In this document: positions 1-64,000 of the stretch, in pieces | How the letters are laid out: each line of letters begins with the position of its first letter | How positions within the stretch are numbered: the first letter of the stretch is position 1 | NCBI GenBank assembly: GCA_900088475.1 | Contig: FLMG01001771.1 | Coordinates: forward strand, 30,632-94,631 | Reading direction: 5' to 3' | Length of the DNA stretch: 64,000 nt | From: Hyphochytrium catenoides | Lineage: Eukaryota; Protista; Hyphochytriomycota | Program-made: the position numbers and the translations under genes | The notes under the pieces: generated by a model | The model's input: the letters and a program-made list of their open reading frames with translations, nothing else | The model's database searches: none | What the model was told of the DNA's origin: nothing

Positions 1-3000
1 TATCTCCTGATACTTTTTCCTGGTCGGGGGGGCTGATGGGTTCTCTGTGAACGTAGAGGAACTTATTGTGTTAGAGTCGCTGATGCTAGCAGTCGATAAA
101 CACTAAACAGAAAGGGAGAGCTTTCACGGGACGGCATAGTTGGCACATCTCTAGGAAGGTACTTTAACTTCTAAATATAAAGAAACTTCCAGAGAGCTGA
201 AGGGTTAACAGTCACAGAGCTCTAAGAGTAGTCAAGGAACAATCACATAGACCTGGCTTATCGAAGAAAGGGGCTTGATTGTCAGTAAGTCCAAAGAGAA
301 GGATACAATATTGATCAATCAGCCAAGAAGCGACGCAGGAAGTGGCTTACCTCTTTCCGTTATGAAGACTACAAGACGAGTATTATGCACCTTAGGAGCG
401 GTCGGTTGATAGGTGACACGCACTGCTGCTCTCCCACCCACCTCCAACAGCCCGGAAAGAGGTGAGAGGAGGAAGGGAGAAGGAGAGGCGCTCTTTCTAC
501 CAGTAAAGAAGAAAACGTCAGTGACTAGGATACATAGATAAGCGACTCCATATCCCAGACCAAAGAGCGGCTAGAGACGCTACAACCTTCAATGGAAAAA
601 TTTGCGGAGTACTACATCTCTTTTCTCAACTGTGTGTCTCGCCCACTTACCCTCCTTTCCATTCTACCCCCGCTAGCTCCATCTCCCAAGAGAGCGGTCC
701 TTGATCCTCATTGGTTAGTATCAGCTCTTGAGTCTTCGTCGCCTTTCTTCCGGCTTCCTTTGAAAGTACGACTTCCCCAAAGTCCACAGAGGGCTTGGAA
801 ATAACGAGACGAGGACGCACTACATGGCCCCTAACGGGGGTCCGCAAGTGCGGGAGAGAGGTAGAGACTAGAGAGAGAGTGAGAGGAAGCGAGTAGGTGA
901 AACTGCCAATCCCCGTTGGCCGTATGGAGAGGTAAAAGGAAAGCTCTGAGTGTGGCTGAATCTCAATGCTCCAGACTCTTCCTTCTTCCAGAAGGGAGTT
1001 TGGCTCCAGCTCCGCCTTTCCTTGCCCATAATCCTCCCTGTCCTCCACTGCAATTCTTGTGAGAGAGGGCATCATCCTCAGAGGCTCCATCGAATTGGAC
1101 GCAGTGGCGAACTCTCCCATTGCACCTTCAACAATGGACGCAGATTCATCCATGGGTAGTAGAGGCAGTACTGAAAATTCCGACAGACTTCTTAAATCAA
1201 GCAGTAGAGAAGCCATAACGTCACCTTTGTTCCCTATCGTGACCTGATGGAGTATCAGATAATGAGATGCCTGGGCTGAAGAAAGTAGTGATAGGTGGGC
1301 GGGAGAGCAGCAGTGCGGGAAGGTAGTGATAGAAACTGAACAAGGGGAAAATAAGACAACTATGGGTGACAGCGTTACAGGGAAACCGAAGTAGGAGAGC
1401 GCGTTTTTCTTACCAATTGCCTATCCTCGTTCCCCACCGCGATTTCCCCAAAGTCTACGGCGGACTGCTTCACCTCAACTTCCGGGACCATAGACGCCCC
1501 CAGCACAGGCACTTTAAGAGGTCTACCTCCCCGCGGGATCACCAAGATTGCTGCACCGTCCAAAAGCAGGGGAAGAGATAGAGTGGCAGAGACCACTAAA
1601 TCCGCTGTCTCTCCCGCACCGATTGATATGATTGAGGAAGAGAGTTTGATTCCTGTCCGCGAGGCTGGGGGACTCTCCAGGAATAGAACAGTTCGGGAGT
1701 TGCCCATATTCTTCAAGGTGAGAGTCTTGCACTGTGAGCTTCCCACCGCAAAGAGTCCAAAATCTACTTTGGGTGAACCGCTTGCACTGCAAGAGAGGTC
1801 GATCGAATGAGTGAGATAGAAGGCGCTTAGTCTCAAACAGTCACACAACATTGCAGGTAGAGCTCGGATGGAGTTCGAGAGATGGCAAGAGAGGCAAAGA
1901 AGAAGCACCGATTTCAGAGCTTCGCAAGGTGCAAAAAGGAAGAGAGGTAAGCTTGAAGAGAAATAGGGTTGATAGAGGGCACCTTCCGCTTGTGGCTCCT
2001 TTCTCCTTCACAATGACCTTTGGTTCCTCGCATACGCCGACGCAGAGAAGCTTCTCGTCTTTTCCACCAGCCACCTTCAAGGTGCACTCTACCTCTTTCT
2101 TGGCCCCTGGGGCAGGGACAAACTTGACCTCAACTAGCTTGATCCCTCCCCCGGCGGGGACGGAGCCGGATGGAGGAGAAAACTTGAACACTTCCTCCTT
2201 CCCAACTTCCCAACGGAAGTCACAAGGTGCATTCCCGGAGTTTGTTAGGGTCACAGTATTCGATATCTGTGCGCGACAACCAAAAAATAACGTGAGAAGG
2301 GGATAGACTCAATTTACCTTCCGACTTCGTGTCCCAGCACCTCTTCCTATCGTTCCATGATGCTCTCGATCCACCTCCTATTCTTGGGTGTGGTTCTCGT
2401 TCACCTCGTACTCTAATCTCTCCGCTCCTACCAGTCCATCTATTCCGTTTGACTGTAAAATTATACTGGCATCTCATGCTCCTCTGTCCCCTCCATTGAG
2501 TTGCCTAAAGTTGCCTTACCCATGGCTCCACACAATCATCAGAAAATTGGAAAGTGAGCTGTGTGGTCGACAGTTGGAGAGAGACTGGAACCACCTCCGC
2601 CCTGACTTGAACTTTCGTGTTGTGCACTCCGTTAACCACACATGTGAAGGACCGACTGAGGTCCTATGATTGAAATAGTTAGCTAAACAGTGAGCAAGAT
2701 ATTGGAAAAGCAAGCAAGACTAGGGGCAACACACATATCCTAAGAGATAAGGAGACCTATAGACTCCCTATGGTAACCACGCATCGCCAAAGAGGGGAAA
2801 CTAAGAGTCAAGGTGCTTGCTTGTTCAACGTTAGCATGTAAGGAAGTGAATGGAGTTCTAGCTTAGCGAGACAAGGGCCATAACATTTCAAAACACTATC
2901 AAGGCGAGAGACAGAGAAGACCGATCATAGAGTGAAAGAAGGTAGGAGCAGTGGTTTACCTGTTCCACCCTTGCCATCAGAGTGATATCAAAGCCAGCAG

Positions 3001-6000
3001 TGGCACCTGGGGGAACGACCTGGCTCTGAGGAGATGACTGGACAAGCTCGTCCGCGGTGATTAGAAGCTCAACGAGCACACTCTCGGACCTTCCGTTGAT
3101 GACAAAGAACGAACGCTTATTGAGGCTGTTCACCGAAACTCGACCAAAAGAGAGCGCTTTCGGACCTATTGGTTCAACAGCAGACGTAGACAGAGGCTAA
3201 GAAAAGGCTGTTGGGAAGGAGTTTGCATCTCCTCAAAGCTAAAGCGTAGTCCAATCGAACCATCCACTTTATCAGATTTTTTGTACGTTATTCTCTCTTG
3301 TACTTTGGTCTTTCCCTCACCTAATTGCACGAGGGTTAACTCCTCAGGAGGTATCGTGACCGCACATTCCTTTATTTCAGCGGGGCTGACAGGCTTTGGC
3401 TTGAACTTCTTCTTTATAAGCTTCGTATCGTCCAGTTGCGAAATACTTGCGTGAAATTGGGAGGATCCCTGTTCAGAGCTGCAGAGAGTATCAGCAACAA
3501 GCAAGAAGAGATACTGATCAATGACGATATTCGGCCTAGGAAAGAGGAGAGATTAGGCGTCTCGACCGCTGCCTATTATGCTAGTATCCTTCGCCTATTC
3601 TTTTAGACGCTCGGTTCCCTCACTCTTCCTCTTCTTCTCACCTGTAGCCTGCCACGGGTTTCTCAAGCCAGAGTCCTTCGGTCGCCTTAGGCAGTCGGAG
3701 TTGGGCCGGTGCCATGGCACTCTGAGGCATAAGCCCCAGGCTTAAAGAATCCTGACAAGGCGAAAGAAGAAAGGGCCTGAAGTAAGAAACAGAATTGGTT
3801 GAAGTGCATGACGTATATGGAGCAGGGTAAGACCTGGAGAAGGCCTGTCATCGTGAATTAGAGAGCAGGAGAAGAGGGCAAAATGGTAGAGAGAACTAAA
3901 ATAGAACAGGTGCCTGGCGGCCGATGTCCCTTACCAGAGGGTCAGTGGACCTTTTGGCTATGCGCGCAGCCCTGCTCTCTTCTTCCTTCTTTAGGCCTTC
4001 TTCCCGCCTTTCTCTTTCTTCTTTTAGATACTCTGTATACTTCTCCTTGTTCTCCTGTCTCTCCAGCTGGTGCGGAACACTGTAGGTGAGCTGTGAGTCC
4101 GCCTGCGGAGGAAATTCGACCTTTTCCCAGGCAGGTATCCGACGAAAGGTGCTTCCAGGTTCGGAGATGCTGACTGTCGACGTGGATAAGACAACACGCC
4201 CATAGTTAGTGAAGATGTACTCGAAAGAAAGAGATACGGCAAGTAGTTATCGATACAGCGATAGAGCAGCACCAACGTACTCTCTTTCGTCACAAACTTC
4301 AGCTTCGGCTCAAAATCCTCCGGCAGCGCCTCCGTACCCCCCGGGTATTGTCTCGTAGGGCCCACAGACGTACAAGAACCCTGTAGACGTAGTGCCAAAG
4401 TCTGGACACCCTTGTTGATTGCCACTTGAAGAGTGCTCTATTGCGTGGAACGGGTAATCGGTGGGAAATGTGGGTCAATGCTGAGAAAGAGAGAGGCCAT
4501 AGAAGGAAGCGAAGAGGAGGGATGGAAGGGGGTGGGAGGGCAAGGAGTAATGGCACCTTAAAGTTACCCAATTGATTAGGGAGGAAGCTTACGACTGCCT
4601 TTTGCGTCTGCAGGGGCTGCAGAACACCCTTGGTAGGATTGACCGAGAAGTGAGGAAGCTGCAAAAAAGAGAGAAAGCAGGACTAATCAGCAGTTTCCTA
4701 TTTCATACTCTGACCACAGCGGCTACCCCTCCCAATTGAGTATTCCTTACCCTCCACATTGGGCTGCCACCTAGCTCTAAGTTTGTGCTATGCTAGCTGG
4801 TGCTAGTGGCGCATTGTCTGATCACCCCTCGAAGACCTGCCACTCTCAGCTATAAGAACCTCTCTCGCTGGCTCTATTTCTAATAGTGTCAAACCTTGTT
4901 AATTGAAAAGTCCACCGGGAGCTCTCCGCTGTTTTTGATGGCCACAAGAACATCTCTGCGATCCCCTGACGGACATTCTCCAAAATTGATGTCTGGCTGG
5001 TCTAGAGAGACTTGTAGCGGCGTGGCCTATGAAGAGTAGGTGGCATAAAGGAAAGGAAGAGGATATTAGGAGAGATGTGACGCATAGTTATAATGAGCGT
5101 CGAAAGAAAGGAAGTGGATATTAGAAGTGGCCATAGGACTGAGCTGTCGCGCAGTGGAGAACGGGCCAAAACGAAAAAGATACTAGCTGTGAGATGACAT
5201 TAGCCATGGCTATAGGCGACAGTGAGAGGCCCATCATTCCCATGAGACTTGACGAAAACGAACAACCAAGATGAGACAGGAATGATGTGCAAAGAGACCC
5301 CATACATAGGTCTAATCATCTCGTCCCTCGCACCTTTCCCGACATTTTGACAGAAATTTCTGTCTTCAGCTCCGGACTCGTGATGACGGCGAGCTCCTCT
5401 AAAGCCTTTGACTCTAAAGTACTCGAAAGCTGCGATTTGAAGCCCTTTCCTGGTTGTGGAACTTGCGGAGAGAAGCTGAAGGAAAGCGGGACGCGAGAGT
5501 AGGGAGCCATGACTCCCTCCCAGGGTATGACTGACATTGCCTTCAATCCATTGCTGACAAAGACAATGGAAGAAGTACGAAAGTCAGGAGATCGACAAAG
5601 ATCACGTGAGCTGGGACAGCAGGCAAGCGGCGTGGATGGCCCGTAGAGACAACCTCACGGACGGCTATGGCACTGTAGATCGTGATAAAATACAGTGACG
5701 AGCTTACCTGCCCCCTGAGACGCTCTTGGACGAAGTGTCCTCTTCTGATGCTGATTCTCCTACAGCTACTTGAAATGTGATTTTCTTGGGTCCATTATTA
5801 ATCAGATAGGCGGTTACATTGCGTTTCTCTCCGTAATGAAGGATACCAAAGGGAATTTTGTTCAAGGGTGTCCCGGAATCTAAACAGCGCACATCTATGT
5901 TAGGCTGCATGCATCGTATGATCGTGAGAGTGAAGAGAGCGAAATGGAGCAGAGAGGCCTGCGAAATGTGAAGGACAGGGGAGTTTGGAACGAAGGACAG

Positions 6001-7217
6001 TCAAGAACCAGCAGTCACCTGGCAGTTGAAGATCAAGCTTTTGCTCAACAACTGTGGCACTGATGTCTAACACTCTCTCCACACTGCCAGCAATGCGCAC
6101 TGTAGCCAGTGTCCTGAAGTCTCCCGAGCTTTCTGGGCTTAGTTCTACCTTCACAGTAAGCTTGTTGTGGGGAGCGGCCGTAGTTGGAGGAATGACGCCT
6201 AAAGATTGAGGTAAGCTTCTTTGTATCGCATCCAACCTCCTGACCCTCATCCTTCCCTCAGCAGTTCCATCCAGTTTCTCTCTCTTTCTCTCCCTTCCGC
6301 TCTCTGTCTTTCCCTCCATTCCATCTCCACCACTTCTCTTCCTTTTCTCTCTGTCCCTCTCCCTTTGCACCTTCTTGTACGAGTTCCATTTCATGGTCCA
6401 TCTAGGTTCTACACACATGGAACCTCATCTGATGATGGACATTCATCTAACAGCCGTCAATTCCATATCTCTCACAACTCTCGGTTAGGCCGTTCTTTCT
6501 ACTCCCATCACATTGTCATCCACCCCTTACGCAACCTGTGCACTCCCACTGGCCGTGTTGCTCACCTTCTCGAGGTGTGATCTTCAGTGGCAACTTGTCA
6601 TCGTACGCGATTGAGAACTCCGCATCTCTGTGACCCGTGTTGACGAGCTCAATGCACTGCGCTGCCGGATTGTGCATTGTCACTACTCCCAAGTTCACGA
6701 AGCCATTGAAGGTAATGTTGCCGCGAGGAGGTTTGGCTGTGAGTGGAATCTCTACCATGCCAGCCTCACAATGTACCTTCACGCTGTCGTAGATGTCGGA
6801 TGGAGTCTCAGGATTTTGACTGTTAGAGGTCTTGGGTGCAGGGAGAGTGAAGTGCACCTCTGCCTTGGCCGACATTCCTGGCGCGATTCCACCTGAAGGC
6901 TTGTACTCCAGCCGAAAGTACTTGGTGGTGGGTGCCGAGAAGCGGACCCTAAGCAACTTGCTTGAGTGATTCTGGATCTCCAGAATCGTTACATAGAGAA
7001 TGCCGGGCTCACAGCCTTCGAGATCAATCCGTGGAGGGTACACTCTCAGCTTGCCTCGCACTTCTCCGACGGCTGTAGATGTGGACAGTTCGCTTTCGTT
7101 ATTGGTTGAGGCGCCACGTCCTTGGGAGAGCTTTTTAGGGCTTTCATGAAGCTTTCCATCGCTTGAGCGCTTCGGAGCAACAGCTCCATCTCTCACCTCT
7201 CCAGGCATGGTGGGCAT
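1..7217 (-). CDS. CFAP47: CFAP47-like cilia/flagella-associated protein (repeated ASH/Ig-like PapD-type domains); multi-exon, 3' part continues beyond window start
   Basis: GT-AG spliced exons give repeated 'xDFGxV...L.L.N.G' ASH-like modules (VDFGEVVL, VDFGLFAVG, VDFGEIAVG, INFGECPSG, IPFGILHYG). The N-terminus LRVYPPRIDLEGCEPGILYVTILEIQN...IAPGMSAKAEVHF resembles the CFAP47 N-terminus as I recall it. Confidence 0.7.
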
Positions 7218-8414
7218 AAAGGTTAGCTTCGTCTCCTACAATCCTTGTCACCTCGTGCTACACCGTCCTCCCAACCTAGTAGCTCCACTATTTCACCTTA
7301 GGGGGAGATCGAGCGACTGACCGGCCATCGTTGACTCTACTGAAGCTTCAAACTGCGCCTCATACGCCGCAGCTCTGACAGTTCAAGATGACTTTGCCCT
7401 TCTGCCTTCTGCCTTACACCTCGGTGCTGCTGCCCTTCCTTGCTGTCCCGCCAATAGGTACGAGTCCTGAAGAACGTTACAAACACAGCAAGCCCTTCCA
7501 CTGCCCCTGGGGGTGCTCTGTGGCAAGTGCATCTCCTCCCTCTCGCCTTCTCTCCTCGTTTATAGTATCCCTGTCTCTTTCGTCTCTCTCCCTAACTCTT
7601 TCTCTCACCTTCCGTGTCTGTTTCAGCCGTGTAACATTTTGGTTTATCGTGGAAACTAAAGGCCTTACCATCTGCTGCGCTGCTTCATCATAATCGAAGT
7701 TGGGCCGCACTCTTCCTTGATTGAACTGTGAGAACGTGCTGCTAACTCGCGCTCGCACCGCTTCATTACGTTCTGTCTCGGAAAAGGGTTGGTCGACTCT
7801 AGGTAGCTCTACAGTCGACGGGCAACGATGTGGAACAAACTGCAGGACTCCCTATCTTCTGTCTCTCGGAGTAGTCTCACGGAGAGGTATGGACGCGGAT
7901 CTCAGCAGCTGCCCCAGCGCCCTAGATCCTCATCTCAGGGGCAAAGCACCTCAAACAAGCTCTTCAGAGTTGGTAGGTTGCTCTCTTTATAGTTCAAATC
8001 TGGGGAGACCTGATGGATTCTGTCCCAGCTCTAGCTGAGAAGGGTCTTGCAGATAATATAGATGCGGATGTAGCGAAACTATCGCAGCCTTTGACGGACA
8101 AGCTCCGGACAAAGAATCAGATAGCAACAACCACCAGATCTCTGCAGGTACCGCTACATTGCTCGTTACAGATTTAGTCCTGAACGTTAATTTGTGGCCT
8201 TTGTGTGCTATTTAGAAAGACGCAGTAGCGGCTCTGCAGGAGATCAACACGAAGTCTGCCCGTCTGTGCAGCGTGCAGGCACGGACAGTGACTGCCACGC
8301 TTTTTAAGGCTGGCCTCGACCCCTATTCCAGGGATGTGTCCAGGGGGAGGAACGAATAGTAGAGTAGCTCTGGGAAAGCGTATCTATTTATCTGTGTAGC
8401 AGACCTTCTGAACT

Positions 8415-9470
8415 TTAGTGGTAAACACTCTCAGAGTGGGTCTGCTGGTTGGATAGGCTGAGTACCAACCTACAAAGAATGGTCTCCAGCTCTTCAACAT
8501 CTATACTGACTACGGTGTGCTGTTTGAGGTTATTCTGTCTAAGATCGTCAATTTTCTCGGCACAGTCTTCAGTTGAAGCAGGCGATGTAACAGCAGCGTC
8601 ACTTCGAAAGCCCTTGTAATAATCGAGAGCCCTTATCTCACCATGACTCGGTTCGCTATCTATAAGAATAGGTTGTTTAGTGTCCACACCAGGCTTTAGA
8701 GCTGCGAGCGCAGTGACCACTGGCGGTGTGAGCACTTCATAAGAGAGAAGGTCGACGCATGCTCTGAGGATCCAGAAGGCGTCTGACCGTTTGTCAAAGA
8801 TATTCGAGACCGACCGTGCGACTGTTTTAAGCAGCCCAGGATCACTGGCTGCCCCTTTCCTCTTTGCATTGACATTGATCTCCTGATACACGGTATAGAG
8901 TCTGTCCAACGGAAGAGAGCGCTGGTCCCATGGCAGGCCGTCAATTTCTGGGACGACGGGCCCTAGCTCTTCCACGGAGGTCGTACTCCATCTTAAATCT
9001 CCGCCAATACCGAACAGCAACGTGTCTTGGACGTCTGTGTCGTTTAAAATGTCTGTCGCTGGCACTAGGTCGTTGACCAGAGGGTAGCTGCTTCGTCCAT
9101 GTGTAAAGGCCACCCTAATGTCTTCGCTGTTGGACACTTCCTGAGTTCTATCTGTAAGGTCGAGAAGCAGACAGACTCTCTCCACGAGCTCAAAACTCTC
9201 GTCCAATCGTCTCTGCGTAGCTTCCCATTTATCCCGCTGGGAAGGCAAGAGATTCAGGATGAGCTTCCAGACTATAGGCCGATAGCTTGAGGGGACACCG
9301 AACTGCAGCGCAAGCTTTATAAGATACGAAATATTCACTACATCCTCCTCAAGCAACTGAGAAAAGGAAGCTTGAATGTCGTGGGCCGATCCAACCTTAA
9401 CACCGAGAGTCTCATAGTAGGCCTTTCGGAAGTTCCGAGGAGGTTGAGGAAGCTGCGGCCTCATCTCCAA
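8415..9470 (-). CDS. TBC1D7: TBC1D7-like protein (TSC complex subunit), single long ORF, divergent C-terminal half
   Basis: N-terminal RNFRKAYYETLGVK...LIKLALQFGVPSSYRPIVWKLILNLLP matches the TBC1D7 signature (RNFRSVYYEKVGF...R..VWKVLLGILP). A later 'SDAFWI' also fits. The 3' end is uncertain. Confidence 0.65.
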   Translation of the reverse strand: MEMRPQLPQPPRNFRKAYYETLGVKVGSAHDIQASFSQLLEEDVVNISYLIKLALQFGVPSSYRPIVWKLILNLLPSQRDKWEATQRRLDESFELVERVCLLLDLTDRTQEVSNSEDIRVAFTHGRSSYPLVNDLVPATDILNDTDVQDTLLFGIGGDLRWSTTSVEELGPVVPEIDGLPWDQRSLPLDRLYTVYQEINVNAKRKGAASDPGLLKTVARSVSNIFDKRSDAFWILRACVDLLSYEVLTPPVVTALAALKPGVDTKQPILIDSEPSHGEIRALDYYKGFRSDAAVTSPASTEDCAEKIDDLRQNNLKQHTVVSIDVEELETILCRLVLSLSNQQTHSESVYH

Positions 9471-10252
9471 CAGAGTGGCCCTACTTGGGGCCCAGTGAGC
9501 CTGACCGAGTCCCAGACAACAGATGGCACGAACACGACATCGATCCGTAGCTGCGGACGTCTACTCCTCACCTCTCATCTTCTCCAACCCGGGCATTCCT
9601 TCTTTCGAAATCACAATTCCTTTTCTGCAACTAGCTGTGTAGGGTTAGGATACAGATGTACGCAGCGCGTCGACATAAAAGTAGCTACACATCTCCAAGA
9701 AGCCCCTACATGAGCAACATGCGATCTGTCGCCTGAGAGCCAGCGACAATCATGTTGGGCCGTAGCCTTCTTGCTGCACTTGCGTGCGAAGCTCCGCTGC
9801 GGATGGAGTTCTCAATGACATTTCTGCAGCTTTTTGACAGATCATCAAGTGGGTGAGCGACCCCTTATCGATTAATCTATGAAAACTGCCATCGATAATC
9901 TATATCAGAGATAACGTAGATCACTTGATGTGATTTTTATAGAACATCAGTGATTCTTCGCGTTACAACTTCCATCATCAGAGTGAAAGGAAACTTCGTC
10001 GCCTCGATCAACGCAGCCACCGCTCCTTTCAACACCTTTGAGAGAAAATTACCAAGAACAGCCCGTCAGCCGTCACCCCCGATAGATTCCTCCCGCTCGC
10101 TCCGAGCAGCATAAGCTCCTTGAGAAGATTCAAGCCCGGGAGCAACAACATCCAGGCGCAAAGTCTGGTGCAGCCTTATTACATCCGCTCTTTCGCGTTC
10201 TTCTGCCGTTGATCGGCCAGGTTAGACTGGAGGGGCAATTCAAAAGACCAGC

Positions 10253-13200
10253 ATGAACCCTTTGCAGCCTGGGCACCCTCATGCCCCCACAGTGCCCAAC
10301 ATACCTGCCGTTGCAGTGGGACCCCTCCCTCGCGGTATCATGTCCACCATGCCTGGCGCCTTTCCGCGACCACCGGCCATGCGTGGCAGAGAATATGAGA
10401 GTATTTTGCAGCAACTCGCCCATGCCAACACAAACCTCAGCAAGAGTATGACACTATGCAACAACTTACGCACGGAGAATGATCATATGAAGAGAAGTTG
10501 TGAGAAGGCAAGGTTGCACTGATTTACGTCGTCGCAGGGCTGGTCCTAATGCGCTAGAACAGGCAAAAGCTGAGTTAGCAAGATGTAAAGAGAAGAACTC
10601 GAGACTGAAGCAGCAGTTGCACGAAGAAGTTGAAATGAGGGTAACACTGAGCTGCCGCGCAGCACTGTTCTGTCTGATTTTTTCTTCTACAGGAAGCTAC
10701 TTCTATGATATTTTGCGTACTTCCTGGTAGGCTGTTCTGCTCTTCGTTTTGCACTGCCATTTTCTCAATTCGCTTTCCCAGATCCAGCAGGAAGAGCAGC
10801 ATGAAGTGATCATCAAGCGCTGGAATGAGAGACTGATGGAAAAGGCAAAGGACTTTGAGGTAACCTCTGTGGCGGAGCCTCCACATAAACTCTTTCCGAC
10901 TTCGGCATAAGACTCCGCGTCTCTTCGCAACTTTCGTTTTCTCGCTTTCCCAGAAGAAACCCTAGAGCTCTTCTTTTCTACAATGCATGGCTGAGTGTAC
11001 CGTACTCTCCTCCTTTTTACTTAGCTATTAAGGGATCAGTTAGAAAGCAGTAAAGAGCGAGAACGAGACGCTGGACGGGAAAAGAGTCCGAAAGAGAAGG
11101 AGTATGAGGATAAAATCAAAGAACTCCTTGGAGAGGTAAGCAGAACATCNNNNNNNNNNNNNNNNNNNNNNAACCTTCACACTAAAGCGAGAAGCGGAAG
11201 TGGCCAAGACAGAACTCAGGCAGTCGGTTGTCCATCTGGTAAAAGCAGAGATAAAAGAAAGAGAGGAGAATACGTCAAGGGATAGAAAGCAGTGGGAGCT
11301 ACGAGAGGAGAAGTATTGGTGCCAGCCCGCAAGTGCTGCATTTTCCCACCAGCTTTCTCATTATCCTGCTCTGCCTCACAATCTTTGTCCCTCTCTTCGC
11401 TTCTCCCTTTCTTTTTACTTCTCGTATTCATTATCAGTCTAATCACATTCTTGCTCCTGTTTATCACCTAAAGGAGTCACAGATTGAGGCCCTGAGAGCA
11501 CGCCACAAATCAGAAGTTACTGGATTGAAAAAGACAATCCTCTCTACTGAGAGAGGCGCCATAACCACATTGCATGACTCCTCCTTGCGTGCCTTGAGAA
11601 GAGAAAAGGAGACTTTGGAGCAAGAGGGACATATTCTCCGACAAGAAGTTGAGGTGCAGTAGGCTTTCGTGCTGAAGATGCTTCTCCTTGGGTCAAACAC
11701 TAGGATTGCTGACTTTATCGTTTATATCACCAAAGCCCTGTAGACTAAACCTTGTGGATTGGTCCATCTGGTGTGGGCCGACCTGCTCCTATTGCTCCGC
11801 TGCTTCTGCTTGTACTAGTTTTCGCTCGTAGTTTGGCTGTTCCGTGTTTCCATCCTCTTGGCGGCTGTTCAGTGTTCCCACCCTCTTGGCCCCTATAGGC
11901 ATTACATAAGGAGCTGCAGTCAGTACGTGCAAAAGAGGAAGAAAGACAAAGCTCGGTTGTACAAAAGCCACTGCTTGAATTGGAGGCTCTCAATGCCAAG
12001 CTTCTAGCAGACATTAAAGGACTGGAAAGGCACCACCGGACCTGTGAGTTACCGAATGCGATCGTAGTGCTAAGGACTCCTCCTCGTCATCCCAGTCCTA
12101 GTAGACTCATCTAAACAGCTCCACTAGCATTTTCGTGTCGCCTACCCTTACCGCCCACGTCGTCATATAGGCCCTTCTTTTTAGGGCGTTCAACTTCCTC
12201 CTTTAGCCTCTCATGTTTGAACCTTTGCCCCGTACCGCTTCTGCAGTGACCTCTGAAGCCGCCGCCCTTCGTGCGGATCGAGCCAATAGTGCACGACAAG
12301 CATCCGAGCTCTCAGAGGAATGTGAGCGTTTGAGAAAGCTGCTTCAGTTAAAAGACCAGGCCCTTATGGATACCAAAGGGACTTCACACAGCAGGTACCA
12401 CTGTCGGATTGAACTGTTACCACTTACCTTTGACTTCTCTGGTTCTTTTCCTGCTTGTGCTCTCCCCATTTGTTGATTAACAGCACCCAGCTAAATCATT
12501 GTATACCACTTTTAGGCTNNNNNNNNNNNNNNNNNNNNNNNNNNNNNNNNNNNNNNNNNNNNNNNNNNNNNNNNNNNNNNNNNNNNNNNNNNNNNNNNNN
12601 NNNNNNNNNNNNNNNGTTTAGGCTATTTGACGGCCTACAAGATAGCCCTTTCCGTTAAATGCTCGATCCCGTCTTCATCTACCTATCATGAGGGTTTCTG
12701 TTGGTACTCTATTGTCCTCTATTAATCTAACTCTGCTTCCTAGAGTAAAATCGCGTACTTCACGTCGCGTGTTGGAGAGCTCGAAAGGGCTCTGCAGACG
12801 CAGCATGAAGCTGCTTCAGAGAGGCTCAGGGAGGAGCAAGAAGGGATACGGTCAGGGGATGAGAAGCATGAAGCAGCGCGCAGAGCACTCGAAGGAGAGA
12901 ACGCGGAGCTACAACGGGAGGTAAGCCAGAAAGAGGGCTTGATAGAGAGATAGGCCAAGGAATAGCAGTGGTCACTGCCTTCAAAAGCCTGCCGCAGAAC
13001 TTTGTGCGTTAAGAAAGAGGCTAGGAAGCTAAGTGGTCAACAAGACAAGTAAACCCTCTCTAGTGAGACGCCGGTTTCAGGACATACAGGCCAAGTGGAA
13101 AGACTTTGCCTTGTGACACCCGGTTTTTCGTCAATATCCTTCCTGCGTAGATCTCCTCACTGCGGAAGACCATTCAGCAGAAAATGACCTCTCACGAGGC

Positions 13201-14818
13201 AGCTGCTCAGAGGATGCGGAAGGAGATAGACCTCAGCACAAGCGACAAACGCAGGCTAGAGAGAGAGAAGGAAGTGCTGCACCAAAGGTTGAGCCACACG
13301 CAAGAACAGGTAAGCGGTAAGAGCTAGAGCTCGGTCATTCAAGGATGTTAAATAGATCGGACCATGGCGATGACCCAAGCTTTAGAGGTATGGTTAATCC
13401 TCGACGAGACGTCTAATATGGTCACGCGTATAGTTGACGCAGCTCAAGAGCGACCACTCCTCCTTGAAGACAAAAGCCACTGATCTTGATCAGCAACTGT
13501 CTAATGCGAAAAAGAGTCAAGGGTAAGTGGCGCTCTACATCTGCAACCTCTTCTCCTGCTCTCTCCATTACCTCCTCTGCATCTTCCGGTTTGTAGAGTA
13601 CGTACCTCGTAACCCTCATATACTCTCGTGACTGTGTAATCCTTGACTCTTGTCTGAAAGATATCCTCTGCCACAGGGAGACAGAAGCCAAACTCAGGGC
13701 AGCAGAGCAGCAACTGGAGCAGTTGAGACTACGCTGTCAGTCCTCAAAAGACCAGCTTCAGCATGTTAAGCAAGGGTCAGAGAGCAACAGAGTTATGCAT
13801 GAATCCATTATCCAAGAATTACAGGTTAGGGGCTGCTCTAGCCTTCTTTTACCCGCTACCAATTGTTTTCTTCATAACGCTTCTACCTCCCTCTGGTCAT
13901 CTCATCGCATCGCGGTTCACTTTGTTCTTTCCCTGCCCATCTTCACCTCACGATAGCTAGTCCTCAACCGCTTGCTTGGCGTTTGTGTCCGTCAGGCTCA
14001 CCTTACCCAACACCAGCAGCAGTCAGAGTTGCGTCAGGCTGCTGTGGACCAGCAGATGGAACAACAGAGACAAGAGGCGCAGGTCGTTTGCCTATCACCG
14101 GAGGGGTGGGCAACATTATGGCAGCTGAAAGATAGATAGACAGATAGATAGATAGACAGAAACAGCCAGACTCTAGGGAGAGAGGGAACAGACACCACAT
14201 CTGTAGGGAGCAAAGTGCAGTGGAAGGAATCCTTGGGACAGCACTTCCTCTCTTACTTTCGTATTCAACACGCAGGCACAACTAAACGCTGCGATCGAGA
14301 AAGTCTCGAGGTATAAGTCAAAGCTGCTGGCTCTGTACCAAAAGAACCAGAGAGTCAAGGAGCAGCTCGCCCAGTCTACAATTGTGAATCATTCGCTCAA
14401 GCAAAGCAGGCCCAGCTTGGATTTGGACGGAATAGCGCGGAAACTAGACCAGGTTGCTTTGTCCTTCCCACTGCCTTTCTTACCCCTGCGACACCTTTGA
14501 TTACTAGCTGATTTCCCCTTTTCCTCTTCCCGATTTCATCCTTCTTCATCCTCCTGTCCGAGTTCATAACATATCAAGGGTATCTTGGCAGAAGTGTGTC
14601 CTTAGCTGGTGCCCCTCCTACATTCTCTATCACTAAGAATTGCTTTATTTTAGCTCAATGCAGACGGAAGCATATCCAATTTTTCTGTCCTCGATTCTCC
14701 CTCTCGACTGGGTAGTCCAAGTCGCTTTGGACTTGCGCCAGATAGCCTGCTTAGAAGCCCCAGAAGAGCCTCGGATCTTTATAGTTTGAGGACCCCAGAA
14801 GAACGGGAAGAAAAATAA
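10253..14818 (+). CDS. Long coiled-coil protein, CEP83 (CCDC41)-like distal appendage protein; multi-exon, crosses two N gaps
   Basis: Spliced exons give a continuous heptad-rich product ending ...TPEEREEK* (TAA 14816-14818). RLMEKAKDFE and DSSLRALRREKETL...EVEALHKE resemble CEP83 segments (ELVEKTKDLE; DSKRVEQLAREK) from memory. Coiled-coil similarity can mislead. Confidence 0.5.
11150..11170. other. Assembly gap (N run)
   Basis: N characters. Confidence 1.
12519..12615. other. Assembly gap (N run)
   Basis: N characters. Confidence 1.
14131..14160 (+). repeat. GATA/GACA tetranucleotide microsatellite in an intron
   Basis: gatagatagacagatagatagatagacaga. Confidence 0.85.
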
Positions 14819-15414
14819 ATGGATGCGAGGAAATGCAGAACCTCCCAGAAGATAGAACCTAGGCTCGCCGAAGCTAAGCCTAAAGGATGCAGAGAGACGG
14901 CAGAAGCATTCCAATGGGGAGAAGGCTAGTAGGCTGAGCCAAGAAGACGAACTGCGCTGCTAAGCTAAAAGACAGGTCCTGGGAACTGAGAAGAAGAATG
15001 TAGAGTACCTTTCATAAAGGGGACAGCGAAAGGACATAAGAAGCGGTGCACGATAAAAGAGCAGTACACCAAGGAGACTGCCTAGAAAGGGCGAGAGTTG
15101 GGAGGCAGAATAAGGCTTGTAGCTTGTTATCACCGGTCGAGAGCTTAATATTTATACTCGTGAAGGAAGCTGCATCGTTGGTGATGCCTAAACTCCTTCC
15201 CGCTTTCGCAGAGCAGAGCAAGAACAAGCACGACGGAAGTGGCATGATGCTCGACTGATGAGACTCTTACTCCGCTCACTGCCATATTCCGCTTTTTCAT
15301 ACATATGCCTCTCCTTGTCACATTCTTAACAAAAGGACTCAGTGCGAATTTCTGGTCCGCTTCAGCGGCATCCTGTTCAAACCCTTGTTCGACCAGACCC
15401 TCTTCCGTCAGCTC

Positions 15415-15675
15415 TTAACCTTGGTTCTCCTGCTGGTACTCTGCAAAGCGCACACCCACTCGCTGGGAATGCTTTAGAAACTTGTCAGCGCAGTGGCTGA
15501 CGCAAGAATCCTCCTTGTCCTCCAGCTTCTTGGAGCGGAAGCTTTTGACGCATTCATCGAAGCACTTCTCGACAACACGATTGTACATGAGCAGAGAGTC
15601 CTTTATCTGCGCGGTCTCCAGATGCCGCATAAACTCGGCCTTCTGTTTATCGGGAAGCGATGCAACCATATTCAT
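15415..15675 (-). CDS. TIM9: Mitochondrial intermembrane space chaperone Tim9 (small Tim, twin CX3C)
   Basis: 86 aa with QIKDSLLMYNRVVEKCFDECV...EDSCVSHCADKFLKHSQRVGVRFAE. Probable 5'-UTR intron (donor near 15808). Confidence 0.92.
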   Translation of the reverse strand: MNMVASLPDKQKAEFMRHLETAQIKDSLLMYNRVVEKCFDECVKSFRSKKLEDKEDSCVSHCADKFLKHSQRVGVRFAEYQQENQG

Positions 15676-16788
15676 CTTGCCTTAAGACGAAGAGGATTGA
15701 CGAGAACGATCGTGCTTCCTGTCATGAAAAGAGAACAAGTAATAAGCCTTCGCTCATTGCTGTCCATCAATGAACAGCAGGGACTCAACTAGGCCCATAG
15801 AAGCTTACCTGGACTACCGTCTGCCAACGAGAAGATGCTTCTAGCAAGGAAATGTGCCTTTCTGGACGCTCTGCTGTAGGTCTTAAGACACACTGATGGT
15901 CGAGTGAGAAGCTGTCGAGTCGAGAACTCAATAACCATCATCCGCAGACTCCGCAGACAGAACATAAAACCCGATTTCAGGAAAACCAATCATTAGAACC
16001 ATCTGTTTCTAATAAGTGACAAGAAAGTACAATAGATTCTAAACCAAGCTCATCTAGACGTGTTTTATCAGGAACGACGAAGGCTTTAACTGTGATCAGA
16101 GAGACAGAGCGATCTGACGGATAGAGCTCCTCTTTTCGCCAAGTAGCTGTGTCTCTTCTTGGTCATTGAGTTTCTCTCCTGGTCCACAGAAATCTCGTGT
16201 CTCAATCTTCGCCGTTTGGGCCCCAAAAGGCGATAGATGTTGCCCATGCTATGCATTCTGGGAAACTTCGCTTGAGGCAAGCTGCAGAAGCTGCCTAAAG
16301 ATAGGGAACTTCTGCATTAGCAGGCCTTCTATCACCTGACTTCAGAGTGAGCTTCTACCTGCAGAAATACTTTTATAGAGTAGAACGTCTGCGAGAAGGC
16401 GGCTCCTTCTCGGAGCTCTGAAGAGCACCTTATTAGACTGCCCTTGAATTTTGCCTAAGCGCGAGTGAGATTGTCAATTGATGGCGTTCCTCCTCGCACT
16501 GAAATCCATAGAAAGATCGACGGTTTGACGACAAAGCGGAGGGAAAAGAGCCGACTCAGGTGCTTACACATCATAAATAAAATACTAAATGTTAGTGTCG
16601 CTACCCTGGTCAGACGCTCACTCTCTTCTTACATTCTCTCTCTTCCGAAGGGTCCGTGGTTAGCACTCCAGAAATTCTGAAGTAATATTGTCGCCTTCAC
16701 CACCTATCTTCCTCATAATCTGTCGTTCCGCTAATCTAATTTGCGCTGGCAGTTCATACCACTCCTGCGCCTCTCCACTGTCTTGGGC

Positions 16789-19700
16789 TTAATTTACCTT
16801 CCTTACGCTCACAGGGCATGAGGAATAGATCAGCATCTCCAGTTCGCCCTCCTCCGGGTTAAATGTAGAGGGCAGCAAGCAATAGAGTCCGGGCTCTAGA
16901 CTTACAGTCGGCGTCACGACCCCCGACACAGTATTGACGTACACACCTTGATTTGATGTGCAGCCAGCGTATGCAGCGTTCGGGTTAGTGCTTGGGCTCA
17001 AGGAGCACCCCGCAGAGGTCTGATATAGGGAGATATTCATGGCTGGGTAAGGTTTCCCCGATAGCCAGCGCAGGCGGACGAAAAGAGCGCACCTAGAACA
17101 ACGGGAGACAACAGACAAAAACAAGAAAGGGATTCAAGGGTGAGTCAGGGCCACCAGGTCGAAAGGATCAATAGATGAAAGGGAGAACTGCTAAGCCAGA
17201 GGAAGACAAGTACTTCAGGAAGTCCATGGATTAGGCGAGCAGCCATAAGGAGAGTCAGCAGGGTGAACGCCAGCGTGCCAGCAGGCCGTGGAGAAAGCAG
17301 GGTTGTGGCACTCACTTGCTGATCACTTCTAACAAATACTTAGGGTTCCTTCTATATTTGCCGTGGTTGTTGCAGCCCGCAGCTGTCCCTTCCGCGTGGC
17401 TCCAAGCTCCCTTCACAGTCTGCTCTATCATCCCCTCGCCTTCAGGAGGGACAGGGCGTAGCTGATGGGGCTTAGAAGTGCAAACAGTGAGCTTGAAGTC
17501 GCCACAGCTACCTGCTCACGAACCGAATGGTGCAAAATGAAGGACGGAAACGCCAGAAAGCAGTATAAGGCCAAGGGTTAGAATAGGATCAGGGGTGCAA
17601 GGCTTAAGGATAGAAGAAATAAACCGGGTAGAGCCGCTGAAAAAGCTATAACAGCACCACAGAAGGCGCGGAGAATGGACATATAGCCATGAAATGGGTG
17701 AGGAAAACCTCTTTGAGTTTGCCTTTACTTGCAGAACAGTACCTTTCTCAAAAGTAGAAGGGATGATGCAATACACTCCCGGGGCCAGGGTATCCTTCTC
17801 TAAGTAGCAGAAGCCACTGCGATAGTCCCCCGAAGATGTCTCCTCACCGCTCAGGGCAACTGAGGCGACCCTTCCACTGCTGCGCACCACCCGGACGTTG
17901 ATCGGAAATTGAAGAGGGCCGTCTAAGAACACGAGGAGGGCCGTTTCTTGCTCCAGTGTAAGGAGCCACTGGGGATTGTGGAGGAAGCTAGGAAAACGGG
18001 GGTTGCCACCTACGCCAGAGGTCGGAATAACGAAGTAAAGAAAGCAAGGAAAAGAGCCCAAGAAAGAGGTATCAGCCATACGTTAGAGAATTGTCCCCGC
18101 ATAACGGTCACCTAGATGTAGCATAACTAAAGAGGGACTCTGTTACAAATATGGGCAGACCTAGCCAACTCTCCACAACAGTAACATAGAAGCGAGTAAC
18201 ATGTTCCTCAATGTGTTCGCCACGCACCAGCTGTCTTTTGGTCCCATGCCCCGCCGAGTGATGTCTTAAAGGGCAATCCTTCCTCTGTCTCTTTCATGGT
18301 AAACGGGCATGTGGAGAATATGTCAAGAGTGTAGTCTATTGGCCTGAGTTTCTCATACTGGGAAACCACCAACGAGTAACACGACACGCCAGGTGGGGGA
18401 TCTATGCGCATCAAGACGTGTGGGTTGTTGCTATAGACGCCACGAAGTAGAGCATCCTGAGGATAGATGACTCGCTTTCCTTCCCTCCCTACACAGCGAT
18501 ATAATGAGTTAAGGAAGAGAGCCTGGGAGTCAGAAAAACCGACACCAAGAGGAGGCGTAGGAATGAGCATATCCACGAAGAGGAAAAACAAACTCCTCCT
18601 ACGGCTGAGCTAGAGGTTAGCATAAAACAGAATCCTAGGTGCGGGCTAGGAAGAAGGCACCACAGTGAGATTGGCAGCAGCAGGAAAGCAAGCCACATCC
18701 GTAAGAAAGTAAGGTGCAGAACGCATCAACTCCTTGGGGCGAATAGGGCTAGTCGTGATGTTACCTTTGTAGACGTGAAGCGTTAAAAAGTCTTGTTCTA
18801 CCACTTGCTCCTTACTGCACGTATGTCGGGTCAGTAGTGCCCACACTGAACCCCCGACTTCTGCTGCATCTCCCTTCTCCTCTGGTTTTACAGCGCTGTT
18901 CTTCTTTATCTCCTCAGCGTTAACAGTTAGAGTGTATTGAGGATTGTACGCGACAGTGTAGGCGTCGTTTTCCGGTCCAATAGTCACTGGCCAATGCCTG
19001 TGTATTACTGTGCGAAAGGGAAAGAGCTCTGGATTCCAGTTCATGAAAAGCCCACGGAAGTACCGCTTAACCGACTCAAAGTCAATCCAGAAGATGCCAT
19101 TGTCATCTGTGAGGGCTAATTGCTGCGGAAGAAGCGTGAAGAGAGATTAGTGAGCGGTGCATGTCTGCCATCGTAGACAATTCAGCAGGTGCATCGAGGG
19201 ATTCTTCAGTATCAGCGAATGAACCTAACAGTGTCCACTACAGTACACAGCATTGACCGCTACATTGAGAACTGTTGACAATTTGCTTACCGGATCATAC
19301 TGAAGTTCCTGCAAGAGCTTTGGCGTCCAATTAGAGTAATCCGAAGCTGAGTATGGGCCTCGCCACCGGACCCGGCTCCAAGGATTCTTTACCTGTCCAA
19401 GCATCGAGCACTTTAGTCGGACCTACCAGACGGGACAAGCGAGTACTAGCACAGACGCACTCCAATTGGCTCTAATCACGACCAGCCCACAGTCATGCAA
19501 GGACGAGAGGCATGCGGTGCCCACCTGTAGTAGGCGCACGCCACAAGCTTCTCTAACATCCAGCACCGCGTAAGCGTGCGACTCCACAAGACCTAGCCTA
19601 TGTGCCTAGAACAAAGCGGAATATAGCGGTGTAGAGAGAAAAGACTAGTTTAGTCAACTGCATGACGGAGGTAAGGCAACGCCCGGACAATTGACAGGCT

Positions 19701-22480
19701 CCACTGCGGAAATCGAAGCGACTTGATAGGAAGATGGAAAGTGAGATATCTACGACAGTCCAGTGAGATTACCCGTACAATTATACTCGCCCCAAGACAC
19801 CAGTGACAAAGTAGTGACTGAGCTTACCTCTTCTCTCTCCATTTCACCCGTGGATATTGTGATCAAACAATCCCCGTACTTTGAAGCGGAGACCAGCCGT
19901 GCCCAAGTTCTCTCGTATTCCTTCTCCTCCGTACTCCCCGGCTCAAACTGCAGAGACTCTGGAATCCAGCCAGTCAAAGAGAACAGATCGATACCAGAAT
20001 TGCTGCCTGGAAAGTCATAGCCGCCATGAACCTTCATGTATGCCTTTTCAATTATGGACACCTGACGAGGTCGCGTTAGTTCAAGAACCAAGTAAGACAC
20101 AGAAGCAACGTGCCACACTGGCCAACCTGGCAGGAAAGCTGTATCTGACAGTGGGATCACAAGCATTGGTGCAAAAATAAATTGACGAAAAGTTACTGCA
20201 GACATGAGGCATGTCTTGGTTCAGACTAGACGAATCGAGATGGGGAGCTTACCCAGAGTTCTCCTGAGACTGCTGAGTAGGAGCAAAGCAGCTTCAGGTC
20301 CTTGTCTACAGGTAAGAGGTCATCTACAATGACCTTCCTTGCTATCCCATTGATCCAAAGCTTCACCATGTACTTGCCACTCCTGACCATAAGGAGAAAA
20401 GCAGTCGTATTGTATGAACAAATGCAGTTTTGAAGAACAAGGTAACCAAAAGAGTCGAGGATTGACGGTTGGTAGCTGAAGAGAGAATTGACTCCATCCC
20501 AGGAACAAGACGACGCGACAACGCTGCAAGAAGACAGGAAGGATGGATACAATTTGTGAGACTGCTTTTTGAGCTTCTTACGGATTGTAGAGTGGCTCCC
20601 CTTGGGCATTCTGGGGATAAATTATGTTCGTGATCAGTCGCTTCTTCCATTTCTGCTCATATGCGGCCGTAATGCAGAGGGATGCTACGAACGAGCAGTC
20701 CGTCACCAAATCCTATATCCGAAGGAGGTTGGAAGGGTCAACTTAGAGCTAAGAGGATAGAAGGGAATGCAGTAAGATCACGCTTGGGAAAGGTAGCCAC
20801 CTAGGAAGGACCGTATGATGGAAACCGGAGGTGAGCTCTTTGTACCTGCGTGATTGAAAGGGCGGACACTTGCTTGATCATGCTAGGTGTCCCGTGATAA
20901 AACTGCGACGGGCGCATCCAACTGAAGAACCTTTTCTGCTGCTTAGAGGACAGAGGTAGTACAGTGTCGTCCGTGTACGGCCGTGAGAAATTGAACACCT
21001 GCTCAATTTTGAAGAGGGCACACATTCAGGGATCCCAGCTAACAAGGGTCGTCAAAGGGTACGACGAGATGCAATACAATGAGTCACGCGGCCATGGCGT
21101 TAAGGCAAACTTTGAATGAGAAAGTACTCTCACGTGCATAAGAAAACACCAGATAACAAATGGACAAGGAGTGACGGAAAGGAGAGATATAATGAGGAGC
21201 GGTAATTAAAGGGCAATGACCTCGCTAGTCTCATCCGAGTCAAGCCAGGGCAAAAATATGCGACCGTTGATGGTAGAAGATCGCCGCAGGACGTCCAGCT
21301 CAGAATCCGAATACCTTTCCACCTTCTTTTCTGTGGATAAAGTTCTAGCTGATAGTCCTGCTGCTGGTATCACTGCACGGCTTGAATTAGGCGATGGGGC
21401 TGGTGCGGTCCTCAGGCTATTGATATGCTCAATACGGTCCAAGATGGTAACCACCTTCTCGGAAAGGGCCTTCTTTTCACTTTCATGCATGTCCCTCATG
21501 CAGGATATGAACCTAGCCGGAACGGGCCATAGGTAGATCACCACGGGTGAGAAGCCGGGATAGATTACTTAGATAGAATCAAAAGTAAGAAAGACCAGAG
21601 AGAAAGGTCGAGCTCGGAGAGTTCTGGGAAAGACGGGTTCAGACGCGATTCTGAACAAGCGAGAAGATGCCAGCAGGAAGCCAAGACATGCCAACCTGAA
21701 GTCTCATTCTCCTTTACCTTTCAGCTGCGGCTGCATACGAAGCTTTTGAGTCTGCCCATCGGCCGTGGCTCTCGTCATCCTGTGCTTGCCTCAGCAGCTG
21801 TTCTGCCTCCTCCAGAGGCGTGAGGGGATACCTGGGCTGAGAAAGACTAGGAGCTTGGTCATCCAATCTCCCACCTTTGGTAGAAGGCGCTCGAGGAGGA
21901 AGACCAGGAGATGAGGAAGATATATCCAAGCCACAGAGCTCCAGGTCAGAACTGTCAGAGCCATCGCCGTCGAAGATATCGGTTAAGGAGAAATTCTTCC
22001 TGAGAACTATTGGCATGCATGAGCCTCGATGTAAACGAGTATCAAGAGAGGAAGAACCGTTTTTGTTTATTATTGGAACCGCGGGCACTTTGTAAAGACG
22101 GGAGAGGGAATAAGCGTGTTCAAGTGGCCGAGAAGCCGACTGGAGACAATATGCAGACCTGAAGGGCAGCAGACAAAAGAATCTGAAGTGCACGCTTATG
22201 ACGTACCATTTGCCATCTGAACATTTCCGGGCCGATCAACCATCGCCTGCAATGCACCCATCCTCTGCCGGTATTCTTGTGCTCTGGCAAGTATTAGGGC
22301 TCGATCCCCTTCGTTCTTCACCAGTTGCGACGCAATGGCCTGCTCAAGCTTGGAGGCCGCGGCCCCATACAGGCTTATTGCTTCTCCAAAGTGCTGCTGG
22401 CAATCAGCTTCAACAGCCTTTTGGGCTAGCTGAAGCCCCTCGTGGGCAAGCGTGGGTCTAGGGGATGCTGGGGCATCCAT
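16789..22480 (-). CDS. CAPN7: Calpain-7/PalB-type cysteine protease (N-terminal MIT domains, CysPc, C-terminal calpain domain III repeats); multi-exon
   Basis: MIT-like start ([20 protein letters not shown]...ARAQEYRQR). Catalytic triad motifs [24 protein letters not shown] and LLQVKNPW. Also [30 protein letters not shown] and domain III motifs (GG..NP; PSTFEK/PSTFNP). Confidence 0.92.
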
Positions 22481-23653
22481 TGGCTACCCGCTGCTCCGCT
22501 AGACCAGCCCAACGTTGGCCGAGAGTTTGGCTAGTTGCTTACAAACTTGAGGATTGGTCGAGTAGAAGCAAACAGGCATGCAAAAGACCCTAAGTGTCGC
22601 AGGGTCCGTCTCCTGCTGCACCATTTCCGCCCAAGTCAAATATTCCTCAGAAGGCAGCATTTGTAACTCTTCTTTCTGTCATCAAGCTTCACCGGCACGT
22701 GCAGGATCACTCTTCTTCTGCTCCTACTCCTCCGACCCTTTATCACCCGACACATCAAGATTACTCTGCTTGCTGCTGTCTGTAGCGACCCAGCTCTTCG
22801 CTGGTCGCAGCCTACTGACATCTGGAGAGCCCTAAATGAGCGATAACCACGGTCCTTGGATCTCTGTCTGCAGTATCAGAATCCATTCCACTGTCCAACA
22901 TTTTTCTGCATTTGTAGAGACAGCTCCCAATAAGCCTGCAAGAACCCACCATCAAACACACTCCTTACCCAGATGACACCCCACACTCAAAGTCTCATTA
23001 TATTATGTAGCTAAACAGTCTAACACAGCGTTATTCGTAAACTCTTGTACTCAAATGACGCTGTAAGTAAGAAGGGGAGAGGAGGCGGTTAGCGGCTCAT
23101 TGAAGACTGAGGTTGGGCTGTTACAGATCTCGCGGATCGCCCATCACTGGCTGTCTCCTCACCCAGAGGAAACAAGAAAGAACAAGATTAGAGAGATGAC
23201 GAAGAGTGAAGAAGGACAGACAGCACATTGGTGGATGGAGAGAGGGGAAAGAAAGCGTAAGGAAGGGGATCGAGACAGAGGTGAGAGGTAGTTGAAAAGA
23301 GAGAGAGAGAGAGGGGTAACTATGGGAAGGACCAAGAGGAAGGAGAATGATGAGGAGTTGCTTCTTCCTCGCAAGTGAGTTGCACAGTAGCTGCGTTGCT
23401 GAGCGAAAGGCAACAGAAGAGTTGGGTCGTCGCTGCTGGTCTCCCAGAGATCGTATTGGCATTGCGAGACATCATATCTCCTGACTCTACCGCCGCGCCC
23501 GCGTCCGTAACCTACCCTCGGCCACTCATCGGCTTGAAACGTAGCAAAGAACCAGGAGGTAATATAAAGTGAAGTCTAGCGAGGAGCTCACTGATTGTGA
23601 GGGGAAGGCTTGGCTTGCATTCTCTTTTGAGCGTTCTCTACCTTAGTGCAACC

Positions 23654-24735
23654 ATGGGTCTCTTTGAAATGCTCTCAGACGCTTTGGGCTTCAACAAGCG
23701 GAAAGCCAGGATCCTGATCGTTGGTCTAGATAATAGCGGAAAGACCACGATCATCAACCATCTGAAGCCTAACAAGGGACTCACTCATGAGGTGGTCCCA
23801 ACTATCGGCTTTCAGGTGGACGAGTTCTCCAAAAAGAATGTAAACTTCACCGTCATTGACATGTCAGGACAGGTACGAGGCAGGGACCAAGGCTAGCATG
23901 GTTGATTGCCATCAGATATGTGAAGGGGAGAGTGTTGACATGTGCGTCCTTCTAATGATGCTTTTCTTTCCTTACTATCAGAGCAATTACCGCGCTCTTT
24001 GGGAGAAGTATTATAAAGAAGTTGAGGTAAGGACACTCCCACGTAGGACAAAGAACACTTGATAGGGTCAAATCACGAAGTAGCGGGACAGAAGGGAAGA
24101 TATATGTGAGTAGTGGATGAAAGGGAGATTCCATAGCACGGATGGTCGAACAATAAAGAGAGAGACAGTATGGAGAGACGAAGGTCAAGAGACACCAGGG
24201 AAGGCAATCGCCAACAGTTGGCGATTAATACTTTCTCACTTTCCTATGATGTAGGCTATTATTTACGTAGTGGATAGTACAGACAAAGTCCGCATCTGTG
24301 TAGTCAAAGACGAACTGGAGGAGCTTCTCCACCATAAAGACTTGGGGCGCTCTCTTCCCGTCCTTTTCTATGCGAACAAGGTCAGACTTTTGGCCATCAG
24401 GATGCTTCTTTCGGTAAACATTCTCGTTCTCATGGCTAAGCCTTAACGTTTACATTGCAGATGGACCTTCCTCATGGACTCTCTCCCGTCGAAATCGTGC
24501 AACTCCTGGGCCTAGACAAGTTAAAGGAGAAGCCCTGGCATATCACGTAAGTCCGATTGATAGCTGGTTGTGACTCGCTTCTTTAAGTGTAACGCTGTGC
24601 GCTATCAACTTCACCTGGTTTCGGGATTGTCTCTCACTGTTTCTCTTCAGTGCGAGCAACGCCCTCACTGGAAGCGGTATCGATGATGGCATTGACTGGC
24701 TGGCAGATAACCTCAAGAAGAATAACAAGAAGTAA
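23654..24735 (+). CDS. ARL6: ADP-ribosylation factor-like 6 (BBS3) small GTPase; 5 exons
   Basis: MGLF.. N-myristoylation start, GLDNSGKTTIINHLKP, VPTIGF, DMSGQSNYRALWEKYY, VVDSTDK, FYANKMD, ASNALTG. DMSGQ and GLDNSGKT are typical of ARL6. Confidence 0.9.
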
Positions 24736-24884
24736 TTGCTTCGAGCCCAAATAGCAAAGCGAACAATAGAATTATTGAATCAGGGGCGTTGGCCTGATGT
24801 ATAGTGTCATACCAGTTGCGGAGGGGAAAGATATAGGACATTTCAGGTTATCCTGCCTTATTCAAAAGGGAAGCTAACGAAAAC

Positions 24885-26237
24885 TTAGTCATCGTCATCA
24901 TCATCATCTTTTCCTTCTTGTCCCATCAACTGCTTGAAGAGCTTTCCTGGATCTCCAGACGACTGCATCTGCTCCTCCATTTGCTTTCTCTCTTCAGGAT
25001 CTGCGTGTGCAGTTTTTGATTCTTTAAGCCAGCAGCGAGGCATCAGTGAGGATGAAGCGATACATCACTTACCCATGTTCTCCATCATCTTGGGCATGAC
25101 GAACACCATCAGCAACGTGAAGCCCATCATAAGGACCATCGGATTCTTTAGAATATGACCAATGCCAAACGATTCTTTAACCTGGGACAAACTCCGTTAT
25201 CAATGTCGCTCAGATCTTTGTTTTACCCATATCCACCCAGTGTGACTCCCTCAACACTCGGCTCGATTCTCAAGTTGCTAAGTGTATGCCCTGTACCTCA
25301 AAGAAATTCCAAGCCGTATGAGCGTTAAGGACGAAGGGGTGGGTAGCTTGCAGTGCTGGCGCGCCTGGATACTTGTACTCCACGGCATCCTTCAGGGTGC
25401 TGTCGTCCCGAATATCAAATTTGATCTGATTCCAGCATGGTTAAGGATAGTTAGGCACACAAATATCAACCCATGGAGGCGAGCAAACCGTTTATAGATT
25501 GAACTAGCAGGCGAGATAAAGTGAAGGCAGCTGATAGAGACACCGGACAAGAACATATAAAGATACCGAACAAGGGGAGTGGTAGTGGTGGCTGCGAAGC
25601 ACTATACTGGAGCGAGCCTAGATCGGCCAAAGTGACCACAATGAAGCAGGCCCAGGGCAAGGCCTAGCACTCCAATGTGACACATAGACAGCTTCATTTT
25701 GAAGAAATGCCCTTGGAGCGAAGCGAAGGAGGGAACAAGCTCGCGAACTATCTTCCAACTAGACAGCCATAATAGGGGGCTCTCGCCTGAAACTGACCTG
25801 ACTGAAGGCGTGTGTAGGAGAGAGAATCTCCAAGGTGTATGTCCCTGGCGGAATATCATAGAAGGAGAAACTGCCATCTGCTCGGGTGAAGGCAGTGAGC
25901 TGACCGCCATTTAGTTGCACCTGGATCAAAGAATCGGTTAGATTGTGATCTCAGTCTACTAGCGGCTATCTCGCTAATACCTTGGTCGTGGGATTAAACT
26001 GGTTGGGATACACGACCATTCCCCTGATCTGACTCCGCCTTGAGAAGATCGCAGTCATTAGGTCAGGCGGCATGGCCAAAGACCAGACACATATATTTGA
26101 GAGCTTTAACGAGGCCAAGTACAGGGATCATTTGGGCGTATACACTATGGAGAGAATACTCACCTCGCCTCTTCAGATCTGACTGTGGCGCACACTGCAA
26201 GGAAGACAATGAAGATGAGAAAGTTCCTCGGCTTCAT
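24885..26237 (-). CDS. EMC7: ER membrane protein complex subunit 7 (DUF2012); 6 exons
   Basis: Signal peptide MKPRNFLIFIVFLAVCATVRS, then LNGG...RADGSFSFYDIPPGTYTLEI..P...F, HPFVL, and TM segment ILKNPMVLMMGFTLLMVFVMPKMMENMDPEE. Not in the ORF track as one piece; reconstructed from GT-AG exons. Confidence 0.85.
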
Positions 26238-26972
26238 GGCTCTCTTCTTCTATGCTCAAAGGTTCTTCCTCCTCGGACTCAGCGGCTGGCTGCTGTAACT
26301 CCTTGTATCCGCTGGAGAGAGCCGCTTTAGTGCACGTTGGCCTTAGGCTTTCTTGAGCGAAAATGCCACTAAATCTCCGTTAAAATGTGCTGTGAATGTG
26401 ATGATGTAGAGAAGACCTGTGACCTATGACCCATGAACTTTAATATTTGTAGAGACTGATTATCGGCAAAAAGCGAGCTCAATGAGTTTTGGCTTGAGGC
26501 TTGAGATCGGCTGACATCCTGAGAAGCCGGTACCGGCTAGTCATGTTTCCTTGTCGCTCTGTTTCTTTTGAAGTCACTCTTTTCTCCATACAAAGATACA
26601 GAAGAAGTTCTACTCCTTGGGCGGTACTGATGATGTGTGAGAGGAGGGAAGAGAGTGGGAACAGTTAATCCAGACTCCTCCTTTTGTCTCTATGTTTCCG
26701 CTTTTCTGGGTCAGTTATTAGTTTGCTTCTCTATTCTACTATAGTAGTGATGTATGCAAAAAAAAAAAGAAGAAAGGAGTACTACTGCTCCTCATCATCA
26801 TCAAAAAGAAGAGAAACAAGGAGATGTGAAAGGAAAAGAAGGAATAGAGGAGAGGAAGAAGAAGGATGAGGCAAGGGCTACAAGGCCTTGACCTCTTCAT
26901 CTCTCTTCTCTTATCTTCATTTTCATCATCAGAAGGGAAGAAGAAGAAGTATCATACTCGTTAATTTCTTCT

Positions 26973-29150
26973 TCACCAGCAATAATAATAGGAGAAATGG
27001 GACAAGGAGGAAAGTCCAAGACCATCATCATTCGCCACCACCAGCGAAGCAAGAGAAGGATCCAACTGCTGAGACAGAATACGTTCGAACGCTGAAGGGC
27101 ATTTCGTCATGGAAGGCCCAGGAGAATCGGGTATGTAACAGCCGTAATAAGCCCATCGTGAGTCCTGGAGACCAGTAGTAGTAGCGTCCATAAAGAAAGC
27201 GTCAAGCAAGGAGCGATCACATTGAAGCTTCATAAGCCGCTGCACACAGGCTAGGACACGAGGCATAGCTGCCCCCAAGGATTCTCCAACTAGGGAACAA
27301 ACTGCAGCCGTACAGCCTTACAGCGAGCCTCATCGTACCCTTCTTCTTCAACTTGATAACCTCAGAAAAACAACCCTGATGATAGCCTCTAATTGATGAA
27401 GAGTAAGAACAGGTTTGAATTTTAATGCGGCCTTTTATCTATCATTATTCAGAGGTTGGGAAGGGAAACATGCAACATGCAACAGACTTAGCTAGGACGA
27501 CAGAGGACACAGACTCTAAAGCTCTAGTAATAGCACGAAGCTCACCCTTTTTTATACCACCACGGTACTACGAGTGTCGGCAGATGTAGACAGAAGGAGT
27601 ACTAAACAAGGGAAGAGAAAGAGACTATTATTGTTCCTAGGCGCAGGAACGAGGAGGGGTAATGGCTGAGACAAGCACTTCATAATAAACGGTGGCCAGA
27701 AGAAGAAGAGAAGAAGACAGCGCAGCCAAGAATCGGGAAGACGACGAAGTCGCCACCAGACGAGGAGCCTTAGGAGAAGGGAGAACAGTAATAAGCAGAT
27801 GATACGAAGAAGAGCAACTGGCCTATGATGAAGTAACGTACCGTTCAAAAGATAGCCAAACTACTACTCGCAAAGTGCCAGGGAAGAAAACAAGGCCGGA
27901 TATAACAGTAGTAGAAGATGCAGAGCTCTCGATCACACTCCACTTCGCTGACACTTTTTTGGCAATGGCAACCACCTCTCCTAATAATCTAGTTATGAGA
28001 GACTGATAGGAGGCTTTGACTTGTTTACATCTGTAGCAGCAGAGTAACTTCTTACTTCAGGAGGTAGTAGTTCTAGTACTGAAAAGAAGCTGGCCTACTC
28101 TGGTGGTAGAACTACTCCACCACTTCTCCGCAGTACAGTTTTACACTTTTACTATTTTATTCACATTCCCTAAAATAAGTAATAACGGATTCTGCTATTT
28201 ACGGCAATGGATGTGCTTGCTGTACGTCCTCTTGTCGGTTCATGGTGAACTGGATGAGAGAGCATCATCTGCTTCAATGCTTCTTCTGTCCTGTCTCTTT
28301 GGGACTTCTGAGCCCCCTCCTTGCCCGCTGCGTTGTTTCCCAGCCATCACGGATACACAGCGAAGAGTGAAGAAGACGAAAGCCACCACGACAACCATCA
28401 TAATATCTGGGATGGTACGAGAAGCCTTAGACGGTCAGACAACATCCGAACCAGGTCATAGGCACTCTTCGAGGACGATGAGGGTGACATATTATTAATG
28501 GTAACTACGTAGATTCCTCTTCGGGGCGTCGTCGTAAGGCATTATTATGTTGATCTGGATGTCTCTTCTTGTCGTCATCGAGACCACCTAGACTGTCGCC
28601 TTCTTCGGTCGGTCCGGACATTGCTTGTGCTTCAGGGTGCGAGAGCAGCTCGTCTTCATGCCCAAAAGCTTCCTCCTGATCCATCATCATCAAAAAAGAA
28701 GCCTCGCCTTCAACGAGCAGTCAATAGGCCGGCAGCCATCATCATCGATCGTCGGTCTGCTACATTTGCTGGAAGAGAAGGAGAGCCAGAATAACTGCCT
28801 ACTGCTGGGTTGGTAGTTCTCTTTGTGCTTACTTGCTTAGTTCCATCCCAGGGATCTCCATCATCGGGGACAGGGCTCGGCATTGCTTGCTGGGCTTACA
28901 TAACAAGGGCCAGTTTTCCTCAGCACTGCGGTTCTTCTGCAGCAGCAGCAGCAGTAGTAGTACACACAACGCTTGGTTGGCATGGCCCAGAAGAAGAACA
29001 GCAAGAAACGCTCGAGGATCCACCACCTCTTCCCTTTCATCACCATCCAGCGACATGATGTCTGCCAACTGTCGGGTCCATCCTCTTGCAAGCGAAACGA
29101 TGGCGCTGATGGCTACAACGGAAGGAGGTGAACCAACAGGAGAAGCCTAA
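26973..29150 (-). pseudogene. Possible decayed gene remnant of unknown family in a low-complexity block
   Basis: Several short minus-strand protein-like fragments (..DQEEAFGHEDELLSHPE.., SAYDLVRMLSDRLRLLVP, VLACVQRLMKLQCDRSLLDAFFMD) are broken by stops and frameshifts. No recognisable domain. Confidence 0.2.
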
Positions 29151-29293
29151 GCAAAGACTATTTGCTAAGGTCATGCGAGAGAAAATTCTGCTTCTTCTCG
29201 TTCCCCTTTGTTATGGCATAAGCACTACTGCAGCTAGGGAGTCCAATAACGTCAGTAGCCAGCGAGCCAAACAAGAGTGAGTAGGAGACCAGT

Positions 29294-29381
29294 TCCTGCT
29301 CGGTTTGTCTGAACTCTTCGTGAGTTTCCGCAGTTTATCCTGCTCGGTTTGTCCGAACTCTTCGTGAGTTTCCGCAGGTTA
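29294..29381 (+). repeat. Direct tandem duplication, 2 x 44 bp (2 mismatches)
   Basis: tcctgctcggtttgtcYgaactcttcgtgagtttccgcagKtta at 29294 and 29338, followed by T7. Confidence 0.95.
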
Positions 29382-30609
29382 TTTTTTTGCACTTGTCCAA
29401 AGAAGCGGCTTCTACTGAAAGCGAGTTGGAGCGAGCTCTCTCAGCTGAAAGATCTTATCACCGGCCGGTAAACTTTTCTTACTTTCCTCCTCGCTAGGAA
29501 CACTATAGGCTACGGGCGGGGGAGCACGAGGCGGTGTCCTCTTCACCTTTGACTGTTGTTGGGGATACCTAATGCCCGCCTGCTGGGGCCCCAGGGGTGT
29601 CCAGATGATCCTGCGTCAATGAGAGATTTTCAAGGTATCAAGGGTGCTCCTTAGGTCATTTGTGCGCTGAATCAAGCTCGAAAACGGAACCTGTGAACGA
29701 AGCATGAGAAGCTCTTCATTAGTTTCCTCCTAATTGTATCTTTGTTGAGATGCCTGTGATCCTCCTCCTCTTCTCAGCTCTTCCTGTGTCTCTTTCTATA
29801 TGAAGATCCTTCCCTGCTTTTGTTTCCAACCAATGGACGTACGTCTCTTTCTCCGTCTTTTTATTGCTCTCTCTGCTACACAGAGAGGATGACTTCACTA
29901 CTGCCACTACCGTTGTTCAAAATACCGGAGGAATAGACACCACCGCCTCTCTCTTGTAGCAGGGCTTTGCGGTTAGAAGTGGTGAAGGAAAACGATAGAG
30001 TAAAGGGGCAGATCTAAGAGAAGAGGCGAACGCTGAGGAGAAAAGAATGAAATCAAGAGAGGGAGACTACTAGGACAGGAGATAACAGCGAGGGAAAGCA
30101 CAGGAAGAGACAAGAAGAGACACAGAAGAGAGAGAGAGAGAGAAATGGTGGCGAGGGGATAATGCGTGAAAAAACCAGGTAGACTTTTGAGGGACAGCCT
30201 TTCTTGGAGGGACGCTAGGAGGAGAAGACTCACCCGAAGGTGATCCACTACGCGGGGTTTAGTTCCCTCATTCCTTCTCTTCTTCTGTAAGGGACTGAGC
30301 GCTGATGCCACTGAACATCGTAAAGAACAAGGGGTGACTCTAAACATTTGTGAATTTCCTATGAAGAACCTCGTCCGTCCTTTGAGAGGACGGCAGTGTT
30401 CAATAGACTGAAGAGATCGGCAGCGACTCCGTCACTTGTTGTTAGTGGCAGCTTGCTACTACATCGTGGTCTGGTGATTTGATAGGGAGAAGAGAGCCCT
30501 TCTGTGCTCAACGGCGCCACTACTGTTTTGTCACACTTGCCTTTCTGCCCACTTTGAGAAAAGACAGCTTTACTTATTTGGCAAAGTGGGAAGCTCCTCC
30601 TACTAGAGG

Positions 30610-33600
30610 ATGAATTCATTCTTCTCGTCTCCACCTGCTACCGCATCATCACCGGCGGCCACGACGGCAGCAGGGCTCTCTCCCCTGTCAGTAGAAGGCC
30701 GTATAACAAAGGAACCTCCTCCACCATCCTCTTGTTCTGGTGGGAGGAGGGGAGAGCCAGAAATGGAGCGGATTGCTGCAGATCTTGCCCCCAAGCTTCT
30801 CGACAGCACAGCTGGAGAGACCGAGCAAAGAATAATGGAGGTAATTAGGGTGGTCCCTCGGCCGCCAAGCGTCATGTCCGTCGTTTCTCCGGTTTGCAAA
30901 GAAGAACAACATCCAACTGAAGAACAACCACAGCAGCAGCAGACGGGGAAGAATGAACACTTTCTCCCTTTGTCAGTTCTTCCTACACCCCGTCGTTTCC
31001 CTCCTCCTGATCCTTTCAATCCTCTTCTTGCTGGTCTTCTTCCTGTACAGCACCAGACGCCGACAGGGCATCAGCAGCCATCAACGAGGGGCCAGTCATC
31101 ACCAAAGCATACCTCTGGAAGCTTGAGGAGTAGTGGGTCACTAGGGAAGAGAAAAGAAGCTACATCTTCGTCCTTCCCACAGGACAACAACCGAACGGAA
31201 GCAAAACGTCCGATGACCCGGCAACAACAGAATGGATCATCGCAGAAGGAGGACCTGTGCTTCACAACTCGGCTTCAACTGCGCACGATAGCAAATAGGG
31301 CTCGCAAACTGGTTGAAGAGGCACCTAGTCACTGCCTGACCGAAGAACAACTTAGGCAACGCCTGCAACGCAGCTTCGGTGCCAAACTTTATAATCTCTA
31401 CAGAGAGTTAGACTATCCGGGGCTGCTGCAAGCCTACTACTTAAAGATTGCAAATGGAAAGGAGGGGTTTGAAGAAAAAATGGTTTGGCTGTTGGACTCC
31501 GACTGGACCAGCAGTTCCGCACTCTATCCCTCCGCTTCCTCCCCCATGATCCTCTCTTCCATTCCTAAAGAAAGACCCTCTCCTCCTTTCCCTACTACGG
31601 AGGCACCATCTCCTTTGCCTCTCATACAGTCGCTGCCCCTTCGCCCAGCAGCAGCTCCTGGAAATGCGCATTCCTCCTCCTTTTACCCTGGATGGGGTCA
31701 GCAACCGGCGTGGGACGCCATCCCGTGGATGAAAAGAGAGTCAGACACGCAAGGGGACGGCTTCCATCCAAGGCTGGAGGAAGAAAGCGGTGGCAGGATG
31801 GAGAGTGCCTTGGGGAGAAGGAAAAGACAGAACCAAAGGAGCCTGTGTGCCTTGAAGGTGGGATCGGTGACTGACGATAGGTTGGACGCCGAAGTGCCAG
31901 TATTCTATGTCTCAGCGTCCACATCCCAAAAACTTCTTATGTTGATAGAGGAAGAGCTCTCGCGATGCTCTGAGCTCTCACTATGCTTCCAAAAACCAAA
32001 GCTCGGGGAACTCAGGACGAGAGACAAAGAGCCCGCTACTGTCTGTTGTTATCTCCTCACCATTCTCTCTGTGTCGGCTGCTATATCTACTGCCCCATCA
32101 CCGCCGGTACATAATTATGCCTCATCTTCTTCCTTTGCTTCTTCCAGCACGGCGCTAGGTGGAGGGCGAGAAGAAGAGAAGGGTGGCCAAGAAAAGAAGG
32201 TCTTCCTTTTCGAATTGGCACCTAAAAATGGCTCTTCCTACTACCCTTCGTCGCCCATAAGTGACCTGGTTCGCCGTGTTATTGCGCGCCCTGGGGTCAC
32301 AAAAGCCGTCTGGACAGACGAGGACGCTCACCTTCCTTCGGGCCCCTGGCAATTCTTCTTAGGGGCCAACCCGATGGGAGTCTTTGACATTTATGAGGTG
32401 TCCAAGCAGCTCTCTGCTTTCTTGTCCTGGAGCTGTTTACCCGGAGGAGCAGGCAAGAGAACTGAGGAGGAAGATCGTTGTCCATCAAATACGGTCGGTG
32501 ATCTTAGTCTGAACAAGCTGTTGAAGCTCTTCAATCTGCCTGTAAACAACCTTAAGGAGATTATGGCCAAGGAGATGACGGCCATCCTACAGAACGAAAG
32601 CGGAGAGAAGAATAGACGCAGAAAATGGACATTCATGCTGAGAAGTCAGCCCATGATCCACTGCGCGACATACGATGTACTGCATCTTTTGGAGCTGAAG
32701 AAGAAGCTGGAGGAGAAATGGAAAGAAGCCTGCCGATCGCGCTTTTCCTGCTCCTCTTCTCATCAGCCATCGGTTCCCCCTTTTGCTCTTCCTCGTCCTC
32801 TTCAAAGTGGGAGTCCTCCGGATCCATCCAAAACAGGAGAGTGTTTCACCAGTCAAGAGATGAGGGACCGCTTCCTTCCCTTTGGCGTTCCACTCTCTCT
32901 TTGTTTTCATTGCGACGTAGATCCTCCGTCCGGGTCGGTACTGTTCCTTCCACTCTATAGCCTGCTGAAGTCTTCTACTGCTTCTGGCACCTCCTCCAGC
33001 AGTAGTGTGAAGGCAGACAAGAATGAGCTTAGGAAAGAGAAGATGGAAGAAGACAAGGATCAACGACAGGCTAGCGAGAAGACACTGCTTAGAAAGATAA
33101 TGAGCAAGAGTGCTTTTGGGACAAGAAGAGAAGCACAACTAGAAGCCAAGAAGAAGGTAAGAGACCTCCCACCACCACTCCTTGCCGGACAGCCGCAGCC
33201 ACGGCAGTCCATTAGTGCCTCAGACACAGTAGAGGAAGAGAAGAGACGCCACGGCATTAGGAGGCCAAACGCAGGCACTGAGGAAGGAAGACCAGCACAC
33301 CGCAGAGGTGCTGAAGAGGGAAATGGAAGAGGAAGAGAATCCGAGAAGAAAGAGCAGGAAGGAGGCGAGGGAGAGCGACGGGGACATCAGCAACTTGTAG
33401 GTATATATGGCGCAGCGCTACTGCGGGACATTGTATCCTCTGTCGGAGGGACTCAGGGTACTGCTGGTGCAAAAAGGCCTTCCATTCTCATCCTGGGGCC
33501 GCCAGGCGTAGGTGGGTTGCACCTGCTTTTTTTGGGGCTACAGCTCTTCCCTTGAGGTCTGTTTCAGTCCTCCTTCGCCCCACCTCGTCCTAGATATTAT

Positions 33601-35209
33601 CAGCAATTCAGGAGGATCGGCTGTTGATGCGTGGAAGCCTTTCTTCCATCTCTTATCCACCTCTCGGTTTCGTCGCCCTTCTCTCTCTCGCTCGCTCTTG
33701 CCTGATTCAGGGAGCTCTATAGATGATAATGGGTCTCCACCATTCATCGACTACCGATATACTTGTTTATCATTGACCATGTTCCCCAACCTCTGTGCAC
33801 CATTCTCTCTGACGTCTGCCGCCATCCTCCATCCTCCTAGGGAAGACGAGTCTCTTGAGAGACATTGCCTACGAGCTTGCGTCCACTCTCTATGGCAGGA
33901 AAGTGGTAATGGTTGACACTTGGGGTGAGTTTGCAAGATATGACACCGAGGTGACGCCGTCGCCAGCCTCTGGCAGACGAGTTGTGCATCAGGTGCCGGT
34001 GCGGAAGAGAGAGAAACAGTTCGAAGTAATGTTGGACGCAGTGCGTACTTACTGGCCCGAGGTACGGTGCCCAAAACGATGGCTGTATCGCTCCTTCCTA
34101 CATAAAATAAGGGCACTCTGTCTTCTCGTGCACCGTCCGGCTTGCAACGTGATCTTTTGTTCGATTCCCTCTATTCATCCATGTCAGCTCCATTGATCTG
34201 CGCCACTGCATCTAACCCTTCTCTTCTTTCCACCTCCAACCTGCGCTGGCCCTCCGGATTCCTTCTCCTCCCCGTTTTGGTCTCACTTTCTCATCCACCT
34301 CCCCCGCGGCAGGTACTCGTTATCGATGAGATCGCTGGCGATGACTTCAAGGAGACTGTTGCCCTCCAGTCTATTGTTGCTAGCCATGGAGTTACGCTGA
34401 TCGCCGGCGTTCGTGGGCACCGCAACCTTCTCTTAAATCTACTGAAAGATCCGCCGCTTGCAGAAGTAGTCAGAAAAGGAGGGAAGGGGGAAATGACTGG
34501 AATGATTCTGGAATCCCGAGAGGAAGAAGAGGATTGCGCGAAGCAACCGGAGCGGAACAGACCTGCACCAATCTTTGCCGTGGGGATCGAGGTATCAGCA
34601 GCAGGAGGGTCCTCTGTGTCAAATGTGGTCTCCTCGTCATCTTTCCTCCTCCTTCGCGTACTGGTGCCTGGTAGCGTGCTCCGCTTCTTAGTCTAGATTG
34701 CCTCCTTCACCTTCTTCCTTCTGCTTAAGCCCTGGCTTCCTCTTTCCTTACTACTTGTCTTAGAGGTGTGCCGAGACCTCCTCCGTCATCCTTCGCCATG
34801 TCTGGGGACTATGATGTCTAAACGTACATAGAGCTAACGTCGTGACATGTTCTGGGACAACAATTCGTAGGTGATAAGGAGGAACTGCTACTGGATCCAT
34901 TTTGATCTTCCAATGTCGGTGAACGCTATACTGTCAAACAGAGGACCTGCTACCTCTGGAGCAAGAATGGAATTGAGATATATTGCGGATGCCCAGCAAA
35001 CTGAAGGCAGCGGTGCCTGTCATCAAGTTCCTGTTCCGTACCCCGCATCTCCCTCTTTCTCGTCCTCGGTGTCATTAGACGACCTTGCAACCGAGTATCG
35101 GCCTCTAATGCAAGCAATCCTACAGCCTTCCTTCTGGAGCTTCCAGGTGCAAACGGAGTCAACAAAGGAGGTAGAGCACCTGTTCAGCTCCGTAAGGAGA
35201 GTGAACTGA
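30610..35209 (+). CDS. Paralogue A: LOTUS-like + degenerate EXD1/Egl-like 3'-5' exonuclease fold + partial Ycf45/SpoIIIAA-type ATPase (~1246 aa; exons 30610-33511, 33841-34061, 34313-34591, 34871-35209)
   Basis: GT-AG splicing restores Walker A ILILGPPGVG|KTSLLRDIA and Walker B VLVIDEI. Exonuclease-fold remnants [42 protein letters not shown]. Colinear with paralogue B. Confidence 0.75.
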
Positions 35210-37572
35210 TCTGTAGGGATGAGGAGTCCAAAAAAGACGCCTCAAAGAAGAAGATTGAGAGGAAGTAGCATTAGCAGATAACTAACGTCAAGCAAGTTCA
35301 ACTTTGGAAATATAGAGAAGATAGATGGTTTTAAGAGCAGCACCCGTGTGACAAACAGTTCTATTTTGTGGATGCGAAGCGGCTGGGCAGCAGCGAGGTC
35401 AACGGCGGATCAGAACAATAATAATGAAGCGTGAATGCAAATCACCCTACTAACCGGTGGCCAGGGGGAGAAGTAGAAGAAGCACGTTGGTGGAAGAGTG
35501 CTCCTATAGTTGACGGGAAGAAGATGAATGCAATAATAAGAATGTCTGTCATACGAAGCACCATCCATCGCGGCCAAAAAGGCTAACGAATAGGCTAATA
35601 AGGAAGCAACTAATACTGCTGGTCTGCGAAGGAGATGGTGCTGGCCGTAAGTGGAGGTGCTGCTGGTCGTAAGCCGTGGACAAGACGAAGAGCGAAACGT
35701 AGGAGCGGATCAATATCCTTCACCCTGAACGAGGGTAGATTCTAAAATATTATATAGTTGAAATGGTGGTGGTGGCAAAGGAAGTGAAGGAGTCTCTGTA
35801 GGTAGAAGTCGTTGAAGGAAGCGGGTCAGCTGGCTGCTGCTGCCTGGTGGCGGAAGGTCGGTGAGTCATGATGATGACACGAAGTAGTAGTAGCTAGTAG
35901 AGGAGGTGAGTATAAAGCATGCCTTTTATCTGCTGCCGCTTCTATCTGCAATGATGGCGCTTCATAGTGATGATGATCATAAATAAAGAAAGAGTAGTCA
36001 ATGACAAGCTCTTGGGCTGGCATACATGGCAGTGGCACCAAGTACAAGAGGCGACGCGCCGACATCCTAAGAAATATCAAGAGAAAGTTCTGTTGTCGAT
36101 TTGGTTGCTAAAGCGACAGATGAGGAGGAACAGCATAGAGCGGAGGAGGAGGGGCCGTGGTGGGCAGTGTAAGTGAGGAATATTGTGAGCCCCGGTGGCG
36201 GTGGTGATGGGAGTTGTTGTTCGTGTCAATTGAGAGGAGAAAGCAACAACGAGGAAGACAGGGGAAACCGCGAGGAGGAGAGGAGGTTGTCGATAGATTG
36301 AGCACGCACTACACTCCTACTTACTGCTGCACATCCTTCCATCCTTGTCCTTCCTCCTCTATTTTGTAGTATAGAACGGAGAAGGTGTAAACTCGTAGTT
36401 AGAAATCTAATATAAAGAGAAGCCTGCTGCTAATGGTACATCGAGGTTATTAATAATAAGAAGGACGGGAAGAGATCGCATGCTGCACACCAGGCTGTCG
36501 CCACCATCACCACTACTAGCAAAGCAAGACAAGCAGCAGCAGGAGGCAGTAGTACTAGCAGCATCATCCCTGCTGACGATGGATATGATGCTGCCACCGG
36601 CGGCGGGCGGTGCTGTCGTCGTCGGGCTGCTGTCGCTACCTACGAGCCCTCATCTTCATCATCATCATCTTGGCGCTCTTCTTCTTCTTCTGCCGAGCGG
36701 TACTGCTCTACTACTACCTGCTGTTGGTACAGATGTGGTGGTGGTGGAAGGAAGGAAAAAGGTTGTGGCGGTGGTAGTAGCGAGGGTTCCCGGCGGAGAG
36801 GAACAACAACAAACTACTGCTGCTGCTGCATACTACACAGCAAGCAGCAGAGGAAGCTGGTGGGTGGATCACCATCCACATAGTTCTAATACCATCGATC
36901 GATCGATCATCGCCGCCGCAGCTCGCTCCCTCCGCCCCCGCCGCCGCCTCGTGTGACGGCCTGCCAGTGGGTTCACAGTACTGTTTTATTTATTATTGAC
37001 TACCAGAGAAAAGGCTTGTTTGCAGTAGTTGTTAGCGAGCGGCTGGTGACCCACGCTGTGCATCAGACTCTAGAATCATACACGGGTAATCCCAGGAGCA
37101 CAGGAGGTGTACATAATGCCGTTACCGGCACTATGAGCACCTTGGTTGTGCTTCAACAATAGGAAGAAAGAAAGCTTGGCCCCAGGACTTCTTCAGGCTC
37201 TCCAGCAGCTGCGTGCTGCAAGGGATGCCGGCTCCCATCATTATCGCAGGAGGAGGAGGTGGAGCGCGGCGGCGTTGGCTTGCGGGGCGGCGGCACGAGA
37301 CAGCTGCGCAGACATTCTGCCGATAAAGATCCACCGAGGACAGAGTGAAAGGAGATCGTCCAACGGCACGATATGCAGCCAGAGGACCAAGCAAGACACT
37401 GTAAGAGAGTTGCGTCTCATATAGTCATAGGGACAGGCACACGAGGAGGGAGTTTGATAGTACGAGTTCGACCACGCCAGAGGCAGCTTTGCCCAGCCAA
37501 TGATGAGACCGAGGTGAATGCAGCCCAGAAACACGTCCACGCAGGGTGCGTTTCACCTGAAGTGAGCGAAGT

Positions 37573-40500
37573 ATGAAAGAGGAGACGAACTTCAACCTGC
37601 GGGACGACGTTGCAAGTGGCCGGGAAGGAACAGCCCTTGATACTTCTCAAGACTCACCACTGTCTCATTTGAAGCATGCAGCAGAAACTTCTCAAGAAAC
37701 ATCTACTGGCTTTCAGGGGTCCCCAGAAGCCAACCGAGAAAACCAAGCTTTACCGTCAAAAAGTGGGGAGTGGCCCTACCCTGAGGCAGATGATTGGAGA
37801 CGAAGGAAGCGCACGGCCCCCGTTGGCAATGCTAACGTCCAAGACCTAAAGAGGGCGAGGAAGATAGATCCTATGGCATCAGCAGAAGCAGTTATTAAGC
37901 GTATCTCTGTTGTTGCCCGAAGCAAAGTACGTCGTGCATTGCTCGGCTACATAGAAAAGCAGACCCTCTGTTGCGCCCTGGGCCAAGAGTTCGGCCGTCA
38001 GGACTACCAGCTTTACAAAGAGGCCGGCTTTCCCGGCTTAAGAATAGTGCTCGGGCCAGAAAAGAACAAGAAGGGAGGAGACATGGCAAAGTTCGTGCTG
38101 GATCCTCCCTGGCAGCCGGATGTGCATTGTTTGTCAACAGATTTTAAAAGTAGTACCAGCTTCTCTCAGGACCAAGGCCACCCTCCAGTGACTTCCTCAT
38201 CCTACTTTACTCCTTCTGTGCACGCATCTTGTGCTGTACGAGAGCCTGTACCTGATTTCCGTTGTGCAGACGCGGGAACTGGCTGCGTAGACAGCGTTCT
38301 TAGCGAGTGCTTGGAGGACCGAAAGCCTGAGGGGCGGCTGTCGGCGCTGTTTGCCGGAGACCAGTGGGTGAAACTGGCCGTGGAGCATGTAGTGGATCAG
38401 GACAAGAGCAAAGTCCCGGTCATTCTCATTGAGAACTCTACTCCTCCTGCCGTTCTAAAGACAGTTGAGCAGGAGATGCTCTCCAGCAATGAGCTCTCTA
38501 TTAGTACTCAAGGAGAGAGAGGACAACAGAGCATGACACGTACTTATCTTGTGCAAATCCTCGCCAGCAGATCTATGTCAATGTCTTCGTTTGCTTCATC
38601 CACAACCCACACCGAAAACACAAAGTCGAGGCAGAGGACAAGGAGGAACAAGAGTCTCTTCCTCTTTGACATGTCCTGTCATTCTCCTTCTGCTCCCATG
38701 TTGTCCGTCATAGCCTTGCTGCGAAAGACTCTAGAAGATAAGGGTATGAGTAAAGTCTTCCATGATGCTCGGAGCGATGTCAAAGCGCTATGGACCAGCT
38801 TTGGCATTCGCGTGACAGAGTTCTTCGACACGCAAGCTGTCTTCAGGAACATTCAGTGGCAGGAGGAAGTCATAAAGAGACTGTCCTCATCCTCGCGCTC
38901 CTCCTTCTCCTCAAGCTCATTTGACGAATTGGCTCTTGCGTTTGACGGCCCTTTGGACGGGAAGATGCCGTGTTCAGATGAATGGAAGAGCGAAACGATT
39001 CCAGAAACACAACGAGAGCTTGTTGAAGGGCGATGTCTCCCCCACAGTACCATGATGTCGCTCAATGCAGTGCAAGAACGCTTCGCACTTCCTCTCATTC
39101 CGCATACTGCTGAGGTCCGAATGAAGCTTGGGCTTATTAAGGAAGAGAAAGGCGCGGAAAAGAGGTATGAAGAATGGAAACGGCTAATCAAGAGCAAGAT
39201 GATGATTCTCTACGCTGCTAATGAGGTTCTTCATCTGTTGGAGTTGAAGGAGAAGCTAGCGCAGACATGGCAAGATATTGCCCAGTGCTGGAACAATGCC
39301 TATTTCTCTCCCTTTGACGAGTCTCTTGGTCTTGGGGACTGTCTGTCTGCTCCTGCTGCTCTAGGCGTCCCCTGCGGGGTTCCCCTCTCCCTCTCGTTCA
39401 AGAAAACGGAAAATGTTCCGCGAAAGGCAGTATATCACCCTCAGTATGGACTTCTACACCATCCTGCCGAAGTACAGCCAGAGACTCACGGCGTACAAGA
39501 TCCAGCAGCTGGCCGAACCATAGAGAATAATGGAACAGACTCTGACTATGAAGCAGTCAAGAAAGCGATTGATGTTGAGAACGATAGAAGAGAACAGGAG
39601 AGAGTACTCCTCACCCGGGCACTCAAGTTCTTTCCAGGGCCCTTGGCAAAGCAACTGCTTCAAGCCTGCAAGGAAGAGACCATCGCTGGCAAGGCAGTAG
39701 TAGAAGTTGTGCTTGACTGTGGTCGCCTTCCCTATCTTAGGCTATCAGATGGATCTTGCAGGGACGTGGGAACATACGAGCATCCTCCAATGGACGAGGT
39801 TGAAGCAGAAGCTGCTCTTGAAAGGAGCCAAGAAGCCTTCAATGAGGTCATCAGACATCTTGAAGACCTCGTAGCAAGGTTAAAAGGGATACCCTGGGAG
39901 CAAGAGCGGCGGCATAGGCCTTTGTATTCCCTCATACCTGCTGATAATAGGTTAGGCTTGCCTGGTGACTTGCATCGCCTCAGCTTCATTCGCGGCCGGT
40001 CTCCCGATCAGCTCCTTGGGCTTACTTTGAGAGTTGGGCGGCACATATCTGGCACGACATCTCTTCTTCAGGACGTGGTGTCAGCTTTGGGCAGAAGTGA
40101 GGATGTAGGGGGCTCGAAACCATCGCTTTTGCTGCTTGGTCCACCAGGAGTGGGTATGTTTTTGCACTGCCTTCCTCTCGTCTGGGTGTCTCTTGTCCTA
40201 GGTCAATCTCAGTGAACTAATCTTGCTTTTGCTCTATGCCTCATGTTGCTAGGGAAGACGACCCTACTGAGGGAGATTGCCTATGAGCTCTCTTCAATTT
40301 ATGGCAGGAGCGTTGTGGTCGTGGATACTTCCAATGAGATTGCTGGGGATAGTGATGTGCCACACCCCTGCATAGGCAGAGCCCGTCGGATGCAAGTACC
40401 TGACAAGCAGCACCAGCACCATATTATGCTGGAAGCCGTTCAAAACCATACTCCCGAGGTGAGAACGGCGTACAGGAATATCATTAGCCCGTTCCTCCAC

Positions 40501-41400
40501 TTGGACTGTCAATCTCTTTTCTCCTTATCTGCAAGGCTCGCCACCCTTATTGACCCCTTCCTTTAGATGCTTTCTCCGTAGTCTGGGTCGGGCTACGTCC
40601 TCTGCATCCACTTTCTTTTTTCTTTTTCCTTTCTAAGCTGGAGTCCACATGGTTGGTGTCATCTGCCACTGCAGGTGCTCGTTATTGACGAGATCGGAGA
40701 GAGCTCTGAGGTGTTTACCGCTCGATCTATCGCGAATCGTGGCGTCAGCTTGATTGCCACGACTCATGGCCGGAATCTCTCCGACGTTTTGCGGAATCCA
40801 GCGCTGCTGGGGCTTGTTGGTGGACTTCAAAGGGTGATATTGAGTGCCGGTGAAGTTAAGGAACAAGATGCGAAGAGTAAGACCAGAATTGAGAGAGCGG
40901 GGGCGCCAGTGTTTTCCATTGTGGTGGAGGTAAGGAGAAGTCACCGCATGTTCACTTTCTGCTGCTGCTTGCTAAATCAGGTCCTCTCTCTCTATCTCGC
41001 CGTCTCTCTCTCTCTCTCTCTCGGTGCCTCTCTCTCTCTCTCTTGGATGACTCTACTTCCATATTGTGATCTCTCTTTATCCTTCTTTCTTTGTCTCCTT
41101 TTACCTTTGTGCTAACTACAGCGCTCTGTGAAATGTTTCAAACTTGTGACACAGATCTGGGGTAGGAACCACTATTGCATCCACAGCAACGTCGGGAAAT
41201 CGGTAGACGCCTTGCTTTCAAGAAGGCCTGACCTCGCTAGAGTAGAGACAAGATATTTGGAGCAAGCACAGACGGGCAATAGTGGCTCAATGCAATCCCC
41301 CATCACCGAGATGCGGGCTGTCCTACAACCCTTGGACTGGATGAAGGAGAGACAATGGGGGGAAATAGACGAGCTGCTCAGCTTAGCGCGGAACGTTTAG
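37573..41400 (+). CDS. Paralogue B: LOTUS-like + EXD1/Egl-like DEDDy exonuclease fold + complete Ycf45/SpoIIIAA-type AAA ATPase (~1095 aa; exons 37573-40153, 40253-40458, 40675-40929, 41155-41400)
   Basis: Exonuclease: [55 protein letters not shown]. Ycf45 motifs: [45 protein letters not shown]|[46 protein letters not shown]|[40 protein letters not shown]. Confidence 0.85.
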
Positions 41401-42816
41401 ACACGTAGCAGGCTAGGTAGCTTTCGCAGCGCTTCACCCTTCAATCTCCTCTGACATACTACTCCGCAAGATGGCCATTCAGACACGGACATAGATACTG
41501 CATTTGGGAGTTTAGAATAATTAGATTAACTGGCTTCTTATGTGTATACGACTGCAAACAAAGAGAATCTCAGCTTCGCGCTGAAGAGAACTTGTGAGAC
41601 TTTCATATGGGTGATGGGAGACGATCAAGCTCTTGATAGGTGACTTGTAATAATATTGACCTCGATAGTTCAAGGCTGACGTTCATTATTCTTCGACGGA
41701 CCAGAACCGATCATCGTCTAAGTAGCAAGAAGGGCTGAGACTTAGATTGCCAAGGGCTGCTCGTATTCAAAAGCTGGCCTCCATACTATTCACAACCTTG
41801 CCGGGTCCCTGACCGATGAAGCTGCTAATGCTTGTCGTCGATGAGGAAGACTGTCAAGTTAAATGTGCCCAGACGCTCGGGTTGGTCCCTTTAATGAGTA
41901 AAATCAGTTTGTATACAATCGTTGCTAGGGCAGGTATTCCAGAGCGCCCTAGCTGCATGGAGAGGAGGACGTGGTGCGGATGAGGAGATGAAGCACGGAA
42001 TGAGTGTATTGTCAAGAGGAAGAGAAGTGAGGAGAAGGTACTCTAGGGCTCTAGGGACTGTTATGGAGACGTTGGAGCTCGCTGCCTCCACGGAGATCTG
42101 GCTCTGGTGGTTTGCTAGTGCTCACCAGGTACTAAAGTTGGACACAATGACGTGTATCAGAAGGTCCTCCTTCGATGTAGTTGCTCCCCGTGGCGGAGAG
42201 GGGCACTTGGAGTCTCTCATCATCTCATCATCCATCAGCTGCGACGCAGCTTCAAAGGCTCGTTGAGCTCTTTATAAAAAAGCATTGCCGCCTCCCCGCC
42301 CTGAGCCTTGACCCATTACATGATTACTTACTTACTGTAACTAAGGTTATCACGAAAAGAGGTAAATCGATAACTTAAAAATAGTTCCAGGCCACTGATG
42401 AGTTCAGTAGCTAGTTCAGGAGTTCACTCTTACTGTGCGTTGTACGTGTAGAGTGCAGTATGAAGCGTGTCTGCTTCCCAGCTTCGCCAGCACATACTCA
42501 AAGCTCCAAACCACAGGACCGTGACTCCGGAAAGTGCTTGCGATAAGGCATGGCCTCGTACAAAAGAAATATAGTTCTACCACGTTTGCCATGACAGTTC
42601 CTTTGCCGGATTACGGAGTTTTTAGGGATCTTGGATGACGGTGTAGAGCAGAGATTGTCCACCAAGATTTCTGGCCCACTTTGTTGGATTGGACTGTGAT
42701 CCGTTGAAGAGCTGTGCTCACTCAGCGCCACCAGATATCTGGAGACATATCTGGAGCTTCACCCTGCTCATCACGATCAAGGACAGAGATAAAGTCTGAT
42801 CGTAACATTGAACACC

Positions 42817-43338
42817 ATGGAGCGCACCTACATTATGGTAAAGCCTGATGGCGTCCAGCGTGGACTGGTTGGTGAGATCATCAAGAGATTCGAGCAGAAG
42901 GGCTACAAGCTTGCTGCCCTGGAGCTCAAGACCCCTTCCCGTCAGCACCTGGAGGCCCACTATGGTGACCTTAAGGGTCGCCCCTTCTTCGGCGGCCTGA
43001 TTGAGTACATGGTAAGTGAAACGCTAGGGATACGCCCACGCCCATTGTTGTCGCCTTCTGCTAACACACTCTGTTTGCTCTCGTAGCTCTCTGGCCCTGT
43101 TGTTGCTATGGTTTGGGAAGGCACCAACGTTGTTGCTGAGGGCCGCAAGATGCTTGGTGCAACCAAGCCTTCTGACTCCGCTCCAGGAACCATCCGTGGT
43201 GACTTCTGTGTTGAGGTTGGCAGAAACGTATGCCACGGCTCTGACAGCGTTGAATCAGCGCAGAAGGAGATTGCTCTCTGGTTCCCTAACGGTGTCGCTG
43301 AATGGAACAATCACAGCGCTCCTTGGATCTATGAGTAA
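42817..43338 (+). CDS. NDK: Nucleoside diphosphate kinase (group I); 2 exons
   Basis: [29 protein letters not shown]...[11 protein letters not shown]...[22 protein letters not shown] with the catalytic His. One GT-AG intron at 43012-43086. Confidence 0.97.
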
Positions 43339-43592
43339 TCCTAGGGACGGGGCACAGCTATCAACCATCTGATAAGCGCCAAGCCGGTTATGTTGATGCT
43401 TTAGCGAAGTGAGAGCAGAAAGAGGCCTTCACAGACTAGGGGATTCACTAGGCTGAATACTTGGCAGTATTTAATGGATTATCATACTTTGAACACTACC
43501 CTAAGTATCTATACAGTTCTTTCCATTGAGGAAATTGTAGACAATGTAGGCCATTGACTGACTGACAGGGATGGTGGGCCCAGACCAACACT

Positions 43593-44873
43593 TTACTGCT
43601 GGCTTCTCTTCAACGCCTGTTCCAAGTCTTCCACGATATCATCGATGTGTTCAATCCCAACAGACAACCGAATTAGCTCAGGTTTTACGCCACCTGCCTC
43701 GAGTGCAGCCTCGCTGAGCTGAGAGTGAGTTGTACTCGCGGGATGAATAGCTAAGCTCTTTGCATCACCGACATTGGCCAAGTGAGAGAAGAGCTTCAGC
43801 GACTCAACAAACTTCTCTCCTGCTGCTCTACCTCCCTTGATCCCAAAAACTACCATAGGACCACCCTTTCCGCTAAGATACTTCAGAGCTAACTTGTAGT
43901 GTGGGTCCGTCTGAAGGCCTGGGTAACGGACCCATTCGACATACTCATTTGTGAGAAGATACTTGGCAACTGCAAGAGAATTGGATGCATGCCTCTCAAT
44001 TCGTAGGTGTAAACTTTCTAGGCTGACCGTGAAGAGCCAGGCGTTATCAGGAGCGATGCAGCCGCCAAGATTACGAAGGGGGATCACGCGCATGCGAAGG
44101 ATGTACGCAATCGGACTAAGAGGACCCAAATCATAGGCCCAGCGAATTCCATGATAGCTCTGATCAGGCTGGGTCATGAGAGGGAACTTCTCCGATTGCC
44201 AGTTGAACTTTCCACTGTCAACTACTATCCCGCCAATTGCAGCGCCATGTCCACCCATCCACTTGGTCAAGGAATGCACAACAATGTCAGCACCGAACTC
44301 GATGGGTCTTGTAAGGAAGGGGGTGGAGAAAGTGGAGTCCACAATAAGAGGAATGCCATGCTTGTGTGCAATATTAGCGACCGCCTCGAGGTCCGTAACA
44401 TCCAGGCCAGGATTAGAGGTAGTTTCTACGAAAACTGCCTTTGTCTTTGGGGTGATGGCCTTGTCAAAGTTCTCGGGCTGATTGGGGTTCACGAAGTTCA
44501 CCTTGATGCCAAACTGTGGGAGAATGTCATTGAATTGAGTGAAGGTGCCTCCATATAGGTTGTTGGCGGAGACAATCTCGTCTCCAGCTTGGGCGATGTT
44601 AATGATAGAGTAAAAGATCGCGTTTGTCCCCGAAGCTAGAGCGAGTGCGGCAGCTCCACCTTCCAAGTCTGCCACTTTCTTCTCAAGGGCATCAGTGGTC
44701 GGGTTCATCAATCGCGTATAGATGTTGCCAAGTTCCTTGAGAGCGAAGAGGTTTCTTGCGTGCTCAGCGCTATCGAATACATAGGAACTAGTGCGATACA
44801 CGGGAAGCTGGCGAGCCTTAGTGGTAGGATCGGGAGCCACCCCGCTGTGTACTGCCTTCGTCTCTAGACGCAT
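43593..44873 (-). CDS. metY: O-acetylhomoserine/O-acetylserine sulfhydrylase (MetY/Met17, PLP-dependent Cys/Met metabolism family), intronless
   Basis: MRLETKAVHSG, GNIYTRLMNPT, LYGGT, PLP-lysine motif VVHSLTKWMGGHG, LFSHLANVGDAKSLAIHPASTTHSQL, IRLSVGIEHIDD. The frame stays open upstream to an ATG at 45056. Confidence 0.93.
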   Translation of the reverse strand: MRLETKAVHSGVAPDPTTKARQLPVYRTSSYVFDSAEHARNLFALKELGNIYTRLMNPTTDALEKKVADLEGGAAALALASGTNAIFYSIINIAQAGDEIVSANNLYGGTFTQFNDILPQFGIKVNFVNPNQPENFDKAITPKTKAVFVETTSNPGLDVTDLEAVANIAHKHGIPLIVDSTFSTPFLTRPIEFGADIVVHSLTKWMGGHGAAIGGIVVDSGKFNWQSEKFPLMTQPDQSYHGIRWAYDLGPLSPIAYILRMRVIPLRNLGGCIAPDNAWLFTVSLESLHLRIERHASNSLAVAKYLLTNEYVEWVRYPGLQTDPHYKLALKYLSGKGGPMVVFGIKGGRAAGEKFVESLKLFSHLANVGDAKSLAIHPASTTHSQLSEAALEAGGVKPELIRLSVGIEHIDDIVEDLEQALKRSQQ

Positions 44874-46052
44874 GATTCTCTTCAAACGCTGACGATTGTA
44901 GTTGATCCGAAAAGGTGTCCCTTGAAGCTCTTGAAGACTTGCGGATGTGGGAGCTAAAGACACAATGCCAAGCCCCTGGACAGTGAACAGTGCTGCCCAC
45001 GCGTCGAGGGCTGCTGACTGTGTTTGGTACTCTGTGTCCTTTGCCGAAGTCATCATCCAGGAAGGAAGCGGTGAACGGTGAGTCAAGCAGGAAAGGAAGA
45101 GCTCAAGGAAGGAAAGCGAAAAAAAGATCGTGCCCTCATCACATCAGAATCCTTGAAGGATGAAGGGGCCCACCCATCCTAGCTTATATTCACAGAGGTG
45201 GGCGGGTGGGAATCAACAAGTGGCTGACAGTAATAATACCACATGGATGAAGATAAAAAAAGGGTGTTCGTTGTACTTTCCGTAGTAGTATGCCTATAGT
45301 TTCTGGTACCATTTCTGTTTGGAGAAGTGATCAGGCTTCCTATTGGGTGGGAGACAGCAACAGGCGTTCCCATTGGCGAGACTCTGGCCAATGAGGAGGC
45401 GTCTGGCAGACCCCATCAACATGCAGCTCTCGATGATGTTGAACGATGAACGACTGAGTCTGCCGCAAGACAGAATGAGGTTGAGATGCAACACTATCTA
45501 TCAAATGTCAATGTTATCGAACAGCCAGAGACGTGCGAGAGATATGTGACTTATTAAGGGCAGATCTCCAGGCCTTGACATGTGCCATCAGCCATCAGTG
45601 AGCTTCAACATGCCAAGCGAAATGACAGATCTCGTCTCTCATAAGAGATGGGTCAGACTTAGCAAGGATGCTCCGCGATAGTTCTCGCGGGAGAGACTCC
45701 AGCTGAGATAGCCAAGGCAGATTGAGCTTTGTCGGAAGAGGTGCTACTTCTTGCAGCCAATAGTTCTAAATGTGGGGCTACTCGGTCATTCAAGCTAAAC
45801 CCAGTAGCGGTGGAGACGCCGATGATGAAGAAGCAGAGCAAGCATCGAGTTTTCACGGTGATTCTCTCTAGAGACCCGGTGGCGATAATGTGAACTTGTC
45901 TCATAGAAGATGGTACAAGTGGTGCAACCAGACATCTATCGCCCGTAATCCTTCCTGAGGTAGCTAGAGAAAAGTGTAAGGACAAATGCTGACAAATGCT
46001 TCTACCAAACTGTCTGATCCATTAGCTGGACTTAGGTCTTCCATTCTTTGTC

Positions 46053-48885
46053 TTATTTCTTGTCATACACCTCCAAAACCTTTCCAATAGCAATTGTCCT
46101 CCCTTCATCACGAAGGGTGAAGCGACCTAGCTGTCGCATGTCCTCGAACTTTTCGACACAGAGCTTTTGCGGCATTTTCAGCCTGCACGTCACCCACGAG
46201 CCCTGCTTCACGTAGGTTGGGTTCTTCTTTACCTTCTCCTCACCAGTTTTCTTGTCCTTGGTGGTCTCAGAGATCAGCTTGGTGACCACGCACTCATCCG
46301 AAGCAGTATGAGCATGAATAACCGACTTGTATCCAGCACTAAATATTGGCCGATGCTCCAAAAGTTCCACTAGAAAGAGCAGCGCCTTGAAGTGTGTCAC
46401 TGCCGGACAAGGCTTGTCTACGTCACATAGTACGTAGCCCTTCTGGATATCTTCTAGGTTGCAACCTGAGAGTCTGAAGACTACATTCTCTCCAACCTTT
46501 GCCGTCTTAACGGGCTTGTCGTTGATAAGGATTTGCGAGATAGTGACAGTTACCCCCAAGGGCATCACCACCATTTTCTTTCCAGCATGAGCCACACCTG
46601 CCTCCACCTTTCCCATAGCACAGACTCCTCTTTCTACGTAGCGGTCCAGGATGGGTACTCTGACTGGAGCGGTTGGGTCTCTGCCCACTATGGTCATCTG
46701 ATCCAAGGTCTCTAGCAGAGACGGGCCTTGATACCAGGAGCACACATCTTTGGAGAGCTTCAGAAGGGCGATAGTAAGATTAGCATAGTTGAAAAACAGG
46801 GTGGGCTACTCTGGTGAGAGTCTAGGAGTGGCAGACCAGTGAAGAGCTTTGAAACAAGACGAGATACGATGCGTTTTTTTGGGGAGAGCCCCACAATAGT
46901 GACGGAAGAAAACGAATGATAAGCGGAAGCTGAGGGAGAATGCCCAGTGGTAACTCACCCTATCCTTCACATTTTGCCCAGGCAATGCGGCTATGGGCAT
47001 AAAAATGACATCACGCTTGACAGCATATCCGCAGCTCTGAAGATAAAGAGTAAAGGTGAACAGAAGAAATCCAAGCGTGACCCGCTAAAAGACAGGCAGA
47101 CCTTGAGGAAGGGCGCAAGCTTCTTGTGACACTCGTCATAACGAGCCTGATCCCATAATACAGTCTTTTCGTCCATTTTGTTGATGACAACGATGAGTTT
47201 GTTCACACCAAGAGTCTAGCATGAAAGAAGCATGCGATAGTCAACGTGAGAGTCAGAGTGTGGTCCGTCGAGGGAAGAGGACAGCATTGAAACACTCGAA
47301 AGGAAAGCATATTGTTAAGCAGAGCACATGCGTACCCCCTACTGATACACTTGCAGCTTGTGGTATCGGCAAAGAAGAAAGGTACAAGCTGGGGAAATCG
47401 GCTCTACCTTGGCAAGCATCGCGTGCTCTCTAGTCTGACCACCCTTCTCAAAACCTGTCTCAAACTCTCCCTTTCTCGCAGAGATAACCAACACGCCAAC
47501 ATCAGCCTGGGCGGCTCCTGCAATCATGTTGGGCACATAGTTCTTGTGACCTGGGGCGTCCATAATGGTAAACCGCTTATTGCTTGTTTCAAGGTGAGCC
47601 CGTCCCACCTGGAAGAAAGAAACGTTATAACATGGAAAGAGGTAAAAGCCCACAAGGATGGATGAAAGACAATGGCGCCTGACATTGCTGAGGGGGGCTA
47701 TTTGACTCACGGTGTTAGCGTTGTACCTACCTCTACTGTGATTCCCTTTGCCCTCTCTTCAGAGTTCGTGTCCATAATAAATGCCAAGAACCAGCTCTCT
47801 CTGTTCAGCTGTAAGGGGACGTAACAGTCATTAGGGGTTAGCGAAATATAGGGCAATGTAATAGGAGAAATAAAGGCAAAGTAGCATACCTGTTTGGCTT
47901 CTCTCTCAAAGCGCTCAATGGTTCTCTTGTCTACAGCTCCTGTGTGGTATAAGATACTACCGGACAAAGTTGACTTCCCGGCATCTGTGACATCAATAAA
48001 GGTCAGAGATAATGTCAGGAGATAGTGAGGGCATATTACGGAGATCGGCAACCAAGTGGTAGGAGGCTCTGCCAGGGCTCAGTATAACACTGAAGTACGG
48101 CATAGTACAATAGGTTGACTGCAGATGTAGAGCATGCACTACTGGACCCACCGACATGTCCGATGAAAACCAAGTTCAGATGCTCGCGAGGATCTTCTTC
48201 TTCAATCTCAACATCTTCCTCCACCTTTATAGTGCTTCCTGTTAGCGGCCTATAACACCAATCACTTCACGAATTACGCACTACTTTCGCACCTGACCAT
48301 CCTCCTCTTCCAGCGCAGCACCCTCGAGCTCTTGGGTTAGATCTTCTACGCTGTCCTCTGCAGCCTTCTTAGGAGAAGGATTGACAGCTTTCTTTGGCGA
48401 GGGCTCCACAGCTTTAGGCTTCTGCTCATCTGTAGCAGGCGCTGGATCTGCTGGAGCCTTAGAAGCCTTTGGAGTCTCCGGTCTTGGGCTCGTTGCCTTG
48501 GGTCTAGGCGAAACCTCCTTTGGAGCCTTCTTGGGCGAGACTGGGGTAAGAGAACATACATATTCGTAAGGATGGGAGATCGAGCATTAAGCGACACGCA
48601 TAGGAGTCATGCCTGGCGCTGCAGCGTGAGGTGGTGGTGCAGGTGGTGCTGGAGCAGCCGTTGCTGCAGGAGGGACCGGAGCCGGGGGCGCAAGAGATGC
48701 AGGTGGAGTCCATGCAGCAGCAGTGGGCTTAAACGTGAAGGTTTTCGCCTGTGGGTTGAACTTGAAGTTGCCCTGCTTCTGATCGTCTGTTGCAAGAATA
48801 GCGTGTTTAGTGTGACAAGCATAGATGTGGCCAAGAAGGTGTAATGATCAGCAGTACCAGCGTGGTCTTCCCAGGAGTCTGCCAT
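46053..48885 (-). CDS. GSPT1: Eukaryotic peptide chain release factor GTPase eRF3 (Sup35/GSPT); multi-exon
   Basis: [103 protein letters not shown]-terminal PAM2-like motifs. Confidence 0.95.
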
Positions 48886-50169
48886 TCTCCAACGCAGATA
48901 CGCTATTAGGTCGCGATGCACCTCCTCACTATTTTTCTGCTTCCAGCTTGCGAAGCTCTATATGATGAGGACTAGACTAGATTGTCTTTACCAGCCCTTT
49001 GCGTACCTAGATTAGCCTATACACTGCTTGGCTCTCGACCTCGCCGTTGGACCGCCGTCAGAATGAACTTGCGAATCTGCCTGATCTCCACTTTCCGATG
49101 CTTCTGCAATCTTCATCAGCTTCGCTCTCTCACACTTTCTTTGGTTTACATGCTCTGCACCTACCCGCCGACACTAGAAACTACCTACCCACCCTTAGCA
49201 CTCCGAGAACTTGTAACTGGAACTGGAGAATATGGCTTAGCAGCTAGGGCTTTATTACCGTGGGCGCCTAGCGGAGGTGAGTGCTAGATAATCTCAAGGG
49301 CAAGATCGATACAAGAAAGGAGTCGATAATCGTATGATTGATCTTCTGCCTCATGATGTGATGGATCACCGGATTTATCCTTTTAGTTTTTCTAGAGGTT
49401 GAAGTTGCTGATGAAGCTTCTGATTGAGTGATGATGAAGGCTAGCTCCGCCCTCAGAGCATGGACATGAACATATAGTCACCGAAAGTGGTTGCATGGGT
49501 TCATTGATAGATAGCGCAGGTAGAGCTATCTTATTAGTTGCTTCCTCACCCTACTGTTACTGCTCGCACACTCATTTCTAAAGTGTTGCTCTCAGGTGGA
49601 CGAGCCTAAGACTAGATCTGAATCAACGAAGCTGACAAACTGCTTGGCGCGCTACAAAGTAGACGTAGAGTGCAGTCCAAACAAGCCTAATCGGCTGCGA
49701 TACTTACGAGTGGCTGTAAATAAGGCTTGAGGGGCTCATAAATCGTAAATATTAGGATTGCCAATGGTGTTATGGCGGCTATGAAGTCGGGGGTGCTCGT
49801 CTAGCCGCTGGCCTTGCCATAAACAGCTCTAACGTTGGGGTAGCCACCGTCAAATACAGAGCGTAGCATGGACCTAAGGCATGCCTTGGTGAGATCTGCC
49901 AGTGAGAATGATGGGCTGATAGAAAGATTGCCTTAAAAAACATTACTTGGGACCATACAGGGCAGTCGCAGTTATGTACTCGTTAATCCCCCGACCACCG
50001 CCCACCGATGGTAACCATTCGACGCCCTCAACCCAGTAGCCCTGTTTACAAGGATGAAGGCTGCAAAAGCAATGCGCTTGAGACATTGTTAACAATAACG
50101 ATAGGCAAATAATAATTATAGTATGAAGCACGCTAATGAAGACTTCGAGTAGAGGCACCGCCCAGTTCT

Positions 50170-51439
50170 TCATTGGCAAAGCTTCTTCAGCTCTGCGATC
50201 GTGTCGTGATAGGTAGTCACACTGTGCCCAATTGTCCTTTCCGAGGTATAGATCTCATAATCATTGCCTCCCTGCAAGACCGCAGCGTCAGGCAAGGCCC
50301 AATTATGTCAGGAGTATATCCTTTAAGTCTAGAGCAACTATTTCGTACCTCAAAGGTCTTATCACCGAAAAAGTGGATCTCATCAAAGTCCTTCGGGTCT
50401 AGGTATCTTAGGCAGTATGTCTTATCCCAGCCCTGCTCGCCAGACACACACCCAGTCAGCCGCTATGAGAGGACACTCTCGACACAGTGCGACATGCTTA
50501 CCTTAGGAAAGACATCAAAAGAGATCTGCAGATCAAAGCAGGTTAGCTCATACGTGATTTGATACTAGCACTCACCAACCCGTACCTGGCCACCAATAGA
50601 GTACGTTAAGTTCAAATGAGCGAACTTCGCTTGGAGCACGCTCACGAACTGCTTCCTTATGTTATGAACCTGTGTAAGGTTGGTCAGCTGCCAGGCAATG
50701 CAAGAGATACAACGATAGGAGGAGGGAAAGGGGCACAGTCAAAGGGCTGACCTTGTCATATTTCTCATAATCATCTCTCTCCTGCTGATTGCAGTTCCGA
50801 CCGATAGGAGACACGTTCAACATGCCCTTTCTGAACTCAATGAAGGTCCCCCTGAGGAGGATAATCAATAAGCAAACGCCTATGAAAGCCACATCGCCGT
50901 GCTTACCGCTTAATAGGAATATCGAGGTCAGCGATGTACTTGAGGCAAAAGTTGATAAGAGACTTGAGGTTATCTTCACCTAACTCGTCCTTGATGCTCT
51001 GAGCAGATAATCAAACGTGAGTTCTGTGACGGTACTAGATATGGTGACGTTAGAAGGATCCTTACGGTCTCGCCAATGAGTTTGCCCTCCTTGTACGCCA
51101 CGAGCCCGTTTTCAGCAAAATTATAGTCGAAGCTCTGGAGGGCTGGACAGAGGGTGAGCTTGGACGGCCATTGACGAGGGTCGCTCTCTAGAGTTGTATT
51201 ACCGTCATTCCCCAGCTGTTCCACCTGCTTAACGAGGTCGGATCCCCCAACGACTCCAATTGATATATTCTTCCTTGCCTCGGCAAGCGCTTGCTTCATC
51301 TCAGGCTTGATAGACTATATGGGAGAAGCAGAGTTAACTCCTTGGTAGGTCAGCAAGGCTCAAATCCAATTACCTGCCGAGGGACAGTTAGAGTCCCATC
51401 AACGTCAAAAAGAGCTAGGATTCTAGTGTTCTTCGTCAT
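50170..51439 (-). CDS. PMM: Phosphomannomutase (HAD superfamily, PMM/Sec53); multi-exon
   Basis: [88 protein letters not shown]. Confidence 0.95.
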
Positions 51440-52964
51440 GCTTCTCAAATGTAGCTGCGCGAGGGAGGGTATGCGACTGAGACTAGATCTGTTGTGCTTC
51501 AGAAGAGTGTTGAATATGTCAAAGTGTCCTACGTCAAGGAACTGTCCGCGTGCCACGTGACGCTTCGTGGCCACAGCTCTATTATAATGCCTTCACTCCC
51601 TGTACCCTATTGTTGGGACCTCCAGCGCTCTTCTGCGTGGCTTCTTGGGGGGCTGGTCAGTGTTTGTGTGCATCTTGATAGTGCTGGATACATTGTTGAG
51701 CCAGTTCTGGATGATGGATGGCTTCTCTTCCTCTCTACTGCGGCTGTAGAGCTGTTGGTGGCTTTCTCTTCATTTGTGCCGTTGGATGATTGTGAGATGA
51801 TGGATCTTTGTCAGCATAACTTGCTCAACTGGGTCAGGATGACCAGAGAACCTACTCCAGAAGACTGGCAGGTTACCGAGAGGGGTCACGTAGAGTAAAC
51901 CAAAAGTGCTGACCCTATACGGAATATGTAGGATTAACTGAAGTGGATTACAAAATAGAGAAGTATATGTCCGGAATCCTTTGTGAGGTGATACAATCGA
52001 CCAGCTCTTCCATTCACTGGGCGCCACCCTTCCAGCGCCAAGTGCCGCAGCGTCTGGGTTGGTTCCTTCGACGAGTTGGCAGAACTCATTTGCAGCTCAC
52101 TTTGTCATTGGTAGTGGCTGCGGCACGGGTAGAGTACGTCTGCATCCTTAGAAAATGTGGTAGAGAACGTGTGCCTGCCGGAATGTGTGGTAGGGGGTGC
52201 TAATCTTTATAAATCTTCCCACACCGACATCAAGCAGCAGTACCTAGCGTACTTAGCGTTGTCGAGACATCCTCTTCGCTTAGATATCTCAGCGGTGGCC
52301 TTTGTTCCCAAGCTATGCTCTATGATAGCCATCATCGATTCCCAAAACATTTTTATGTTCTCTATGGCAGTCTAACTTGAAGGTGACCGCCGTGGCGTTG
52401 TGGGAAGGGTACCTTAGCTTAAATCTCTACCTTATCCTTTCGTCAATAGTCCAACGAGCAAAAGAAGCAACGTTTTAGTAATCTTCAATGAGCTCTTTTC
52501 GTTGAGCGTTACTAAGAGTTTCTTCATATGAACAGAGGTTTTGGAGCCCTTAACAGCTGCTATTCATGTCATCCCAGGGTTGTCGCCTGTTAGTTGCATT
52601 CTCGAGGCTCCTGACCGGGTACAAGGCTTACAATGATACCAACCCAAAGCCGTCAAATTCCCAACCTCTATTTTCCGTAGACGTTGGGGCCCATGCTTTG
52701 GAAGATTAAATGTTAATGGGACGTAGCAGCCTCGCCCTTTGTCAGTCATGGGATAGCGTGGAGCAGAAATGTTCTATTTTGAGGCGCCTGCCGTCCTGTT
52801 CTACATTCCCTTTGGCATCCATCTTTCCATGCATTATTCGTCGTTATACTCCCTCTATAGCTCACTGTCTTCAGGATTGGTAACAGTTATGGTGCTTGAC
52901 CCATCGCTAATAGTGGCAGTATCGGCGCTTCCTCGCCATGACTGCAAGACCTCTTGCCGAAGAC

Positions 52965-53040
52965 ANNNNNNNNNNNNNNNNNNNNNNNNNNNNNNNNNNN
53001 NNNNNNNNNNNNNNNNNNNNNNNNNNNNNNNNNNNNNNNN
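52965..53040. other. Assembly gap (N run)
   Basis: N characters. Confidence 1.
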
Positions 53041-53887
53041 ACTCAGGGGAAGTGCAGGCATTTACACAGTTCGCACTCTCGTCCAATGGCAACTGCTGGC
53101 AAACATGTTGCTCACAGGATCGCCGCTGTACCCTCCATTTCTGATCAATCTTTTTGGCAAGAACATAGCGTATTCTTAGAGTAGTAAGACTGCATTGATA
53201 CGGAGGTACTTCTTACCGCTTGGAATCTGCGATTCCTTGCATTTAGACAAAGGCTAGGTTGCGGGATCTCAAGGAGGAGAAGATAGCAGAAGAACAGCAG
53301 TGCTCTAAGCAGCGGCCATCCGGTGATCATCTGGCTAAGATCTGAGAACGAAGCTGAGCACTTCTGGCATAGTCGGGCAACCAGCAGCCAGGGCCTTCAA
53401 AGGCCTGACCTGATATCTGGAGCTTAGCACGAAGAAGACTCGGTGTAGGTCCTAGCAGCAGTGGGGCTTTGCGTGCTGCATTGCTAAGCGGAACGTCATT
53501 TAGTATGGACGTCTAGAGAGCCAAGCAGCCCCAATCCTTTGAATTATCGTATGTCCTTTGTTCGGAGGACGCGTAGAGAAAGCAGGCAATGTGTCTTTGA
53601 GAAATAGCACTCATAGGTTCGGCGACAAATGATCTTCCAAGTAAAGATGCTAGACTACTAGGACAGAGTCATGCAGAAACAGAAGAATCTCATTCACCTC
53701 CATCATCAATCACACTCTTGGGCGACTGGACCCAAGGGTTTTAAAAAAAAAAAGGTCTTCCGGTACTGGAAGATGGGCTTTCTACAAGGTGTCTACTAAA
53801 GTAAAGTAAAACGGTCCCAAAGTGCTGCGAATGTCCACAACCCGTATTACCCACTATTGTTGCCACCACCGCGTGTATGATCTATCT

Positions 53888-53959
53888 TTGATTATCCTTT
53901 GTTAGTTACCAGAGGTTTTGCTTCATTGATTATCCTTTGTTAGTTACCAGAGATTTTGC
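53888..53959 (+). repeat. Direct tandem duplication, period 38 bp, upstream of MCM2
   Basis: ttgattatcctttgttagttaccagagRttttgc at 53888 and 53926. Confidence 0.93.
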
Positions 53960-53973
53960 GCCATTTATTGCAG

Positions 53974-53985
53974 TTTTGGCGGGAA
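53974..53985. promoter_or_regulatory. E2F/DP-type binding site upstream of MCM2
   Basis: TTTTGGCGGGAA (reverse complement TTCCCGCCAAAA) about 250 bp before the MCM2 ATG. A second weaker match TTTTGCGCCA lies at 53954-53963. Confidence 0.6.
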
Positions 53986-54236
53986 GCTATGATCTGCAAA
54001 ATAGAGAAAAATAGCATATGCTGAACCTTTCCTCGCAAGCTGGCAGCGAGCTCTGAGACTGCTGGCTCATTGCCTCATCATGAAGGGCTTCCCATAAAGC
54101 TTCGCTCTATCCCTTGTCCATTGTAAAGAGCTGCTTTAACCCCGGAAAGTCTCTCCGGTCTAACGTCAAGTTCGAGCTACGAGGACCGTTGCGCTGCGCA
54201 TAAAGGTCAGCCGTCAGGGAACCACATTGAGGAAAG

Positions 54237-59522
<5,286 letters not shown>

Positions 59523-59706
59523 GGAACTAAAGGTTGCCCATATGCCATAACAGAGACGAGCAGTTGCTCCCACACATCCAGGACCACCCGTGTGAGAGAG
59601 ACATTGGAATGGAAGTAGGAGAGGGGAACGCCCATTATGTCGATATCGCGTCTGGGGTCATCAGAGTGCTCTACATGCTAACCTCCAGCGCTAATGTAAC
59701 ATAAAG

Positions 59707-62120
59707 TCACCATCCTACGTGACAGTAAGGATGGCTATCGTGCAACATTTTAGCATACAAAGCTGTCGTCGAGTTGTCCGTCACTCCCGCTAACGATATG
59801 AAGGTCAAGGGCTCCTTTCGATGCGAGAGAGCCTTGAAAGAGAGGAGAGACAGTCTGTTACACCCTCGAAGGTGCAAGGCATTCAGCTTTTGGCAGCCCT
59901 CTAACAGCCTCAGTAGGCCTGTGTCCGTGATGTTATAGCACATTGCCAGTGCCACAGACCGCAAATCGGGGCAGTTCAGAGCAAGAGAGAACAAGCTGTG
60001 GGCAGAGAGGAGACAGGGCCGATAAAAGACACGTGTAAGCGCAGATATATCTAGAAACTGGCAAGCCAAAGAGCGAAGAAAGAAGAAAAGAGATCCAGGA
60101 AAGCCCAGAGCCTTCACACTGCAGCTTAAACGACAGGAGGGCAAGAGGAGAGCAAGGAATAGGAGATAGAGAGCAAATTCAGAGAACCGACAGCCTCTTC
60201 CATCGGAGTAGTCACCTGTCATCGGTCAGTCTGGTACACACAGCGAGCCCCAGAGTTTTGAGCTTAGGTGTCCCCTTCGTTATATTATTGACATCCGCAT
60301 CAGAAAGAGCAGAGCATTGGTTTAATTGCAGCTCTTCCAAGTTCCCTCCGTGCTCGCCAATAAACGTGAAAGACTTGGATGTGAGGTGCAGCCCAGAGAG
60401 AGAGAGCAGCGAGAGCCGCAGATGGGAAGAGAGAAGCGCCAGTATGCCATCGTCCTTCACTCCCGTACATCCTCGCAGCAGGACACATTCTAGCTCTTGA
60501 TACTGCTGATAGCGGCCTGAAGTTCATCAGCAATAGACGTCAGATCACCCAGTTACTTCTGACATAAGACCTTTGACCATTTCAGCTTCCTTGTCTTTTT
60601 TCCTTCTTCGACTTCTCACAAGGTCCCTCAGGCTCCTCCCACCTCTTCGCACTTGCTACCTCTTTCCCGCTTGACCATTAGGAACCTTAGCGGTTATATT
60701 GTGACCGACAATGGCTAGACCACGGAGATCACCTGTTACCTCTAGTAAGTTACTTACGAAGGGCCACCAGCGCTGCTGATGTTAGCTTCGGTAAGTTTGA
60801 CAAGTCTAACCTCTGCAGCCTAGGAATGGACCGCGCCAGCGCCTCGATGGCTTGCGAGGTAACCTAAAGCAGTGTTTTATTGACAAGATTCGAAGGTAGA
60901 AAGACTCAGAGTATCTTTACCTTGAGACAGCGGTCGATGTTAAGATCTGTGAGGGCTGGACAGTGCCGTGCAAGATAAAAGATTGACTCGTTTGAGACTC
61001 GAGCACAGCGTGAGACATTCAGACGGCGGAGATGCGGGCTTCGCAGGATAATCGGGATCAGACCCTAAGGGCAGAGCACAAGCATGTCACTGGTATGACC
61101 AGAAATGTAGAGAAGTGACCACACGACAAGAAGATTTTATTGGAGGCTGAACAGATTGGAGCCCGACTAGTAGGTTAGAAAGAATAAGGAACGATGTGAC
61201 TTTGCGCATCTCTCACCTCATCCGAAAGCCGAGTACATTGTGAGAGATCCAGGTCAATTATTGAGGTCAGGTTCTCTGACATAGCGTGAAACCCTACGTA
61301 CAAATATCCAGGTTAGCAAGAGGGCGAAGGAATAGAGAGACACAGACACAGAGAAAGAAAGGAATATATTAGTAAGCCGCCCCTTAGCCATCTTTCCTGA
61401 TTCAAAACTTACCTTCACTGCCCACACGATGGCTAGTCAGAGAGAAGGTCCTGAGGTTAGGACAACCCTTGCAAACAACGGAGAAAGAGTCGTTCTCCAG
61501 CGCTTTATTCTCCAGCTTCAGTTGCTCGAGCTGTGGTCCAAAACGAGAAACGACGCTGCACATGACGGAGAAGGAATAGGTGGAGGACCAACGCTTCAGC
61601 GACAACCACAATGCAGATTCAGAAACCACGACCATAGAGACAGGAGATCTAGTGTCACAACTGGACGACCAGACAGGCGCAGTCTGGAGATCGGAGAATG
61701 TTGAATGTTGGGCAAAGGGCAAGGTAGGTAGAGACAACCCAGAAAAGAAATAAGGAGTTATGGAAAGACAGCTACCCTGAAGTCCGACCTCTCTAAGAGC
61801 TCTCGATTGACCTTGACACCGAAGAGACAGAGGCTCCTCATCTTGCTATGGAGTTTGACGTCTGGCGAGGTCTTTGGATCTTTCAAGCGGTTAATCTGTG
61901 ACGGAGAGAGACAAAGCAAAGAGCAAGAGCAGCAAACGATAGGAAGGTTTAAATCAGAGAGTCTTTGGTCCAAAGCTCCTGTGTCGACCTACCGCATGCT
62001 GAAGCTGGAAGTGTCCGGTGCACCATGTCTATAGATGGTCAACGAGTGAGCAGATGGGCACGATAGGGTTAACAGAGCCAAAGAACGTTGCAAACAGAAA
62101 GAAATAGAGAAAGGGGAGAG

Positions 62121-62151
<31 letters not shown>

Positions 62152-62599
62152 TAGGAAGAAAGAAAGATAGAGCTCGAAAGAGAAAGAGAGACAGAAAGAA
62201 ACAAAGAGAGAACAACAAGGAGAGAGAGTCAAGAGAGAGAGAGTGTGTGTGAGAGAGAGAGACACATACAGAGGAGCGAGAGCGGCATGTAGAAGGAGGA
62301 GGCAAGCAAAGGGGCCCCCACAGTGTCCGTACCAAGTCTATCGTATCTTCCATTGCCACAGAGAGATCCGCCAGCCGATGCCACGCAGAGCATACGAGCG
62401 CAACTGTGGTCCATCGGATTTTCAGCGGGAGATAGCGGAAGAGATCCAACAGAAGACTTTCTATCTGAAGATCTCCCAGCCTAGCGCCCGGCGTCACAGC
62501 CTCGGCAGGCCGGGCAGCCCATGGCTCTGGGAGCTCCGGAGGACGAGTTAACTCTGAGCTACCTTCTTCAGGAGACGGCAAGCTGTTCTTTCTCGACAT
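59707..62599 (-). CDS. F-box/leucine-rich repeat protein (FBXL/AMN1-type cysteine-containing LRRs); multi-exon
   Basis: F-box LGDLQIESLLLDLFRYLPLKIRWTTVALVCSAWHRL, then LRRs (LEELQLNQCSALSD, LKTLGLAVCTRLTD, LAMCYNITDTGL, LHLRGCNRLS). Confidence 0.85.
62100..62265 (+). repeat. (AG)n-rich microsatellite tract in F-box gene intron 1
   Basis: Long agagag runs with a short gtgt run. Confidence 0.9.
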
Positions 62600-63109
62600 C
62601 TTCACGAAGTCTGAACCTTCAGATTTACCAGGAGCCTGAGGTTCTGCCTGAGCCGCTGGTCTCTTCCGTCAGTCTTTATCGTCTACAACGGGATGTCGAC
62701 TAGGACCGAAGCAAGTAGGAAAGAGGTGAAGATCACAGGGAGAGAGAATACAAGCAAGAAGGAAAGACAGGTGGAAAGAGGTGCATACGGAGAGAAACCA
62801 AAGAAGAGATAAGAGAGAGGAGGAGGCGACAGGTTAACGGGCTCAAGCCAGACTTAAGGGTCCCAGAAGAAAGAGAGACCAACTGAACGAGGACTCATAG
62901 ACAAGGGAGAGAACGAGAAGAGAGAAACTTGTGAGTAGCGGAGACACAAGACATAGAACTAAGAGGAAGGGTGAAGAGAGAGAGAAGGGAGAAGAGCTGA
63001 AAGGAGGGAGAAGGACAGAGCGACCAGCGAGACAAAGCGAGTAGGACGTTTGAAGGAAGAGAAGTTAGCCGATCCGAAGCGGTGCGAACCCAACCCCAAA
63101 TGATGAGGA

Positions 63110-63315
63110 CAGAAGATAGAGAGGAGAGAGAGAGAGAAAAAGAACGAGAGAGAGAGACAGAGAGAGAGAGACAGAGTAAGCGAGAGAAAAAGGGGAAAAA
63201 GAGAGAGAGAGAGAGAGAGAAGAGAGACAGAGAGAGAAAGGAAGAGAGAGAGAGGGAGAGGGAGAGAGAGAGAAAGAGAGGGGAGAGAGAGTGAGACAGC
63301 GAGCGAGAGAGAGAA
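63110..63315 (+). repeat. (AG)n/purine-rich low-complexity tract
   Basis: Imperfect agagag repeats. They account for the spurious ER-rich ORF 63082-63294. Confidence 0.9.
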
Positions 63316-64000
63316 TGAAACAGGAGAATGTGATGGAAGACTACTAGGAACTACAGGACCATGACCTTTCCCTTCTTTCCCTTCCCTTGTTGCCTCCAGT
63401 CTCCTTTAAAATAGGACCAGGTTTTAAATTACTGAGTGGCCCGGTCCAGGAATATGATTCGACTGAAGAAGAACTACGAGTCGGTTTAATTCGCTACCAA
63501 TTCGGTTTGCAGTCTTACTAAGGCTCTAACGAAAGGGAACCTTTGAGAGGACAAATAAATTCGTGAGAGTAGGTGGGTACTGTCATATTCCTTTTCGGTA
63601 TTACGGTCAATAGACAGTAAAAGCGACCTCTTCTGGCAGCGAGTGTTGGTCTTGATGTTTCCTCTAAGAATAGAACTAATAACAATAGGTTCTTTGTTAT
63701 TGATGAGGATCTTGAGGGAGAATGCGAAGCGTCGATGATGAAGAGCCGAAGCTTTCTTAGCTTCTGGTCTCTTCCTTGCTACGTCTTCTTCCTTCTTCTT
63801 CTTCGTCATGATGTCCTATCTGTTCTTTGTTCTGCCATCTGGATCTTCTTTCTTCTTCCTCCTCTTCCTCCGTCCATCATCATCATAATGCACTATTTAT
63901 AATAACTGCCTTTCTTTTCTTCTCCTCCTTTTGCATCCATCGCGTCGGCCCCGCGGGTTAAGGTGTTGACCTGCGATCTTTGTCCCCTCATCCCTGTCAG

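Follow-up and report, generated by a model that had tools for sequence, protein, structure and literature searches.

Two tandem genes in the window (the whole 64,000-nt stretch of DNA analysed) probably represent a duplicate from an old, unstudied eukaryotic family that couples an Egalitarian-type RNA module to a Ycf45 ATPase, and would encode ATP-driven binders or remodellers of RNA or RNPs; we give this reading a probability of roughly 55%. The family joins a LOTUS-like winged helix and a 3'-5' exonuclease-homology domain to a Ycf45/SpoIIIAA P-loop ATPase.

Gene 1 (30610..35209, +; exons 30610-33511, 33841-34061, 34313-34591 and 34871-35209) encodes a protein of 1246 aa and gene 2 (37573..41400, +; exons 37573-40153, 40253-40458, 40675-40929 and 41155-41400) one of 1095 aa, both with an open spliced frame. 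Each gene has four exons, every intron is GT-AG, and the three intron positions and phases are identical between the genes: intron 1 (phase 1) lies within the Gly codon that precedes KT in Walker A (GPPGVGKT), intron 2 (phase 0) directly after PEV in PEVLVIDE, and intron 3 (phase 0) directly after (I/V)E. The exon junctions are predictions based on homology, as a bacterial Ycf45 protein aligns without a break over all three (BLASTP), and the 5' ends are predicted starts. The only run labelled as RNA gave a single 211-nt contig, within exon 1 of gene 2; the run is labelled with a different organism, and the contig could be DNA.

The two proteins are paralogues, with a similarity far above chance in BLASTP comparisons of the ATPase halves (40% identity, E 9e-44) and of the exonuclease regions (25% identity over 465 columns, E 1.8e-7). 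They also have in common the motif GVPLSLCF (32884-32907, gene 1) or GVPLSLSF (39376-39399, gene 2) and the C-terminal motifs (M/V)E(L/T)RY and (A/I)(V/I)LQP..W. This bears out the initial annotation, which had proposed a co-oriented pair of paralogues of ~1100-1250 aa, with three introns at identical codon positions, one of them in Walker A, and with common GVPLSL.F and C-terminal motifs. Judged by terminal branch lengths of 2.21 for gene 1 and 0.31 for gene 2, at a family median of 0.45, gene 2 is the conservative paralogue and gene 1 the fast-evolving copy, its evolution being about seven times faster. In a variant DNA haplotype, the indels in exon 1 of gene 2, of 33 nt and 3 nt, all preserve the frame, and those just upstream of the ATG (+6 and +1) break it, a pattern which suggests that the reading frame of gene 2 is under purifying selection. 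Both window copies are longer than most of their relatives and contain low-complexity inserts.

The assignment of the C-terminal halves to the Ycf45/SpoIIIAA family is firm at the level of sequence similarity. Gene 2 encodes a complete ATPase of this type including the N-domain (39697..41400, +, aa 709-1095), which is 45% identical to P0001, a bacterial R3H-type Ycf45, over 329 columns (aa 709-1036, E 7e-66, BLASTP). It has the full set of invariant motifs of the Pfam PF19568 family that were scored, namely Walker A GxxGxGKTT, DTSNEI..PH..IG.ARRM, QNH.P, Walker B DEI, AHG and GG; its Walker A (40138-40155, +) is interrupted by intron 1. The corresponding domain of gene 1, which spans introns, is degenerate (33415..35209, +, aa ~936-1246, by BLASTP and motif alignment). 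It aligns with P0001 in the P-loop part only (37% identity over 208 aa, E 6e-20, BLASTP) and has kept only Walker A and Walker B, while the N-domain and the motifs DTSNEI..ARRMQV, QNH and THG are gone, with DTWGEF, RTYWP and GVRG at the lost motifs. Hence, of the Ycf45-type ATPases annotated initially in both genes, the one in gene 2 is complete and that in gene 1 is reduced to a degenerate P-loop part. On single exons the Pfam ATPase scores are sub-threshold because the introns split the domain. R3H and PTPase-like domains are absent from both proteins, which end 40-60 aa past the ATPase. We found neither a solved structure nor a defined biochemical activity for any member of the Ycf45/SpoIIIAA family, and its link to PilT is weak (E 6.6e-4 over about 120 positions).

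The exonuclease-homology domain of gene 2 (38452..39276, +, aa 294-568) is recognised by Pfam PF01612 (E 9.6e-12, 45.5 bits at a cut-off of 23.6) and by a family exonuclease HMM (E 1e-23), and its closest solved structure is Egalitarian (9uju_C, E 1.2e-6). In gene 1 the domain is degenerate (31876..32769, +, aa ~423-720); there is no Pfam match in this region, and the family HMM matches the C-terminal half only (E 4e-7). An EXD1-like exonuclease had been annotated in both genes, which holds for gene 2 given its PF01612 match and the Egalitarian and EXD1 profile matches, but not as a full domain for gene 1. Compared with solved structures, the family exonuclease profile matches the Egalitarian ExoHD best (5.4e-48), followed by TbRND (2.5e-33), Rrp6 (2e-25) and EXD1 (4e-18), with WRN at only 4e-8. 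The top four of these matches are RNA-acting proteins.

In DEDD nucleases, the ExoI Asp and Glu coordinate both catalytic metals. An intact DEDDy site (D, E, D, Y, D) is found in 35 of 45 full-length relatives, and the same columns read S, Q, D, Y, E in gene 2 and C, Q, an unrecognisable ExoII, C, D in gene 1. In gene 2, DxE of ExoI (38494-38514, +) is replaced by SxQ, the Asp of ExoII (38752-38790, +) is kept, and ExoIII (39208-39237, +) reads Y...E. In gene 1, ExoI is LSLCFQK, the ExoII His is gone and the ExoIII Tyr is changed to Cys, with the ExoIII helix preserved. As the ExoI Asp and Glu are absent from both copies, both are predicted to be pseudo-nucleases, that is, members of the exonuclease fold without its activity. 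The initial annotation was silent on the missing catalytic residues in both domains and on the decay of the gene 1 ATPase. Downstream of ExoIII a conserved strand-like L(S/T)F element is followed by a low-complexity linker. With its ExoII Asp, its ExoIII Tyr and the Glu at the last acidic position, gene 2 could conceivably have some residual or altered nuclease activity. It is, however, highly improbable that the window copies are active nucleases with a non-canonical site, and that, like the family members with an intact site, they form an ATP-fed machine that degrades RNA: the invariant His and DTQ, which gene 2 also retains, would fit such an activity, but both ExoI carboxylates are replaced in either copy, and RNA binding by a fold that has lost its activity has precedents in Egalitarian and EXD1.

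The extent of the changes in gene 1 raises the question of whether it is a decaying duplicate without a function of its own, so that gene 2 alone matters. The absence of a Pfam match, the loss of the Ycf45 N-domain and of most invariant ATPase motifs, the unrecognisable ExoI and ExoII and a branch seven times that of gene 2 would all be expected of such a copy. We nevertheless regard this as unlikely, as a 981-codon open first exon and four in-frame exons with GT-AG sites are very improbable without selection, Walker A and B, the ExoIII helix and the C-terminal motifs are kept, and the N-terminal winged helix is modelled confidently (pLDDT 84).

This winged helix lies at 31243..31506 (+, aa 212-299) in gene 1 and at 37867..38115 (+, aa 99-181) in gene 2. 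AF2 models, for which the MSA was shallow and its 22 sequences poorly aligned, show an a1-b1-a2-a3-b2-b3 topology for gene 1 (pLDDT 84.4) and a wHTH topology for gene 2 (pLDDT 77). In VIA the MARF1 LOTUS domain (5yad) ranks first for gene 1 (Z 8.4, rmsd 2.2 Å, 69/73 residues), and the MARF1 LOTUS domain is also first for gene 2 (Z 8.0, rmsd 2.4 Å, 68/71 residues); with about 95% of the target covered, these scores are only 1.1-1.6 Z above those of generic winged helices, and Z ~8 is the noise boundary of the tool. Foldseek also places 5yad first for gene 1 (E 0.015, prob 0.99) and gives no significant match for gene 2 (E 0.49). At the sequence level, Pfam OST-HTH (PF12872) does not match gene 1 or gene 2 at E<=1, one orthologue matches it with its N-terminus (P0002:1-90, E 5.7e-5), Pfam WH_Egal gives weak matches in two orthologues only (E 0.024), and a profile of the family N-termini found no LOTUS chain in the PDB. 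The LOTUS-like identity of the winged helix in both copies is therefore moderately supported by the models; the MARF1 match agrees with the LOTUS-like domain annotated initially, while the PF12872 match expected there is absent.

Winged helices are commonly DNA binders, and the forkhead, MarR and cullin WHB domains reach Z 6-7 against our models. Together with a PF01612 family that covers DNA proofreading and WRN exonucleases, and with the ability of R3H to bind ssDNA as well as ssRNA, this could point to proteins that act on DNA in repair, replication or recombination, with a DNA-binding winged helix and a translocating Ycf45 ring comparable to the WRN helicase-exonuclease. We consider such a role decidedly unlikely. 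Egalitarian is about 40 orders of magnitude nearer to the exonuclease profile than WRN is, and Rrp6 at least 17, and the top match of the winged helix in both copies is the RNA-binding LOTUS domain.

The fusion itself is not unique to the window; as judged by domain architecture, it defines a widespread, unstudied eukaryotic family. PF01612 and Spore_III_AA occur together in 10/10 top matches and in 60 of the 152 cluster representatives fetched, so that the fusion is present in at least 60 representatives, which come from amoebae, chytrids, green algae and oomycetes. Members with a named taxon belong to Chlorophyta, Amoebozoa and chytrids (for example Parachlorella kessleri GAB4817299, Planoprotostelium fungivorum PRP75988, Balamuthia mandrillaris KAL6076254 and Synchytrium microbalum TPX34359), and the best ESM Atlas cluster is from Oomycota. 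All are unnamed, and no literature on eukaryotic exonuclease-Ycf45 fusion proteins was found, in line with the earlier caveat that unstudied fusions of this kind may already exist. Their domain order is that of the window proteins, PF01612 then Spore_III_AA, in many cases preceded by one or two LOTUS-like helices at the N-terminus, and the family motifs that follow the exonuclease domain and those of the C-terminus occur in them as in the window copies. They differ in their length of 680-1000 aa and in the intact DEDDy site of most members, whereas the window copies have a dead site and gene 1 a decayed ATPase. For neither gene 1 nor gene 2 was a close orthologue found, the best identity being about 40-50% and confined to the ATPase.

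Among characterised proteins, Drosophila Egalitarian (PDB 9uju, 9rvy) resembles the window proteins in having LOTUS-like winged helices N-terminal to a PF01612 domain; its RNA-binding region consists of LOTUS-like domains followed by the exonuclease-homology domain (PMC13186709). Egalitarian differs in its number of LOTUS-like domains, three as against the single winged helix recognisable in the window proteins, and in the tetrahelical XAD that follows its ExoHD, for which the window proteins have no evident counterpart. It also has regions that bind BicD and dynein light chain (LC8) and lacks an ATPase, whereas the window proteins carry one of Ycf45 type at the C-terminus. We have not classed the window genes as Egalitarian orthologues. 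Ycf45 proteins of bacteria, cyanobacteria and plastids (PF19568) have, like gene 2, an N-domain and an ATPase with the invariant motifs. The bacterial and plastid proteins are about 500 aa long and end in a PTPase-like domain and R3H, and in the window proteins the nucleic-acid-binding part is instead the N-terminal LOTUS-like and exonuclease module. YCF45 homologues without known function were noted in plastid-lacking protists in 2009 (PMC3087521). EXD1 (PDB 5fiq) and TbRND (PDB 7c42/7c45) belong to the same exonuclease subfamily as the window proteins, but both are small, with a single domain or a zinc knuckle, and neither has a LOTUS or an ATPase domain. In parallel to the dead site of the window copies, EXD1 lacks catalytic activity and serves the piRNA pathway as an RNA-binding adapter. 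TbRND, the RNase D of Trypanosoma brucei, is an active trimmer of mitochondrial gRNAs (PMC7797062).

Since the closest relatives take part in localising mRNAs (Egalitarian), trimming guide RNAs (TbRND) and decay by the exosome (Rrp6), the window proteins are likely to have RNA as their substrate, and silencing is just one option. The LOTUS-like and EXD1/Egalitarian-like domains, and the local duplication and rapid evolution of gene 1, which fit a conflict-driven pathway, could indicate a component of small-RNA silencing or of an anti-transposon or antiviral pathway, comparable to animal EXD1, TDRD5/7 and MARF1. This appears quite unlikely, however, as no Argonaute, Dicer or RdRP is linked to the pair within the 64,000-nt window, EXD1 ranks well below the other solved relatives, the nuclease-intact lineages and architectures of the family suggest a general role in RNA processing, and no supporting literature was found.

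For the preferred reading, an ATP-driven RNA or RNP factor, we propose that the winged helix, together with the dead exonuclease fold, binds RNA and does not cleave it, as is the case for Egalitarian and EXD1. The gene 2 ATPase probably forms an oligomeric ring, as the distantly related PilT-class proteins do, in which ATP would drive the movement, unwinding or remodelling of the bound RNA or RNP. Gene 1 may serve as a partner or regulator that hydrolyses ATP weakly or not at all, and it may co-assemble with gene 2. A more speculative extension, to which we assign only a small chance, is that the LOTUS-ExoHD part of animal Egalitarian descends from this ATPase-coupled family, and that the dead tandem copies co-assemble with a nuclease-intact paralogue in a mixed Ycf45 ring. 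If this were true, the ring would be an ATP-powered machine in which non-catalytic subunits select RNAs and an active subunit processes them or passes them on, a type of RNA motor that has not been described in eukaryotes.

The window is eukaryotic DNA of ~50% GC with short GT-AG introns, and its forward strand carries two long ORFs at 30610-33555 (981 codons) and 37573-40215 (880 codons), with three short ORF pieces downstream of each. Spliced together, these give two open frames: gene 1, the fast-evolving paralogue (+ strand, exons 30610-33511, 33841-34061, 34313-34591 and 34871-35209), encodes 1246 residues, and gene 2, the conservative paralogue (+ strand, exons 37573-40153, 40253-40458, 40675-40929 and 41155-41400), encodes 1095. 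The co-oriented four-exon paralogues proposed in the initial annotation were thus borne out, including the position and phase of all three introns, which match between the genes. Intron 1 (phase 1) interrupts Walker A (GPPGVG/KT) within a glycine codon in both, as had been suspected, intron 2 (phase 0) lies at the PEV/LVIDE boundary, and intron 3 (phase 0) directly follows the (I/V)E closing a conserved strand. As the alignment of spliced gene 2 with P0001, a bacterial Ycf45-type protein, runs unbroken across all three junctions, the exon junctions of gene 2 are validated by homology. A weak RNA-labelled run over 35450-41449 yielded one 211-nt contig only and no spliced joints. The two genes are clear paralogues, judging by identities of 40% in the C-terminal third (E 9e-44) and 25% in the middle region (E 1.8e-7); the common linker and C-terminal motifs described earlier, GVPLSL.F and LQP..W, are found in both and are private to the pair. 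Just six ORFs of at least 220 codons occur in the 64 kb, the longest by far being exon 1 of gene 1 (2.9 kb) and of gene 2 (2.6 kb). Relative to neighbouring genes, both therefore have unusually few introns in their 5' three-quarters.

Pfam PF01612 recognizes an exonuclease domain in gene 2 (E 9.6e-12) and has no match in gene 1. A family exonuclease HMM, built from the domains of relatives with the window copies left out, matched gene 2 at 1e-23 and gene 1 at 4e-7, the latter over the C-terminal half only. The closest solved sequence to the gene 2 domain is the exonuclease-homology domain (ExoHD) of Drosophila Egalitarian (Egl; E 1.2e-6). Solved structures were also ranked with a profile of 15 nuclease-intact members of the fusion family, i.e. 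the eukaryotic proteins combining a PF01612 domain, often preceded by a LOTUS-like winged helix, with a Ycf45/SpoIIIAA ATPase. Egl came first (5.4e-48), followed by T. brucei RNase D (2.5e-33; structures 7c42/7c45, PMC7797062), Rrp6 (about 1e-25), EXOSC10 (about 1e-22), NanoRNase C (6e-20), EXD1 (4e-18), RNase D (1.5e-14), Mut-7 (6e-13) and WRN (4e-8). This ranking places the exonuclease domain of the family on the RNA-acting side of the superfamily, specifically beside Egl.

The family alignment gives the catalytic motifs as v-a-v-D-c-E-g (ExoI), K-V-x-H-D-c-r-x-D (ExoII), D-T-Q, and Y-A-A-x-D (ExoIII). The two ExoI carboxylates are essential in DEDD nucleases. In gene 2, ExoI reads LSISTQG, with Asp replaced by Ser and Glu by Gln, the ExoII Asp and ExoIII Tyr are retained, and the final Asp is exchanged for Glu. 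In gene 1, ExoI reads LSLCFQK, ExoII is unrecognizable with the invariant His gone, and the ExoIII Tyr is replaced by Cys. Because of these altered motifs both copies are predicted to be pseudo-nucleases, and residual nuclease activity in the pair is a lesser alternative, even with the ExoII and ExoIII residues kept by gene 2. The fusion family overall is probably catalytic, since D-E-D-Y-D is intact in 35 of 45 full-length fusion relatives and altered in 10.

As judged from its motifs, the ATPase is intact in gene 2 and decayed in gene 1. Residues 709-1036 of gene 2 share 45% identity (E 7e-66) with P0001 (517 aa; Spore_III_AA/AAA, a PTPase-like domain and R3H by Pfam), and all positions invariant in a 16-sequence family alignment are retained, those of the N-domain included; the invariant ATPase motifs include Walker A, the VIDEI of Walker B, ATTHG and GG. 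Gene 1 aligns with P0001 in the P-loop region only (identity 37%, E 6e-20). Its Walker A and B are retained, the remaining signatures are substituted (DTWGEF, RTYWP, AGVRG), and a low-complexity stretch lies at the expected place of the Ycf45 N-domain. Searching the PDB with the family profile revealed no solved structure of the Ycf45/SpoIIIAA family; its matches were confined to the Walker A region in AAA+ proteins, apart from a single longer one to PilT, over ~120 positions (E 6.6e-4). SpoIIIAA is accepted kin of the secretion-type hexameric ATPases, a relationship that the PilT match weakly fits. Ycf45/SpoIIIAA-type ATPases show conservation from bacteria to plastids, and we know of no defined biochemical activity for any of them.

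The conserved N-terminal blocks (residues 212-299 in gene 1, 99-181 in gene 2) gave no Pfam match. The domain reading of the initial annotation was largely right. Among 20 orthologue N-termini, one matched OST-HTH/LOTUS (5.7e-5) and two weakly matched the Egalitarian winged-helix family. Several members, among them the orthologues P0004, P0008, P0022 and P0075, have two tandem LOTUS-like blocks N-terminal to the exonuclease domain, which recall the repeated domains of Egl. A profile of the N-terminal domains found chance-level matches only in the PDB. AF2 models of the blocks from a shallow alignment were fairly confident (pLDDT 77 for gene 2 and 84 for gene 1), with the topology a1-b1-a2-a3-b2-b3 in both copies. 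The Foldseek/AlphaFold comparison proposed at the outset agreed in part: the MARF1 LOTUS domain ranked first for gene 1 by Foldseek (5yad, E 0.015, probability 0.99) and for both copies by VIA (gene 1: Z 8.4, rmsd 2.2 Å, 69 of 73 residues, next match 1.6 Z lower; gene 2: Z 8.0, TDRD5 LOTUS 6.1), and Foldseek returned no significant match for gene 2. The VIA runners-up were winged helices of cullin WHB, forkhead and MarR type (Z 6-7). A winged helix closest to a minimal LOTUS domain is supported by these models but not proven.

Egl consists of three LOTUS-like winged helices, the ExoHD and a tetrahelical domain termed XAD, and these folded domains form its RNA-binding region (2026 Egl-BicD structure paper, PMC13186709). 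As Egl likewise joins LOTUS-like winged helices to an ExoHD, the proteins of genes 1 and 2 appear to mirror its RNA-binding module over their N-terminal two-thirds.

A complete HMMER search through 1.8 billion representatives, queried with exon 1 of gene 2, returned 224 matches; word-indexed protein searches with this query found nothing or one bacterial Ycf45 only. The best 10 of the 224 matches, 680-918 aa long, all have PF01612 ahead of Spore_III_AA/AAA, and both domains are present in 60 of 152 proteins retrieved. Named members come from the green alga Parachlorella, the Amoebozoa Planoprotostelium, Amoeba and Balamuthia, and the chytrids Synchytrium and Chytridiales, annotated as hypothetical, 'ATPase-like' or 'stage III sporulation protein AA'. 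In the ESM Atlas, the nearest cluster is mostly Oomycota (Spore_III_AA 97%, PF01612 70%), followed by Egalitarian and EXD1 clusters; with scores below 0.9 these are leads only. A 2009 list includes YCF45 homologues from Phytophthora and Naegleria and gives their function as 'unknown' (PMC3087521). Literature searches combining Ycf45 with exonuclease or SpoIIIAA with R3H, or using the Pfam names, found nothing, and those for OST-HTH with exonuclease and ATPase gave no title on the fusion architecture. Exonuclease-Ycf45 fusions thus occur beyond H. catenoides yet are unstudied, as had been anticipated. What is new here is the tandem pair with predicted dead nucleases; the protein databases searched contained no close orthologue of either gene.

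In a tree of the Ycf45 domain genes 1 and 2 are sisters, weakly supported (SH-aLRT 62%), with terminal branches of 2.21 and 0.31, respectively (median 0.45). The tree is poorly resolved, with apparent 'solo' rows inside fusion clades, which probably reflect truncated genes from metagenomes. The tandem arrangement of the pair, its identical introns and its private motifs are consistent with local duplication and a strongly asymmetric divergence thereafter. Gene 1 is not obviously a pseudogene, because exon 1 forms a single ORF of 981 codons without a break and every splice site is canonical; the same features speak against a functionless gene 1, a lesser alternative despite its degenerate motifs.

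A DNA sequencing run, X2, contains two haplotypes over 35450-41449, each at about half depth, with many SNPs and indels, which suggests a diploid, heterozygous source organism or else a run from a diverged strain. The second haplotype has in-frame indels in gene 2 (33 nt at 38246, 3 nt at 39352) and frame-breaking indels just upstream of its ATG; 5 of the 17 coding SNPs listed are synonymous, too few for interpretation. Within intron 3 of gene 2, a CT-rich low-complexity tract (40984-41045) reaches a summed X2 contig depth of ~4e5, compared with ~350 elsewhere, and has numerous loose ends; this tract is a simple repeat occurring across the genome rather than a gene feature.

Rfam gave no match over the window. 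Downstream, an intronless 497-codon ORF (43593-45086, - strand) codes for an O-acetylhomoserine sulfhydrylase (PF01053, E 1e-133) with 72-76% identity to hundreds of bacterial-type proteins of 423-426 aa, one named Verrucomicrobia, relative to which it has an N-terminal extension of ~70 aa. The homologue search found bacterial-type sequences only, and the ORF is a candidate for bacterial gene transfer into an intron-rich eukaryote, or for an organelle-targeted enzyme. Two exon-sized ORFs look like ordinary neighbours: 46053-46745 (- strand; EF-Tu/eEF1A domains 2 and 3, of an eEF1A, HBS1 or eRF3-like GTPase) and 6516-7217 (- strand; flagellar-associated PapD-like/Cep192-D6 domain).

Sequence comparison establishes the domain architecture, the breadth of the family and its kinship with Egl and bacterial R3H-type Ycf45 proteins. 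Where bacterial Ycf45 carries an R3H domain, the fusion family has an Egalitarian-type RNA-binding and exonuclease module in its stead. With the motor constant and the accessory swapped, single-stranded nucleic acid is the motor's probable substrate. A DNA-directed function of the pair is a lesser alternative here; we infer RNA as the substrate, since the exonuclease subfamily points to it. In the most likely reading, with a probability of roughly 0.55, gene 2 would hold RNA via its non-cutting exonuclease fold and LOTUS-like helix and spend ATP on binding or remodelling RNA or RNP, and gene 1 would partner it in a regulatory or scaffolding capacity. Involvement specifically in small-RNA silencing, possible but unsupported, seems unlikely. 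The domain swap lends circumstantial support to a single-stranded nucleic-acid substrate (probably RNA) for the Ycf45 ATPase. The fusion family would be a deep non-animal relative, mostly with an intact nuclease site and predicted to be active, of the unusual LOTUS-ExoHD RNA-recognition module of Egl, and may bear on the route from an inactive exonuclease fold to an mRNA-selecting adaptor. The pair would add two further stages of decay within one genome, one with the nuclease dead and one with both nuclease and ATPase degenerate, which side by side offer a natural series in which to ask what activities the proteins require.
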